Positions 1-64,000 of a stretch of 64,000 nucleotides of DNA are shown piece after piece. Both the position numbers and the translations under genes were made by a program. Positions within the stretch are counted from its first letter, which is position 1, and the number at the start of each line of letters is the position of its first letter. The notes beneath the pieces were generated by a model. The model was not told the DNA's origin, did not search any database, and saw only the letters and a program-made list of their open reading frames with translations. This stretch comes from Flavobacteriales bacterium (lineage in GTDB: Bacteria; Bacteroidota; Bacteroidia; Flavobacteriales; UBA7312), in NCBI GenBank assembly GCA_049890295.1, contig JBMHBP010000004.1, positions 78,851-142,850 on the forward strand. The letters are read 5' to 3'.

Positions 1-195
1 ACGGGTACTTTTATATCTTTGATGCAAGCTAGCCAGTTTGTACAAGTCATCGAAGATAGACAAGGACGAAAAATTGGATGCATCCAAGAAGCAGCTTACA
101 AAATGGGTTTTATAGACGATGCTCAATTAGAAAAATTAGCACAACCTTTACTAAAAAGTGGTTATGGTCAATACTTACAATCACTAATAAAATAA
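1..195 (+). CDS. rfbA: Glucose-1-phosphate thymidylyltransferase, C-terminal fragment (5' end outside the window)
   Basis: Not in the ORF track. Frame 1 reads [64 protein letters not shown], stop TAA at 193-195; this matches the RmlA/RfbA C-terminus (DTGT...IE.RQG.KI.C...KSGYG.YL). Confidence 0.9.
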
Positions 196-197
196 GT

Positions 198-1166
198 ATG
201 AAAACGACGGAAGAATTACGAACAATTCTAGAGCAAGAATTACTCAGTTTAAAATACCCTACTGAGCCAGCCGACTTATATGCCCCAATAGAGTATATTT
301 TGTCATTAGGTGGCAAGCGTATGCGACCTATTCTTCTGTTATTAGCCCAGCAAATGTATTCTAGCGATACAACTAAAGAGGCAATAATGCCAGCCATTGC
401 CTTAGAAGTGTTTCATAATTTTACTTTACTACATGATGATATAATGGACCAAGCACCAGTAAGGCGTGGACAAATAACCGTTCATAACAAATGGAACCAG
501 AATGTTGCCATTCTTTCAGGTGATGCCATGCTTATTCAATCCTATCAATACCTATGTCATCTACCACAAGACAAACTTGTTGAATGCCTCAATGTGTTTA
601 ACACCATGGCATTACAAGTATGTGAGGGGCAACAATACGATATGGATTTTGAAATTCAAGCAGAAGTAGATTTATCGTCATACTTAAAAATGATTGAATA
701 CAAGACAGCTGTATTATTAGGAGCAGCTCTCAAAATGGGTGCAATTATTGGAGGAGCATCAAAAAAAGATACCGAACAATTGTATGAGTTTGGAAGAAAT
801 ATAGGTATAGCATTTCAAATAAAAGATGACTTATTAGATGTATTTGGCGACACGAATAAGTTTGGTAAACAGCTTGGAGGAGATATAATCGCCAACAAAA
901 AAACATGTCTATATCTTAAAGCCGTATCATTATCTGATGGCGAAAAAAAAATGGACCTAGTCAATTTATACAGTTCAGAGACCATCAACCCCACCGAAAA
1001 AGTTGAAAATGTAAAGCACCTTTACGAAACTCTAGAAATTGAACAACACATCAATGAATTAATCAATGAGTTTTACGACAAAGCCATGTTACATTTGAAT
1101 ACAATCCAAAAAGATACCACAGAATTGAAACAATTTGCTTCTCAGCTTAAAACACGAGTTAGCTGA
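198..1166 (+). CDS. Polyprenyl diphosphate synthase (FPP/GGPP synthase family)
   Basis: GGKRMRP, first Asp-rich motif LLHDDIMD..RRG, second motif FQIKDDLLD. Start moved from 78 to ATG 198, just after the rfbA stop. Confidence 0.92.
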   Translation: MKTTEELRTILEQELLSLKYPTEPADLYAPIEYILSLGGKRMRPILLLLAQQMYSSDTTKEAIMPAIALEVFHNFTLLHDDIMDQAPVRRGQITVHNKWNQNVAILSGDAMLIQSYQYLCHLPQDKLVECLNVFNTMALQVCEGQQYDMDFEIQAEVDLSSYLKMIEYKTAVLLGAALKMGAIIGGASKKDTEQLYEFGRNIGIAFQIKDDLLDVFGDTNKFGKQLGGDIIANKKTCLYLKAVSLSDGEKKMDLVNLYSSETINPTEKVENVKHLYETLEIEQHINELINEFYDKAMLHLNTIQKDTTELKQFASQLKTRVS

Positions 1167-1220
1167 TTTTTTCCTATTTAAAATAGCGTTAAAAAACAGT
1201 AAAAAATAAATAAATTTCAA

Positions 1221-1228
1221 TAGTTTTG
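1221..1228 (+). promoter_or_regulatory. Bacteroidota sigma70 -7 element for sucAB
   Basis: TAGTTTTG matches TAnnTTTG, 19 nt before the sucA ATG. Confidence 0.55.
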
Positions 1229-1247
1229 CTTTAGCTAGAGAAATCAA

Positions 1248-3956
1248 ATGGCGAACAAATTTTCTTTTCTAGGAGCAGTTCACTCAAACATGATAGAAAT
1301 CATGTACGAGCAGTATATTCAAGACCCAAAATCCGTTAACGAAGAATGGCGGAATTTTTTCACTGGTTTTGATTTTGCAAAAGAAGTTTATTCAGAAGAA
1401 GATGAAGTTCCTGAAACTTTTAAAAAAGAATTTCAGGTTATCAACCTCATTGACGCCTATCGCAAGAGTGGTCATTTGTTCACTCATACCAATCCAGTAA
1501 GAGAACGAAGAAAATATACACCTACTCTAGAAATTTCTAATTTTGGACTTGACGAGTCTGATTTAGAAACTGTTTTTCAGGCAGGTTCGCAAGTTGGAAT
1601 TGGCCCCTCGACCCTCAGAGATATCATCACTCATCTGAAACAGGTATACTGCCAGTCCATTGGGGTAGAATATATGTACATTAGAAAGCCTGATCAGGTT
1701 GAATGGATCAAAAATCGATTACACAAGAATAGTAACACGCCTACTTTTAACATTGAAGAGAAAAAACAAATTTTAAGAAAGCTAAATCAGGCAGTAGCTT
1801 TTGAAAGTTTCCTTCACAAGAAGTTCGTTGGTCAAAAACGTTTTTCATTGGAGGGTGCAGAGGCTTTAATACCTGCTTTAGATGCCTTAATTGAAAAGGG
1901 TGCCGAATTAGGTGTTGAAGAATACGTAATGGGAATGGCTCACCGTGGTCGTTTAAATGTATTAGCTAATATTTTTAACAAAACTTACAAAGATATTTTT
2001 TCTGAGTTCGAAGGTAAAGAATATGAAGATAATTTATTTTCCGGTGATGTAAAGTATCACCTTGGTTTTACTTCAGAACAACAGTGTAATAATGGCAAGA
2101 ACGTAAAAATGTCCTTGTCCCCAAACCCCTCACATTTAGAAGCTGTAGATCCCGTTGTACAGGGGATAGCACGTGCTAAAATTGATCAACATTACAAATC
2201 AGACAACTCTAAACTAGTACCTATTCTTATTCATGGTGATGCCGCCTTAGCCGGACAAGGTGTAGTATATGAAGTTGTTCAAATGGCCCAATTAGATGGT
2301 TATAAAACTGGAGGAACCATTCATATAGTTGTCAACAATCAGGTCGGTTTTACTACCAATTATTTAGATGCACGATCGAGCACCTATTGTACAGATATCG
2401 GTAAAGTGACTTTATCACCCGTCTTTCATGTCAATGGTGACGATGTAGAAGCCGTTGTACATGCTGTAGAGATTGCTATAGAATACCGACAAAAGTATAA
2501 TAAAGACGTCTTTATAGATTTATTGTGCTACAGAAAATATGGACATAACGAAGGTGATGAACCTCGCTTTACTCAGCCCATGCTTTACAAAGCCATCAGC
2601 AAGCACCCTAACCCCAGAGAGATATACAATCAGAAACTTATCAGTGAAGGTGTAGTAGGAACAAATATTGCTAAGGAGATGGCCGAAGAGTTTAAACAAC
2701 TCCTTCAAGATAGATTTGACGAGTCTAAGGAAATAGAAAAGGCTCATATTACACCCTTTATGCAAAGCGAGTGGGAAGGGTTACGTAAATCCAAAGATCA
2801 AGATTTTATAAAATCACCAGATACTTCTGTAGCAAAAAAGCTTCTAAAAGAAATAGCCTATAAGTTGTATAATGTTTCTGAAAAGGAAGCTTTATTCAAA
2901 AAAACAAAACGTCTATTATCTGATCAACAAAAGATGATAGAAAGCACTAATATCCTAGATTGGGGAATGGCCGAGCTATTAGCTTACGGGACCCTACTTC
3001 ATGAAGGTCACCCAGTTAGGATCAGCGGTCAGGATGTTGAGCGAGGAACGTTTTCTCATCGTCATGCAGTACTAAAACTTGAAGAATCAGAACGGGAGAT
3101 AATCCCTTTAAATGCCATTCATCCAACTGTAAAATTTGAGGCTTATAACTCACTTTTATCGGAATATGGAGTCTTAGGTTTTGACTATGGATTTGCCATG
3201 GCTAGTCCTCATTCACTGACCATTTGGGAGGCTCAGTTTGGTGATTTTGGTAATGGTGCTCAAATTATGATTGACCAATTTATTTCTTCTGCAGAAGATA
3301 AGTGGCGTACATTTAATGGATTGGTTATGTTATTACCACATGGTTATGAAGGTCAGGGTGCGGAACACTCCAGTGCACGCATGGAACGTTTTTTACAAAT
3401 GTGTGCTCTCCATAATTTACAAGTTGTTAACTGTACAACGCCGGCCAATTTCTTTCATGTACTTAGACGACAGTTAAAACGTGAGTTTAGAAAACCACTA
3501 GTAGTTTTTACACCAAAAAGTTTGTTGAGACACCCTTTGTGTATTTCTAGTATAGAAGATTTGTCGTCAGGGTGCTTCCGCGAACTATTTGATGATGAAA
3601 CTGTAAAGCCTTCTGAGGTTAAAAAAGTAGTGTTTTGTAGTGGAAAATTATATTATGAATTATGGCAAGAAAGGGAGAAATTAGGACGAATGGATATTGC
3701 TTTAGTTCGCTTAGAGCAATTGTATCCCTTACCATTAGAACAAATAGATACCGTAATAGAAAAATACGGCCAAGCCAAATTAGTTTGGGCACAAGAAGAA
3801 CCACAAAACATGGGTGCTTGGACTCATATTTTGAATAGACTTCGTCATATTCCTTTTGAGTTAGTTTCCAGAAGAGCAAGTGCCGCAACAGCTAGTGGAT
3901 CGCCAAAGCAGGCAGCCAATAGACAACAAAAAATAATTGAAGATATTTTTAAATAG
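1248..3956 (+). CDS. sucA: 2-oxoglutarate dehydrogenase E1
   Basis: KRFSLEG, GMAHRGRLN, GDVKYHLG, NPSHLE, ThDP motif HGDAA...NNQ, WEAQFGDF, PHGYEGQG.EHSSAR. Confidence 0.98.
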   Translation: MANKFSFLGAVHSNMIEIMYEQYIQDPKSVNEEWRNFFTGFDFAKEVYSEEDEVPETFKKEFQVINLIDAYRKSGHLFTHTNPVRERRKYTPTLEISNFGLDESDLETVFQAGSQVGIGPSTLRDIITHLKQVYCQSIGVEYMYIRKPDQVEWIKNRLHKNSNTPTFNIEEKKQILRKLNQAVAFESFLHKKFVGQKRFSLEGAEALIPALDALIEKGAELGVEEYVMGMAHRGRLNVLANIFNKTYKDIFSEFEGKEYEDNLFSGDVKYHLGFTSEQQCNNGKNVKMSLSPNPSHLEAVDPVVQGIARAKIDQHYKSDNSKLVPILIHGDAALAGQGVVYEVVQMAQLDGYKTGGTIHIVVNNQVGFTTNYLDARSSTYCTDIGKVTLSPVFHVNGDDVEAVVHAVEIAIEYRQKYNKDVFIDLLCYRKYGHNEGDEPRFTQPMLYKAISKHPNPREIYNQKLISEGVVGTNIAKEMAEEFKQLLQDRFDESKEIEKAHITPFMQSEWEGLRKSKDQDFIKSPDTSVAKKLLKEIAYKLYNVSEKEALFKKTKRLLSDQQKMIESTNILDWGMAELLAYGTLLHEGHPVRISGQDVERGTFSHRHAVLKLEESEREIIPLNAIHPTVKFEAYNSLLSEYGVLGFDYGFAMASPHSLTIWEAQFGDFGNGAQIMIDQFISSAEDKWRTFNGLVMLLPHGYEGQGAEHSSARMERFLQMCALHNLQVVNCTTPANFFHVLRRQLKREFRKPLVVFTPKSLLRHPLCISSIEDLSSGCFRELFDDETVKPSEVKKVVFCSGKLYYELWQEREKLGRMDIALVRLEQLYPLPLEQIDTVIEKYGQAKLVWAQEEPQNMGAWTHILNRLRHIPFELVSRRASAATASGSPKQAANRQQKIIEDIFK

Positions 3957-3962
3957 AATACT

Positions 3963-5144
3963 ATGCTATTAGAAATGAAAGTACCTAGTCCGGGAGAGTC
4001 AATCTCTGAAGTAGAAATCGCTTTGTGGTTGGTTGAAGACGGAGACTATGTTGAAAAAGATCAAGAAATTGCTGAGGTCGACTCTGACAAAGCCACTTTG
4101 GCATTACCAGCCGAAGAAAGTGGTACCATTAAGTTGGTAGCCGAAGAAGGTGATACCGTAGCTGTTGGCCAGGTTGTATGTATTATTGATACCGAGGGTG
4201 AAGGTCAAGCCAAGCCAACCTCAACGTCAGAGACCAACCCACAAGTTTCAGCTCCTGTTCAGCCCACAAAGGCTGTTGATGCTAAAGCAACACCATTAGC
4301 TAAGGCTATTATTTCTCAAAATGATCTATCCACCAAAGATGTAAAAGGTACTGGCGAAGGCGGTAAAATCTTAAAAGAAGATGTTATAGAAGCTATGGCC
4401 TCAGTAAAGACTGATGGTCCTCGCGGAATGGAACGTAAAAAAATGTCCATGCTAAGGCGTAAAGTCGCTCAACGCCTAGTTTCTGTTAAAAATGATACTG
4501 CCATGCTTACCACCTTTAACGAGGTTGATATGTCAGCCATATTTGACATTAGAAAAGAATATAAGGAACGTTTTAAGGAAAAGTACGACGTTAGCCTAGG
4601 CTTCATGTCATTTTTTACTAAAGCCATTACTACTGCCCTTCAGGAATTTCCTGATGTAAATGCTCAAATTGATGGTAAGGAAATTATTTATCATAACTAT
4701 ACCGATATAAGTATTGCAGTGAGTGCCCCCAAAGGATTAATGGTACCAGTTATTCGTAATGCCGAACTCTTGAATTTTATGGAGGTTGAAAGTGAGGTTA
4801 AGCGTTTAGCTATACGAGCCAGAGACGGCCATATTACGCCTGATGAGATGTTGGGAGGGACCTTTACTATCACCAATGGTGGTGTATTTGGTTCCATGTT
4901 ATCAACGCCAATTATCAACCCACCTCAATCGGCTATTTTGGGTATGCACAATATTGTAGAACGACCTGTAGCCGTTAATGGTCAGGTAGAAATACGTCCA
5001 ATGATGTATGTGGCCTTATCTTACGACCACCGAATAATTGATGGTAGGGAGTCAGTAGGCTTTTTATGTCGAGTTAAGGAGTGTTTGGAAGACCCTGCGA
5101 CTCACTTATTAAACAGTGATATAAAGAGTAGTTTAGGGCTCTAA
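3963..5144 (+). CDS. sucB: Dihydrolipoamide succinyltransferase E2
   Basis: Lipoyl motif EVDSDKA, E3-binding [17 protein letters not shown], catalytic DHRIIDG; follows sucA. Confidence 0.97.
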
Positions 5145-5252
5145 TCTTTCTCCCATAAATGTGTGTCGTTGTTTTCTGATTTTAGCAGATAGATGCCTTT
5201 TTTGACCTTAGAGAGGATTTTTATGCAATGTTTGTGAAGGCTATATATAAAC

Positions 5253-7817
5253 TTAATTCATCAAATGAACCTCGCCTAGTTTAATTTGGTTGTGTTTAGC
5301 ACCATTGTATTTGGCCTTCCAAGAGTATACACCTACTGGGCAAACTTGACCTTCATAAGTGCCGTCCCAGCCAACATTAACATCGTTGGAGTAAAAGATA
5401 ACTTCTCCCCAGCGATTTATGATCCAAAATTCAAAAAAGTCGGTACAGCCTACATTGGGTACGAATACTTCATTAAGCTCGTCACCATCTGGAGTAAAGG
5501 CGTTTGGCGTATAAAATGGAATACTTTTAATGGGAGTAATTTCTCTGAAAAACGAATTTTCACAACCGTATTCGTTCACCACACTAAGCGTAATGAAGTA
5601 CTGGCCTACTTCATCATAAGTATGTACCGTTGTGGTGTCTTCAGAAGTACTAAGGCCATCTCCAAAGTCCCAGTTTAAGGAGTCATAGTCGGTGGTGAAA
5701 TTAACTAATCTTACACTCTTGTCACAATTGCTAATTTGGCTTGACTCAGTGATAAAATTGGGATTAGGTTTTTCATGTACGGTTAGGTAATCGTTTAGGG
5801 TCAAGGAAGTAGTACACCCTTGTTGTGTAGTGACCTCTAAATTTACTGCATAGGTTCCGGAAGAAGGGATACTAAAGTTTGCTGTACTACCTACAGCCGA
5901 TTGGCCATTTACAGTCCAGTTCCATGCTACAATTGGATCATCCTCCTGGGGGGTGCTGTTATCATCTAGCTGAAATAGTGCTGGCGGACAGTTATTATTA
6001 TCTGGTGTGGTAAAGGCTAGTGTTGGTAAAAACTTATTATTGAGGCTTATCTCATCGGTGTACGTACAGTTGTTTGGGCTGGTAACACTTACACTATATA
6101 CCCCTTCGTTAATTACAGAAATAGTTTGAGTGGTTTCATTTGTATTCCACAAATAGGCTGTGGCTAAACTTCCTGCGTCTAATTCTATAGCTGGCATACC
6201 ATCACAAATGACTTGATCTGGACCTAATGAAAAATTAAAATCGTCAATATTAATACTTACTGAAACAGTATCTCTACTGCCACAACTGCCATCGCCCATT
6301 ACGGTGTAGGTGGTGTTTTGTGTAGGGCTAGCTGTAGGGTTGGAGCTATTTGAGTTATCTAATGTAGCCCCCGGCGACCACTCATAGTTTTGACCACCAC
6401 TAACGTTCAAAGCAATACTTTCGCCTGGGCAAATCGTAGTGCTGGGTGTGATGGTAAATGTAGGTTCACTAATAGCATCAGAGTAGATTTCAATATCGCC
6501 AAATGACATTTTATTACCGCCTGTATTTCCACCACCAGTATAGTCTACATCGACATAAATACTTGAAGTTTGAACATAATTAGTAGCGTTTACATCCATT
6601 GAATTACCTTCTACATTTATACCTGCCAAGCCATAGACATATTCTTGTCCTACAATATCATTGAAGCCAGAAAATCTAAGAGCATCACCAGTAGCCCAAA
6701 TTATCTTTTCACATTCTATACCATTGGTCGTTTCTCGATTGCCTAAAGCTACCCCACCTGCCGTATTATCGGCATCTTGAGGGGAATTATAATTTCCAAC
6801 ATAATATTGTTTTGACATGCTCCAACTTCCAGCCGTATTGACGTATTCGAAAAGTCGTGAACTGTGGGCACCCGGTGTATATTGATTATCCCAACCACCG
6901 AAAGAACTCCATCCCCCTTGTACCTTTTCACAGACATACATATTACCTTCTGAACTTATGGTAATATCAGAAATGGGGTAAGAAGCACCAGTCAATCCGT
7001 TTGTGAAACTACCCATATTATCTTCTAGACTAAAACATAAGGTTTCTGTCCCTGTAAATTCGCCAGAATTATCTAAATCAATGGACCAAACTGAATTGTT
7101 AGTATTAGTAGTAATATTGAGTGAATTATCTTCTGTCCATTGCGAAAAATAGACTCTTACGGTTCCATTATCTTCGTGAACAGCAATACCCCAAAGGGCC
7201 TCACCATGACCACTAAATGTGCCAGTAGGAGTGGCGTCTGGTGAAAAAGGATCGTAGGTAGAAAGTAAATTTCCATCCATATCAAATCGGTAAATTTTAC
7301 CGTCTTCGAAATTGGTAATAAACAATTGATTGTTCCATTTGTCGTGAGCAATATTACCTAGACCGTTACCTTCATTTGGAATTTGATTAGCTCCATTGCC
7401 TGTAGTAATAAAGGGGCTTACTAACCATGTGTCTGCATCCATTTTATATACACCGCCGTCTCCAGCAACACCATTATTCGTACCTGTTGACCCGCTTGAA
7501 GATATAGCTTTAGTAGAGGTAAAATATACGTTTTTACTATTATCAATAGTTAGCCCAAATACATCTCCCATATTAGTGCCTTTCCATGAATCAGCAACTG
7601 CCGGGTCAGTAGGTGTAAATGAATTGGTGGCCCAATTTAATCCTAATGGTGCTGTAGCATTATTTTCTAAATTATAAATAGAGAAAGCATTCCATTCTCC
7701 ACCACTGCCAGTCCAATGAGTTATTATTGCCATACCATTAGTAAGCGGCTGGGCGGTGCTAAAAAACGAACAAACCACCAATAGCAATATGGAAAATACT
7801 GAGTTAAGGTTAAGCAT
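5253..7817 (-). CDS. T9SS type-B (gliding-motility CTD) secreted protein with an N-terminal putative beta-propeller, SprB/Ig-like and PKD domains
   Basis: Signal peptide; PKD motif WDFGDG..HTY..G.Y; C-terminal PNAFTPDGD...NRWG...GWDGTY...GVY. Confidence 0.85.
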   Translation of the reverse strand: MLNLNSVFSILLLVVCSFFSTAQPLTNGMAIITHWTGSGGEWNAFSIYNLENNATAPLGLNWATNSFTPTDPAVADSWKGTNMGDVFGLTIDNSKNVYFTSTKAISSSGSTGTNNGVAGDGGVYKMDADTWLVSPFITTGNGANQIPNEGNGLGNIAHDKWNNQLFITNFEDGKIYRFDMDGNLLSTYDPFSPDATPTGTFSGHGEALWGIAVHEDNGTVRVYFSQWTEDNSLNITTNTNNSVWSIDLDNSGEFTGTETLCFSLEDNMGSFTNGLTGASYPISDITISSEGNMYVCEKVQGGWSSFGGWDNQYTPGAHSSRLFEYVNTAGSWSMSKQYYVGNYNSPQDADNTAGGVALGNRETTNGIECEKIIWATGDALRFSGFNDIVGQEYVYGLAGINVEGNSMDVNATNYVQTSSIYVDVDYTGGGNTGGNKMSFGDIEIYSDAISEPTFTITPSTTICPGESIALNVSGGQNYEWSPGATLDNSNSSNPTASPTQNTTYTVMGDGSCGSRDTVSVSINIDDFNFSLGPDQVICDGMPAIELDAGSLATAYLWNTNETTQTISVINEGVYSVSVTSPNNCTYTDEISLNNKFLPTLAFTTPDNNNCPPALFQLDDNSTPQEDDPIVAWNWTVNGQSAVGSTANFSIPSSGTYAVNLEVTTQQGCTTSLTLNDYLTVHEKPNPNFITESSQISNCDKSVRLVNFTTDYDSLNWDFGDGLSTSEDTTTVHTYDEVGQYFITLSVVNEYGCENSFFREITPIKSIPFYTPNAFTPDGDELNEVFVPNVGCTDFFEFWIINRWGEVIFYSNDVNVGWDGTYEGQVCPVGVYSWKAKYNGAKHNQIKLGEVHLMN

Positions 7818-7922
7818 GATAAACTTGTAAAGGTATGACCTAAAATTACAAAAAAATTATATCAAACAATAATTTTAAGTTTCTTGTTTTAGCGTTGTGC
7901 TTACGCGTTCAAAGTAAAACTA

Positions 7923-8648
7923 TTACTCTAGAAAAAAATATCGAAAATCTATAGTCAAATAGTTTCCAGATAAATCAATGAATTTGGAAGTGTTACCCCT
8001 AGGAGCTTCTTCATTAAAGGTATAAGTTCCATCATTGTATTCTGGGAATGATCGAGCAGTATTTTTCCATGGTCGGTGAAAACTTAATCCTACATATATA
8101 ATTCCATTTGTAAGTGATCGGTTTTCAATACCTAAATTAGCAACAAAGGCAGACTGTATTTTCTTACGCCTTGAGGTACTTACAAAGTAGAAATCATTTT
8201 GTTCTCCAAAACTGATTATATCTGCTGGAAATACATTTAATGAATTTCCAAATGAAGCATTTAAGAAGTAGTATTCTGATACTCTGACATAAGATAATAA
8301 CTGAATAGGAATTTCATAGGATCTAAGGCTGTAACTAGAGTAATCGGAAAGATTGCTTGCATTATTTTCGATATATAGTTGATACCTTCTATTGACTAAA
8401 TTTAAGCCTGTTTCAATAGAAAATGTAGAACTTAAATTATAGCGAACAATCATGCCTAATGATTGCCCATACTTTGGTTTAAGGTTAAATTTATAGTTGT
8501 CAAATTTATAGGTCGTGTTTCCAGAGTTTAGGTAGGCGGCCGGCACTATTGGTTTTAGTTGTAAGCCAAAAGCAAATTTAGATACTTGCTGTTGCCCAAA
8601 AACCATTAGGGGCAATAAACAAATAAGTAAAAGGCTTCTTTTAATCAT
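7923..8648 (-). CDS. Outer-membrane beta-barrel protein (PorT/OMP_b-brl_2-like)
   Basis: Signal peptide MIKRSLLLICLLPLMVFGQ (start moved to 8648), alternating amphipathic strands, YEIPIQL motif, aromatic terminal strand YLTIDFRYFF. Confidence 0.65.
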   Translation of the reverse strand: MIKRSLLLICLLPLMVFGQQQVSKFAFGLQLKPIVPAAYLNSGNTTYKFDNYKFNLKPKYGQSLGMIVRYNLSSTFSIETGLNLVNRRYQLYIENNASNLSDYSSYSLRSYEIPIQLLSYVRVSEYYFLNASFGNSLNVFPADIISFGEQNDFYFVSTSRRKKIQSAFVANLGIENRSLTNGIIYVGLSFHRPWKNTARSFPEYNDGTYTFNEEAPRGNTSKFIDLSGNYLTIDFRYFFLE

Positions 8649-9240
8649 TATCGGCAATGACTTCGTTAACTTCTTCTGGAAGCTCACGTTTTAACAAGCC
8701 TTCAATACCAGATTTTAGTGTCATACTTGATGAAGGGCAGCCACTACAGGCACCTTGTAAGGATACGGTGACGGTTCCTTTTTCAAACTTTTTAAGTGAA
8801 ATAAAACCACCGTCTTGTTCTACAGCTGGCCGAACGTATTCGTCTAGTAAATCTGCTATCTTTTTCTCTATAGGTGAAAACTCTCTATTTAATTCTTCTT
8901 TGTGAGTAACTGTTTTACTTTTCTTTGGCGATACATTTTCGCTGATGACTTCTCCGCCTTCAACTAAAAAATCACGAATAAATTCTCTCATCTCAACCAC
9001 AATGTCTGACCATTCTATGGAATTTTCTTTTTTTGTAACTGAAATAAAGTGATTACTTATAAAAATACTTTCCACAAAGGGAAAACCGAATAGCTCTAAA
9101 GCTAAAGGAGATCCAATAGCTTCAGCTCTATTATTAAATTCATAAATATTTTGATCTACAAGCAATCGATTAGCAACAAATTTCATTACCCTAGGATTAG
9201 GGGTTGCTTCTGCATATAAAGAGGTAGGAACTTTTGTCAT
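8641..9240 (-). CDS. NifU/Nfu-family Fe-S cluster carrier with N-terminal scaffold domain
   Basis: N-terminal EATPNP..MKF and C-terminal VRPAVEQDGG...GACSGCPSS. Confidence 0.92.
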   Translation of the reverse strand: MTKVPTSLYAEATPNPRVMKFVANRLLVDQNIYEFNNRAEAIGSPLALELFGFPFVESIFISNHFISVTKKENSIEWSDIVVEMREFIRDFLVEGGEVISENVSPKKSKTVTHKEELNREFSPIEKKIADLLDEYVRPAVEQDGGFISLKKFEKGTVTVSLQGACSGCPSSSMTLKSGIEGLLKRELPEEVNEVIADND

Positions 9241-9253
9241 TGTTATTTTTTAG

Positions 9254-9280
9254 CAAATTTACGTCATTCTTTTATCTTTG
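9254..9280. promoter_or_regulatory. Back-to-back -7 elements for the nfu gene (-) and the gamma-CA gene (+)
   Basis: TAAATTTG on the minus strand (9254-9261) and TATCTTTG on the plus strand (9273-9280) within a 52-nt spacer. Confidence 0.6.
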
Positions 9281-9292
9281 AAAATAAAACCG

Positions 9293-9808
9293 ATGGCATT
9301 AATTAAAAGTGTAAATGAAAAGTCACCTAAGCTTCATAAGACGGTTTTTTTAGCCGAAAACGCAACAGTAGTAGGCGATGTAGAAATGGGGTATGAATGT
9401 AGCGTATGGTTCAACGCGGTCATTAGGGGCGATGTAAACTACATCAAAATAGGAAATAAAGTAAATGTCCAGGATGGTGCAGTCATTCATTGTACTTTTC
9501 AGAAATATGCTACCGAAATTGGTGATAATGTTTCAATCGGACATAATGCTTTGGTTCATGGTTGTACCATTCACAATAACGTCTTAATTGGTATGGGAGC
9601 TATTGTAATGGATGGTGTAATAATTGAGTCTAATTCAATTATAGCCGCAGGGGCTGTGGTGCTGGAAGGCACCAAAGTTGAGGGTGGTTCTATTTATGCT
9701 GGAGTACCAGCCAAAAAAATAAAAACACTTAGCCAAGAGCAAACGTCTGTTTTAGTCCAAGGAATTGCTAAAAATTATGTAATGTATTCTTCGTGGTTTA
9801 AGGATTAA
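9293..9808 (+). CDS. Gamma-carbonic-anhydrase family (YrdA/PaaY-like) protein
   Basis: Hexapeptide repeats, IRGD, NVQDG.VIH, IGHNALVHGC with His ligands. Start moved to ATG 9293 because the TTG at 9278 lies inside the -7 element. Confidence 0.92.
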   Translation: MALIKSVNEKSPKLHKTVFLAENATVVGDVEMGYECSVWFNAVIRGDVNYIKIGNKVNVQDGAVIHCTFQKYATEIGDNVSIGHNALVHGCTIHNNVLIGMGAIVMDGVIIESNSIIAAGAVVLEGTKVEGGSIYAGVPAKKIKTLSQEQTSVLVQGIAKNYVMYSSWFKD

Positions 9809-10598
9809 GCTTTACTTGCTGAAGATGAATATCTTTTCCAAAGAAAAATTTAGCTGATTTTTCAAATGATTCAGTAAAATCTGAAACATAAAAACAATCC
9901 TCTGTTTTAGTAGTACTCATTAAGTTTAACTCAAGTAATACGCTTTTAATATAAAGTGCAACTTCACTAGCCGAGTCAATAATATTTACTTTTCCGTTGT
10001 AGAAGTCATTAATTTCATCCTGAATAAGGGGATAATGTGTACATGCTAATATCAACTGTTGGATATTCTTTAGCGAATTACTTTTGAGGTAATTTTCTAT
10101 AATAGCTCTACTTATACTATTATGAATAAAGCCTTCTTCAATCATTACAGCAAGTAAGGGTGTGGCTAAAGAGTTTACTTCAACTTGATTTAGTCTTTCT
10201 TTAATTTTTTTAAGATATATGCCAGATCTAATTGTGCCTTTGGTTCCTATGATGCCTATTGTGCTAGGTGAATGTTCTTCTGATAGCCTATTCACTACTG
10301 GCTCAATCACATTTACAATCTGAACACCTGGACAGTTCTTTTTTACGGCTTCATAAGCTAATGATGAGGCTGTATTACAAGCAATGACAATCATTTTACA
10401 TTGCTTTTCTTTCAAAAAATTAGAAATTGAAATTGAAAACTCTTTAACTGCATCTGCTGATTTCTCTCCGTATGGAAGGTGTTTAGTATCTCCAAAGTAG
10501 ATAAGACTTTCTTGAGGTAAATGCTCACGTATTGCCTTGGCTACAGTTAGTCCACCAATGCCTGAGTCAAAAATTCCAATTGCCTTGTTATTGTTCAC
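9798..10598 (-). CDS. murI: Glutamate racemase
   Basis: FDSGIGG, PYGEKS, ACNTAS, ACTHYP. Probable GTG start at 10598 (alternative ATG at 10613). Confidence 0.96.
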   Translation of the reverse strand: MNNNKAIGIFDSGIGGLTVAKAIREHLPQESLIYFGDTKHLPYGEKSADAVKEFSISISNFLKEKQCKMIVIACNTASSLAYEAVKKNCPGVQIVNVIEPVVNRLSEEHSPSTIGIIGTKGTIRSGIYLKKIKERLNQVEVNSLATPLLAVMIEEGFIHNSISRAIIENYLKSNSLKNIQQLILACTHYPLIQDEINDFYNGKVNIIDSASEVALYIKSVLLELNLMSTTKTEDCFYVSDFTESFEKSAKFFFGKDIHLQQVKLNP

Positions 10599-10613
10599 TT
10601 TTCTAAGATACAT

Positions 10614-10645
10614 AAAAAAAGCAGTTTGAATTTTTCAAACTGCTT
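10614..10645 (-). terminator. Intrinsic terminator after the skp genes
   Basis: Minus strand AAGCAGTTTGAA-AAA-TTCAAACTGCTT continuing into a T tract. Confidence 0.75.
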
Positions 10646-10671
10646 ATTAAATTTTTTTGAGTGTTGAATAG

Positions 10672-11178
10672 TTAGAGTCCTAATTCTGCTTTGACTAGTG
10701 AAATAATATTTTCACTTTCATCAGCATATAAAAAACTACCAACACCTGAGTCAAAAACAAAGGTGTATTTTCCGTCTTTAGCCACTTTATCAATTGCAGT
10801 CATAGCTTTCTCACGGATAGGTGTAAATAGCTCGGCTTCTTTTTCGGAAAGCGATTGTTGTGCGTTCTTTTGAAACTCTATTACACGTTGTTGAATACTT
10901 TCGATTTCACGAATTTTATCTTCCTTGATGAGGTCGGTGTATGTCGTTTCATTTTGTTGGTATTCTACTACTTTCTTTTCGTATTCTGCTTGCATGGCAG
11001 TTAGCTGAGATTCTAAACCTTTTGCATAAGTTTGTAGCTCATCTTGCATGGCAATACTTTCTGGCATCATTGCCAACAATTCGTTAGAATTGAGATAACC
11101 GAATTTTTGTGCTTGTGCTGATAAAATCATCCCTAAACACAGTGAAAAAGTAATCAGTAATTTTTTCATTTTTTTCAT
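10672..11178 (-). CDS. skp: OmpH/Skp periplasmic chaperone
   Basis: Signal peptide, AQKFGY, long helical Q/E-rich body, AIDKVAK.GKYTFVFD; downstream of bamA. Confidence 0.9.
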   Translation of the reverse strand: MKKMKKLLITFSLCLGMILSAQAQKFGYLNSNELLAMMPESIAMQDELQTYAKGLESQLTAMQAEYEKKVVEYQQNETTYTDLIKEDKIREIESIQQRVIEFQKNAQQSLSEKEAELFTPIREKAMTAIDKVAKDGKYTFVFDSGVGSFLYADESENIISLVKAELGL

Positions 11179-11197
11179 TTTAAAATTAAATTAATTA

Positions 11198-11710
11198 TTA
11201 TTTATAGCCTAACATTTTAAGTATGTCATCGCTTTTATCAAGAGATGGATTACTAAATAACATTATCAAATTACTAGACTTGTCAAAGATAACATCATAT
11301 TTTTTTTCATTAGAAAAATCTTGAATAGCATTGAAAACTTTGTCTTGAATGGGCTTTACTAATTCTCTTCTTTTATTGTAAAGATCTCCCTCTGGACCGA
11401 AGCGTTTACGTTGCAGTTCTTTAGCATCTTTTTCTTTAACTATAATTTCACTCTCTCTTTTATTTTTCATTTCCTGAGTTAGTAAAATCTTATCAGCTTG
11501 ATACTTTTTATATAATTGATCGATTTGTTGATAGATAGCTTCTATTTCTTCTTGCCAATTTAATGATAGTTTTTCAAGCTGATCTTGTGCTGAGTTGTAT
11601 TCAGGTATTCGTTCTAGGATATAATCAGAGTCTACATAGGCAAATTTTTGAGCAAATGTGACCGATGCGGTTGACAGTAGTAAAGCGAAAATTAATGTGA
11701 GTTGTCTCAT
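11198..11710 (-). CDS. skp: OmpH/Skp periplasmic chaperone (second paralog)
   Basis: AQKFAYVDSDYIL, FGPEGDL..KR.ELVKPIQD, YDVIFDKS. Confidence 0.92.
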   Translation of the reverse strand: MRQLTLIFALLLSTASVTFAQKFAYVDSDYILERIPEYNSAQDQLEKLSLNWQEEIEAIYQQIDQLYKKYQADKILLTQEMKNKRESEIIVKEKDAKELQRKRFGPEGDLYNKRRELVKPIQDKVFNAIQDFSNEKKYDVIFDKSSNLIMLFSNPSLDKSDDILKMLGYK

Positions 11711-11722
11711 TATATATATAGT

Positions 11723-14182
11723 TTAAAATTGTTGGTTTATGGAAAAATGGAATTGACTACCATTGGCATTTGGATTTCCTGTAATATCATCAAAACCATA
11801 TCCCCAATCTACGCCCATTATACCCATCATTGGAATCATCATTCTTATTCCAAAACCTGCCGAACGCTTAACCTCGAATGGGTCAAAGGCATTAGCATCG
11901 TTCCAAGTATTACCAGCTTCCATAAAAGCTAGTGCATATATTGGAGACTGAGGGTTCAAGGATAACGCATATCTTAGCTCAAAAGTATATTTGTTATAGA
12001 TTGTAGCACCAAAACTAGGTGACAAGGAGTTATTTTCATATCCTCTCAAAGCTATGACTTCTCTACCGTCTAAAGAATAACCACCAATCCCATCTCCTCC
12101 TACGTAAAATCGTTCGAATTGAGATAGAGACTCTTCGCTATTATACTTTCCGATTATACCATACTCAAGGTTTGTTTTAAGTACTAATTTGTCGGTTAAA
12201 GCGGTAAACCAGTTTGAGCCAATATTCCACTTATGATACTCGACCCATTTACTCTCACTTTCGCTATTATTTTCAAATAAAGAGTAGGGCGGCGTCATTT
12301 GTATAGAAAGCTTCATGTTTGATCCTTTTCTGGGATAAGTAGGTTGATCTACTGAGTTTCTTCCTAATACAAAAGAATAGGACATATTGTAGTAGGTGCC
12401 ATCTACAAAGTTTCCAAATGAATAATTATCTACTTGATATTCTTTCAAACTAATATTTTGATAGAGAGTGAAATAATCATCAGGCCATTTTAATCGCTTT
12501 CCTAATCCAACCGAGGCACCTGTAACTTTAAAAGCACCTCTTTCTTCTTCATCTCTGTCTAGTCCATTTGTAGTAATGGAGTGATAGCCGCCAACGGTCA
12601 ATGAGTTTGGCTTTTTGCCTCCTAACCACGGTTCAGTAAATGAAATATTGTATGACTGAAAATAGCCGCCATTTGAGGAAGCGGACAGACTTAAACGTTG
12701 TCCATCTCCTGAGGGAAGTGGCAACCAAGCTTCTTTGTTGAATAGGTTTTTAGCAGAGAAATTGTTAAATGATACTCTGAACGTTCCTAAAATTCTATCA
12801 GCACCATATCCACCTTGAAGTTCAATTTGATCTGAAGATTTTTCCTCTACTATATAGTTTAAGTCAACTGTACCATCTTCTTGATTTGGTTGAACATCAA
12901 TATTTAGTTTTTCTGGGTCAAAGTAATTAAGCGTTGCCAATTCTCTTTGAGACCTCATGATATCAGTACGACTAAATAAGTCTCCAGGTTTTGTGCGAAT
13001 TTCACGCATGATAACATGGTCATTCGTTTTAGTATTTCCGCTAACAGATACTCGATTTACTCTGGCTTGTTGGCCTTCATAAATTCTAACTTCAATATCA
13101 ATAGTGTCGTTTCTGATTTCAGTTTCAATAGGTGTAACTCTAGAAAATAAGTAGCCATTATCTAAATAAATAGAATGAATATCTTTACTATCAGGACTGC
13201 CTATGATTCTATTTTCAAGAATACTCTGATCAAAAATATCGCCTTTTTCAATGCCAACAATTCCAGCAAGTTCTGTATTGGAATATTTTGTATTTCCAAC
13301 AAAGGAAATATCACCAAAATAATAGGTTTTGCCCTCGCTTATTTTAAGACTTATATCTAGTAAATTTTCTTCAGGATCAAACTGGATAGTGTCTTTTATA
13401 ATTTTAGCGTCACGAAGTCCTTTTTCATTATATCTAGAGATAACATTGAGTTTATCTTTTTTATAGGCTTCATCTAAAAATTTTGATGATTTGAACAGTC
13501 TGTAGAACTTTTTTTCTTTGGTGTCTTTAAGAAAACGTTTAAGTTTTTTATCTGCGAATACGGTATTTCCTTCAAACTTAATTTGCCTAATTTTAACTTT
13601 ATCTCCTTTGTCTATTTCAAGTGCTAAAATGACATGATTTCGTGTTAGTGTATCCTCAATTTCATATACGATTGTTGCCACATTCAAAAACCCTTTTTCT
13701 TTGAAATAGTCGGCAATGATATTTTTTGTATTGATGATAACATTTTGAGTAATAATTTTACCACGAGCTAATTTTATTTTTTCTCTAATAGCATCGATTT
13801 CTGATTTTTTAATGCCATCAAATTTAAATTTTGAAAGTCGTGGTCTTTCTTCTAAGAATAGGGTTAGGAATATAGCATTTCCCTGAATATTGTTGACACT
13901 AATTTGTATGTCAGAAAATAATCCTTGCTCCCATAAAATGCGTGTCGCTTTAGTGAGTTGATCGCCTGGAATAGTAATTTTTGAGCCGACTTTTAAATTT
14001 GAAATCTGAATTAAGGTCTTATGGTCTAAAAATTTAGTTCCTTCAATACTAATCCCGCCCAGTACAAACTCTTTGGGAGAAGAATAGTCAATCGTATTAT
14101 TTACATTCAAATTTATTTGTGCAAGGCTGACTTGCCAAAATAAAACGCTAAAAATTAAAAGTAAACGATTACGTCTAAGCAT
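11723..14182 (-). CDS. bamA: Outer membrane protein assembly factor BamA
   Basis: Repeated POTRA units (I.FEGN, VSGNTKT.D.VI.RE), FTEPW, loop-6 LRGYE, C-terminal FHFSINQQF. Start moved to 14182. Confidence 0.95.
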   Translation of the reverse strand: MLRRNRLLLIFSVLFWQVSLAQINLNVNNTIDYSSPKEFVLGGISIEGTKFLDHKTLIQISNLKVGSKITIPGDQLTKATRILWEQGLFSDIQISVNNIQGNAIFLTLFLEERPRLSKFKFDGIKKSEIDAIREKIKLARGKIITQNVIINTKNIIADYFKEKGFLNVATIVYEIEDTLTRNHVILALEIDKGDKVKIRQIKFEGNTVFADKKLKRFLKDTKEKKFYRLFKSSKFLDEAYKKDKLNVISRYNEKGLRDAKIIKDTIQFDPEENLLDISLKISEGKTYYFGDISFVGNTKYSNTELAGIVGIEKGDIFDQSILENRIIGSPDSKDIHSIYLDNGYLFSRVTPIETEIRNDTIDIEVRIYEGQQARVNRVSVSGNTKTNDHVIMREIRTKPGDLFSRTDIMRSQRELATLNYFDPEKLNIDVQPNQEDGTVDLNYIVEEKSSDQIELQGGYGADRILGTFRVSFNNFSAKNLFNKEAWLPLPSGDGQRLSLSASSNGGYFQSYNISFTEPWLGGKKPNSLTVGGYHSITTNGLDRDEEERGAFKVTGASVGLGKRLKWPDDYFTLYQNISLKEYQVDNYSFGNFVDGTYYNMSYSFVLGRNSVDQPTYPRKGSNMKLSIQMTPPYSLFENNSESESKWVEYHKWNIGSNWFTALTDKLVLKTNLEYGIIGKYNSEESLSQFERFYVGGDGIGGYSLDGREVIALRGYENNSLSPSFGATIYNKYTFELRYALSLNPQSPIYALAFMEAGNTWNDANAFDPFEVKRSAGFGIRMMIPMMGIMGVDWGYGFDDITGNPNANGSQFHFSINQQF

Positions 14183-14927
14183 TTTCTTTTTCAATTTGTT
14201 CACTTGTTTTTCCAAATCGTCTCTCTCTAGATTGAAAATTTATAATAGCTTCATACAGATGCTCACGTCTGAAATCTGGCCATAACACATTTGTAAAATA
14301 TAATTCGGAATAGGCAATTTGCCAAAGAAGAAAATTACTTATTCGTTGTTCGCCACTTGTTCTTATTAACAGTTCTGGATCTGGAATATTGTTGGTGTAT
14401 AAGTGATTTTTTATACAGTTTTCATTTATCTGTTCATCTGTTAATTCACCTTTAAGCCGTTTTTGAACTATTTGTTGTACGGCTTGTGTGATTTCATTCT
14501 TAGAACTGTAGCTAAGTGCTAAAACTAATGTCATCTGAGTATTAGTTTCAGTAGTTTCGATAGCCTTGTTGAGATTATTCAAACAGTTATTAGGCAGTTC
14601 ACTCAAATTACCAATTGCACAAAGTCGAATATTATTATCCATCAGTGTTTTTGTCTCCTTCGTAATAGTATTAACCAAGAGTTCCATCAAGGCATTTATC
14701 TCTGACTTTGGTCTATTCCAATTTTCTGATGAAAATGCATACAGGGTAAGGTAATTTAGACCTAATTCTGCGGCTCCTTCTACGGTGTCTCTGACAGCCT
14801 TGACACCTACTTTGTGGCCGAATACTCTAATTTTAGAATGTTGTTTGGCCCAACGACCATTACCGTCCATAATAATGGCGATATGTTTAGGTAAAGTAGC
14901 AGTGTTAATGTCGGTCTTATTTGGCAT
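14175..14927 (-). CDS. uppS: Undecaprenyl diphosphate synthase
   Basis: HIAIIMDGNGRWA, FSSENW.RP, IRTSGE.RISNFLLWQ.AYSE, RRFG. Confidence 0.97.
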   Translation of the reverse strand: MPNKTDINTATLPKHIAIIMDGNGRWAKQHSKIRVFGHKVGVKAVRDTVEGAAELGLNYLTLYAFSSENWNRPKSEINALMELLVNTITKETKTLMDNNIRLCAIGNLSELPNNCLNNLNKAIETTETNTQMTLVLALSYSSKNEITQAVQQIVQKRLKGELTDEQINENCIKNHLYTNNIPDPELLIRTSGEQRISNFLLWQIAYSELYFTNVLWPDFRREHLYEAIINFQSRERRFGKTSEQIEKENA

Positions 14928-14930
14928 CTA

Positions 14931-15842
14931 TTAGTATTGACAGACTTTAGATTTGCTATAAATTCGGTATGATAGGGTAAATCCTGCGAAATAATACCAA
15001 TCTGTCCAATTGTTTTCATTGGCTCTTATTCTATTGGCATTACCTGTCCAAGTAGAAATATCTGCCCCTGGATTAGCAGCTAGGTAGTTTTGCAGGTCGA
15101 TGCTTCTGTCAGATAAATTTGCTGCATCTTCATTTTCCATAACAAGATATTGAGGGTTGGCATATAAACCGCCCACATCATCTAAATAATCCGTAAATAT
15201 TTTTCTGAATCCATATTCTAATGAAAGGCTAAAGCTTTTACCAATACTAGCTTTTAGCCCAACACCTAGAGGAATTGCAACTTGTATAAGTTGGTAGGGG
15301 TCTTTTTCTGGATATCTGGTTGAAAATTGACCTTCGGTTCCTAATGGTTGCAAGTCAAGCCATGGGTTATTTGATGCGTCTCCATCGTTGTCAAAAGGAT
15401 TTTCTGTATCCATTTTTCTGGCTTGTGGGTTAAAATTGAATAACGAAAAACCAGAAAATATGTAGGGTGTAAATGGGTAACGTCTATTGCCGGTTTCGTA
15501 GGGGAAAAAGTTAAATTCAATCATTCCGCCTACTTCATAAATCGGTGATTTAAAATGTAAGTTTCTATTAAATTTTGCAGTATCAATTTGATTGAGTTTA
15601 TCACTTCCCCTCAATTCGCCGATAGAAAAACTTCCTCGAACAGCAAATCGTCTGTTGAGATTAGTTTTGTATTGAATAGCACTCGCTGGTCTTGCCAACC
15701 TGAAATGTATGTCGTTTAAATCACCCATATAATAAGATGTTCCTAACATTAGGCCTAACTCAGAGTATGGGTCTATGGATTGGGATTTAGTATTACTACA
15801 GAAAAATAATACTACTGCAAAAAATAAAATTAGTCTTTTCAT
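14931..15842 (-). CDS. porG: DUF6089/PorG-like outer-membrane beta-barrel protein
   Basis: Signal peptide, G.SYY.GDL, RNL.FKS, LQPLGTEGQ, FTDYLDD, DWYYFAG.TLSY; sits between nadK and uppS as is usual in Bacteroidota. Confidence 0.65.
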   Translation of the reverse strand: MKRLILFFAVVLFFCSNTKSQSIDPYSELGLMLGTSYYMGDLNDIHFRLARPASAIQYKTNLNRRFAVRGSFSIGELRGSDKLNQIDTAKFNRNLHFKSPIYEVGGMIEFNFFPYETGNRRYPFTPYIFSGFSLFNFNPQARKMDTENPFDNDGDASNNPWLDLQPLGTEGQFSTRYPEKDPYQLIQVAIPLGVGLKASIGKSFSLSLEYGFRKIFTDYLDDVGGLYANPQYLVMENEDAANLSDRSIDLQNYLAANPGADISTWTGNANRIRANENNWTDWYYFAGFTLSYRIYSKSKVCQY

Positions 15843-15874
15843 TAATAAATGAGTTACCTACTAAATGTAACGCA

Positions 15875-15882
15875 CAAATATA
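15875..15882 (-). promoter_or_regulatory. Internal -7 element upstream of the porG-like gene, uppS and bamA
   Basis: TATATTTG on the minus strand in the nadK/porG-like gap. Confidence 0.55.
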
Positions 15883-15903
15883 GGTATTTATGATAAAATA
15901 GAA

Positions 15904-16779
15904 TTAGTTTCTCTTATCCTTACCCCACATTAGTTTTTCTCTTATGGTCGAAATAAAAGATTGTTTGTCAAACTGTATTAATTTTGCAGTGTAATCTGCT
16001 TTTTTTATGCATAGTTCTAACTCTGGGCCTATGGCTCTTGAACGGCTATCTAAGGTAACTAATGCTAATTCATCCTTTTCAGAAACTTTAAGTGTAATTT
16101 TAGACTCATCTGATACGATAATTGGTCGTACGTTGAGGTTGTGTGGAGCAATTGGAGTGATAATGAAGTTATTAGTTCCAGGCAGAACAATAGGGCCTCC
16201 ACAGCTCAAGGAATAACCTGTTGAGCCTGTTGGGGTAGAAATAATTAAGCCATCTGCCCAGTAGGTATTAATAAATTCATCGTCTAAATAGGCGTGTACT
16301 CGTATCATTGATGAGGTATCTTTTTTTAAAATAGCTACCTCATTTAATGCAAAATTAGACTTACCAAATAAATTATTATCACTTTTCAGTTGTAATAGTG
16401 TTCTGTTTTTAATGCTGTATTCACCTTTCAAAAGATGTGTTATAGCGTATTCTATTTGGTCTGTTGATACGCTCGAAATAAATCCTAAGGTGCCAGTATT
16501 AATACCTAATATTGGAATATTAGAGTCTCTGACTAATGTGATGGCTCCTAGTAAGGTGCCGTCACCGCCTATACTCAATAGTATATCGGCTTTTTCTTTT
16601 AATTCGTTAGAGCTATTAAAAGTAGGAATTTCATGCTTAAGTTTAATATTTTTTAATTGTTCATTAAACTGACTTTCTACAATTAATTCAACCTTTTCTT
16701 GTTCAAGTTTGTTAATTAAATGCTGAACATATTTTGCTTTGCTTTCATTAAATGTGCTGCCATATAAAGCTATTCTCAT
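15904..16779 (-). CDS. nadK: NAD kinase
   Basis: GGDGT, LNE, DGLIISTPTGSTGYSLSCGGP. Start moved to ATG 16779. Confidence 0.96.
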   Translation of the reverse strand: MRIALYGSTFNESKAKYVQHLINKLEQEKVELIVESQFNEQLKNIKLKHEIPTFNSSNELKEKADILLSIGGDGTLLGAITLVRDSNIPILGINTGTLGFISSVSTDQIEYAITHLLKGEYSIKNRTLLQLKSDNNLFGKSNFALNEVAILKKDTSSMIRVHAYLDDEFINTYWADGLIISTPTGSTGYSLSCGGPIVLPGTNNFIITPIAPHNLNVRPIIVSDESKITLKVSEKDELALVTLDSRSRAIGPELELCIKKADYTAKLIQFDKQSFISTIREKLMWGKDKRN

Positions 16780-16781
16780 GC

Positions 16782-18176
16782 TTAAAACGGATTTGAAAAA
16801 TGTATAAAAAAGCCCCATTCGTTTAAATGGTTACGGCTATATTCAAGTCGTAATAATTTATCGTAATAGGTAACTATATCTAAACTTACTCCTTGACTAA
16901 AAAGAAAAAGGTTGTTCAGTGGATTGTCAACTTCAGTTATATGCTGTTTTGATTGGTCAATTACCTTTCCCATATCTGCAAATATACTTAAGTAAACAGA
17001 ATAAAAAGATTTATTGAACTCTTCTCGCTTGAAATAAGGCAATTGTAAAAGTGTTTTTGGAATTAACTCGTACTTTATGGCTGACTTGCTTATTCCAAAG
17101 TGTTGCCCATCTATTACATAATACTCATACCCTCTTAAATAATCTTCAAAACCTAAAGATTCATTTAAGATGTAGGGTAAATCAGAATTACTCTGGTATT
17201 TAAATTTTAAACTAGACCCAAAAAACAAGCGAGGGGAGAGATTGAAATGGTGTTCGGTTTTTCCACTTAAACTTATGTTGTTAAATTCATTACTTATGCC
17301 ATTATATAAACTAAGAATAAGCTCATTGAAATTCCCTTTGGTAGGGTAGCTTACGGAATTTCTTTTTTCATTCTCATAATGATAATCCAGTTGTGAATAT
17401 TGAAATGTAGACCTTTGATTTGGTAAAAAATTAGTATTCAAAGACAAGATGTCTTCTGGACATTTTATCGTTGAGTGTTTAATGTTTAACCGATGTGTTG
17501 TGTTTAATTTGTTTTTGTATTGTAATGTAAAAATGATATTGTTATTTTTCAAATAATCATTGTCAACACTTGTGTAAAGAAGTTTGTTATTTTTAGTATT
17601 GTAATGAAATTGTCTCATTCGAAAAAGCTCATAAATAAATATGGCTCCTAATGTTTTCGATCGATTAATGTAGGGTATGTCATATTCAAATAAATAATGT
17701 TCTTTGTAGCCTTTACGAAATTTGATTTTAAGTAACTCATTTCGACCTCTGAAATTATACCAGTTCAAAAAGACACCATAATTTATTCTAGAGTAGTCAG
17801 TAAAATTGGAGGCTTTTAAGCTATCCCAAAAAACATTAAAATTTCGCTCTGATATTTCCAGAATTGGGTAGGGCCATACATACCACCTTTCTACAACTTT
17901 AATATTTAGGTCAATAGAATAATTTTTAATTATTGGAATAAAATCTATAAAATTAAATAACCATTGACTGCTTATATTTAATTCGCTTTGATTTAACTTA
18001 GAATAAAACTCCTCTAAACTCAGTGTATCGCCAATTTCAAAAGCTAATTCTCTTAGAATAGTTTGTTCTTTAGTGGTTTTGTTGCCCTCAATATTAATTG
18101 AGTTAATGGTAAAGCTTTGTTGAGCATTCAGCAGCTGAACAAAAGCAAAAAATATAAAAATGAAATAAAATCGCAT
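16782..18176 (-). CDS. Single-POTRA Omp85-like outer membrane protein
   Basis: Signal peptide, one POTRA (INIEGNKTTKEQTILREL), YPTKG, LRGYEYY, C-terminal aromatic strand ending in F. Confidence 0.75.
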   Translation of the reverse strand: MRFYFIFIFFAFVQLLNAQQSFTINSINIEGNKTTKEQTILRELAFEIGDTLSLEEFYSKLNQSELNISSQWLFNFIDFIPIIKNYSIDLNIKVVERWYVWPYPILEISERNFNVFWDSLKASNFTDYSRINYGVFLNWYNFRGRNELLKIKFRKGYKEHYLFEYDIPYINRSKTLGAIFIYELFRMRQFHYNTKNNKLLYTSVDNDYLKNNNIIFTLQYKNKLNTTHRLNIKHSTIKCPEDILSLNTNFLPNQRSTFQYSQLDYHYENEKRNSVSYPTKGNFNELILSLYNGISNEFNNISLSGKTEHHFNLSPRLFFGSSLKFKYQSNSDLPYILNESLGFEDYLRGYEYYVIDGQHFGISKSAIKYELIPKTLLQLPYFKREEFNKSFYSVYLSIFADMGKVIDQSKQHITEVDNPLNNLFLFSQGVSLDIVTYYDKLLRLEYSRNHLNEWGFFIHFSNPF

Positions 18177-18835
18177 TATGGGTTGAGGTACCTCATTAGA
18201 GAATCATATCTATCAGAAAGAGAATCGTTAGTTTCAGAATAATTATATGAGGCAAACACCGTATAATTAAATCTTTCAAAAGTCTGTATGATGGGAGCTA
18301 TATCTATAATATTTAATTTTATAGTAAGTTTTATGATATCATTATCATCTACGTCGGTAACAAAAGCACTAAGTATTTTGGCGTTATTCCCTTCAATAAT
18401 CTGAGAAATTTCACTCATGGAATAATCCATTTTTTTCATTTTTAAAACTATGACTCCACCACTTTCTTGAATGGCAGAAATCGACGCTAATGCACTTACT
18501 AAAGACTGCCGACTTATTGAGCCAATATATTTTTCTTTTGCTAGTATTGGTAATAAAGATAAATTATGACGATTCATGTAATTAATAATTTCAAAAATGT
18601 CTCTTTCTGCCTGTTCAAAGTTTAGTTCTAATTTATCTGCGACTGTACTTATGTCATTATTTTGGTCATGCATATTCCAAATCAACTCTTCAGAGAGAAG
18701 TCCTTTCAGCGAATTATTTTCTACTACTGCTAGATGTGAAAGGTGAAATTCCTGCATTAAAGAAAGGGCTTCTAAGCCAGAATTACTGAGTCTAAGAGTA
18801 GGAATATCTTTAGTTATGAGTTTTTCAGAATTCAT
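18176..18835 (-). CDS. CBS-pair protein with C-terminal ACT-like domain
   Basis: Two CBS repeats (HLAVV..GLLSE; LLPIL..GSIS), then DYSMSEISQIIE.NNAKIL. Start moved to 18835 because a -7 element (TAAGTTTG, 18845-18852) overlaps the track start. Confidence 0.85.
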   Translation of the reverse strand: MNSEKLITKDIPTLRLSNSGLEALSLMQEFHLSHLAVVENNSLKGLLSEELIWNMHDQNNDISTVADKLELNFEQAERDIFEIINYMNRHNLSLLPILAKEKYIGSISRQSLVSALASISAIQESGGVIVLKMKKMDYSMSEISQIIEGNNAKILSAFVTDVDDNDIIKLTIKLNIIDIAPIIQTFERFNYTVFASYNYSETNDSLSDRYDSLMRYLNP

Positions 18836-18892
18836 ATAAGATGACAAACTTAGTATTTTTACCTTTGTATTGCTTTAAAAATATAAAATTCC

Positions 18893-19606
18893 ATGACAAA
18901 ATTAAGTGTCAATATAAATAAAATAGCAACTATTAGAAATGCTAGAGGTGGGCAGTTGCCAAATGTTACTTTAGCTGCTCAACGCTGTGAAGCGTTTGGG
19001 GCGGACGGCATTACTGTTCATCCAAGACCTGATGGTCGCCATATTACTTATACTGATGTACGAGAAATAGCAAAAATAGTTACTACTGAGTTTAATATTG
19101 AAGGCTTTCCTTCCAATGATTTTATACAGTTAATACATGAAGTCAAACCACACCAGGTTACTTTAGTGCCAGACCCGCCTGATGCTATTACATCCAACGC
19201 TGGTTGGGATACAATCAAACACCATGATTTTCTGCTTGATATACTTAAGGAGTTTAAACAAGCAGGTATTAGAACATCTTTATTTCTTGATACGAATTTA
19301 AAGTATATTGAGTCGGCAGCACATCTGCAATGTGATCGAATTGAATTATATACCGAAAACTATGCGGTTTTATTTCCCAAGAACAAAAAAGATAGCATAC
19401 AGCCATACATTGATGCCGCCCAACTTGCTCATCAGCTTGGATTTGGCCTCAATGCTGGTCACGATCTAAACCTTCATAATTTGAGTTATTTTAAGAAACA
19501 TATACCGTTTCTTGAAGAAGTTTCAATTGGACATGCTTTAATTTCTGACGCTTTGTACTTAGGTCTTGAGGAAACTATTCGTCAATATAAACAGTGTTTA
19601 AGGTAA
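18893..19606 (+). CDS. pdxJ: Pyridoxine 5'-phosphate synthase
   Basis: [38 protein letters not shown]; -7 element TACCTTTG at 18860-18867. Confidence 0.97.
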
Positions 19607-20367
19607 TGAGTTTATATTCCACTATTTATGGAAAGGGTCAGCCAATGGTTATAGTTCATGGCCTTTTTGGCATGTCCGACAACTGGACAACCATAGCTAA
19701 GCAATTTGCTGATTACTTTGAAGTACATATTTTAGATTTACCAAACCATGGTCGTTCGCCTCACACTAATGAGTTTAATTATAACAGTCTTTCACAAGCT
19801 GTTAAACAGTATTTTATAGAACATTCATTAGAACATTCATTACTTATCGGTCACTCTTTAGGGGGTAAAACTGCCATGCAACTAGCTACTTCAGAGCCAG
19901 AATTAATCTCTAAACTTATAGTTGTAGATATAAGCCCCCGTTTTTACCCCATTCATCATGATAAAATCTTGAAAGGCTTAAATGCAGTCGATTTATTAAA
20001 AATTAGTTCTAGACTAGAAGCAGAAAAACGTTTAGCTGAACATATAAGTGAATTAGACGTAAGGCAATTTTTGCTTAAAAGTATGTATTGGAAAGAAAAA
20101 GGAAAACTAGATTTTAGATTTAACCTTCCTGTAATTACAAAAAATATAGCTAATGTTGGGGAAGAATTGGGTCATAATAATTGTTTTATAAAACCGACCT
20201 TATTTTTAAAAGGTGAACTATCTAACTACATTAGTGAAGATGATGAAGATCTAATCTTTCACCATTTTCCAAAAGCAGAAATAGAGGTGATTTCCGGTTC
20301 GGGGCATTGGCTACATGCTGAAAATCCCAGTCAGTTTGTCGATGAGGTGATGCGGTTCAGTTTATAA
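19606..20367 (+). CDS. Alpha/beta hydrolase (YbfF/ABHD11-like esterase)
   Basis: HGLFG..DNW, D..NHGRS, GHSLGG nucleophile elbow, GHWLHAE; TAATG coupling to pdxJ. Confidence 0.9.
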   Translation: MSLYSTIYGKGQPMVIVHGLFGMSDNWTTIAKQFADYFEVHILDLPNHGRSPHTNEFNYNSLSQAVKQYFIEHSLEHSLLIGHSLGGKTAMQLATSEPELISKLIVVDISPRFYPIHHDKILKGLNAVDLLKISSRLEAEKRLAEHISELDVRQFLLKSMYWKEKGKLDFRFNLPVITKNIANVGEELGHNNCFIKPTLFLKGELSNYISEDDEDLIFHHFPKAEIEVISGSGHWLHAENPSQFVDEVMRFSL

Positions 20368-20369
20368 TC

Positions 20370-22643
20370 TTAATGAACAATTACCTTTATTTTTTCCTGT
20401 TCGACCTCTAAAAAGTAGACTCCTTTACTTAAGTTGTAATCAAAAGAAAACGTATTTAATCCTTCAGTTAAATTTAAACTTTTAGTGAACAATTGTCTAC
20501 CTTGTAGGTCAATAATTCTACAGTAATTTATTTCTGACGTATTCGAATACAGTTCAAAAATAAACTTACCGTTATTTGGATTTGGATACAAAGCGTATTT
20601 TAAATCTGTAATATCATTAATGGAAGTTGACGTACATGCTAATTGACAAGCAGCTAATGAATTATATGTCCCGCTACCATCCATTGGGTCAACACAGGCT
20701 TCATTTACACAATTAAAAGATGGTTCAACAGCATTTTCTAACTCATTCAATCTTTGATGAAACTCTTGATAAAATTGGTTAGTAATACTTGCATCATGAA
20801 TTATAATTGTGTTTTCATCATTATTCGTTTCAGCTGCACCAGACCAATTGTGAGAGCCAGTTACTACAGTAGGATCAGAGTCAACATTTGCGTGATCAAT
20901 GATGCAGTACTTATGATGAAAAATATCATCAACTTCTTGATGAGATAGTACGTTTGCACCCAGCTCTGTTAGGTATTCGTATTCTGATCCTTGTGTATTT
21001 ACTTGCTCAATAATACCATTTACCTCAACGCCTAAATTATATTGATCCTCAATAGCCCAAGCTAATTGATTGTTTGTAAAAACTAATAAACCAAAGTCAA
21101 TTTCATAATCGGCAGTTTTAATAGCATTTACAATATTAGTGGTCGTATTATCGGAAGGAGAAAAATAGACCTCAAATGGCTGACCGTTAACAGTGAAATG
21201 ATGTGGCGTATTGTTCTTCTTATTAGCTCCAAATTTTGCATTTGAAGCGTTGGGATTGTCGCCATCACTACCCCACATTTCATTGAATTCAATTTCAAAC
21301 GTTCTGGCTACTGATTGGTCTTGAATCATTACTAAATGGTTAGGGTCATCAAATATTTGACCACTTGTCCAGTTGGTAGATCCTGTTAAAACCCAGCAAC
21401 TATCAAAAACATTCGCATCAACAACAATAAATTTATTGTGCATTATACCCATTCCTTCTGGTCTTTCTAGCACTGGAATACCATCATTTAAGCTGCCAAG
21501 TGCCAGTGTTGCGGTTGATTCACAAGTAATATAACGGACTCTTACTCCTCTGTTATAAGCATCATTGATTGCTGATGTGATTAAGCCATCAGAGTGGTTG
21601 TAAACAGCTACGTCTAAAGTGTGTTGTGCTTTATCTATGTAAGCTTTTATGGAATCGTTAGTGTAAACTCCTGAAACTTGTGCATTTTCGATACTCGCAA
21701 CAGTAGTGTCTACAGAATGATTAAAACAAACTCTTATTTCACCAGACGAGTTTGATATAGTAGCAAAAGGTGTAATTGCGGAATAAGTTGTATCAGTATT
21801 ATCATAAGATATCCCCTGAACATAATATATACTACCAGCTTCTAAATTTTCTAAGCTAATAGAATGATCTGTGGAGGTAAGACCCTCAGAATCTACTAAA
21901 GTACCAAGTTCTAAATCAGCTGTTAAGCCATAACTTAAATCTGAGAATCCTTCTAAATTTGTTGTCCAGCTTATATCAAAACTTGTTGTTGTGACATTTG
22001 TTTGGACTAGTGGTGTTAATAAGCAAATTCCTTGTTCATACACAAAATCATTCATATCTCTGATCAGAAGTTGATAGCCATCATTACCAGTAAATGAATA
22101 CTGAGAAGATATGGCAATAATTGTCGCCGGACATGATGGGATAGTTTGACCTTCTAATTCTGAGTCTGCTTTAACGTAAATAATACCTTCTTCATCGTTG
22201 GCAGAAAAGGTGTGTGTACCGACGCTAAATACTTGCCCTGGATTATCGAAAATAGCATTTTCAATACTTATAAGTTCTGCTTCAGTGTCTTCTCCAATTT
22301 GTGAAGCAAAAATTATTGTTGGTTCAACAGTATAACCACTACCATGCACTGTTAAATCACTTATGGGTTGAAGTTCTAGTAATCCATTATAATCGACTAA
22401 TACTCCAGTTACTGTAATACTATCACCTCTACTGACACCACTCATCACATCTGGATCATACAATGCAATTCCGGCTGTTGCATCTTCAATGTATCGAATT
22501 GGTCCTAGTTCATCACCATTGGTTATAATTCCGCTTATAGTAACGGTCGAATTTAGAGCTTGCTGTCTAGCAGTTGCAATATCTTGAGCAATAATCTGAA
22601 AAGTACTTGTAAGTAGTGTAAAAATAATGAGGATAGCTTTCAT
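20370..22643 (-). CDS. T9SS-secreted PLD-superfamily (tandem HKD) enzyme with N-terminal OB-fold pair and FN3-like domain
   Basis: Signal peptide; OB-type GDSITVTG.LVDYNG.LEL and YQL.IRD..DF; HNKFIVVD...GSTN and HHKYCIID...GSHN; type-A CTD LYPNP...DLQGR...KGVYFL. Confidence 0.85.
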   Translation of the reverse strand: MKAILIIFTLLTSTFQIIAQDIATARQQALNSTVTISGIITNGDELGPIRYIEDATAGIALYDPDVMSGVSRGDSITVTGVLVDYNGLLELQPISDLTVHGSGYTVEPTIIFASQIGEDTEAELISIENAIFDNPGQVFSVGTHTFSANDEEGIIYVKADSELEGQTIPSCPATIIAISSQYSFTGNDGYQLLIRDMNDFVYEQGICLLTPLVQTNVTTTSFDISWTTNLEGFSDLSYGLTADLELGTLVDSEGLTSTDHSISLENLEAGSIYYVQGISYDNTDTTYSAITPFATISNSSGEIRVCFNHSVDTTVASIENAQVSGVYTNDSIKAYIDKAQHTLDVAVYNHSDGLITSAINDAYNRGVRVRYITCESTATLALGSLNDGIPVLERPEGMGIMHNKFIVVDANVFDSCWVLTGSTNWTSGQIFDDPNHLVMIQDQSVARTFEIEFNEMWGSDGDNPNASNAKFGANKKNNTPHHFTVNGQPFEVYFSPSDNTTTNIVNAIKTADYEIDFGLLVFTNNQLAWAIEDQYNLGVEVNGIIEQVNTQGSEYEYLTELGANVLSHQEVDDIFHHKYCIIDHANVDSDPTVVTGSHNWSGAAETNNDENTIIIHDASITNQFYQEFHQRLNELENAVEPSFNCVNEACVDPMDGSGTYNSLAACQLACTSTSINDITDLKYALYPNPNNGKFIFELYSNTSEINYCRIIDLQGRQLFTKSLNLTEGLNTFSFDYNLSKGVYFLEVEQEKIKVIVH

Positions 22644-22652
22644 ATTTAAAAT

Positions 22653-25454
22653 TTAGAATGTCAATTTAGCTGACAGGTTAATACGACGTCCCATACCAAA
22701 GAATACACCAGCTGACTTAGCGTCAAAATCAGAATAATTAGCGTTATAAGGATCGTTATTTTGGGCGTCTGAAATATAAATTTCGTTCAGAGCATTGAGG
22801 ATACTCATACGAAAATCTATTTTAGATTTTTTATTGAGTTTTAGGGTATATCCAGCATGAAAATCAACCAACTGATAGGCTGGTATTTTCCATGATTCTC
22901 GACCAGCATTTTCACCGTCTAATGAAAGTGGATCGAAATCGGAATAATAGTCATCAAAATGAGTAGCTCTAGCTTTGAGGTATATATTGTCAATAGGTTC
23001 GTACCGTACACTTAATCCTAATTGTGTTTGGGCAGCGTCACCAACATGAACTCCAGTAGCATCAAATGATTCAATGACCTCATTGCCAAAATCATCGATA
23101 ACAGGGTCGTTATTATCATCATAAAAACGAACGCTATCCTTTGATTGCCATGTCCAATCTCCTAAAGACATTAGCCCCTCTAGAGTAAGTTTATTATTCA
23201 GTCGTAGTGCCATATCCATTTCGATCCCTTTGTGTAAGGCATCCATTCCGTTGATGTTGGCTCGTACAGGTTCATCATCTACTAAAATTGATACGCCACC
23301 ATTAGATGGTTTGTTTTCCCATCGTGTATAGTAGCCGTTTAGGTTGGCAGAAAATAGGGATGAGCGATAGGAATATCCACCTTCTACTGCTTTGACAATT
23401 TCATTTTCGATATCACGATACAAATTGTTGGAATAATCGTAAATATTATTAAAACGAGGGGCTTTGGAAATATACCCTACATTAAAAAACACATTGTGGT
23501 TTAGATTAATGTTATAATTCGCTCCTGTTTTTAATGTAAAACCCTTAATCCATTTCCAAGAAGTTTCAGCACGTCTAGCTTGTGCTGAATTCATTGTGTA
23601 AGCTACACCGTTGTGAATAATGGTATCTTCTATCATGCTTTTTACAGCTCCTATAATGGCACCATTTTCATCGTAAATAATTTCTGTAATAACAGAAGTT
23701 CCTAGAGCTTCTACATAAGTAGTGTCTTCTAACACAAGATCTTTTTTCTTAAAATAATCTATACGTTTATAAGCAGAATTTGATCCAGAAATATTCAAAA
23801 AAGCACTAAGTTTTCCATCGCTGTATTCAGCCTGAGAAAATAGTCCTGACCATTTTACTATCCCATCGTTATGATATCTAATTTTATCGCCGACACGTTT
23901 AATTTGAGTATTCTGAAGTTTGTTGTCTTCATCAATGACATAGTCACCACCCAATAAATCATACACTTCTCTATAATGTTCACCTCTGTAAGATCGAAAA
24001 TCCAGCCCCCCTGAAAAAGTAAATTCCTCATTCATTTGGTAATTAATAGTGGATAGCCCGCCATACCAGTAATGATTATTGATTGAGCTTAACAGAAAAT
24101 TATTAGACTCCAATTCATTATCGCTAAAAAGAGGGTTGACATTATTCTTGTTAAGGTCGTAGGCGTCTTGAAAATTGTATTGACCATTTTGGTCATAATT
24201 GTCTGAGTTACTGCTGATATTAGTTCCGCCACCATTTCCAATTGATAAATAAGCAATATTTGAGATATAAAACTTATCACTTACGGCCCAAAAATCACGT
24301 AGTGAAAATTGAGGTTTATGGTAATAGTTTTTCTTGGTATTCAATACTTCCTTATTTCTAAGGGTATCACCATTTGAATTTAGCTCCCAACGGTCAAGGT
24401 GTCCCCAGTGCTTATTATAACTGATACCTTTGTTGTTTATGTCGCCAAATAAAGTATCGTTTATTCCCAGTTCTGAAGCATATTCTGTTGAATAGGTGGC
24501 AATATCGCTTTTATATGAACGTTGACCATGTTGCTGTGGCGCACCTAAAGCGGATAAACTTAGAGTATGTTTGCCTATAGTTTTTTGAACTTTTGCATAG
24601 TAGAAAAATCCCTCACTAAATGTTTCTTCAACAAAACCATACCCTCTTTTGTATGAGCCTGCAAAAGTAAGTCCCCAGCCATTTTTTAATTTTCCTGAAT
24701 TATAACCTACAGTGGTTCGTAGTTTTCCATAGGAATCGACTTCTTGTTTTATACTTCCACCCTTTCGATTTTCAATACCTTTGGTAAGCAGATTCATTGT
24801 GCCACCAACGGAAGGTATTGCAATTTTAGAAGCACCTAATCCTCTCTGAACCTGAATATTACTAGTCACTGCATCTAATCCAAACCAATTTGACCAATAG
24901 ACCCAGCCATTTTCCATATCATTTACTGGAATACCATCTATCATAACCGCTACATTCCTTTGGTTGAAACCACGAATAGTTATTCTAGCATCACCATCTC
25001 CGCCACCTTGTTGTGTAGCATATACTCCTGGAGTAGAGTTTAGTACCATTGGAATATCCTGAGAGGCTAGCTCCTCATCGATTTTTTTGAGAGGAATGGT
25101 AGAAAAAGCTACAGGTGTTTTTCTGTCTATAGCTACATCAGCCACCACTTGAACTTCATTCAATACAATAGTATTTAGCCCTATATTTAGTTGAATGGGT
25201 TTTCCTTCCAGCTTTAAATTTTTAGTAACTTTCTGATAACCAACATAAGAAATACTAACGTCAATTGTTTTAGCTGAAGATTCAAAGCTGAAATTCCCAT
25301 CAAAATCAGTAACTATACCTTTACCGTCAAAGGCTATAGTTGCCCCAAATAGAGGCTCATTTGTTGTATTATCAATTACGTTACCTTTTATTTTAGTCTG
25401 ACCAAAAGTAGAAATAGATAATACTAGACTAGCAATTAGAATAATATGCCTCAT
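22653..25454 (-). CDS. TonB-dependent receptor with N-terminal carboxypeptidase-regulatory-like domain (non-SusC type)
   Basis: Signal peptide, GNVID..TNEPLFGATI...TDFDGNF, plug IRGF.QRN.AVMIDGIPVND...QRGLGAS...GGT.N, C-terminal GRRINLSAKLTF. Confidence 0.92.
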   Translation of the reverse strand: MRHIILIASLVLSISTFGQTKIKGNVIDNTTNEPLFGATIAFDGKGIVTDFDGNFSFESSAKTIDVSISYVGYQKVTKNLKLEGKPIQLNIGLNTIVLNEVQVVADVAIDRKTPVAFSTIPLKKIDEELASQDIPMVLNSTPGVYATQQGGGDGDARITIRGFNQRNVAVMIDGIPVNDMENGWVYWSNWFGLDAVTSNIQVQRGLGASKIAIPSVGGTMNLLTKGIENRKGGSIKQEVDSYGKLRTTVGYNSGKLKNGWGLTFAGSYKRGYGFVEETFSEGFFYYAKVQKTIGKHTLSLSALGAPQQHGQRSYKSDIATYSTEYASELGINDTLFGDINNKGISYNKHWGHLDRWELNSNGDTLRNKEVLNTKKNYYHKPQFSLRDFWAVSDKFYISNIAYLSIGNGGGTNISSNSDNYDQNGQYNFQDAYDLNKNNVNPLFSDNELESNNFLLSSINNHYWYGGLSTINYQMNEEFTFSGGLDFRSYRGEHYREVYDLLGGDYVIDEDNKLQNTQIKRVGDKIRYHNDGIVKWSGLFSQAEYSDGKLSAFLNISGSNSAYKRIDYFKKKDLVLEDTTYVEALGTSVITEIIYDENGAIIGAVKSMIEDTIIHNGVAYTMNSAQARRAETSWKWIKGFTLKTGANYNINLNHNVFFNVGYISKAPRFNNIYDYSNNLYRDIENEIVKAVEGGYSYRSSLFSANLNGYYTRWENKPSNGGVSILVDDEPVRANINGMDALHKGIEMDMALRLNNKLTLEGLMSLGDWTWQSKDSVRFYDDNNDPVIDDFGNEVIESFDATGVHVGDAAQTQLGLSVRYEPIDNIYLKARATHFDDYYSDFDPLSLDGENAGRESWKIPAYQLVDFHAGYTLKLNKKSKIDFRMSILNALNEIYISDAQNNDPYNANYSDFDAKSAGVFFGMGRRINLSAKLTF

Positions 25455-25474
25455 TTGAAAATTAAGGTTTTAAC

Positions 25475-26392
25475 TTACTTTATTAAGATTGAGGTCGTTT
25501 GAACGGTGTTATCATTAAAGGTTAATGATAAAATATAAAGCCCTTTCTCAATATCTCTGGTATTTAATTGATGTTTTGTTGTTGAGCTAGATCTTGTAGT
25601 AATATTAACTTCCTGTCCTAGAATAGAAAATAACTTAATTGTTTCAATCGATTTTTTAGCTTGAACAGTTACAATTTGACCTTTTACTGAAGGGTTAGGG
25701 TAGGCGACAAAACTACTCATCTCATTCTCATTGATATTGGCAGGGTTGCCGTTACAATCACAATCATGAGTTCCAAGTTCAGACCATGTGTTAATAGACA
25801 AGGAATCCCATTCTGTTGAAGGATTAAATAGGACAGGATTTGTACTTACGCCACTTTTGACACTAGCTTTTCTTACTAGTGTATGATTTTTTGTCCACCA
25901 TGCACCATTATTTGCATCAGTAAATCCAGCAGTAGCGTCGTCAGTCCATGCGTCACCAGGATCTTCTCCAATTTTTCCGACAATATCAATCAAGGTGCCA
26001 TTTTTTGATAGAGCGATAACATCATTTCCGTTCATATATAATGGGGAAGGATATTCTGGAGCCCATTGATCAGCCATATTGTATAATTCCACTTCAATGT
26101 AGCCAAATTCATTAGCCGAGTTGGTGTCAGCGTTAGTAACTACCCATGTACCATAAGCGTCAATACTGCCAGATAATGTCATGTCATCAGAAACTGTACT
26201 AGAACCATTGGCATATCGTTCAATCTTATATGCACTTAAATCAATAGGGGATGAGGTAGGGTTATAAATTTCAACAGCTTTGTTGTTTGAAGAGCCTTCT
26301 ACATATTCAGAAATAAATAGTTCAGAACAATCTTGAGCGAATGTTGAGAGTGATAAAAGGCATAAAGCAAATGTTGTTAATGATAACTTCAT
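25475..26392 (-). CDS. T9SS-secreted lamin-tail-domain (LTD) protein with no evident catalytic domain
   Basis: Signal peptide, LFISEYVEGSSNNKAVEIYNPT..IDLS.Y, NGNDVIAL, TLVRK, type-A CTD AYPNP...SILGQ...KGLYIL. Confidence 0.85.
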   Translation of the reverse strand: MKLSLTTFALCLLSLSTFAQDCSELFISEYVEGSSNNKAVEIYNPTSSPIDLSAYKIERYANGSSTVSDDMTLSGSIDAYGTWVVTNADTNSANEFGYIEVELYNMADQWAPEYPSPLYMNGNDVIALSKNGTLIDIVGKIGEDPGDAWTDDATAGFTDANNGAWWTKNHTLVRKASVKSGVSTNPVLFNPSTEWDSLSINTWSELGTHDCDCNGNPANINENEMSSFVAYPNPSVKGQIVTVQAKKSIETIKLFSILGQEVNITTRSSSTTKHQLNTRDIEKGLYILSLTFNDNTVQTTSILIK

Positions 26393-26423
26393 AGGTTGAG
26401 TGTTTTAAATTAAGAATTAGTGT

Positions 26424-26431
26424 CAAAAATA
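26424..26431 (-). promoter_or_regulatory. -7 element for the LTD-TBDR-PLD operon
   Basis: TATTTTTG on the minus strand, 31 nt before the ATG at 26392. Confidence 0.5.
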
Positions 26432-26579
26432 TATTATTTAATGTAATTATCACTAACTTAAATTTAAGGAAATAAATAAATGTGTATTAAGATTTTGTAA
26501 AAAGTTGATATTTATTACAATAACTGTATAGTATTTAGCATTACATTTTCGCTATATTTACAATGTAAATCTAGCATAG

Positions 26580-27320
26580 ATGTCAAACAATTTAGTTATA
26601 ATACCAACATACAATGAAAAAGAAAATATTGAGCGAATCATTCGTAAAGTATTTTCTTTTGAATTAGCTTTTGATATACTCATTGTGGATGACGGTTCTC
26701 CTGATGGAACGGCTCAAATAGTCAAAAATCTTCAATCTGAATTTGACTCTTTACATCTCCAGGAAAGGACAGGTAAGCTTGGATTAGGCACTGCCTACAT
26801 TCATGGATTTAAGTGGGCTTTAAATAGGGATTTTGACTACATTTTTGAGATGGACGCTGATTTTTCTCACGATCCTGACGATTTATTAAGATTACATCAT
26901 GCTTGTGCTTCAAACAACGCTGATTTAGCAATAGGATCTCGTTATACAAATGGGGTAAATATTGTGAACTGGCCAATGAGTAGACTACTCATGTCCTTCT
27001 TTGCTTCCAAATACGTAAAATTTGTCACCGGTCTTCCTGTGAATGATTCAACAGCTGGATTTATTTGCTACAAACGATCTGTTTTGGAAACCATTGATTT
27101 AGATATGATTCAGTTTGTAGGCTATGCCTTTCAAATAGAAATGAAATTTAAGGCCTGGCGTTCCGCCTTTACTATAAAAGAAGTGCCAGTTATTTTTACA
27201 GATCGTAAAGAAGGTTATTCAAAAATGGATACTTCCATATTTTTTGAAGCTTTTATTGGCGTGCTACAACTTAAATTCAAAAGTTTTTTTTCCAAACCTA
27301 AACAAAAACCTAATGCTTAA
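26580..27320 (+). CDS. Polyprenol monophosphomannose synthase-like GT2 (Dpm1-like)
   Basis: IIPTYNE, VDDGSPDGT, GLGTAY, EMDADFSHDP, GYAFQIEM. Confidence 0.92.
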   Translation: MSNNLVIIPTYNEKENIERIIRKVFSFELAFDILIVDDGSPDGTAQIVKNLQSEFDSLHLQERTGKLGLGTAYIHGFKWALNRDFDYIFEMDADFSHDPDDLLRLHHACASNNADLAIGSRYTNGVNIVNWPMSRLLMSFFASKYVKFVTGLPVNDSTAGFICYKRSVLETIDLDMIQFVGYAFQIEMKFKAWRSAFTIKEVPVIFTDRKEGYSKMDTSIFFEAFIGVLQLKFKSFFSKPKQKPNA

Positions 27321-28647
27321 AACACTCATTCGAAATGCTCAAATTGTCAATGAAGGGCATTTATATCAATCGGATGTTTTAATTGAAAACGGGATTATTT
27401 CAAAAATCGCTCAAAAAATTGATGTCTACACTGATGAAATAATTGATGCAAATGGAAGCTTATTAATACCCGGTGTGATTGATGATCAAGTTCATTTTAG
27501 AGAACCAGGCTTAACCCATAAAGCTGATATCTATTGCGAGTCGAGAGCAGCTGTTGCTGGAGGAATTACGTCCTACATGGAAATGCCAAATACAGTCCCT
27601 CAAACTCTAACCCAAGACCTTCTGGAAGAAAAATATAACAAAGCGAGTCAAGTTTCACTGGCCAACTATTCTTTTTTTATGGGAGCGTCAAACGATAACT
27701 TAGATGAAGTTCTCAAAACAGACCCAAAAACAGTTGGAGCAATTAAAATTTTTATGGGCTCCTCAACCGGTAATATGTTAGTTGACAATAGGCAGGTTTT
27801 GGAAAAAATATTTCAGAAATCTAAAATGTTGATTGCTGTACACTGCGAAGATGAGGAGACTATTAGAACAAATACAGAAAAAGCCAAAGCACAATTTGGT
27901 GAGGATATTCCTATTAATTATCATCCTGTAATAAGAAATGACGAGGCCTGTTATAAGTCATCGTCAATGGCTATTGAATTAGCTAAAAAATACAATACAC
28001 GCTTACATGTTTTTCATTTAAGTACAGCTAAGGAATTGGACTTATTTAGAAACGATATTCCATTAGAAGAAAAGCGAATTACTGCTGAGGTTTGTATTCA
28101 TCATTTATGGTTCAATGATAGTCAGTACGAAGAGAAGGGAACTCACATAAAATGGAATCCAGCCGTGAAATCAGAATATGATAGATCACAACTTTTTGAG
28201 GCAATGTTAGATGATAGGCTTGATATAATTGCTACTGATCATGCACCTCATACTTTAGATGAAAAAAATAACACCTACCTCAAAGCTCCTTCTGGCGGTC
28301 CTTTGGTTCAACACGCTTTAGTGGCAATGCTAGAGTTCTATCATCAAGGAAAAATAGCTTTAGAAAAGATTGTGGAAAAAATGTGCCATGCCCCGGCTAT
28401 TTGTTTTCAATTAAGTAATAGAGGATTTATTCGAGAAGGGTATGCTGCAGACCTAGTACTAGTCGATTTAAATAAGCCTTGGCAAGTTGAAAAGAAAAAT
28501 ATTTTATATAAATGTGGTTGGTCTCCATTTGAAGGCACTACTTTTAAATCGAAAGTCACTCATACATGGGTAAACGGACATTTAGTTTATAAAGAAGGTG
28601 AATTTGATGAATCTAAAAAGGGAGCTAGGTTGCTATTCGATAGGTAA
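27313..28647 (+). CDS. pyrC: Dihydroorotase
   Basis: DDQVHFREPG, EMPNT.P, KIFMGSSTG, KWNP, ATDHAPH, WSPFEG. Start moved to ATG 27313. Confidence 0.93.
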   Translation: MLKTLIRNAQIVNEGHLYQSDVLIENGIISKIAQKIDVYTDEIIDANGSLLIPGVIDDQVHFREPGLTHKADIYCESRAAVAGGITSYMEMPNTVPQTLTQDLLEEKYNKASQVSLANYSFFMGASNDNLDEVLKTDPKTVGAIKIFMGSSTGNMLVDNRQVLEKIFQKSKMLIAVHCEDEETIRTNTEKAKAQFGEDIPINYHPVIRNDEACYKSSSMAIELAKKYNTRLHVFHLSTAKELDLFRNDIPLEEKRITAEVCIHHLWFNDSQYEEKGTHIKWNPAVKSEYDRSQLFEAMLDDRLDIIATDHAPHTLDEKNNTYLKAPSGGPLVQHALVAMLEFYHQGKIALEKIVEKMCHAPAICFQLSNRGFIREGYAADLVLVDLNKPWQVEKKNILYKCGWSPFEGTTFKSKVTHTWVNGHLVYKEGEFDESKKGARLLFDR

Positions 28648-28675
28648 AAAAAAAAGGGCATTAGCCCCTTTTTTT
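28646..28675. terminator. Bidirectional intrinsic terminator
   Basis: A-tract, GGGC-ATTA-GCCC hairpin, T-tract, between convergent pyrC and the small lipoprotein gene. Confidence 0.7.
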
Positions 28676-28694
28676 AAAATTTGATATACGAAAA

Positions 28695-28901
28695 TTATTC
28701 AGCAGCTTCTTCAGTAGCTGTTGAATCTACTTCCATTTCCTCAGCTACGACTTCAGTAGAGTCAGTCATTACTTCAGTAGTATCAGTAGTAGCCTCAACT
28801 GGAGCAGCTGTGTCTTCAGCTTCAGTGCTTTTTTCAGCAGGAGCACCACAAGCTACTAAGCCCGTTACTGCAATTGCTAGAATGTAAATTAAATTTTTCA
28901 T
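28695..28901 (-). CDS. Small acidic low-complexity lipoprotein (68 aa)
   Basis: MKN plus hydrophobic stretch plus LVAC lipobox; A/E/T/D-rich mature part; own -7 element (TATATTTG, 28927-28934) and terminator. Confidence 0.85.
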   Translation of the reverse strand: MKNLIYILAIAVTGLVACGAPAEKSTEAEDTAAPVEATTDTTEVMTDSTEVVAEEMEVDSTATEEAAE

Positions 28902-28974
28902 TACGTAATATTTAATAATTAAAGTGCAAATATACTCTTATATATGTATTATGAAAGTTGATTACCTTTGATTT

Positions 28975-29310
28975 ATGAATAAATTTCTTTTAATAACTCT
29001 TCTGTTTTTGATAAATTGTAGTGGTCCAGAATCAAATTCTAGAGACTTTATAAGCAAAGATCAAATGACTATAATTCTTAAAGAAAGACAATTAATAGTT
29101 TCTACTTTCAATACCTTTCAGTATGATGGAAAACTGGATGAATCAGTAGTAGATTCTTTATTGTCATCTGTATATTTAGAAATGGGATATTCTGAAAATC
29201 AATTTCAAACAAGTTGGAATTTTTATATGAATGATTCGAAGGGTGAACTTATTGAAATATATGACAGTATCTTACATGAATTAGAGTATGACAAAGAAAT
29301 TACTAGGTAG
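28975..29310 (+). CDS. Lipoprotein, probably DUF4296-like
   Basis: Lipobox LINC, ISKDQM..IL, F..SW.FY, ..IYD.I...L pattern; lies near pyrC, epimerase and tyrS as DUF4296 genes often do in flavobacteria. Confidence 0.6.
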   Translation: MNKFLLITLLFLINCSGPESNSRDFISKDQMTIILKERQLIVSTFNTFQYDGKLDESVVDSLLSSVYLEMGYSENQFQTSWNFYMNDSKGELIEIYDSILHELEYDKEITR

Positions 29311-30310
29311 TTTGTTCTTTCAAAAACCACTTTCCATAGTTTGATACACTTTGTCTTATAGGTATAAAAGAGTAAGATAAATGATTTCTTACTTTCTCAT
29401 TAGAATATTTATTGGTAATCATTGCTTTATTAGCTGTTTCTTTAGTTATCAACGGTTTTTTAGCCGTTACAACTGATTTTAGCCATTCAAGTCGCCAAGC
29501 AACTTCTTTAAGTAATGGGGTTACTTTTACAGACGGTTTTGGACGATTGAGCTCTTCAGCTATCCACTCAAAAACAGTTTTATATTTTAGGTTTTCAGCA
29601 TTTATAATAAAACGTTCATTAATAATATCACTCTCTAATAACTGAACACTTATTTCTGCAACATCCAAGACATCCACATAGCCTGTTCCCCCAGACGAAT
29701 AATACTTTAGACCTTGCCAAACTTTCTGAAACATTTGTGAGCTCCCTTTGTTCCAATCGCCTGGCCCTAGAACAATAGACGGATTAACAATAACCGCATT
29801 TAAACCCTCAGCAATTCCACGCCACACTTCTTGTTCTGATAGGTATTTGCTTCTAGAGTAAATAGTGTTGGTCTTATCTTCTTTCCAGTTACACTCTTCG
29901 TTTTTTATAGATAATGTCGGGTCATTTCCTAAAGCAGCTACTGAACTAATGTGTAATAGTTTAGAAATATTAAGCTTTGAACAGCAGTTAACTATGTTGG
30001 CAGTACCATTTATATTTTGAGCTAACATTTGCTGAGCATCTTTGGCTGAAAAAGAAACTATTGCGGCACAATGGATTACCTTTTGGCACCCCTCTATAGC
30101 TTCATCTAATGATAAAAAATCAAGAATATCGCCATTGACCCACTCAATACTTTTTAAAAGTTCGTTTTGTTGATAATGAGAAAATGTTGATTGAACAATT
30201 TTCATTGAGCTATTTTTTCTCTTCAAAGCTCTAACACTATGGCCATTTTGTAGTAATTTAAGGAGAATATGACTGCCTATTAAACCAGTTCCGCCAGTAA
30301 CAAATATCAT
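29303..30310 (-). CDS. NAD-dependent epimerase/dehydratase (extended SDR)
   Basis: VTGGTGLIG, HCAA, HISSVAA, YSRSK (YxxxK). Start moved to ATG 30310. Confidence 0.92.
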   Translation of the reverse strand: MIFVTGGTGLIGSHILLKLLQNGHSVRALKRKNSSMKIVQSTFSHYQQNELLKSIEWVNGDILDFLSLDEAIEGCQKVIHCAAIVSFSAKDAQQMLAQNINGTANIVNCCSKLNISKLLHISSVAALGNDPTLSIKNEECNWKEDKTNTIYSRSKYLSEQEVWRGIAEGLNAVIVNPSIVLGPGDWNKGSSQMFQKVWQGLKYYSSGGTGYVDVLDVAEISVQLLESDIINERFIINAENLKYKTVFEWIAEELNRPKPSVKVTPLLKEVAWRLEWLKSVVTAKKPLITKETANKAMITNKYSNEKVRNHLSYSFIPIRQSVSNYGKWFLKEQTT

Positions 30311-30387
30311 ATTACAAAGGTAGGTAAAAAAATAGCCCTTAATTCCCACATTATTTATATTTGTCAAACTAAAAATAAACCTAACGA

Positions 30388-31656
30388 ATGAATTTTGTAA
30401 AAGAACTACAATGGAGAGGCATGATACACGATATTATGCCTGGAACAGAAGAGCAATTTGAAAAAGAATTAACTACTGCTTATATAGGTTTTGACCCTAC
30501 TGCTGATTCCTTACACATTGGTTCATTGGTTCAAATCATGATTTTAGTCCACCTACAACGATGTGGACACAAGCCTATTGCACTGATGGGAGGTGCCACC
30601 GGAATGGTGGGTGACCCTTCTGGTAAATCTAAAGAAAGAAATATGCTTTCTGAGGAAGTACTACAACATAATTTACAATGTGTGCAAAAACAAATGACAA
30701 AATTTTTAGATTTTGACTGTGGTGAAACGTCTGCCGAAATACTAAATAATTATGACTGGTTTAAAGACTTTTCATTTTTAGACTTTATTAGAGAAGTTGG
30801 TAAATATATTTCTATAAATTATATGATGGCTAAAGACTCAGTGAAGTCACGATTGGAAAGTGGCATGAGTTTCACAGAGTTTAGCTATCAGCTGGTACAA
30901 GGCTATGATTTTTATTGGTTATTTTCTAACAAAAACTGTAAAGTACAGTTAGGCGGTTCTGATCAGTGGGGGAATATAACTACTGGAACAGAATTTATTC
31001 GACGTAAAGAAGGGGGTGAAGCTTTTGCAGTTACTACTCCTCTTATTAAGAAAGCCGATGGTGGTAAGTTTGGAAAAACAGAAGATGGTAATGTATGGTT
31101 AGATAAAGACCTGACTTCACCCTATAAGTTTTATCAATTTTGGTTAAACTCATCTGATGATGATGTGAAAAATTATATACGTATTTTTACATTACTCAGC
31201 CAAGAGGATATTGAACAAATAGAACAAGAACATGAACAAGCACCTCATTTGAGACTATTACAAAAAACACTAGCAAAAGATATTACCACTCGAGTACATT
31301 CTAAAGAAGATTATGAGTCTGCACTAAAAGCATCAAATATTTTATTCGGCAAATCTACTTCAGAAGATCTTTTGTCTTTAGATGAGGAAACATTCCTATC
31401 AGTATTTGAAGGAGTACCACAATTTAGAGTTACTCAAAGTGATTTAGATTCTGATATTTTAAGTTTTGTTGCTGAAAAGACTCATGTTTTTTCCTCAAAA
31501 GGTGAGGCTAGACGAATGATTCAGAGTAATGCTGTAAGTATTAACAAAGAAAAAATAGGATTAGAGGCAACACTTTCTATTTCAAACCTAATTGCTGACA
31601 AATACCTTTTAGTACAAAAAGGAAAGAAGAACTATTTTCTAATTATTGTAGATTAA
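30388..31656 (+). CDS. tyrS: Tyrosine--tRNA ligase
   Basis: [28 protein letters not shown]-terminal S4 domain; -7 element TATATTTG at 30356-30363. Confidence 0.98.
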
Positions 31657-32066
31657 GGAAGTGAAGAATGGTGAAGATTTATTTTTAACTCACCATTTTC
31701 TAAAACATAGCCAAAACTGTATTCAACTTTGGTATCTTCACCATTGTTATCCGTAAAAAAGTAGTGACCAACGGCAAATGCTTGCTTTTCACCGACAGTG
31801 ACCTTGACGTTTTCAAATCTAACATTTGTCCAAGGCTTGAGAGCAAAACCATTGTCCTCGGCTATATTACCGCCCACAAAATAAGAAATGATATCCCTAT
31901 GATTGGTTCTGAATGCTTCAATCTTTGCCATTGTAGGTTTCATCATTACTTCATTGGAGTAATGTTCTGTTACAAAATCAGAGGCAGAAATTGCTTCTTT
32001 GCCAATCATTACTACTCCATTACCCCATGATTGTTGGGCATCTAAAACTTGTTGTTCGTTTATCAT
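31653..32066 (-). CDS. COG4337-type (iota-class, NTF2-like) carbonic anhydrase homolog
   Basis: AQ..WG.G.V.IG, KPT.A, SYFVGG, ED.GFALKPW..VRFEN, G.YFFT, KVEY.FGY, terminal LHHSSLP. Confidence 0.8.
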
Positions 32067-32134
32067 GTCCGCAATTTATTATTTTATTAAAAACTGTACA
32101 AATTTGAATGTTTATTAGTGTTTAAAGGCTTTTA

Positions 32135-32167
32135 TGTTATGAAATTGTTAAATTTTTGTTATATTTG
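32135..32167 (+). promoter_or_regulatory. Three TGTTA repeats at 11-bp period overlapping a -7 element
   Basis: TGTTA at 32135, 32146 and 32157; TATATTTG at 32160-32167. Confidence 0.45.
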
Positions 32168-32190
32168 TGTATTAATTAAAATTTTGTGAT

Positions 32191-32550
32191 ATGAAAACTA
32201 TCTTATTAATAACAACAGTTGCTTTGCTCTCTTCTTGCACGTTAAGTGAAATGACTAGTCAGTCAAATTATAAAATCGCAGAGCTTTCAGATGATGAGTT
32301 AGCACGATTTGAAGCAAAAGGAAAAAGTCTATTCTACAATAACGAAAAAGTAGCGACCATTGGAAGTCTTGACTATGAATACTATGAAGGTAATTATATA
32401 ATGGAAGTAAGTATGATTCAACATTCAGCTATTTATAACGAAATGACTGAAAAAATTGCCTACTACATGTCATCCAATTACCCAGAAGCTAAAATAGAGG
32501 TAAAAGTAGAGCGAGAAGCTTACGATATGTATGGTTTAAATAACAAATAA
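32191..32550 (+). CDS. Hypothetical lipoprotein
   Basis: MKT plus hydrophobic stretch plus LSSC lipobox; no family recognised. Confidence 0.75.
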   Translation: MKTILLITTVALLSSCTLSEMTSQSNYKIAELSDDELARFEAKGKSLFYNNEKVATIGSLDYEYYEGNYIMEVSMIQHSAIYNEMTEKIAYYMSSNYPEAKIEVKVEREAYDMYGLNNK

Positions 32551-33045
32551 TTTTTCAAAACAGAAGTATACGTCCTTGTGTGGTTTAAGTTTTATATGAC
32601 CCAGCTGTTTGTAGCCCATGCGCTTGTAAAAGTCAATGGCTTTAGGGTTATTAATGTAGGTGTCTAGTCTCATTGAAGTACAACCACTTTTCTTTGCTAA
32701 TTGTTCTGCAAATAACATCATTTGCTTTCCTACTCCCTTGTGCCAAACACTTTCTTTAGCACAAAGTCGATGAACAACCATAAAATTATTGCTTTTATCC
32801 TCCCAATTGATGCTTAAATAACTTTGGTCTTGTATGCGGTCAATTTTTATTCCAGAGACAATCTCATTATTAAGATTGCCAACATAATAGTCACCAATTT
32901 CTAAGTCCTTTTGAATAACTTCTCTACTAGGGTAAGTGTCGTCCCATTGGTCAATACCTAAGGCTATCATTCCACAGACGCATGAGTTGTAAACAGCCAT
33001 AATATCATCCAAATCTTTAGCTACAGCTTGTCGTATAGAAATCAT
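32536..33045 (-). CDS. GNAT family N-acetyltransferase
   Basis: IRQA...D, QWDDTYP, VHRL...HKGVGK, RLDT...N..A..FY..MGY. Start 33045 overlaps the upstream stop (ATGA). Confidence 0.9.
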   Translation of the reverse strand: MISIRQAVAKDLDDIMAVYNSCVCGMIALGIDQWDDTYPSREVIQKDLEIGDYYVGNLNNEIVSGIKIDRIQDQSYLSINWEDKSNNFMVVHRLCAKESVWHKGVGKQMMLFAEQLAKKSGCTSMRLDTYINNPKAIDFYKRMGYKQLGHIKLKPHKDVYFCFEKLFVI

Positions 33046-34001
33046 TGTTCTAAAAGTAAGTTGCAACCCCTGATATCGGCTTGAGTAAATCGTCCTTTAA
33101 GTTCAAATCTGTTATCATCACGAGTTTGACCTAAATCTTCTGTAGCAATAAACGAACAGGAGTGTATATTTGCTAGGTCAATAATATTAATACCACCTGT
33201 TTTTCCATGAGGAAGAAGACTCAAAGGGTCTTGAGGTTCTCTAATAATAATTTTCATCCAAGGCGGAGTCTGAAAAATACCACCCCCATTTGAGTAGGCT
33301 TGAGAAAGTAATTCCGTCATTCCATATTCGGAATGTATATTTTCAATTTGAAAAGCTGTTTTTAATTCATGGTGCAGTTCTTGTTTGGTCATTTCAGCTC
33401 GTTTGCCTTTCATACCGCCTGTTTCCATGACTATTGTATCCTCTAATTTCTGTGGAAATTGTTCTGCCAGGTCAAGAAGTGCATAACTTACCCCAATAAG
33501 TAAGGTTTTTCGTTTAGTACTTTCATTCAAAACGGCATTAAGCTGATCTAGGTTGTGAAGATAAAAACCACTTTTTGGGTCTTGGCTATCTTTTATTAAA
33601 TGTTCACACATGTAGACTAAAGATGAACCTTCTCTTTCTAGATATGAAGGCAAGAGAGCCAATATACGGTAGTTGGCAGGATTGCCGTAAAATAGCTCAA
33701 AACCTTTTCTAAAGCTTTTGGTGTATAGATTAAGGTCTGCCACATGATGATGACTATTTTCTTGTCCTGTTGTCCCGCTACTTTTAAAAACTATTTCAGC
33801 AGATTTTTCATTAGCTAAAATAGTATGGCTTTTAAAAAATGAAATAGGTAAAAACGGTATAGATGCAATGGAAGTAACACTATCAACTGGCGTCTTCAAT
33901 AAATCTAGATAGTGTTTGTATATTTCACAGTTACTAGCTTGTAAACGAAATATTTTAAGGGCTATTTCCTCAAAGGACAGTTGAGTATCAAACACTTCCA
34001 T
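33042..34001 (-). CDS. LuxE-like acyl-protein synthetase (ANL superfamily)
   Basis: IPFLPI.FFK, FKSSGTTG, ETGGMKG, SEYGMTELLSQAY, FIATEDLG, GR...DIRGC. Confidence 0.85.
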   Translation of the reverse strand: MEVFDTQLSFEEIALKIFRLQASNCEIYKHYLDLLKTPVDSVTSIASIPFLPISFFKSHTILANEKSAEIVFKSSGTTGQENSHHHVADLNLYTKSFRKGFELFYGNPANYRILALLPSYLEREGSSLVYMCEHLIKDSQDPKSGFYLHNLDQLNAVLNESTKRKTLLIGVSYALLDLAEQFPQKLEDTIVMETGGMKGKRAEMTKQELHHELKTAFQIENIHSEYGMTELLSQAYSNGGGIFQTPPWMKIIIREPQDPLSLLPHGKTGGINIIDLANIHSCSFIATEDLGQTRDDNRFELKGRFTQADIRGCNLLLEQ

Positions 34002-34070
34002 ATTACAAAACTAAATAAAAAACAGCTCTATTAGCCTTGAATATTGAACATAAAGATTATTGTTCTGTAG

Positions 34071-35213
34071 TTAAAACCCTAATTTTCCAAAGAATTTAGA
34101 AAGACCTGCTAAAAATTCTCTTGGCATTTCTACTAACATAGAATTAAAACTTAATTGATCGTTAACACCTATGGCAATGGCAATAGATATAATCAATCCT
34201 ATTAGGGCATATGAAAAATCTTTAATAAGCAGTTTAAATGCTGTAGCTGTACTATTTTCTCCGGTATTTCGGATAGCCATAGCCACTTCTCTACCACCCA
34301 AGAGTCCAATAAACACCCATGTTGTACTCATTGGTACTTGAGAGTATAGTTTAAAGTAGAATAAGATAATACAGTAAATAAAATCGATGATAGTGGCAAA
34401 ACGAACATCGTTAACCACAGATTTTTCGGTAACAATTTTTTGAATTCTACCCCCCTTATAGTAGAGAAGTAGTCCCAACCCAATAAATACTACACCGGCA
34501 AAACCTAAAAACTGAATAAAACTCATGCTTCTAGGTAAGTAAACCGCTATGTTTGCGGCATCTTGCATAAGCCAAACCGACCATAGTGTGCCGCTAGTTA
34601 ACCATTGAGCGATTGTCCATCCAAACTTTGCTTTTCCAGTAAACACGCGTTTTGCCCATCTAGATATTAGCATAAATAAGCCAAAGCCAAAGAAGAAAGC
34701 CAATACATAACCACTCATACTTTTTGCTAATACTTGACCTACTGCGGCAGGAGCGGCAGCAAAGGAAGTTAGTAAAATGAAAGTAGTTGAAACTGGCATT
34801 CTAAGCCTAGTTAAAATGAGTAAAAAAACAGGAGCAGCTATTTGAAGGAAATGAAATTCTGTAGGGCTCTTCTCAAACCCCTTGGCCATGAGACGTCCAT
34901 GACTGACATCACCGTTGAAAGTAAACCACGAATAGCCTACCGTAAATAAAAAAATTCCGCCAATAAATATCCACAATACCCACCATTTTTTGTCTTGATT
35001 AGAGGCGATAAACGTTCCAATAGTTTGAATGCTATCGTTGGCAACAGCTGCATAAGCTGCAAAAATAAAACCAACCCACATACCAAGCTGCGGGTAAGGA
35101 GTAGCAAACATAGCAATCATGAATGCGACAACGATGAAGGTCAAAAAGTTTCGCTCATCTTTGTTAACGACTAACTGAGTTGTGCTTCGGAAGTTGGAAA
35201 ATAATTTTTTCAT
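34071..35213 (-). CDS. Polytopic membrane protein, divergent PiT/PHO4-like anion transporter
   Basis: About 10 TM segments with internally duplicated motifs (VANDSIQT / MQDAANI and MPVSTT / VPMSTT) resembling the PiT GAND..N and P.S.T signatures. Confidence 0.65.
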   Translation of the reverse strand: MKKLFSNFRSTTQLVVNKDERNFLTFIVVAFMIAMFATPYPQLGMWVGFIFAAYAAVANDSIQTIGTFIASNQDKKWWVLWIFIGGIFLFTVGYSWFTFNGDVSHGRLMAKGFEKSPTEFHFLQIAAPVFLLILTRLRMPVSTTFILLTSFAAAPAAVGQVLAKSMSGYVLAFFFGFGLFMLISRWAKRVFTGKAKFGWTIAQWLTSGTLWSVWLMQDAANIAVYLPRSMSFIQFLGFAGVVFIGLGLLLYYKGGRIQKIVTEKSVVNDVRFATIIDFIYCIILFYFKLYSQVPMSTTWVFIGLLGGREVAMAIRNTGENSTATAFKLLIKDFSYALIGLIISIAIAIGVNDQLSFNSMLVEMPREFLAGLSKFFGKLGF

Positions 35214-35224
35214 AAAACCAATAA

Positions 35225-35314
35225 CTAAAGTAGTGCCACAGTATAAACAGCAACCATTAAAATCACGTAGAGTAATTTGCTGATATCGACTTTTTTAGGG
35301 GTAGTTGGTTCCAT
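35225..35314 (-). CDS. Unannotated 29-aa single-TM peptide (MEPTTPKKVDISKLLYVILMVAVYTVALL)
   Basis: ATG 35314 to TAG 35225, A at -3 in an AT-rich context, C-terminal hydrophobic helix, ends 11 nt before the transporter ATG. Confidence 0.6.
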   Translation of the reverse strand: MEPTTPKKVDISKLLYVILMVAVYTVALL

Positions 35315-35400
35315 AATAAAAATGTGAAATTTATTTTTGCAAGTTAATTTAATTAGCCAATTTTAAAAAGCCTTTGAAAGTCAAAATAATATAAAGCAAT

Positions 35401-35423
35401 TGTTAATTAAATGTTAAATAACA
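35401..35423. promoter_or_regulatory. Putative OmpR/PhoB-type operator (Pho-box-like)
   Basis: TGTTAA at 35401 and 35412 (11-bp period), plus inverted TAACA at 35419-35423, between the transporter and the response regulator. Confidence 0.5.
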
Positions 35424-35538
35424 TTAAACTTAGTTCAGCTTACCATTTAAAATTTGAAATACAACTATTTCAACCAGTATAATTTTATTTGTATATGATC
35501 GCTTAAATTATACATATAAAATATTACATTTGTAAGTA

Positions 35539-36219
35539 ATGACTAATGCCTCAAAAATACTAATTGTTGATGACGAAAAGGATATTTTAGAGTTTTTATC
35601 CTATAATTTGAAAGCCGAAGGCTATGAGGTAATAGTGGCCGACAATGGTGTTCAGGCTATTGAATTGGCTCAATTACACCAGCCTGCTCTGATTATTCTC
35701 GATGTTCAAATGCCTAACATGGATGGAATTACAACATGTGAAAAAATTCGTGAAATCCCTTCCCTAAAAGATGTCATCATTACTTTTTTGACGGCTCGAT
35801 CAGAAGATTATTCGCAAATTGCAGGTTTTGAAGCAGGAGCTGATGATTACATTAATAAACCCATTCGTCCAAAAGTATTAGTCAGCCGGGTAAAAGCCCT
35901 GTTAAAACGCGGTGGCTACAGCCAGGATTCTGACTCTTCAATAAACTTAGGGGATATATTGGTTAATATTGAAAAGCATCAAACCTTTTACAAGGGTAGT
36001 GAAATTAATCTAGCAAAAAAGGAGTTCAAATTATTGAAACTTTTGATCTCTAAACCTGGAAAAGTATTTACTCGGGAAGAAATTCTTGAAAAAGTATGGG
36101 GAATGGATATTATTGTTGGAGATAGAACAATTGACGTTCATATCAGAAAGTTACGTGAAAAATTTGCCAATCATTACATCAAAACTATAAAAGGAGTAGG
36201 CTATAAATTTGAATACTAA
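35539..36219 (+). CDS. phoP: OmpR/PhoB-family response regulator (PhoP-like)
   Basis: VDDE, LDVQMP, FLTA, GADDY..KP, winged helix RTIDVHIRKLREK...IKT.KGVGY; -7 element TACATTTG at 35525-35532. Confidence 0.85.
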   Translation: MTNASKILIVDDEKDILEFLSYNLKAEGYEVIVADNGVQAIELAQLHQPALIILDVQMPNMDGITTCEKIREIPSLKDVIITFLTARSEDYSQIAGFEAGADDYINKPIRPKVLVSRVKALLKRGGYSQDSDSSINLGDILVNIEKHQTFYKGSEINLAKKEFKLLKLLISKPGKVFTREEILEKVWGMDIIVGDRTIDVHIRKLREKFANHYIKTIKGVGYKFEY

Positions 36220-37244
36220 TGCAACTATCTACGCCTCAGAAAACAGCCATAGTTATTTCATTTTTCATTTCATTGAGTGTTGCTGTGACACTCATTATAG
36301 CAAATTATTTTACTTGGACTAGTCTAAATGTCTCTCAAATTGTAATTTTTTTAGTTGTTTTAACATTCTTATCATACACTATTTCACTTTTCATTATTAG
36401 AGATTACCTCTACGATAAAATCAGATTGATTTATAAAACATTAAGTCGTCAGAAAGGTAGTAGTAATGAGGTTGAAACTGATCTTAACAAAGTAAATGAA
36501 GATATTGACCGTATGGTAGCTGAACGTCAGCGCGAAATTGATGACTTAAAAAATACTGAAACTTTTAGAAGGGAATTTATAGGTAACGTTTCTCACGAAC
36601 TTAAAACGCCGATTTTTAACATACAAGGCTATATTCATACTTTAATGGATGGAGCCATAAAAGACGATAATGTTAATATTAAATACCTAAAGCGAACGAG
36701 TAAAAGTGTGGATAGAATGATTAATATCGTTGATGATCTTGAAATAATATCAAAAATCGAATCTAACCGATTAGAATTAGAATTTTTAAGATGGAATATT
36801 GTTAGTCATGTTCAAGAGTTATTTGAGATTTTAGAGATCAAAGCTCAAAAAAGAGGGATAAACCTGAGTATTATTAATGAGTCCAGTTCAGGCTTTGTAG
36901 AAGCTGACAAGGATAAAATATCCCAAGTATTGGTCAATCTTATCGAAAATTCTATAAAGTATGGCAAAGAAAATGGTACAACTAAAGTACGGTTTTATGA
37001 AATGGGAGAAAATATGCTAGTTGAAATTGCTGATAACGGCAACGGAATTTCTGAAGAACACCTGCCGCGTTTGTTTGAACGGTTTTACAGAGTTGATAAA
37101 TCTAGATCTAGAGACGAAGGCGGTACAGGTTTAGGTCTTTCAATTGTCAAGCATATCATTGAAGCTCACCGTCAAACTATTAATGTAAGAAGTACAGAGA
37201 GTGTTGGTACTACCTTTTCATTCACTGTAAAAAGGAGCCAATAA
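36219..37244 (+). CDS. phoR: Sensor histidine kinase (PhoR-like, no periplasmic domain)
   Basis: Two adjacent TMs, EF.GNVSHELKTP, NL.ENS.KY, DNG.GI, FERFYRVDKSRSR..GGTGLGL. Confidence 0.85.
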   Translation: MQLSTPQKTAIVISFFISLSVAVTLIIANYFTWTSLNVSQIVIFLVVLTFLSYTISLFIIRDYLYDKIRLIYKTLSRQKGSSNEVETDLNKVNEDIDRMVAERQREIDDLKNTETFRREFIGNVSHELKTPIFNIQGYIHTLMDGAIKDDNVNIKYLKRTSKSVDRMINIVDDLEIISKIESNRLELEFLRWNIVSHVQELFEILEIKAQKRGINLSIINESSSGFVEADKDKISQVLVNLIENSIKYGKENGTTKVRFYEMGENMLVEIADNGNGISEEHLPRLFERFYRVDKSRSRDEGGTGLGLSIVKHIIEAHRQTINVRSTESVGTTFSFTVKRSQ

Positions 37245-38273
37245 GTCTTTCCAATTAACTTCTTCTTCTTGGCTAGTAAACCCGCTAAATATTCGAGATT
37301 TTTCAATTGCTATTGATAGGTCAAACTGATTTTGGTGCATGGCAAACGCAATTTTTTGGTCATAAAAGTATTTGCCTAAATACAGCTGTTCGGTTTGCCC
37401 TGGCGTAGGTACAAATACAGCTTTTTTATTTAGCTTAGCCAAGTCCATAATAGTTGAATAGCCCGAACGACTAATAACCAGATCAGCATTAACCATAGCC
37501 TGATTGAGCTCTTTAGCATTCAAATGACCGACAATTTTAAGGTTACCTATTTTTTTTACAGAATTGTCCTCCGTTTTACCTAATACCAATAAGGCTTTTT
37601 TCTTAGAATTTAATAATTGCTTTTTCAATAGATTTTCAAACATACTTCGTTGAGGTTCAGGACCAGATAATACAGCTAGTATGTCTAACGATTCTGTTTG
37701 TTCTATTACTTTAAAACGCGACAAGCCACCAATAAATTGACACGGTACTCGCGGTAATTCGGTTTTGGTAAGCTCTCCACTAAGTTGATGTTGACTAAAA
37801 TCTGGTATCCAACACGACTCATACCGTTCAATATATTTGTAATTCAAGCTTTGAATCCATTCGCTAAAAAAAGGCGACTGAATATGTAGCTGATGAGTTA
37901 TGAATATACAGGGTACTTTTTTAGAATATAGTCCATAGCGATTATCAGAAATAACCCCATCAATATTATAATCTGAAATAATTTGTTGCAATTGGCGGTT
38001 TTCCTTTCTTATACTTCTCCAAATTTTAATACTTTGAACGAGCATGCTAAGTGTCATATTGCTAGTTTTTGGATAGCGAATATCATAGCCTTCCAACTTG
38101 ATAAACTCGTGCTTTGGAAATTCATTCATCAACAATAGAAGTGGGCGACCACCAGCAGCAAATACGACTTCAAAACCATGAGCCTCCAATTGCCAAACAA
38201 TGGGTATACAACGGCTAGCATGACCCAGCCCCCAATCTAGCGGAGCTAATAGAATACGTTTTTTACTATTCAC
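37218..38273 (-). CDS. GT-B glycosyltransferase (GT28 C-terminal / MJ1255-like)
   Basis: PLDWGLGHASR, ISDNR, SRSGYSTIMD, PTPGQTEQ; GTG start. Confidence 0.85.
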   Translation of the reverse strand: MNSKKRILLAPLDWGLGHASRCIPIVWQLEAHGFEVVFAAGGRPLLLLMNEFPKHEFIKLEGYDIRYPKTSNMTLSMLVQSIKIWRSIRKENRQLQQIISDYNIDGVISDNRYGLYSKKVPCIFITHQLHIQSPFFSEWIQSLNYKYIERYESCWIPDFSQHQLSGELTKTELPRVPCQFIGGLSRFKVIEQTESLDILAVLSGPEPQRSMFENLLKKQLLNSKKKALLVLGKTEDNSVKKIGNLKIVGHLNAKELNQAMVNADLVISRSGYSTIMDLAKLNKKAVFVPTPGQTEQLYLGKYFYDQKIAFAMHQNQFDLSIAIEKSRIFSGFTSQEEEVNWKDLLAPFYSE

Positions 38274-38322
38274 TCTTCGAAAGTAGCTAAATTTTAGGCT
38301 ATTTTTGACAAAATTTTCAGTA

Positions 38323-38994
38323 TTGGCAAAAAATAAACTTCGTAAATTTTCTCAAATAAATTGCTACAAACATGTCGTTCAACCTACTTTTGAAGAATTA
38401 AAATCTGGTTTTTCATTAAAAGGAAAGTGGAAATCTGAAATGTTCAAAAATGATAATCCATTAGTTTTAGAACTGGGTTGTGGCAAGGGAGAGTATTCAG
38501 TTGGATTGGCCCAAGCCTATCCCCAAAAAAACTTTTTAGGCATAGACGTCAAAGGAGCTAGAATGCATAAAGGAGCCACAGACTCTTTAGAAGAAAGCCT
38601 AACAAATGTAGCTTTCTTAAGGACTCGCATAGAGTTTATAGAATGGTGCTTTGAAACCGATGAAGTTGATGAAATATGGATAACCTTTCCAGATCCTCAA
38701 ATCAAAAAGAAAAGAGCCAAGAATAGACTTACTCATCCAACCTTTCTTAAGCGCTATGCTTCAATTTTGAAAGCCGATGGGCTTATTCATTTAAAAACAG
38801 ACAGCCAATTTTTGCATGGCTACACTTTAGGAATTATAGAAGGGCATGAGCATAGTTTAGAAGATGCCGAGCACGATATTTATAACGCTCAACTTCAACG
38901 TCCGCATTTACATATTAAAACTCACTACGAAAAGTTGTTTTTAGAAAAAGACATGCCAATTACTTACCTAAGGTTCAGTTTGAATAGAGCCTAA
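38323..38994 (+). CDS. trmB: tRNA (guanine-N7)-methyltransferase
   Basis: LELGCGKGEY, GID.KGAR, ITFPDP, LKTD, T.YE. Probable TTG start at 38323. Confidence 0.95.
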   Translation: MAKNKLRKFSQINCYKHVVQPTFEELKSGFSLKGKWKSEMFKNDNPLVLELGCGKGEYSVGLAQAYPQKNFLGIDVKGARMHKGATDSLEESLTNVAFLRTRIEFIEWCFETDEVDEIWITFPDPQIKKKRAKNRLTHPTFLKRYASILKADGLIHLKTDSQFLHGYTLGIIEGHEHSLEDAEHDIYNAQLQRPHLHIKTHYEKLFLEKDMPITYLRFSLNRA

Positions 38995-39006
38995 ATTATC
39001 AATTCT

Positions 39007-39327
39007 ATGAACTCTTTTTTTCAAAAAGTCCATGAAGTAACGCAGCTTATCCCCGAGGGTAAAGTCACAACTTATGGTGCTATTGCTCGATATTTAGGAA
39101 GTCCGCAATCTGCTCGCATGGTGGGTTGGGCACTAAATACTGTAAAAGGCTATGAGACACCTGCTCACCGTGTAGTAAACCGAAAAGGTCTACTAACGGG
39201 GAAGTTTCACTTTGATGGTATCAGTCTCATGCAAGACCTTCTAGAAAATGAAGGTATTATGGTTATTGATAATCAGGTAAAAGACTTTGAAAGTGTATTT
39301 TGGGATCCTAGTAAAGAATTAATTTGA
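39007..39327 (+). CDS. Alkyltransferase-like protein (MGMT family, no catalytic Cys)
   Basis: IPEGKVTTYG.IA, AR.VGWAL, PAHRVV in place of PCHRV. Confidence 0.9.
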   Translation: MNSFFQKVHEVTQLIPEGKVTTYGAIARYLGSPQSARMVGWALNTVKGYETPAHRVVNRKGLLTGKFHFDGISLMQDLLENEGIMVIDNQVKDFESVFWDPSKELI

Positions 39328-39369
39328 GTCAGTCTAAACAAACGCCCAATTGCGTATCTTTGCACTACA

Positions 39370-40494
39370 ATGACATTAACAAAGGAACAGATTTTATCGG
39401 CTTTATCAACTTTTACCCTACCAAACGGCGGTAAAGACTTGGTATCAGCTAATTGTGTCCGAAATATTCAAATCTTCGGCACAGAAGTGATAATAGATAT
39501 TGAAATTGATAATCCAACTTTACAATATAAAAAAAAGGTAGAGGTAGATAGTATCAAGGCAATACATGATCATGTCTTTGAAAAGGCGGATGTAAAGGTT
39601 AATCTTATTGTAAATTCACCACAAAAACCAAGCCAACAAATACGCGGGAAAGCTATTCCCGGAGTAAAAAATATTATTGCTATTGCCTCAGGAAAAGGTG
39701 GAGTTGGTAAGTCCACCGTTTCAGCCAATTTAGCAGTAGCACTAGCAGAAGAAGGGTATTCAGTAGGTCTTGTCGATGCTGATATTTATGGTCCTTCTAT
39801 GCCTATAATGTTCGATGTAGTAAATGCTCAACCACAAGGCCGAATGGTCGAGGGTAAAAAGCGTATTGTTCCAGTGGAAAGTTATGGTGTTAAACTGTTG
39901 TCCATCGGTTTTTTTGCTAATACCGACCAGGCTGTGGTCTGGCGAGGTGCAATGGCTTCGAAGGCCCTGAATCAGATGTTGTGGGATGCCGATTGGGGCA
40001 ATATTGATTACCTTTTAATTGATTTACCACCAGGTACTGGCGATATTCATTTGTCTTTAGTTCAGTCTATACCTGTTGGAGCAGCAATAGTTGTCAGTAC
40101 GCCACAACCAATCGCATTAGCTGATGCAAAAAAAGGAGTAGCGATGTTTAAGATGGATGCTATAAATGTCCCTGTCTTAGGATTAGTTGAAAATATGGCA
40201 TATTTTACACCAGAAGAATTACCTAACAATAAATATTATATTTTTGGAAAAGATGGTACTAAAGGTTTAGCAGAGCGTTTAGACTTGCCATTACTAGCTG
40301 AAGTACCTTTAATACAGAGTATTCGTGAGGCAGCTGATGTTGGAAGACCAGCCGTATTGCAGGGCGACACACCTTCAGCAAATGCTTTTGTTGGTCTAGC
40401 TAAAAATGTAGTCCTTCAAATGGATAAACGCAATGAACTTGAGGCTACTAAAACTGTAGAAATTACAACTATGAACGGATGTTCAACAAAATAA
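39370..40494 (+). CDS. apbC: Mrp/NBP35 (ApbC) Fe-S cluster carrier ATPase
   Basis: N-terminal DUF59-like domain, SGKGGVGKST, DADIYGPS, DLPPGTGD, ENM; -7 element TATCTTTG at 39355-39362. Confidence 0.93.
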   Translation: MTLTKEQILSALSTFTLPNGGKDLVSANCVRNIQIFGTEVIIDIEIDNPTLQYKKKVEVDSIKAIHDHVFEKADVKVNLIVNSPQKPSQQIRGKAIPGVKNIIAIASGKGGVGKSTVSANLAVALAEEGYSVGLVDADIYGPSMPIMFDVVNAQPQGRMVEGKKRIVPVESYGVKLLSIGFFANTDQAVVWRGAMASKALNQMLWDADWGNIDYLLIDLPPGTGDIHLSLVQSIPVGAAIVVSTPQPIALADAKKGVAMFKMDAINVPVLGLVENMAYFTPEELPNNKYYIFGKDGTKGLAERLDLPLLAEVPLIQSIREAADVGRPAVLQGDTPSANAFVGLAKNVVLQMDKRNELEATKTVEITTMNGCSTK

Positions 40495-40498
40495 AACA

Positions 40499-40759
40499 AT
40501 GGGAATAATTACCGATTCAAACATTATAAGCAAAATAGAAGATGCCCTTGCTCAGGTTCGTCCATTTTTAGAGTCTGATGGTGGCGATATTCGTTTGGTG
40601 GAAGTGACTGATGATTTTATAGTGAAAGTTAAACTTCTTGGTGCATGCAGCGATTGTCAAGTAAGTATGATGACGCTAAAAGCTGGGGTAGAGCAAACCA
40701 TTAAAAAAGTGTTGCCGCAAGTCAAAGAGGTGGTTGATATAGATAAAACAGACAATTAA
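40499..40759 (+). CDS. Stand-alone NifU-C/Nfu domain protein
   Basis: VRPFLESDGGD, GACSDC..S.MTLKAGVE. Confidence 0.92.
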   Translation: MGIITDSNIISKIEDALAQVRPFLESDGGDIRLVEVTDDFIVKVKLLGACSDCQVSMMTLKAGVEQTIKKVLPQVKEVVDIDKTDN

Positions 40760-42592
40760 ATGACTCAAGAAACAGTCGAAAAAGTTGTTATATTTTTTGC
40801 AGGCGACTCAGGGGATGGTATACAACTAACAGGTTCACAATTTACAAATACAACGGCTTTATACGGAAATGACTTAAGTACTTTTCCAGACTTTCCAGCC
40901 GAAATACGTGCTCCACAAGGCACCCTTGCTGGGGTATCAGGTTTTCAAATTTCTTTTGGTAGTACTGAAATCTTTACGCCAGGTGACGAATGCGATGTAT
41001 TAGTCGTTATGAACGTAGCGGCATTGAAAGCCAACCTCAAACGGTTAAAAAAGGGGGGTACAATAATTGTAAATACAGACGGTTTTGATAAGCGAAACTT
41101 ACGTCTAGCAGGCTATCAAGATAATGAAAACCCACTTAACGATAACTCCCTGTCTTCATACAGAGTCAATGAAATTGATATTACAAAATTGACTCGTGAA
41201 TGTCTGGTTGATATATCGCTAGGGATTAAAGAAAAAGACCGTTGCAAAAATATGTTTGTTTTAGGTTTTGTTTACTGGATGTATAACCGAACACTTGATC
41301 ATACAATTACCTTTTTAAAAGAAAAATTTAAGCATAAAGAAGACGTTCTTGAAGCAAATATTCGAGTACTCAAAGCAGGCTATAATTTTGCAGATACTTG
41401 TGAAATTTCAACTAGTAGATTTGATGTAAAACCTGCAAAAATGTTGTCGGGTACCTATCGAAACATAATGGGTAATCAGGCCCTTGCTATGGGACTTATT
41501 GCTGCCTCACAACAGTCAGGGCTTGAACTTTTCTATGGCTCTTATCCTATTACACCAGCATCTGATATTTTACATGAATTGGCTAAGCACAAAAACTTTG
41601 GTGTCAAATCGTTCCAAGCAGAGGACGAAATTGCAGCTATAAGTGCAGCCATAGGAGCTTCATTTGGTGGAGCCTTAGGTGTTACAGCTACTTCTGGACC
41701 TGGTGTTGCACTAAAAGGAGAAGCCATAGGGTTAGCCTTTATGTTAGAACTTCCTTTAGTGATTGTAAATGTGCAACGAGGCGGGCCATCTACTGGCTTA
41801 CCCACCAAAACAGAGCAAGCCGATTTATTACAAGCCATGTATGGTAGAAATGGTGAAGCACCAGTACCCATAGTGACTTCCAGTACACCCTCAGATTGCT
41901 TTGAAGCCGCTATTGAAGCATGTCGAATTGCAATAGAACATATGACGCCCGTCTTTTTACTCTCTGATGGCTATATAGCTAATGGTGCAGAGCCTTGGCG
42001 ATTCCCAAATTCGAAAGAACTAAAGACCATTCAAGTGCCAATGACAACTAAAACGGAATCCTATTTACCTTACCAACGCGATGAAAAAATGGTTCGAGAA
42101 TGGGCAGTTCCTGGCATGGCTGGTTTAGAACACCGTTTAGGAGGTTTAGAAAAAGAAAAAGATACTGGAAATGTGTCATACGATTCGGATAATCATGAAC
42201 TTATGGTGAAAATCAGAGCTGAAAAAGTAGATAAAATCAGCGATTCAATCCCTAGTCTAGCCATTGACTCAGGTATTGATAGTCCTAAAGTTCTTGTATT
42301 AGGATGGGGGTCTACTTATGGTGCTATAAAATCTGCTGTTAAAGAACTATTAGCACAGGGGTATTCAGTAGCTCATGCTCATTTACGTCATATTCATCCT
42401 TTTCCAAACAATTTAAAAACACTTTTAGAAAGTAGTCAGTATGTCGTTGTACCTGAAATTAATAACGGTCAACTCATAAAAATTATTCGTGATACTTTTT
42501 TAATAGATGCTATACCTTTCAATAAAATTAAAGGTATCCCATTTGAAGGACGAGAAATTAAAGATAAAATTATAGAACTGCATGACAGATAA
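40760..42592 (+). CDS. korA: 2-oxoacid:ferredoxin oxidoreductase alpha (gamma-alpha fusion)
   Basis: [45 protein letters not shown]. Confidence 0.93.
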
Positions 42593-43586
42593 AACATCCT
42601 ATACCGCCAAAGATTTTTCGTCAGACCAGGAGGTGCGTTGGTGCCCAGGTTGTGGAGATTATTCTATACTCAAGCAAGTTCAATCGGTAATGCCTGAACT
42701 GGGCTTACCAAAAGAGGAAATAGTGTTCATTTCAGGAATAGGTTGTTCATCTCGCTTTCCATATTACATGAACACTTACGGAATGCATTCAATTCATGGC
42801 CGTGCTACCGCAATAGCCAGTGGTTTGAAGGCAGCTCGACCAGACTTAAGCGTTTGGATTATTACTGGTGATGGTGATTCTTTATCTATAGGTGGTAACC
42901 ATCTTATTCATTTGTTAAGAAGAAATTTCGATACTAATATATTATTGTTTAATAATCAAATTTATGGATTAACTAAAGGGCAATATTCACCCACTTCAGA
43001 GAAGGGTAAAAAGACTAAGTCTACTCCAATGGGCTCTATTGATCACCCCTTTAATCCACTAGCACTTTGTTTAGGTGCCGACGCTACTTTTGTTGCCAGA
43101 ACGATGGATAGAGACCCTAAGCATTTGAGAGAAATGCTCAAGCGTTCTAATGATCATAAAGGAACGGCCTTGTTAGAAATTTATCAAAATTGTAATGTAT
43201 TTAACGATGGGGCATTCTTTGGTATGACCGATAAGGCTACCAAAATGAATCAAACCCTATTTTTAGAACATGGAAAGCCTCTCCTTTTTGGCGAAAATAA
43301 CACTAAAGGAATACGGCTTGATGGTTTTAAACCGATAGTTGTTTCACTAGATGATTATTCTACAGATGATTTATGGGTTCATGATGAAAAGGATAGAGTA
43401 AAGGCCGGTCTGCTAAGCCGTTTTTTTGATGAAAATTTCCCAAGACCATTTGGGGTTTTTTACTCTGAAGATCGAATGTTATACGAGGAGGCTTTAGTAA
43501 ATCAAATTCAGGAGGCTATTGATATAAAAGGGGTAGGAAATCTTGATGCTTTACTAAAAGGTTCAAACACATGGACTATTGATTAG
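42582..43586 (+). CDS. korB: 2-oxoacid:ferredoxin oxidoreductase beta
   Basis: WCPGCGD, SGIGCS, HGRA, GDGD...[13 protein letters not shown]. Confidence 0.93.
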
Positions 43587-46129
43587 AAGTCAAACTTGGC
43601 ACTAAACTTTAGTGCAAGCCCTCTTACTCCAAATGTATTTATTAGCTGATATCTATCGTCTAAATATGTTAGTCGTTTTATCAGATCCACTCTCAAAAAC
43701 TTAAAAATATTTGTGATACCAACACTAGCCTCTAAATAGGGAGTAGAATTCATTAAAAAAGTAGTCGCTAGTCCCTCACTGTTAGTTGGTAATTGTAACA
43801 AGTCATTTTGTAAATATGGATTATTTTCATCCCCTAGACTTCCATATAGTAATTTTAATCCTATGACCTCCCTTACTTTTAAGTGTTTAAATACGGGTAA
43901 CTTATTGAATATTGCACCTTTAAAATAATGATTCCATCTTAGTGAAAAGTATTCATCATTGATGAATTCTATATAGTTCATAAGGTTGAATGATTTAAAC
44001 TGATAGCCTAAAGACTGGTTGGCAGTGGGAATATGTAACATTGGAAAATGAGTTTTTCCCCAAATTTTTCCTACTATGATTTCAAAATCTGAAAAGCCGA
44101 TCAACGGTAAATAGCAACGTTTTTCAAGACCTAAACGGCTTTTAGAAAAGTTATGTTCTCCATTTACCACAGCTGTTAAGGCTGTGGTATGACTGAAAGT
44201 AATTATAGGGTATTTATTTTTTATTAATTGTCGTCGGTTTTTAGTTTGATAAAATTGTAGGTGAGGAGCAAATTGAATTCGTAGACTTATTTCATCGGTA
44301 TTGATTTGTTTTAGCTTGTTATTATACCCGTCAATAAATCTCAGCTCTCCTAAAGGTTTAACTCGGTTATTGTCAAAGGTCAATCCAAAGGATAGCCCAT
44401 TTTTAAACTCCCTTAAATAATCGATTTTCATATTGTGAGTCATTATCATTTTATCAGAAGCATTACTATTGAAAGAATACAAAAAATTATCCTGACTTAT
44501 GTTTTCACTATACTGACCGGGGAAATGGGTAGTTCTAGAAATTGAACTATAAATATGGTGTTGAGGGTATTTTATGTAATGTTTGTTAAAAGAGTATAAA
44601 AATTCACTTTGGTACTTTAATCTTAAATCTCCTAAGCCGATAGCTAAATGTCCACCAATTTGATACTTTTTATTGTAATCAGGTGTAGTTCTAGCACCCA
44701 TTCTTAATTTTAGCCCTTCAATTTTATTCCAACTTATAAAACTAGCAACAGTACCCAATTCATACCAGTTGGCATCAATCCATCCAGATGTTAAAATTGA
44801 GGAAGCTTCAGCTATTATTTTGAATGATCTAGTACTTTGAATACTATCAATCATTTCATAGATGCCTTGTTCATCATTAGTAAGTTGCTGATGCCTGTTT
44901 TTAGTCCAAAATTGTTCATCAGTACTTTCATTTAACTTTACGACGTCTGCCACAGTCTGATATATAGAATCGGCACGCTGTCTATGTAATATGAAATTTT
45001 TGTGAGAAACACTTTTTTTTCCAACAACACCCATTTGTTTATTTCCGATGCTATAATCAATAAAAATTGTATTTTTTGAGGGTAACCAAATATGACTCTC
45101 AACATTTTCATAATCTTGTGTTATTTTCAAATCGTTTACAAAGTTCAAATTAATTGCATTATTAACGCCTAACTCAACTTGTCTAATTGCATACGAAGAA
45201 TCGTTCAAAACATATAAGTTTCCGGTAAAAGCAAAATCAGATTTTGAGCGAGGTGAGAAGCCTATATTTATACACTCTGTTTGATTGGTTATAACAGTAT
45301 CAATTATAAAAAACTTATAAATAGTTGGTGCCAAATCATTTATAGGACTTGGAAATTTATTGCCGAACAGTTCTATTTGATTATCATAAATATTTACTTC
45401 TGAGTATAGTTTATTCATGAAATGACCAATACCATCATTATCAAATCGATTTAGACTACCACTCATTTTTGTGCCTAGAAGGTATTCTTTTTCTGATTTT
45501 GGTTGCTTTCTAAAATATATTTTTGAACTTTTTTCTCTTATAAAAAAGGGTATATACGGCTTGCCATTTATTTCAGAAGTATAAACGTGGTTGTCAAAGA
45601 TAAAGTCAAAATCACGCATAAATTTTCTATCGGCTAGTTTGTCAGAAAAATTATTGATATCAAACTGTATTTTTTCGTATTTGTCATATTCATAATAATC
45701 TAATGATTGTTTTTGATTGAACTTTTTATTGTCTATGACTTTCCGAATGAGTTCCACTGCAGGATTGTTTTTATTTCTGTATTTAACCTTTTTATTTTCA
45801 ATAATTGTTACGTTTTCAAGTTTTACTGAAGTTGAAGACAATCTATAATTGAGTGTTTGAACTTTACCTTTTTGAACAAATTGGGTAGATTTTTCATAGC
45901 CTAAAAAGGAAACAGAAAGGCTATCTGTAGCCCATTTTGTTTGAATGCTATATTTACCTTTAAAGTCTGTTGTGGTACCAATATTAGAGTTTTTGAAGCT
46001 TACATTAACAAAGGGTAAGGGTTGTTGATGTTCGTTTACTACCTTCCCTTTTACCTTAGTGATTTGTGCTTTAATTGGTAACACAAAAAGTAAGCATATA
46101 CAAAGTAAGGTTTGTGAAATAAATTGCAT
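43583..46129 (-). CDS. DUF5686 / carboxypeptidase-regulatory-like domain outer membrane protein
   Basis: Signal peptide, [54 protein letters not shown]-terminal F. Confidence 0.8.
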
Positions 46130-46161
46130 TAATTATGGCTAAAAATTACAGAACTAATGTA

Positions 46162-46941
46162 CTATAATTTTAGCTCATTTGGAATTACGCAAATAGGAAT
46201 AGGTATCATTTTATGTTTGTTGGCATTATGAAATGTTTTATAAATTTGGATGACTTCCTTTTCTCTATCGTTTAAAATACTAACATCACCTTTAAAACGC
46301 ATAGCCCATTCTAATTCTGGATAAGTAGCTCCGATTTGTTCTTCGTCAGTCCTATTATCTTCCCAAAGACCATCAGTTGGGTTAGCCGTTAGGATAGACT
46401 CTATTACACCTAATGTTTTGCCGATTTCAAACACCTCAGTTTTAAACAAATCGGCTATTGGACTTAGGTCGACTCCTCCATCACCATATTTGGTATAAAA
46501 ACCTATTCCAAAGTCTTCGACTTTGTTGCCTGTTCCAACAACCAGATAAGAATATAACTGAGCATAGTAATACAAAGTCGTCATTCTCAATCTTGCTCTA
46601 GAATTTGCTAAAGATAATTTATAACTATTTTCATCAGATTGGTCAACTGTATCAACAAAAGTGTTGAACAGATCACATAAATCTATTTTTAATGATTGTA
46701 CATTATTAAACTGTTTTTTCAACCATTCGATATGTTCTTTAGCTCTATTTACTTGATTAGATTCTTGATGAATAGGCATCTCTAAACATAAAGTAGGTAA
46801 ACCTGTTTTAGCCGCTAAAGTTGAGGTAACAGCAGAGTCAATTCCGCCAGAAACTCCCACAACAAATCCGCTTGATTTAGCATTTTTATTATAGTCTAAA
46901 AGCCAATTACAAATGTGCTCGATACATTCCCTTGTTTGCAT
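46162..46941 (-). CDS. nadE: NH3-dependent NAD+ synthetase
   Basis: GVSGGIDS, N..ARLRM, GTGN..E...G.YTKYGDG, PTDGLW...TDE. Confidence 0.96.
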   Translation of the reverse strand: MQTRECIEHICNWLLDYNKNAKSSGFVVGVSGGIDSAVTSTLAAKTGLPTLCLEMPIHQESNQVNRAKEHIEWLKKQFNNVQSLKIDLCDLFNTFVDTVDQSDENSYKLSLANSRARLRMTTLYYYAQLYSYLVVGTGNKVEDFGIGFYTKYGDGGVDLSPIADLFKTEVFEIGKTLGVIESILTANPTDGLWEDNRTDEEQIGATYPELEWAMRFKGDVSILNDREKEVIQIYKTFHNANKHKMIPIPICVIPNELKL

Positions 46942-46976
46942 AGTATTGCAAATGTAATAAATCGTAATTTTACAAA

Positions 46977-47945
46977 ATGAAAAAGTGTCTTTTTAGTTTC
47001 ATAATAATTTTGTGGTTTGTGTCGTGTGGTAATAAGCAGCATAAACAATACAATATTGAACTACTTCGAATGGATAGTCTTTTCATTAGTGATACATCTG
47101 CAATATCATATTCAGATTACAAAAATCGGTACGGTTCATTTTGGGATATTTATTGTCAAAATATAATATTTCTACCTGAAGTAGGTTTTCAGGATTCATT
47201 GAGTTTGTTTCAGAAAGAAGATGATTTCCAACGTCCACATAAAGAGCTAAGTACTACATTTGCCGATTTTTCTAAGTATGAACAACAATTTGGAGAAGCA
47301 TTTTATGTGTATAATCATGAATTTCCAGATAAAATAGTTCCATCAATCATTACATTTTTTGGAGGGTTCAATTACATTGCAGTAGCCACAGATAGTTCAT
47401 TAGCTGTAGGTTTAGAAATGTTTTTAGGTCAAGATTCAGAATATTATACAAAATTGACTCATAAATTCCCGACTTATATGCATCAACGTTTTCAAGCCGA
47501 TTATATGGTTCCTCTTGCAATAGACGGTTGGTTAGAGTCTGAGTTTCAAATAGGTCCTAACGATTTTTTATCCCAAATGGTCCATTACGGAAAAATAAAG
47601 TATGCCCTTAAAAAGTGTCTAGCACAAACACCAGATCATATTATTATGGGATTTACAGAGAGTCAGCTAGAATGGTGTAAATTAAGTGAATTTTCTATGT
47701 GGAAATTTCTCATTGAAGAGGGCTTGATTTATAGTACAGATCAATTTTTAATTAATAAATATATCAAACCAGCTCCTTATTCTAGAGGTATGCCGCAAGA
47801 ATCTCCTGGACAAGCGGCCGTATGGATAGGATGGAATATCGTTCATGAGTTTATGAAAAAGTATCCGGATATGAGCTTACAACAACTATTTGAAATAAAG
47901 GATGCTCAGTATATTTTAAATAAATCAAAATACAAACCACGATGA
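46977..47945 (+). CDS. gldB: Gliding motility lipoprotein GldB
   Basis: Lipobox FVSC, FL.QM..YGK..Y, PAP......ESPG....WIGW.IV..FM, SKYKP; overlaps gldC. Confidence 0.85.
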   Translation: MKKCLFSFIIILWFVSCGNKQHKQYNIELLRMDSLFISDTSAISYSDYKNRYGSFWDIYCQNIIFLPEVGFQDSLSLFQKEDDFQRPHKELSTTFADFSKYEQQFGEAFYVYNHEFPDKIVPSIITFFGGFNYIAVATDSSLAVGLEMFLGQDSEYYTKLTHKFPTYMHQRFQADYMVPLAIDGWLESEFQIGPNDFLSQMVHYGKIKYALKKCLAQTPDHIIMGFTESQLEWCKLSEFSMWKFLIEEGLIYSTDQFLINKYIKPAPYSRGMPQESPGQAAVWIGWNIVHEFMKKYPDMSLQQLFEIKDAQYILNKSKYKPR

Positions 47946-48268
47946 GTAATAAAGAGTCAGAAATAAAAATACATGTCGATCTTGATCAGAATAATATTCC
48001 TGAAAAGCTAAAATGGGAAGCTTCTGATGGTGGTCAAGATCTGTCAGAATGTAAGGCAGCATTTTTATCCTTTTGGGATACGAAAAGTAAAGAAACACTT
48101 AGGATAGACTTGTGGACTAAAGAAATGAGAACAGATGAAATGAAACACTTTTTTCATCAAACTTTGTTATCTATGGCAGATACTTTGGAGCGTGCTACTT
48201 CTGAAGATAAAATGGCCGCAGATATGAGAGACTTTTGCCGACATTTTGCTGAAAAGTTAATTAAATAG
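47942..48268 (+). CDS. gldC: Gliding motility protein GldC
   Basis: LD.NNIPE...[31 protein letters not shown]. Confidence 0.93.
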
Positions 48269-48856
48269 GGTATTCGTTTCAGAAATAAACTTTAATAAAT
48301 CCTCCTTTCCGATTTGCTTTGTTGATGAGCTTAGAAAAATAGGCGGTAGTTCTTCCCACGATTTTAAAAGTTCTTGTTTGTAGCGGTTTAGATTTTCTCG
48401 TCTTACTGTTTTGCTTAGCTTATCTTGTTTTGTGAAACAAATTACAAATGGCACGCCTTTTTCACCTAAAAACTCCATAAATTCCAAATCAATAGCTTGA
48501 GGCTTTAGTCTTGAGTCAATAAGCACAAAGAGGCACATTAAGTTTGATCTTTTTAGCAGATAATCTTTGATGAATTTTGAAAATTCATGACGTTTGGTTT
48601 TGGACACGCTAGCGTACCCATAGCCAGGTAAGTCTACCAAATACCAATTTGAATTGATTAAAAAGTGGTTGATTAGCTGTGTTTTGCCTGGTTTTCCTGA
48701 AACTTTAGCTAACTGTTTTCTACCAGTCAGCATATTAATTAAAGATGACTTTCCTACATTGGATCGGCCGATAAAAGCATATTCCGCTAAGTTTGGGCTG
48801 GGGCATTTTTTGACATCAGAATTACTGATGACAAACTCAGCCGTTTTGACTAACAT
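48257..48856 (-). CDS. engB: Ribosome biogenesis GTPase YihA/EngB
   Basis: [23 protein letters not shown]. Confidence 0.96.
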
Positions 48857-49637
48857 CAGCAATATGCTTTACATTACGGTCTAACCAGCTTTTAAGAATA
48901 CTAGAAAATTCTTCAGGATGTTCCCACATTGGTGAGTGACCGCATTTATCAATCCAATAGAGTTCAGAATGTTGGAATAAACTATGAAATTCATTAGCAA
49001 CACGTGGTGGTGTTACGCTATCTTGCTTACCCCAAATTAAACAAACTGGAAATGGTTCAAATTTAGGAATGTCTTTACTCATGTTATGTCTAATAGCCGA
49101 CTTGGCCATAGCTAATAATCTAATAACCGAGCCTCTATCATTTGCGATGCTAAAGACGTTATCTACTAATTCTTTAGTAGCCATTTTAGGATCGTAAAAT
49201 ACTTCTTCTGTTTTGGTTTTAATGTAACTGTAATCACCTCTTCTTGGGAAAGTGTCTCCCATGGTGTTTTCATATAACCCTGAGCTACCAGCTAACACAA
49301 GTGATTCTATCATTTCAGGATAGTCCTTAGCAAATGTTAACGCTATATGCCCACCTAATGAATTGCCAATTAGAGTAGCTTTTTCTACTTTTTTGAAGAC
49401 TAAGAAATCGTGTATATAGTGTTTAAAATGCTTTATGGATGTTTTTGTTAAGGGCTTATCAAAGAGAGGTAGGATCGGTCCCAAAACTTTGTAGCCAGAA
49501 TCAGTTAGTTTTGGTATAATGTCTTCGAAGTTTTCAATACCCCCCATTAGACCATGTAGCATTACTAAAACAGGGCCTTCCCCCAGTTCTACATATTCAT
49601 AGCCATTTTCTTTAGTAATTTCTAAATTTTTAATCAT
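48837..49637 (-). CDS. Alpha/beta hydrolase
   Basis: LHGLMGG, GNSLGG, WG..D..TP, GH.PM.E.P. Start moved to 49637, downstream of -7 element TACTTTTG (49645-49652). Confidence 0.9.
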
Positions 49638-49739
49638 TAGAGTGCAAAAGTACACAAAAAAAAAGTTCTGTGGAGCATCTGATGTACCACTCATCAAATT
49701 ACCCTTTTTTCAAAAAAAGAGTTAAATGTTATTAACAAA

Positions 49740-49763
49740 GTGGTAAAAAGTGGTAAAAAGTGG
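49740..49763 (+). promoter_or_regulatory. MraZ-binding direct repeats
   Basis: GTGG at 49740, 49750 and 49760 (10-bp period; GTGGTAAAAA twice, then GTGG), just upstream of a -7-like TATATTTA and mraZ. Confidence 0.85.
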
Positions 49764-49805
49764 AGTAAAATTAATTATATTTACGCATTGTATCAGAGAC
49801 AAAAG

Positions 49806-50279
49806 ATGATAAGTTTAATAGGGACATACGAATGTAAAATCGATTCAAAAGGCAGGTTACTGTTGCCTTCTGTGTTGAAGAAGCAAATGCTGCCTGTGAT
49901 TGACAAAGGCTTTGTGTTAAAGCGTTCCGTATTTAGCAATTGCTTAGAACTACATCCTATACAAGAATGGAATATTATGATGAATGAGGTTAATAAGCTA
50001 AATCGGTTTGTCAAAAAAAATAATGACTTCATAAGATTATTTACTGCAGGTGTCAGAATGTTAGAAATTGATGCTAATTATCGATTGCAAATTCCTAAAG
50101 ACTTAGTTTCTTATGCGTCCATTTCTAAAAATATTGTGCTTTCCTGTTCTCTCAATATGATTGAGGTTTGGGATAAAGACTCGTATGAAAAAGAATTACA
50201 AGGTGCAGCATCTGATTTTGCTGACCTAGCCGAGGAGGTTATGGGTAACATTCAAAATGGTTCTGATGATGTATCATAA
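49806..50279 (+). CDS. mraZ: Transcriptional regulator MraZ
   Basis: GTYECKIDSKGR and second repeat D.NYR..IP...IEVWD; head of the dcw cluster. Start moved to 49806. Confidence 0.95.
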   Translation: MISLIGTYECKIDSKGRLLLPSVLKKQMLPVIDKGFVLKRSVFSNCLELHPIQEWNIMMNEVNKLNRFVKKNNDFIRLFTAGVRMLEIDANYRLQIPKDLVSYASISKNIVLSCSLNMIEVWDKDSYEKELQGAASDFADLAEEVMGNIQNGSDDVS

Positions 50280-51165
50280 TGCAGTATTATTGAACGAGTC
50301 TTTGGAGGGTTTGAACTTAAAACCAAATGGAATTTATGTTGATGTTACCTTCGGTGGAGGTGGTCATTCAAAAGAAATTATTAATAGGCTTGACAGTGGA
50401 AAGTTGTATGCTTTTGATCAGGATGATGATGCTCAATCAAATGCAATCAATGACACTCAATTCGTATTATTAAATCAAAACTTTAGGTATTTAAAAAAGG
50501 CGCTAAGGTTAGACGGTGTGACTGAAGTAGATGGTGTTTTAGCTGACTTAGGGGTTTCTTCACATCAGTTTGACACCTTTGAAAGAGGGTTTTCTATACG
50601 AGGGAATGGTGACTTAGATATGAGAATGAATTGTCAACAACAGCTTACCGCAAGTGTAGTAGTAAATGAGTATGAAATCGATGAGTTACATCGTGTTTTA
50701 AAGCAATATGGTGAATTGAAAAACGCCTATAATATCTCCAAAAAAATTATAGATAGTAGAGCAGTAAATCGAATTAATACTACTGAAGATCTTAAAAATG
50801 TTGTTAAATCCTTTGCATCGCCTCATAAACAAAATAAATTCTTTGCTCAATTATTCCAAGCAATTCGAATTGAGGTAAATGATGAAATTAATGCTTTGAA
50901 GGAGATGCTTCATCAGGCCGTTGAATTACTAAAGCTTGGGGGAAGACTATGTGTAATATCTTATCACTCACTTGAAGATAGATTGGTGAAGAACATTATA
51001 AAGTCAGGTAATTTCGAAGGAATAGTAGAAAAAGATTTTTTTGGTGTACCCCAGCTCAACTTAAAGGCCATTAATAAAAAGCCAATTGTTGCATCAACAA
51101 GCGAGCTTTCTCAAAATGTTAGATCAAGATCTGCAAAATTAAGAATTTGTGAAAAAGTAGCATGA
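50266..51165 (+). CDS. rsmH: 16S rRNA m4C1402 methyltransferase
   Basis: D.TFGGGGHS, DLGVSS.Q.D...RGFS, FQA.RIEVN.E, SYHSLEDR, RSRSAKLR. Confidence 0.97.
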   Translation: MMYHNAVLLNESLEGLNLKPNGIYVDVTFGGGGHSKEIINRLDSGKLYAFDQDDDAQSNAINDTQFVLLNQNFRYLKKALRLDGVTEVDGVLADLGVSSHQFDTFERGFSIRGNGDLDMRMNCQQQLTASVVVNEYEIDELHRVLKQYGELKNAYNISKKIIDSRAVNRINTTEDLKNVVKSFASPHKQNKFFAQLFQAIRIEVNDEINALKEMLHQAVELLKLGGRLCVISYHSLEDRLVKNIIKSGNFEGIVEKDFFGVPQLNLKAINKKPIVASTSELSQNVRSRSAKLRICEKVA

Positions 51166-51506
51166 AAGATCTAAATAAAACGTATCAACCTAAAAAGGGA
51201 TTTCAAAGTGGTTTTTCTGAAGTCATTAGTGGTAAAATTTTAGAAAAAGGTCTTTTTGAATTATTACCCTTCTCATTATATGTCTGCCTACTAATCGTCT
51301 TTTATATTAACAATTCCTATCAGACTGAAAAATATGTAAGAGATATCTCTTCGTTGGAAAGAGAAATTAAAGAACTAAGAGCGGAGTTTATTACAACCAA
51401 ATCTCAGTTAATGTATCAGAGTAAGCAAACTCAGGTAGAAGGTTTAGTAGTTGATCAAAACTTAACTAAAAGTAAGTCACAACCTTTTGTAATTCGAGTA
51501 AACTAA
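51162..51506 (+). CDS. ftsL: FtsL-like cell division protein
   Basis: Single TM plus coiled coil, between rsmH and ftsI. Confidence 0.8.
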   Translation: MKDLNKTYQPKKGFQSGFSEVISGKILEKGLFELLPFSLYVCLLIVFYINNSYQTEKYVRDISSLEREIKELRAEFITTKSQLMYQSKQTQVEGLVVDQNLTKSKSQPFVIRVN

Positions 51507-53593
51507 TGAATCGTGCCAATGACATAAAAAGACGAGCTGTAGCTATATATCTTTTTATGATTTTATTGGCGTTTGCAATTATTTTACGACCGCTTTACAC
51601 TCAGTTTTTCGAATCGCATTTATGGAATACTGAAAAGTACAACGTAACCCGTACAGTCAGCGTGGACGCTTCAAGAGGCAATATATATTCAGATGATTAT
51701 TCTTTGTTGGCTACTTCAATTCCAGAATACGAGTTAAGGTGGGATGCCAAGCAAGTAGAAAGTAGTTTTTTTGAACAAAACGTAGATTCACTTGCCTTTC
51801 AATTATCCACTCTTTTCAAAGATAAAAGCCCTTCTGAATATTCAACTCAATTACGAAAAATTTGGAAACAGAAAAAGCGATATGCCTTAATAAAACGAAA
51901 TGTAAATTACAACGAGTTGAAACAAGTCAAAAGATTTTCAATTTTTAAGGAAGGTCGATTTGATGGTGGTTTTAGATATATTCAATTAAATTCTAGAGAA
52001 AAACCATTCAAGGAAATAGCAAGCAGAACCATTGGCTATCATAATATAAATGCTAAATCTGTTGGAATCGAAGGTGCTTTTAACTTCGAACTTAAAGGAA
52101 GAGATGGAAAAAGATTAGAACAACGCTTGGCAGGTAATGAATGGATGCCAATTCGTGAAATTGAATCAAATCCTGGAAAAGATATTCTGACAACTATCGA
52201 TATCCGTTTTCAAGATATTGCTCACAAAGCATTGAAGGAAAGATTGATCTACCATCAGGCCGAATACGGAACAGTTGTTTTGATGGAAGTAAAAACCGGA
52301 GCAATTAAAGCCATTGTAAATCTTAAAAAAAACCAAGACAACTTTACTGAACAATATAACTATGCTATTGGTGAAAGTGTTGAACCAGGCTCAACTTTTA
52401 AGTTAGCATCAGTAATTGCAGGTTTAGAGGATGGGTATTTAAGCCTAGATGACTCGGTAAATACAACGGGGGGTAAGCATTTGTTTTATGACCGTATAAT
52501 GCGTGACTCTAAAGAGGGCGGTTATGGAACTATTACTCTAGATAAAGCCTTTTCAAAATCTTCCAATGTTGGTATTTCAAAATTAATCAACAAACATTAT
52601 TCTGATAATCCATCTGAATTTGTAGATAGATTATTCAGAATGGGTTTAAATGAGCCTTTAGGTTTATCGCTTTCTGGAGAACAAAAGCCAGCTATCAGGC
52701 ATCCCAAACAGTCAACTACATGGTCAGGAACTACTTTACCTTGGATGTCAATAGGGTATGGACTGAAATTAACTCCCATACAAATTTTGAGTTTTTATGC
52801 CGCCATTGCCAATGATGGAAAACGTATGAAACCCTATTTTGTTAGTGCCATTATGAATAATGGTATTGAAGAAAAAAGATTTACACCATACGTAATAAAT
52901 CCTTCAATCTGTTCAATGACCACTATAAAAGAAGTCAAAAGTATACTAGAAAAAGTAGTAGATGAACAAGGTGGTACAGCAAGAAATATAAAATCATCTC
53001 AGTACAAGATTGCAGGCAAAACAGCCACTACTCAATTATTAATTGATGGTGTATACTCTAGTGATAGACACATGGCTTCTTTTGTTGGCTACTTTCCGTC
53101 AGACAATCCAAAATATGCCTGTATTGTGATGATCAATGACCCCTTAGAAAATGGAAGTTATGGTGGTGATGTAGCTGCTCCAGTATTTAAAACCATTTCT
53201 GATTTTGTATACAATACAGATTTATCACTTCAAAAAAATAACTACAAAAACAATTTAAAAGCACCAGTTTCAAAAGATGGTTACAAAGCAGACTTAGCTG
53301 CGGTTTTCAACTCAATATCTATTGAAGTTTCTAGCGATAACCAAAATTCAGACTGGGTGTTGACAAGTGCAAAATATGATACTGTACAGTTTAGTACCAG
53401 AAATATTCAAAATGATCTGGATAATAATGTGATGCCAAATGTTAAAGGAATGGGAATTAGTGACGTTCTTTTTCTTCTTGAAAATTATGGTTTGAAAGTA
53501 AATTATATTGGAAGAGGAAGTGTGAAATCTCAATCTATAGGTAAAGGTGAGTCGATTAGAAAAGGGCAATACATAAATATTGAACTATCGTGA
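51506..53593 (+). CDS. ftsI: Class B PBP (PBP3) with C-terminal PASTA domain
   Basis: RG.I, EPGSTFK (SxxK), SSNVG (SxN), GKTAT (variant of KTG), MPNVKGM. Confidence 0.93.
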   Translation: MNRANDIKRRAVAIYLFMILLAFAIILRPLYTQFFESHLWNTEKYNVTRTVSVDASRGNIYSDDYSLLATSIPEYELRWDAKQVESSFFEQNVDSLAFQLSTLFKDKSPSEYSTQLRKIWKQKKRYALIKRNVNYNELKQVKRFSIFKEGRFDGGFRYIQLNSREKPFKEIASRTIGYHNINAKSVGIEGAFNFELKGRDGKRLEQRLAGNEWMPIREIESNPGKDILTTIDIRFQDIAHKALKERLIYHQAEYGTVVLMEVKTGAIKAIVNLKKNQDNFTEQYNYAIGESVEPGSTFKLASVIAGLEDGYLSLDDSVNTTGGKHLFYDRIMRDSKEGGYGTITLDKAFSKSSNVGISKLINKHYSDNPSEFVDRLFRMGLNEPLGLSLSGEQKPAIRHPKQSTTWSGTTLPWMSIGYGLKLTPIQILSFYAAIANDGKRMKPYFVSAIMNNGIEEKRFTPYVINPSICSMTTIKEVKSILEKVVDEQGGTARNIKSSQYKIAGKTATTQLLIDGVYSSDRHMASFVGYFPSDNPKYACIVMINDPLENGSYGGDVAAPVFKTISDFVYNTDLSLQKNNYKNNLKAPVSKDGYKADLAAVFNSISIEVSSDNQNSDWVLTSAKYDTVQFSTRNIQNDLDNNVMPNVKGMGISDVLFLLENYGLKVNYIGRGSVKSQSIGKGESIRKGQYINIELS

Positions 53594-55044
53594 AAGTATT
53601 AAACGATATATTATTTGGTGAAAACCTACTAGAAATAGTAGGGTCAAAAGATGTAGCTATCAGTCAGATTTGTTTTGACTCACGAACAATCAGTTCAGAT
53701 TGCTTATTTGTAGCAGTGAAAGGTACGCAAACCGATGGTCATCGCTACATACAGCAAGCTGTCGAGCAAGGGGCGTCAGCCATTGTCGCTGAAGAATTAC
53801 CTACTCATCTTTCAGAGAAGGTTACCTATGTTAAAGTAAAAAATAGTTCACAGAGTTTAGGTCTGATTGCGTCTAACTTTTTTGGAAAACCCTCTGAAAA
53901 AATTAAAATTGTTGCCGTAACTGGTACAAATGGAAAAACGTCAATAGCATCTTTACTTCATCAATATTATCAGTCATTAGGGGTGAAGGTTGGACTACTT
54001 TCAACAATAGAAAATAAAATTTCACAGAAGAGTATTACGTCAACACATACCACTCCAGATGCTATTAGTATTAATTCACTTTTAAATCTGATGGTAGAAA
54101 AAGGGTGTGAGTATTGCTTTATGGAGGCAAGTTCACATGCCATTCATCAGAATAGAGTTTATGGTCTTAAACTAAGTGGTGCGATTTTCACTAACCTTAG
54201 TCACGATCATTTAGATTATCATAAAACTTTTGATGAGTATATTTTGGCCAAAAAAGCACTATTTGATTATCTAGATGATAATGCCTTTGCATTAGTTAAT
54301 AAAGATGATCGACATGCCCAAATGATGTTACATCATTGTTCCGCCAAACCCTATACATACGCACTAAAGTCATCTGCAGATTTTAAAGCTAAAATTCTAG
54401 AATCTCGATTTGATGGTACATTAATTAATATCAATAATCATGAAGTTTGGACTAGGCTAATTGGTGAATTTAACATCTATAATTTATTAGCTATCTATTC
54501 CGTAGTTACCCTTTTGGGCGAAGAACAACAACAAGCACTTACCACAGTAAGTATGCTAAATAGTGCTGAAGGCAGATTCGATTTATGTCGTTCTGTTGAC
54601 GGAAAAATAGGAATCGTAGATTACGCACATACTCCTGACGCCTTATTAAATGTAATTTCTACCATAAATGATATTAAAAAATCTCAGCAGTTAATTACTG
54701 TTTTTGGTTGTGGTGGCGATAGAGATAAAGCAAAGCGAGCTAAAATGGGGTTAATTGCCTCTAAACTTAGTGAAAAAGTCATCATAACCAATGATAATCC
54801 ACGTTCTGAAAACCCAGATGATATAATCAAAGATATTCTTTCTGGTGTTGAGCAAAACAATCTTAAAAAAGTACTTACGATTACTGATAGAAAATCAGCA
54901 ATTAAAACGGCCTGTTCACTAGCTCAAGAAATGGATATTGTGCTCATTGCAGGTAAGGGGCATGAAAAGTACCAAGAAATCAATGGTGATAGACTTCCAT
55001 TTGACGATAAAGAAGAATTAATAAACACTTTTAATCAACTATAA
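53590..55044 (+). CDS. murE: UDP-MurNAc-tripeptide synthetase (meso-DAP type)
   Basis: [31 protein letters not shown]. Confidence 0.97.
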
Positions 55045-55051
55045 GAATAAG

Positions 55052-56266
55052 ATGCTCTATTATTTATTTGAATATCTACAATCAACGTATGATCTACCAG
55101 GAGCAGGAGTATTTCAATACATTTCATTTCGGGCTGCCATGGCAGTGATAACTTCATTATTAGTGTCATTAGTTTTTGGTCACAGAATAATTTCATTTAT
55201 TAGAAGCCTGCAAATAGGTGAAGAAGTAAGAAGCTTAGGACTTCAGGGTGAAGATCAGAAAAAAGGAACACCAACCATGGGTGGGTTAATTATCATAGCC
55301 GCTATTTTATTACCAACTCTACTCTTCGCTAAATTATCTAATATCTATATACTTATGATGATAGTCTCCACTATTTGGTTAGGAGTAATAGGTTTTATTG
55401 ACGATTATATCAAAGTATTTAAAAAGGATAAAGAAGGTTTAGCCGGAAGATTTAAAATCATTGGACAAGTAGGATTAGGGCTTCTTATAGGCTTTACTTT
55501 TTATTTCCACGACGGTATTACCTTAAAAGAAGAAATTAGAACAGAGTCTAGAATTGAGGGAGAAGCAGTCTTTGGGGACGAAAAAAAATCCCTTAAAACA
55601 ACCATTCCGTTTGTCAAAAACAATGAGTTTGATTATTCCAGAATTGTTAGTTGGTTGAGCGATGGTGCTGTAAAATACAGTTGGATAGTGTTTGTTTTAG
55701 TAGTCATTTTTATAATTACGGCAGTTAGTAATGGTGCTAATATGACAGACGGATTAGATGGTCTCGCTACCGGAACGTCAGCCATAATTGGCACCACATT
55801 AGGAATACTGGCTTATGTATCAGGTAATGTTTTTTTTGCTGATTACTTAAACATAATGTATTTGCCCAATTCTGGTGAACTCGTAATATATATGGCCTCA
55901 TTTGTTGGGGCTTGTGTAGGGTTCATGTGGTACAACTCTTATCCAGCACAAGTATTTATGGGTGATACAGGTAGTCTAGCACTAGGAGGAATAATAGCAG
56001 TATTTGCCATTGCCATTCGAAAAGAATTATTAATTCCTGTTTTATGTGGAATATTCTTAGTAGAAAATCTATCGGTAATGATACAGGTAGGATACTTCAA
56101 GTACACCAAGAAAAAATACGGTGAGGGTAGACGCATTTTTAAGATGGCACCCTTACATCATCATTATCAAAAATTAGGTATTCACGAGAGTAAGATTGTA
56201 ACCCGTTTTTGGATAGTTGGCGTCATGCTAGCAATACTAACAATTGTAACACTTAAACTGCGATAA
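55052..56266 (+). CDS. mraY: Phospho-MurNAc-pentapeptide transferase
   Basis: [31 protein letters not shown]. Confidence 0.98.
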
Positions 56267-57591
56267 TGAATAAAATAGTTGTGCTTGGTGGAGGTGAAAG
56301 TGGCTGTGGAGCTGCCGTCTTAGCACAACAAAAAGGTTATAAAGTATTTCTTTCAGATAACGGAAAAATCAAAGAGAAATATAAAAACGTTCTTTTACAT
56401 AATAAGATTGAATTTGAGGAAAACAAACATTCTGATGATTTATTTCAGGATGCAGAATTAGTCGTTAAAAGCCCAGGTATTCCAGATACTATACCAATAA
56501 TAAAAGAGGTATTTGATATGGGTATTCCAGTTATTTCCGAAATAGAATTCGCTGCAAAGTTTACTGATGCCATTTTAATAGGAATTACAGGTAGTAACGG
56601 TAAAACAACTACCACACTTATGTTAGGGCATATTTTGAAAAATGCAGGTTTCAATGTAGCAGTAGCTGGAAACATAGGTGAAAGTTTTGCAATGCAAGTA
56701 GCCAAGGAACATTTTGACTATTACGTTTTGGAGTTAAGTAGTTTTCAATTGGACGGGATAGACAAATTCAAACCTCATATAGCTATTATTCTAAATATTA
56801 CTCCAGATCACCTAGATAGATATGGTAATAGTATGAAAAATTATATTCAATCCAAACAAAAAATAACACTAAATCAGAGCAGTGAGGATTACATAATCTT
56901 CTGTGATGATGATGAAAATATAACACACAGTTTAAAAACTAAGGCACAACGATTACCATTTTCAATAAAGAAGAAACTAAGAGTTGGAGCCTACTTAGAT
57001 GAAGATATTATAAAATTAAATATTAATGAAAAATCATTTATTATGAATATTCAGCAATTAGCCCTACAGGGTAAACACAACATTTACAATTCAATGGCTG
57101 CCTCTATTGCAGCACGAATTTTAGATCTGAAAAAAGATATAATTCGTGAGAGTCTGATAGATTTTAAAAATGTAGAACATAGACTAGAACGAGTTATAAA
57201 AGTGCACGGTATTGAGTTTATTAATGACTCAAAAGCTACAAATGTAAATTCAAGCTGGTATGCCCTAGAAAGTATGACAAAAGATACTGTTTGGATAGTC
57301 GGCGGTGTAGATAAGGGAAACGATTACACTTCATTATTACCACTGATTGAAGAAAAAGTTAAAGCTATCGTTTGTTTAGGAAAAAATATACAACCGTTAA
57401 AAAATGCATTTGAAGGACTCGGGATTGACATGTATTTCGCTACAAATATGAAAGAAGCCGTCAACTTATCATATTCAAATGCAAATAAAGGAGATGCTGT
57501 TCTTCTTTCCCCTGCATGTGCCAGTTTTGATTTGTTTGAAAACTATGAACACAGAGGTCATGAGTTTAAATCTATGGTAAGAACACTATAA
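56266..57591 (+). CDS. murD: UDP-MurNAc-L-Ala--D-Glu ligase
   Basis: KSPGI, GSNGKTT, ELSSFQL, DHLDRY, NDSKATN, SPACASFD. Confidence 0.97.
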   Translation: MNKIVVLGGGESGCGAAVLAQQKGYKVFLSDNGKIKEKYKNVLLHNKIEFEENKHSDDLFQDAELVVKSPGIPDTIPIIKEVFDMGIPVISEIEFAAKFTDAILIGITGSNGKTTTTLMLGHILKNAGFNVAVAGNIGESFAMQVAKEHFDYYVLELSSFQLDGIDKFKPHIAIILNITPDHLDRYGNSMKNYIQSKQKITLNQSSEDYIIFCDDDENITHSLKTKAQRLPFSIKKKLRVGAYLDEDIIKLNINEKSFIMNIQQLALQGKHNIYNSMAASIAARILDLKKDIIRESLIDFKNVEHRLERVIKVHGIEFINDSKATNVNSSWYALESMTKDTVWIVGGVDKGNDYTSLLPLIEEKVKAIVCLGKNIQPLKNAFEGLGIDMYFATNMKEAVNLSYSNANKGDAVLLSPACASFDLFENYEHRGHEFKSMVRTL

Positions 57592-57594
57592 TAG

Positions 57595-58761
57595 ATGCGT
57601 TTTTTAAATAAATACATCAATTTAGAAGGAGACACCCGTATTTGGGCAGTTGTTTTCTTTCTAATTTTTGTCTCTATAGTTGTAGTTTATAGTGCCACAG
57701 GAGGTTTGGCATATACTAGCTATGGTGGCAATACTTGGTATTTATTTTTTAAACATTGTAGATTTTTAGTACTAGGTTTATTTATGATGTATATCATTCA
57801 CAAATTACCTCATAAATACTTTGCTAAATTGGGTCAGTTAGGGTTTATTATTACGATACCCATTTTGTTATATACGGTATTATTTGGCACTTCGTTAAAT
57901 GACGCTAATCGCTGGATAACTATTGGCGATATGCCGATAAATACCTTTGAAATAGGTAAAATAGCTATAACTGTTTTTTTGGCTCGACAACTGGTCAAAA
58001 ACCAAGACGCAATTAGCGACTTTAAAACCGTTTGTTGGAAGCTATTTGCTCCACTGTTACTGGTTTGTGCTATTATTTTTCCAGCAAATTTTTCAACGGC
58101 TGCAATGGTATTTATTGCAAATTTAATGTTACTCTACTTAGGCGGTGTTCCATTCAGATATTTGTTCTTGTTACTGACTGGAATAGTTGCTTTAGGCACT
58201 ATTGTTATTAGCTTATCATTAACTGTTCCTTCTTTACAAAAACAATTCCCAAGAGCAAAAACATGGGTCAATAGAATTAAAAACTATTCTGGTGATAAAA
58301 TCGAAAATAGTGATGCATCCTTTCAAGTTACACACGCTAAGATTGCCATAGTTAATGGAGGTATAAAGGGTAGAGGCCCAGGAAAAAGCACTCAACGGAA
58401 TGTTTTACCATTACCAAATTCAGATTATGTTTATGCCATTCTAATTGAAGAATGGGGAGTGTTGGGTGGATTTACAGTAGTTTTTGCCTACGTAGTATTA
58501 CTCTTACGGGGTAAACGAATATTTAACCTATCATCAGATCCTTTGGGTGCTTACTTAGCGGCTGGACTAACGATTTCCTTAGTGTTTCAAGCCTTTATAA
58601 ATATGGCCGTTGCTGTGAATTTATTTCCTGTAACTGGTCAAACCTTGCCTCTAATAAGTATGGGGGGCGTTTCAGTAATTTTTACGTGTATTTCTTTAGG
58701 AATAATATTAAGCACAAGTAAAAGTATTAACACTTCAAAAATTCAAGCCCATGTCAGTTAA
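57595..58761 (+). CDS. ftsW: SEDS peptidoglycan glycosyltransferase
   Basis: Multi-TM, A.RWI, GG..GRGPG.S, SDYVYA...EE.G, PVTGQTLPLIS.GG. Confidence 0.94.
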   Translation: MRFLNKYINLEGDTRIWAVVFFLIFVSIVVVYSATGGLAYTSYGGNTWYLFFKHCRFLVLGLFMMYIIHKLPHKYFAKLGQLGFIITIPILLYTVLFGTSLNDANRWITIGDMPINTFEIGKIAITVFLARQLVKNQDAISDFKTVCWKLFAPLLLVCAIIFPANFSTAAMVFIANLMLLYLGGVPFRYLFLLLTGIVALGTIVISLSLTVPSLQKQFPRAKTWVNRIKNYSGDKIENSDASFQVTHAKIAIVNGGIKGRGPGKSTQRNVLPLPNSDYVYAILIEEWGVLGGFTVVFAYVVLLLRGKRIFNLSSDPLGAYLAAGLTISLVFQAFINMAVAVNLFPVTGQTLPLISMGGVSVIFTCISLGIILSTSKSINTSKIQAHVS

Positions 58762-59848
58762 AGTTATCATAAGTGGCGGCGGCACAGGAGGGCATATCTT
58801 TCCTGCAATTTCAATAGCAAATGAGTTAAAAGAAAGGATAGCTGATATAGATATATTGTTTGTTGGAGCAAAAGGTAGAATGGAAATGGAAAAAGTGCCA
58901 AAAGCAGGTTATTCAATTCTAGGATTAGATATCAATGGTCTACAAAGAAATTGGCGTGATAAACGAAATTTAATATTCCCTTTTAAGCTTATCAAAAGCT
59001 TATGGGATTCCTATAAAATTGTCAAGTCATTTAAACCTAACCTAGTCATCGGTACAGGTGGTTATGCTAGCGGACCAATGTTGTATGTAGCTTCACGCTT
59101 GTCAATCCCAGCACTCATTCAAGAGCAAAATTCTTATGCAGGAATAACTAATAAATTATTAGCAAAATATGTTGATACTATTTGTGTAGCTTATGAGAAA
59201 ATGGAAAATTTCTTCCCACAAGAAAAAATTCGCCTCTTAGGCAATCCAATTAGACAAGATTTATTGCTCAATGATGAAAAAAAGCAAAAAGCCTACCAGT
59301 TTTTCAAGTTAGATGAATCAAAGCCAGTAATAGTAGTAGTTGGTGGTAGTTTAGGGGCAAGAACTATTAATCATTGTATAGCACTATTACTTGATAAAAT
59401 TGAACAAAATGATCTGCAATTAATCTGGCAAACAGGACTGTCATATTATGAAACAGCTTCAAAAATGTGTAACGATAGACCAACTCTAATCTGTCAAGCA
59501 TTCATATACGAAATGGATTTATTGTATAGTGTGGCAGATGTTATAATTTCTAGAGCAGGTGCTAGTACTATTTCAGAACTATGTATGGTAGGAAAACCTA
59601 CTATATTGATACCCTCTCCAAATGTTGCTGAAGACCATCAGACCAAAAATGCAATGGCATTGGTAAATTCAAATGCAGCTTTGATTGTAACAGATTCTTT
59701 AGCAAAAGAACAATTAGGAAATTGTCTATTTGATTTGCTAAATGATGATGACAAACGAGATAATTTGTCTAAAAATATCAAATCATTAGCTATTGATAAC
59801 TCCGCCACATTAATTGTAGATGAGGTTGAAAAACTCTTACATCTATGA
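58751..59848 (+). CDS. murG: Lipid I GlcNAc transferase
   Basis: GGGTGGHIFP, GGYAS, EQN, GNP.R, GGSLGA, SRAGA, HQ..NA. Confidence 0.97.
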   Translation: MSVKVIISGGGTGGHIFPAISIANELKERIADIDILFVGAKGRMEMEKVPKAGYSILGLDINGLQRNWRDKRNLIFPFKLIKSLWDSYKIVKSFKPNLVIGTGGYASGPMLYVASRLSIPALIQEQNSYAGITNKLLAKYVDTICVAYEKMENFFPQEKIRLLGNPIRQDLLLNDEKKQKAYQFFKLDESKPVIVVVGGSLGARTINHCIALLLDKIEQNDLQLIWQTGLSYYETASKMCNDRPTLICQAFIYEMDLLYSVADVIISRAGASTISELCMVGKPTILIPSPNVAEDHQTKNAMALVNSNAALIVTDSLAKEQLGNCLFDLLNDDDKRDNLSKNIKSLAIDNSATLIVDEVEKLLHL

Positions 59849-61248
59849 ATATAAATACTATTAAAATATATTATTTCATTGGTATTGGAGGAATAGGTAT
59901 GTCAGCCTTAGCACGGTATTTACATGCTAAAGGTTTTAAGGTTTGTGGTTATGATAAAACACCATCACTTTTAACCAATCAATTACAATCTGAGGGAATA
60001 GATGTTCATTTTGACAGAGATTACATACCAGAATTTATTAAAGTTGAAAAGCCACATGCTGTATTAGTTGTTTATACACCAGCTGTAAGTCTAGATAATC
60101 CACAATTATTATTTTTCAATTCAAAGAAATGGAATGTTTTAAAGCGTGCTGAATTATTAGGAATAATAACTGAAGATGCTTACACAATAGCAATTTCAGG
60201 CACACATGGCAAAACAACTACATCCTGTATTCTGGCACATATTTTACAGCATTCTAATATTGATTGTACTGCATTTTTAGGTGGAATTAGTACTAATCAT
60301 AATTCAAATCTATTATTATCAAAAACAGGCAATATTGTCATTGTTGAAGCCGATGAATATGACAAATCTTTTCTTAAGCTTGTTCCAGATATAACCGTAG
60401 TAACATCGGTAGATCCAGATCATATGGATATCTACGAAAATGAAAACGATTTAAAAGAAACCTTCAAGCTTTTTGTTAAAAATGTTAAAAATAAGGGGTT
60501 GTTATTGACAAATAAGTTAATAGACATAGATTTTGAAGTCGGTTCAGATGTTGCTAAAATGACATATTCCTCAAAGGTTAAAGCAGATAATTACGCTATT
60601 AATCTCAAAATACAAGAAGGCAATCAACAGTTTGATGCTCATATTATAGATATTATGCCAGGTCAGGTATTTGAATGTGAATTAAAGAATATTCAACTTA
60701 ACTTACCAGGAGTTCATAACGTAGAAAACACATTAGCAGCTATAGTAGTTGCTAGTTATTTAGGAGCTAAAACTGAAGATATAAAGGCCGCTATCACCAG
60801 CTTTGAAGGTGTTAAAAGAAGGTTTGAATTTCATGCAAAAGGTCATAATATATATATAGATGATTACGCCCATCATCCTGAAGAAGTCAAGGTCACTATA
60901 CTAGCAACAAAGCAATTATATCCTGATAAAAAAATAACTGTAGTCTTTCAGCCTCATTTATTTTCTCGAACAAGGGATTTTGCTAATGAATTTGGTAAAT
61001 CATTATCACTAGCAGATGAGGTAATACTTTTAGACATCTATCCAGCACGTGAAGAGCCCATTCAAGGAGTAAATTCCGAAATGTTACTAAGTAAAATAGT
61101 GAAAGATGAAAAATATATAGCTAAAAAAGAATCTCTCTTAGAAGATTTAATTACACCTAAAAGAGAGGTGCTTCTCACTCTAGGAGCGGGAGATATTGAC
61201 CGATTTGTTGAACCACTAAAATTACATTATGCAGAGCAAGTGGTTTAA
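59845..61248 (+). CDS. murC: UDP-MurNAc--L-Ala ligase
   Basis: GIGGIGMS, GTHGKTTT, EADE, DDYAHHP, FQPH.FSRT. Confidence 0.97.
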   Translation: MNINTIKIYYFIGIGGIGMSALARYLHAKGFKVCGYDKTPSLLTNQLQSEGIDVHFDRDYIPEFIKVEKPHAVLVVYTPAVSLDNPQLLFFNSKKWNVLKRAELLGIITEDAYTIAISGTHGKTTTSCILAHILQHSNIDCTAFLGGISTNHNSNLLLSKTGNIVIVEADEYDKSFLKLVPDITVVTSVDPDHMDIYENENDLKETFKLFVKNVKNKGLLLTNKLIDIDFEVGSDVAKMTYSSKVKADNYAINLKIQEGNQQFDAHIIDIMPGQVFECELKNIQLNLPGVHNVENTLAAIVVASYLGAKTEDIKAAITSFEGVKRRFEFHAKGHNIYIDDYAHHPEEVKVTILATKQLYPDKKITVVFQPHLFSRTRDFANEFGKSLSLADEVILLDIYPAREEPIQGVNSEMLLSKIVKDEKYIAKKESLLEDLITPKREVLLTLGAGDIDRFVEPLKLHYAEQVV

Positions 61249-61957
61249 CATAGGGTTTAATATATCTTTTTTAATAGTATTAATCTTGCTATTGGGCTTT
61301 ACAAATAATCAATATCACGATCAAAAATGTCAGAGTTATCACATTGATCTACTTGATAAATCCAACGCGCTGATCAGTAAAGGTGAAGTTATCAATATTT
61401 TGGAATCCGTTTCTGATAGTATTTTAGGAATGCCATTGAATAAAATACCATTATATAAAATTGAAAAACAATTAGAAAAAAGACAAAATATCAAAAATGC
61501 AGAAGTATACATACTAGAAAATAGCCTGCAAATAGATATTGAGCAAAAAACACCAATAGTAAGAGTTAAGCGATTTGATAATTTAGAGTTCTATATGGAC
61601 GATAATGGTTCAATGTTTAATTTATCAGAAAATCATACCGAACATATTTTAGTAGCCAGTGGTTTCATTTCTGATAGTTTAGATTTTACAAACGTTCATA
61701 CATTAGCTCAATTCATAAATTCAAATCCGATTTGGAAATCACAAATTATTCAAATCTATCTTAATAAAAATAAAGAAATAGAATTAATACCACGAGTAGG
61801 TAATCATACAATATTATTTGGAGAAATTGATAATTATATCTCCAAGTTTGAAAAGCTCAAATTATTCTATGAAAAAGGAGCTGTTCAAACAGGTTGGAAT
61901 AGCTACAAAGAAATTAATCTAAAATTTAAGGATCAAATTGTTTGTGTAAAAAAGTAA
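61229..61957 (+). CDS. ftsQ: Cell division protein FtsQ
   Basis: N-terminal TM, POTRA-like region, Y..INLKF..QIVC; between murC and ftsA. Confidence 0.85.
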   Translation: MQSKWFNIGFNISFLIVLILLLGFTNNQYHDQKCQSYHIDLLDKSNALISKGEVINILESVSDSILGMPLNKIPLYKIEKQLEKRQNIKNAEVYILENSLQIDIEQKTPIVRVKRFDNLEFYMDDNGSMFNLSENHTEHILVASGFISDSLDFTNVHTLAQFINSNPIWKSQIIQIYLNKNKEIELIPRVGNHTILFGEIDNYISKFEKLKLFYEKGAVQTGWNSYKEINLKFKDQIVCVKK

Positions 61958-61959
61958 CT

Positions 61960-63228
61960 ATGGAAAGCAATTCAAAAATAGCTGTTGGTTTAGATATTGG
62001 AACAACAAAAATTACAGTCATTGTTGGCAGAAAAAACGAACACGGTAAAATAGAAATACTCGGAATGGGTAAAGCCCCCTCAACAGGAGTGATGCGGGGT
62101 ATAGTTGCTAATATTGATAAGACTACTCAATCAATTCAAAAAGCTTTAAACGAAGCTATTAGTTCTTCAGCAGTAGAAATTAAAAATGTCAATGTTGGAA
62201 TTGCAGGTCAACATATAAAAAGTTTACAGCATAGAGGTCAACTTGTCAGAGAAAATTTAGAAACTGAAATTAACGATGATGACATCAATAAGTTAATGCA
62301 AAACATGTATAAGCTTGTAATGGTTCCTGGTGAAAAAATTATTCATGTTATCCCTCAAGAATATATTGTAGATAAGCAAGACAATTTTCCAGACCCAAGA
62401 GGAATGGTAGGCGTACAGTTAGAGGCAAATTTTCATATCATTACTGGTCAAACTGCGGCTATTTCAAATATTAAGAAATGTGTTAATAATGCCAAATTAG
62501 CAATGACAGGCCTAACCTTAGAGCCATTAGCATCAGCCACTTCCGTACTCGATGATCAAGAAATAGAAGCTGGTGTAGCCTTAGTAGATATTGGTGGTGG
62601 TACTACTGATGTAGCAATTTTCAAAGACGGTATTATCCGTCACACTGCTGTTATACCATTTGGAGGAAATATAATCACTCAAGATATAAAAGAAGGTTGC
62701 TCAATTTTAGAAAATCAAGCTGAACTACTCAAAGTAAAGTTTGGTTCAGCTTTAGCTAGTCAAAATAAAGAAAATGAAATAGTTTCAATACCAGGTTTAA
62801 GAGGAAGAGAACCAAAAGAAATTTCACTTAAAAATTTAGCAAATATTATACAAGCTAGAGTTGAGGAAATCATAGAACTAGTCCATCATGAAATTAAAAA
62901 TTCTGGTTATGAGCGAAAACTTATAACAGGAATTGTTTTGACTGGTGGAGGAAGTCAGTTAAAGCATATTAGCCAATTAGTAGAATTTCATACCGGCATT
63001 GAATGTAGAATAGGTTACCCAAATGAACATTTAGCATCAACATCACCTGTAGAGGTAAATAGTCCAATGTATGCAACAGGAGTTGGACTAGTGATGAAAT
63101 TTTTAAATGATAATCAAGGAGAAGAAGCCGAGTCCAGTCAGTCAAAAGTGACCAACAACGGAGGTATGGGAGACTTCTTTAAATTGATGTTAGACAAACT
63201 CGATAAATATTTAACAAACGACGAATAA
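61960..63228 (+). CDS. ftsA: Cell division protein FtsA
   Basis: GLDIGTTKI, VDIGGGTT, LTGGG. Start moved to ATG 61960. Confidence 0.97.
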   Translation: MESNSKIAVGLDIGTTKITVIVGRKNEHGKIEILGMGKAPSTGVMRGIVANIDKTTQSIQKALNEAISSSAVEIKNVNVGIAGQHIKSLQHRGQLVRENLETEINDDDINKLMQNMYKLVMVPGEKIIHVIPQEYIVDKQDNFPDPRGMVGVQLEANFHIITGQTAAISNIKKCVNNAKLAMTGLTLEPLASATSVLDDQEIEAGVALVDIGGGTTDVAIFKDGIIRHTAVIPFGGNIITQDIKEGCSILENQAELLKVKFGSALASQNKENEIVSIPGLRGREPKEISLKNLANIIQARVEEIIELVHHEIKNSGYERKLITGIVLTGGGSQLKHISQLVEFHTGIECRIGYPNEHLASTSPVEVNSPMYATGVGLVMKFLNDNQGEEAESSQSKVTNNGGMGDFFKLMLDKLDKYLTNDE

Positions 63229-63262
63229 AAACAGAATTATTAACACATAAATTCACATAACT

Positions 63263-64000
63263 ATGACAAACGAAAGTGTATTAGCATTTGACTTACCAAA
63301 GAATCAATCATCAGTGATCAAAGTAATTGGTGTTGGTGGTGGCGGAAGCAATGCTGTAAATTACATGTATGAACATGGAATAGAAGGAGTAGATTTTGCA
63401 GTTTGTAATACCGATTTACAAGCATTAGAAGCAAGTCCGATCACAACAAAAATTCAAATAGGAGCAGAAATTACTGAAGGATTAGGTGCAGGAGCTAACC
63501 CTGAAGTAGGAAGAAAAGCTGCAGAAGAAAGTATTGATCGGATAGAAGAGCTACTAGAGACTAACACAAAAATGCTATTTATAACTGCTGGAATGGGTGG
63601 TGGTACCGGTACCGGAGCTGCACCTGTGATCGCAAAAGTAGCACGAGAAAAAGAAATTTTAACAGTAGCTGTTGTTACGGTACCTTTTTGGACAGAGGGA
63701 GGGTATAGAAAACAATACGCCGAAAAAGGGCTAGAAGAACTGAGGCAAAGTGTAGACACCTTGTTGGTCATAAACAATGATAGGCTTATCGAAGTTTATG
63801 GTGACCTAACACTAAGTAAAGCCTTTGCTAAAGCCAATGAAGTGCTGAATACTGCTACAAAAGGAATTGCAGAGGTAATATCTCAAACACTTATGGTAAA
63901 CATTGACCTTAATGATGCTAAAAGAGTGTTAAAGGATAGTGGTAGTGCTGTTATGGGTCAAGCCTATGCCTCTGGTGAAAATAGAGCTATTGAAGCTATT
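63263..64000 (+). CDS. ftsZ: Cell division protein FtsZ (3' end outside the window)
   Basis: Not in the ORF track. ATG 63263 reads MTNESVLAFDLPKNQSSVIKVIGVGGGGSNAVN...NTD.QAL...GLGAGANP...GMGGGTGTG. Confidence 0.97.
   Translation, partial: MTNESVLAFDLPKNQSSVIKVIGVGGGGSNAVNYMYEHGIEGVDFAVCNTDLQALEASPITTKIQIGAEITEGLGAGANPEVGRKAAEESIDRIEELLETNTKMLFITAGMGGGTGTGAAPVIAKVAREKEILTVAVVTVPFWTEGGYRKQYAEKGLEELRQSVDTLLVINNDRLIEVYGDLTLSKAFAKANEVLNTATKGIAEVISQTLMVNIDLNDAKRVLKDSGSAVMGQAYASGENRAIEAI

Follow-up and report, generated by a model that had tools for sequence, protein, structure and literature searches.

SusD-less loci for the utilization or uptake of DNA are already in print for the Bacteroidota, and one of these is the ddbABCDEF locus of Bacteroides thetaiotaomicron, a DNA-utilization locus with a DUF5689 lid (Sharan et al., PNAS 2025, PMC12478041). 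In that paper, TonB transporters that import DNA are proposed to be capped by DUF5689 as a lid that binds the DNA, with DdbD placed on DdbC, the ddb subtypes substitute for one another at a single chromosomal site, and named genomes are surveyed with a criterion of >50% identity and >75% coverage to the DdbC proteins of types Bt1, Bt2, Pv1, and Pv2. A second system is that of Riemerella anatipestifer, in which RA0C_RS04915 (an outer-membrane barrel with a CarboxypepD_reg domain) and RA0C_RS04920 (DUF5689+DUF5017) are essential for transformation (Huang et al. 2021, PMC8459023). F. johnsoniae codes for EndA1 and EndA2 (fn3+LTD+Endonuclease_1), which PMC8115612 describes as nucleases induced by phosphate depletion. 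Judged by its sequence, the three-gene cassette described here is a distinct, widespread, and undescribed variant of the DNA-uptake system reported in these gut and bird-pathogen relatives.

The cassette is located in a 64,000-nt stretch of a Flavobacteriales genome (the window), whose open reading frame (ORF) list places three minus-strand genes at 25475 to 26392 (gene 1, P0001, 305 aa), 22653 to 25454 (gene 2, P0002, 933 aa), and 20370 to 22643 (gene 3, P0003, 757 aa). They are separated by 20 nt (25455 to 25474) and 9 nt (22644 to 22652), and the neighbors are plus-strand housekeeping genes: PdxJ (18893 to 19606) and an alpha/beta hydrolase (19594 to 20367) beyond P0003, and a family-2 glycosyltransferase (26580 to 27320) and a dihydroorotase-like amidohydrolase (27244 to 28647) beyond P0001. 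The ORF coordinates thus bear out the co-oriented trio with 20- and 9-nt gaps and oppositely oriented housekeeping flanks that an initial annotation of this DNA had recorded, and the short gaps suggest a single transcript. A promoter-like element, TATTTTTG (26424 to 26431, minus strand), was read directly in the sequence 31 nt 5' of the first ATG, that of P0001, and is so named from its resemblance to TAnnTTTG, which we take to be the Bacteroidota -7 promoter element. A scan with the sigma-70 consensus, which is ill-suited to Bacteroidota, gave 27 promoter-like sites against 31.8 expected from shuffles, and a terminator scan did no better than shuffles (4 terminator-like sites, 3.2 expected).

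P0001 is organized as a signal peptide, a lamin-tail domain (LTD) at aa 21 to 140 (PF00932, 64.8 bits, cut-off 34.3), a conserved linker region, and a T9SS type A C-terminal sorting domain (CTD) at aa 231 to 305 (Por_Secre_tail, 39.5 bits; TIGR04183, 39.2 bits, cut-off 23). Its predicted model (pLDDT 83.7) matches the fold of the lamin A/C globular domain 1ifr (E 8.8e-4), and its tail resembles solved T9SS CTDs; the fold search returned no enzyme fold, and a PDB profile search returned T9SS tails only. P0001 matches positions 23 to 192 only of the 884 in the NCBIfam ExeM model NF033680 (E 2.4e-27); the score, 95.3 bits, is far below the 1300 that the model requires, and this is not a full-length ExeM match. 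C22 and the linker motif H209-x-C211-x-C213 are invariant in 21 homologs. From its domains and model, P0001 is predicted to be a non-catalytic nucleic-acid binder, either surface associated or secreted.

P0002 has a CarbopepD_reg_2 domain (aa 22 to 103) followed by a Plug domain (aa 111 to 218; PF07715, 51.9 bits, cut-off 23.9), and it is homologous over its full length to other TonB-dependent receptors; Plug and full-length homology together identify it as a receptor of this type, in which the Plug precedes a large beta-barrel. None of the Pfam barrel models matched P0002 at an E value of 0.01 or below, and no NCBIfam equivalog for SusC/RagA or siderophore/B12 receptors reached its cut-off. 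The SusD family was absent from all three proteins in Pfam and NCBIfam searches, and the family searches also agree with the earlier observation that the trio contains no SusD, CAZyme, or peptidase. P0002 belongs to a distinct receptor clade (clade A), whose members almost always have an LTD gene as neighbor. Its wider relatives (clade B, 31 to 37% identity) include receptors adjoining an NPP phosphodiesterase (L108 and L110), an S1/P1 nuclease (L115), PhoD (L071 and L072), or Endonuclease I (L054), and many with no nuclease or phosphatase neighbor.

P0003 is composed of a signal peptide, a DUF5689 domain, an FN3-like domain, two HKD (PLDc_2) domains, a linker, and a T9SS type A CTD, all coded on the minus strand. 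The initial annotation had described an OB fold; the module is present and is identified as a DUF5689 domain (aa 22 to 199, 22047 to 22580; 36.9 bits, cut-off 28.6, E 4.5e-9), which scores 32.3 bits in a six-frame search of the genome that gave no second match to this family. The FN3-like beta-sandwich (approximately aa 205 to 297, 21753 to 22031) matches fibronectin domains weakly (E 4e-4 at best), is all-beta in the model with pLDDT mostly >80, and coincides with fn3 and Pur_ac_phosph_N matches at the same position in homologs. The tandem HKD catalytic region (aa 329 to 637, 20733 to 21659) contains two PLDc_2 stretches (20754 to 21134 and 21273 to 21647; E 2.1e-38), with H402-x-K404-xxxx-D409 and G421-S-T-N424 in the first set and H577-K578...D583 and G596-S-H-N599 in the second; both HxKxxxxD/GSxN sets are complete and invariant across 12 sequences, which gives P0003 the motifs that define the PLD superfamily, and no other protein of the genome matches PLDc_2. 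The CTD lies at aa 685 to 757 (20373 to 20591; Por_Secre_tail, 41.3 bits; TIGR04183, 41.2 bits, cut-off 23). Where the signal peptides of P0001 and P0003 would be cleaved, the sequence as read shows no cysteine of a lipobox. The genome codes for a T9SS (SprA_N match, E 9.5e-165) and has 54 T9SS-tail matches in 1.72 Mb, so that P0001 and P0003, with their sorting domains, qualify as T9SS type A cargo; a receptor between two T9SS cargo genes, as originally proposed, is indeed what the tail models recover.

The arrangement recurs widely. Homologs of P0002 are present in 146 of 251 Flavobacteriales genomes, with LTD homologs directly before the receptor in families f1, f2, f3, f9, f12, f13, and f15 and full-length PLD homologs directly after it in f1, f2, f3, and f12; the PLD gene of L043 is placed by the coordinates of its PLD-homolog match. 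All 25 fetched clade-A loci have both partners, LTD upstream and nuclease downstream. A second, named set comprises 80 MAG and SAG loci of Flavobacteriales, Bacteroidales, Marinilabiliales, and Saprospiraceae, partly overlapping the genomes of the fetched loci; here the LTD gene lies upstream of the receptor in 72 of the 75 loci with enough upstream DNA, and the whole LTD-receptor-nuclease cassette is present in 60 of the 62 with both flanks, counts that overstate independent support because kin share gene order by descent. The exceptions are L188 and L192, which have neither partner, and L172, which has no LTD gene. Recurring LTD and nuclease partners are therefore what the gene-neighborhood survey suggested by the initial annotation yields. 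Of the three genes the receptor varies least in its presence, with both partners retained beside it in several orders, and the backbone around the cassette differs outside families f1 to f3, f9, and f15.

The third slot is occupied by one of two non-homologous proteins that are complementary across families. Among the 64 named loci with enough downstream DNA it holds a PLD gene in 47 and Endonuclease I in 15, and Endonuclease I is also found in 13 of the 25 fetched loci. Where no PLD is found, the slot codes for a protein of similar size with an Endonuclease_1 domain (PF04231, E 1e-21 to 1e-44) and a T9SS tail, and some of these proteins also carry DUF5689 or LTD. By family, Endonuclease I is found in 0 of 20 f1, 0 of 2 f2, and 3 of 32 f3 genomes, the three f3 genomes being without a PLD match; none was found in the genome studied here. 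In a profile search the solved structures nearest to P0003 are Zucchini/MitoPLD (8e-19), Nuc (1byr, 3.6e-16), and NucT (8.8e-9), with the "phospholipase" 7e0m at 7.4e-6, and apart from T9SS tails (TIGR04183 and T9SSA_dep_M36) its NCBIfam matches are to the NucT and DrmC models only, the NucT score of 67.5 bits being far from the equivalog cut-off of 297. The Endonuclease I displacement and the Zucchini/Nuc/NucT kinship together argue for a nuclease rather than a lipase, as the initial annotation had favored, and P0003 is predicted to be a secreted or surface-anchored nuclease.

Nuc, NucT, and Zucchini/MitoPLD are single-HKD proteins that dimerize. P0003 has in common with Nuc (from the Salmonella plasmid pKM101), NucT (Helicobacter), and Zucchini the HxK...D and GSxN motifs, but its two HKD halves are in one chain, as in PLD3 and PLD4, and it adds DUF5689, FN3, and a T9SS tail. 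As in ExeM/YhcR-type nucleases and EndA1/EndA2, LTD and OB-type modules accompany a secreted nuclease, here a predicted one, although in this locus they are split over two proteins flanking a transporter. SusC/SusD loci similarly have, within a single operon, one or more surface binders, a hydrolase at the surface, and an importer that depends on TonB, whereas this locus has no SusD and no SusC/RagA signature, its hydrolase is a predicted nuclease, and its partners are T9SS cargo, which would appear to take the place of SusD.

Comparison with the ddb locus shows the same PUL-like logic for DNA: a SusD-less TonB-dependent transporter, then a DUF5689 module, with secreted nucleases, which are predicted ones in the present cassette. 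DUF5689 does follow the transporter directly, but as the N-terminal domain of the nuclease rather than as a separate protein; Sec signals with T9SS type A tails on P0001 and P0003 replace the SPII lipoprotein partners of ddb; and a constant LTD gene further sets the cassette apart. The nuclease is tandem-HKD or Endonuclease I, unlike the Exo_endo_phos of the canonical Flavobacteriales loci examined. Distance between the receptors was gauged by proxy, from Flavobacteriales receptors paired with canonical DUF5689 proteins rather than from DdbC itself, and P0002 shares 21 to 23% identity with these (E 2e-21 to 1e-39); in a FastTree phylogeny they form a separate clade, and the tree does not settle whether the P0002 clade is its sister. 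Unless a Pv type belongs to the P0002 clade, a survey at >50% identity to four DdbC queries, as the ddb paper outlines it, would miss that clade. The Riemerella pair is likewise a receptor with an N-terminal carboxypeptidase-regulatory-like domain followed by a DUF5689 gene, also in Flavobacteriales; matched by architecture rather than with the Riemerella sequences, the present cassette differs in receptor clade, in the fusion of nuclease to DUF5689, and in the LTD gene. The initial annotation's own caveat on novelty therefore applies in part, and the novelty is reduced: SusD-less DNA systems had been published, although this one is a distant paralog of different architecture and, within the comparisons made here, a non-ortholog.

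These comparisons favor the reading, with a probability of about 0.72, that the trio forms one cell-surface system that captures, cuts, and imports extracellular DNA or RNA in a PUL-like manner, and the conserved trio, the DUF5689 link, and the nuclease swap in slot 3 lend computational support to the initial annotation's idea of nucleic-acid utilization. P0001 and P0003 would be exported by Sec and the type IX secretion system and stay on or near the cell surface, where the LTD protein and the DUF5689 domain, by analogy with their domain families, may hold the polymer. The Nuc/Zucchini-like tandem-HKD domain, from its homology and its displacement by Endonuclease I, would cut it to oligonucleotides or nucleotides, and the receptor would carry the products into the periplasm. 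Gene order suggests that DUF5689 of P0003 may rest on the receptor, the placement proposed for DdbD on DdbC, in which case the nuclease would be tethered at the mouth of the transporter; a complex prediction with P0002 residues 115 to 933 and P0003 residues 20 to 200, given as alignments, scored 0.00 and bears neither way on binding. At other sites the genome encodes an NPP-family (NPP/PafA-like) enzyme and a NupC-type nucleoside carrier, which could supply the remaining steps in using phosphate and nucleosides; searches of this genome found no UshA-type 5'-nucleotidase or PhoA-type phosphatase, which makes the periplasmic part of the scheme uncertain.

The same proteins could instead provide the outer-membrane step of natural transformation, binding DNA at the cell surface and delivering long DNA to the periplasm for ComEC and DprA as proposed for Riemerella, which is compatible with nutrition and which we consider improbable though worth weighing. 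An architecturally related receptor-DUF5689 pair is essential for transformation in R. anatipestifer (PMC8459023), and both ComEC and DprA are kept in a genome of only 1.72 Mb, although the same family searches also match control genomes, including those of Escherichia coli and B. thetaiotaomicron, so their presence says little. Riemerella-like loci (Exo_endo_phos_3 nuclease, receptor, DUF5689 protein) are found in Flavobacteriales, and a sister genus has one at this very slot: the two f1 genomes that gave no P0002 match (E <= 1e-50) have a canonical cassette of Exo_endo_phos nucleases, receptor, DUF5689+DUF5017, and T9SS protein between the glycosyltransferase and dihydroorotase-like genes and the hydrolase and pdxJ (L080 and L081). 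Canonical and LTD-type cassettes thus share one slot, much as ddb subtypes are described as swapping at one site, and the replacement would also fit a part in transformation. Against such a part, every cassette codes for a predicted non-specific secreted nuclease, which in its PLD forms is joined to the presumed lid domain, and such an enzyme would degrade incoming transforming DNA; the clade-B relatives adjoin phosphodiesterases and phosphatases; and the receptor clade differs from the DUF5689-paired one.

Less probable still is that P0003 is a true phospholipase, or a phosphodiesterase with lipid head groups or other phosphodiesters as substrates, with the receptor importing a phosphoester such as a glycerophosphodiester. 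The PLD superfamily includes lipases, clade-B receptors adjoin general phosphodiesterases and PhoD, and in Foldseek P0003 matches 7e0m, a bacterial phospholipase D, best (1.1e-15), ahead of the PLD3/PLD4 exonucleases and of vaccinia F13; the fold search does not separate nuclease from lipase. The Endonuclease I that fills slot 3 elsewhere, the Zucchini, Nuc, and NucT sequence relatives, and the fused DUF5689 and partner LTD, which are modules of nucleases and DNA-uptake systems, all speak against a lipid substrate. If the nuclease assignment holds, the swap of PLD for Endonuclease I labels the function of a tandem-HKD "phospholipase D-like" family that is otherwise annotated as lipid enzymes.

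Slightly fainter still is the prospect that the cell uses the nuclease and the LTD protein for a different purpose outside the cell, for instance remodeling of an eDNA matrix or escape from aggregates, with unrelated cargo for the receptor. A ddbF-type nuclease of B. thetaiotaomicron is linked to biofilm formation (PMC8851478, also cited in PMC12478041), but the receptor is the most constant of the three and keeps both partners across orders, the 9- to 20-nt gaps suggest one transcript, and the 1.72-Mb host genome, with only six receptor-like matches, is of a streamlined planktonic type. Fortuitous adjacency of three genes without joint function is hardly credible: T9SS cargo genes are common in the genome, but the counts of complete cassettes across families, orders, and differing backbones already contradict it, and it is conservation across loci, not this window alone, that makes the arrangement more than chance.

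For the capture-and-import reading, the setting is of interest. In seawater and in sediments, dissolved DNA represents a major pool of phosphorus and nitrogen in organic form, and to our knowledge no route for its uptake by the abundant marine Bacteroidota has been established. The cassette is a concrete three-protein candidate for such uptake, kept in a 1.72-Mb genome and conserved across orders, and with it the DNA transporters recently described from gut Bacteroidales and Riemerella would gain a different receptor clade, T9SS export, and a fused lid-nuclease design. A bolder and tentative proposal, possible though we would not count on it, is that these loci are a large unrecognized family of Bacteroidota importers, in which a DUF5689 lid that carries a nuclease, either PLD-type or Endonuclease I, held at the surface by the T9SS and acting with an LTD protein, takes in and shreds DNA or RNA at a single pore, and which might in addition supply DNA for ComEC-dependent gene uptake. 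In several streamlined marine Flavobacteriales families nearly all genomes have the cassette, which is also found in Saprospiraceae and Bacteroidales MAGs, so it could be a main route of nucleic-acid turnover in the sea; if so, abundant marine bacteria would turn over dissolved nucleic acid, as organic P and N, through such importers.

Recent horizontal transfer of the cassette was considered and ruled out, as GC content is even (0.33 to 0.37) and the flanking backbone is common to relatives. Seawater metatranscriptomes, represented by 4 runs of one study among 5 runs listed from two studies, contain contig pieces identical to all three genes; these are 151 to 318 nt long, none spans either gene junction, and carry-over of DNA is possible. 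The runs contain only 6 to 12% of the sampled words, so that stretches of the cassette without cover carry no meaning. The modules of the cassette also combine in other ways: some of the canonical DUF5689 proteins in Flavobacteriales are LTD fusions (L084 and L086), and giant T9SS proteins bring together LTD, DUF5689, and OB folds.

P0001 (25475-26392; 305 aa), a lamin-tail domain (LTD) protein with a T9SS tail, P0002 (22653-25454; 933 aa), a TonB-dependent receptor, and P0003 (20370-22643; 757 aa), a DUF5689-FN3-tandem-HKD (PLD) protein, are ORFs called on the minus strand and separated by 20 nt (25455-25474) and 9 nt (22644-22652), respectively. They are bounded by plus-strand housekeeping genes, with PdxJ and an alpha/beta hydrolase beyond P0003 and a family-2 glycosyltransferase and a dihydroorotase-like amidohydrolase beyond P0001. 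The three-gene arrangement proposed in the initial annotation is real. A TATTTTTG element lies 31 nt upstream of the first ATG, and the GC content is even over the region. P0002 contains CarbopepD_reg_2 and Plug domains and reaches none of the curated siderophore, B12, or SusC models. The proposed function, nucleic-acid scavenging by a PUL-like operon whose receptor sits without SusD between two T9SS cargo proteins, is well supported by comparative genomics, and we put the probability that the cassette would capture, cut, and import extracellular nucleic acid at roughly 70%.

The cassette is widespread and extends to streamlined marine flavobacteria. When each of the three proteins was searched against the same 251 Flavobacteriales genomes, P0002 had matches at E <= 1e-50 in 146, with LTD homologues directly 5' of the receptor in families f1, f2, f3, f9, f12, f13, and f15, and full-length PLD homologues within tens of bases 3' of it in f1, f2, f3, and f12. 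Forty loci were fetched and their ORFs called, and 17 of these have a close receptor orthologue (clade A); all 17 have an LTD gene upstream. The gene following the receptor (slot 3) is a PLD gene in nine, that of locus L043 being known from homologue-match coordinates only, and in the other eight (f9, f13, and f15) it codes for an Endonuclease_1 protein with a T9SS tail (318-1030 aa; E 6e-37 to 1.5e-44). P0002-like receptors (E <= 1e-60) occur in 72 genomes of a phylum-wide sample of 351, and the cassette is present in other orders of the class, arranged as LTD, receptor, PLD (loci L100 and L114), PLD, LTD, receptor (L101), LTD, receptor, DUF5689+Endonuclease I (L102), or LTD, receptor, Endonuclease I (L103). 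Both partners are present in all 25 clade-A loci fetched. The LTD protein of L101 (4024-11723, genome G405) is short (203 aa) with no T9SS tail found, and a sigma-54-dependent response regulator follows the receptor; in genome G132 (C3:71176-72073), the LTD gene match is split between two overlapping frames (71176-71559 and 71549-72073), which a frameshift or misassembly could explain.

Named genomes were scanned with an independent tool, which returned the best 80 loci; these are from MAGs and SAGs throughout and belong to Flavobacteriales, Bacteroidales, Marinilabiliales, Saprospiraceae, and unclassified Bacteroidota. An LTD gene is present in 72 of the 75 loci with at least 1000 nt upstream, and of the 64 having 2500 nt or more downstream, 47 have PLD, 15 Endonuclease I, and 2 neither; 60 of 62 loci with both flanks have the full cassette, the exceptions among the named loci being L172, L188, and L192. 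A DUF5689-like domain is encoded downstream at all 47 PLD loci and at 5 of the 15 Endonuclease I loci. The named loci come partly from the same genomes as the fetched set, and gene order is common to relatives by descent, so that these counts are a measure of conservation and not of independent events. The recurring association of the receptor with LTD and nuclease partners, anticipated in the initial annotation, is borne out in both sets.

P0001 ends in a T9SS type A tail and scores 64.8 bits for the lamin-tail domain PF00932; residues 22-227 also match the NCBIfam model of the ExeM nuclease in its N-terminal region, at a score far short of the model cut-off. Its predicted structure (pLDDT 83.7) is an Ig-like sandwich matching the lamin A/C globular domain (1ifr, E 8.8e-4) with a tail resembling solved T9SS substrates, and structure searches of the model identified no enzyme fold. 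C22, H209, C211, C213, and the R174-K175 pair are invariant in 21 homologues, and Cys22 together with H209-x-C211-x-C213 may form a disulfide or metal site. The LTD is tied to DNA-handling systems in Flavobacteriales, being fused to canonical DUF5689 proteins in loci L084 and L086 and to Endonuclease I in L052, and combined with two or three DUF5689 stretches and tRNA_anti-codon OB folds in giant T9SS proteins of L065 (3811-7686; 1291 aa) and L066 (631-7858; 1426 aa). The L066 protein comes after another TonB-dependent receptor (969 aa), and a smaller T9SS protein in L067 (3179-4720; 513 aa) has an LTD and one DUF5689; no catalytic Pfam domain was found in any of these three.

P0003 matches PLDc_2 over two stretches and also has a T9SS tail, and its first 200 residues, scanned alone, match DUF5689 at 36.9 bits (curated cut-off, 28.6); it is both the sole PLDc_2 protein and the only DUF5689 match of its genome. 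Its two sets of HxKxxxxD and GSxN motifs are invariant across twelve homologues, and a profile of these finds the solved structures of Zucchini/MitoPLD (8.1e-19), Nuc (3.6e-16), and NucT (8.8e-9), followed by the 'phospholipase' 7e0m (7.4e-6) and PLD3 (3e-3). The AlphaFold model (pLDDT 78.9) matches phospholipase D 7e0m, the PLD3/PLD4 5' exonucleases, vaccinia F13, and then PLD1/2, and because it resembles two-HKD enzymes generally, the fold alone does not decide between nuclease and lipase. The decisive argument for reading P0003 as a predicted nuclease is its displacement by Endonuclease I, an unrelated nuclease family that fills the same slot. Endonuclease I is found in 15 of 16 f9, 5 of 5 f13, and 11 of 17 f15 genomes, in none of the 20 f1 and 2 f2 genomes, and in 3 of 32 f3 genomes (G002, G203, and G208), each of which lacks a PLD match and has the order LTD, receptor, Endonuclease I. 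The slot-3 Endonuclease I proteins have the same tail as the PLD forms and often the same accessory domains.

Two published systems bear on novelty. The ddbABCDEF locus, termed PUL-like by its authors, codes for secreted nucleases with shown activity, a TonB-dependent transporter (DdbC), and a DUF5689 protein (DdbD) predicted by AlphaFold3 both to cap DdbC and to look like a DNA-binding domain (Sharan et al. 2025; PMC12478041, in part), and natural transformation of Riemerella anatipestifer requires RA0C_RS04915 (a CarboxypepD_reg barrel) and RA0C_RS04920 (DUF5689+DUF5017) (Huang et al. 2021; PMC8459023, in part). A SusD-less Bacteroidota DNA locus is therefore already in print, and the novelty of the proposal in the initial annotation is reduced; no description of the LTD-receptor-PLD/Endonuclease I cassette itself was found in the literature searched, which included parts of PMC12478041. 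Canonical look-alikes identified in Flavobacteriales through the DUF5689 family consist of a nuclease of divergent Exo_endo_phos_3 type, a CarboxypepD_reg receptor of 920-980 aa, and a DUF5689 protein. Their receptors, taken as stand-ins for DdbC and RS04915, have 21-23% identity to P0002 across most of its length (E 2e-21 to 1e-39). A FastTree phylogeny of 53 receptors supports clade A (LTD-linked, 18 rows) at 100, clade A with its more distant relatives (clade B) at 99, and the DUF5689-paired clade C at 100, and gives no resolved order for A+B, C, and other receptors.

The most telling link to the canonical DNA cassette is positional. The f1 genomes without a P0002 match at E <= 1e-50, G067 and G116 of sister genus g4, have a canonical cassette in the exact backbone slot of the window's cassette (L080:7142-14639 and L081:3854-11386, respectively). 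It comprises a pair of Exo_endo_phos nucleases and a receptor, along with one protein of DUF5689+DUF5017 and another of DUF5017+T9SS architecture. The exchange resembles whole-locus substitution, echoing those reported for ddb subtypes (PMC12478041, in part). From sequence comparison, the cassette is best classed as a variant of the recently described Bacteroidota DNA-importing TonB systems, with a receptor clade of its own, export by T9SS, an LTD protein as constant partner, and a putative lid domain joined to interchangeable predicted nucleases. Elsewhere, a 547-aa protein with two DUF5689 repeats (L082:3373-10027, genome G011) adjoins a Cas9-like gene (RuvC_III + HNH_4, 1429 aa), with no receptor beside it in the locus ORF list.

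The cassette may also serve DNA uptake for transformation, possibly alongside nutrition, and ComEC and DprA are present in the genome. For nucleic-acid scavenging, a NupC-type carrier and a 520-aa NPP-family enzyme encoded in the genome are a plausible, if thinly supported, fit for steps after import; a UshA-type nucleotidase and PhoA were not found there. The sole hint of phosphate control is the analogy with F. johnsoniae, whose fn3+LTD+Endonuclease_1 nucleases rise under phosphate depletion (PMC8115612, in part). The genome (1.72 Mb, 99% complete) has only six receptor-like matches to P0002, and it has SprA and 54 Por_Secre_tail matches, so T9SS cargo is a notable share of this streamlined genome. 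Short seawater metatranscriptome contigs (four runs, one study) are identical to parts of all three genes, with DNA carry-over possible, and none spans a gene junction. Elsewhere in the window, a 380-aa protein without a Pfam match (34071-35213, minus strand) has a multi-pass membrane look by eye, and its gene is divergent from that of an OmpR-type response regulator (Response_reg + Trans_reg_C; 35539-36219, plus strand).

Clade-B receptors (31-37% identity) have as neighbours NPP-type phosphodiesterases (L108 and L110), an S1/P1 nuclease (L115), PhoD-like phosphatases (L071 and L072), or an Endonuclease I protein (L054), and those of genomes G121 and G153 are a few kb away from a canonical cassette; no such neighbour is seen at L053, L055-L060, L062-L064, L074, L075, L104-L107, or L109. 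The association, which is not universal, points to a phosphoester or nucleotide as the probable cargo of the receptor family. Where clade-B receptors adjoin a phosphoglucose isomerase gene or nadB/nadC, the receptor gene precedes a small conserved ORF of 140-153 aa (L055:10152-10583, L062:9778-10203, L063:9963-10385, L064:5196-5621, L059:10118-10555, and L060:5520-5981) with no Pfam family above cut-off, two having weak sub-threshold Pox_A14 matches. In G121 (L083, C16:21000-40000) and G153 (L079/L054), the clade-B receptor and a 554-559-aa protein are 3-4 kb from the canonical nuclease/receptor/DUF5689 cassette, with a Big_9+Endonuclease I protein additionally in G153, together making up a small island of DNA-handling genes; the distance between the two systems is 9-23 kb in family f8.
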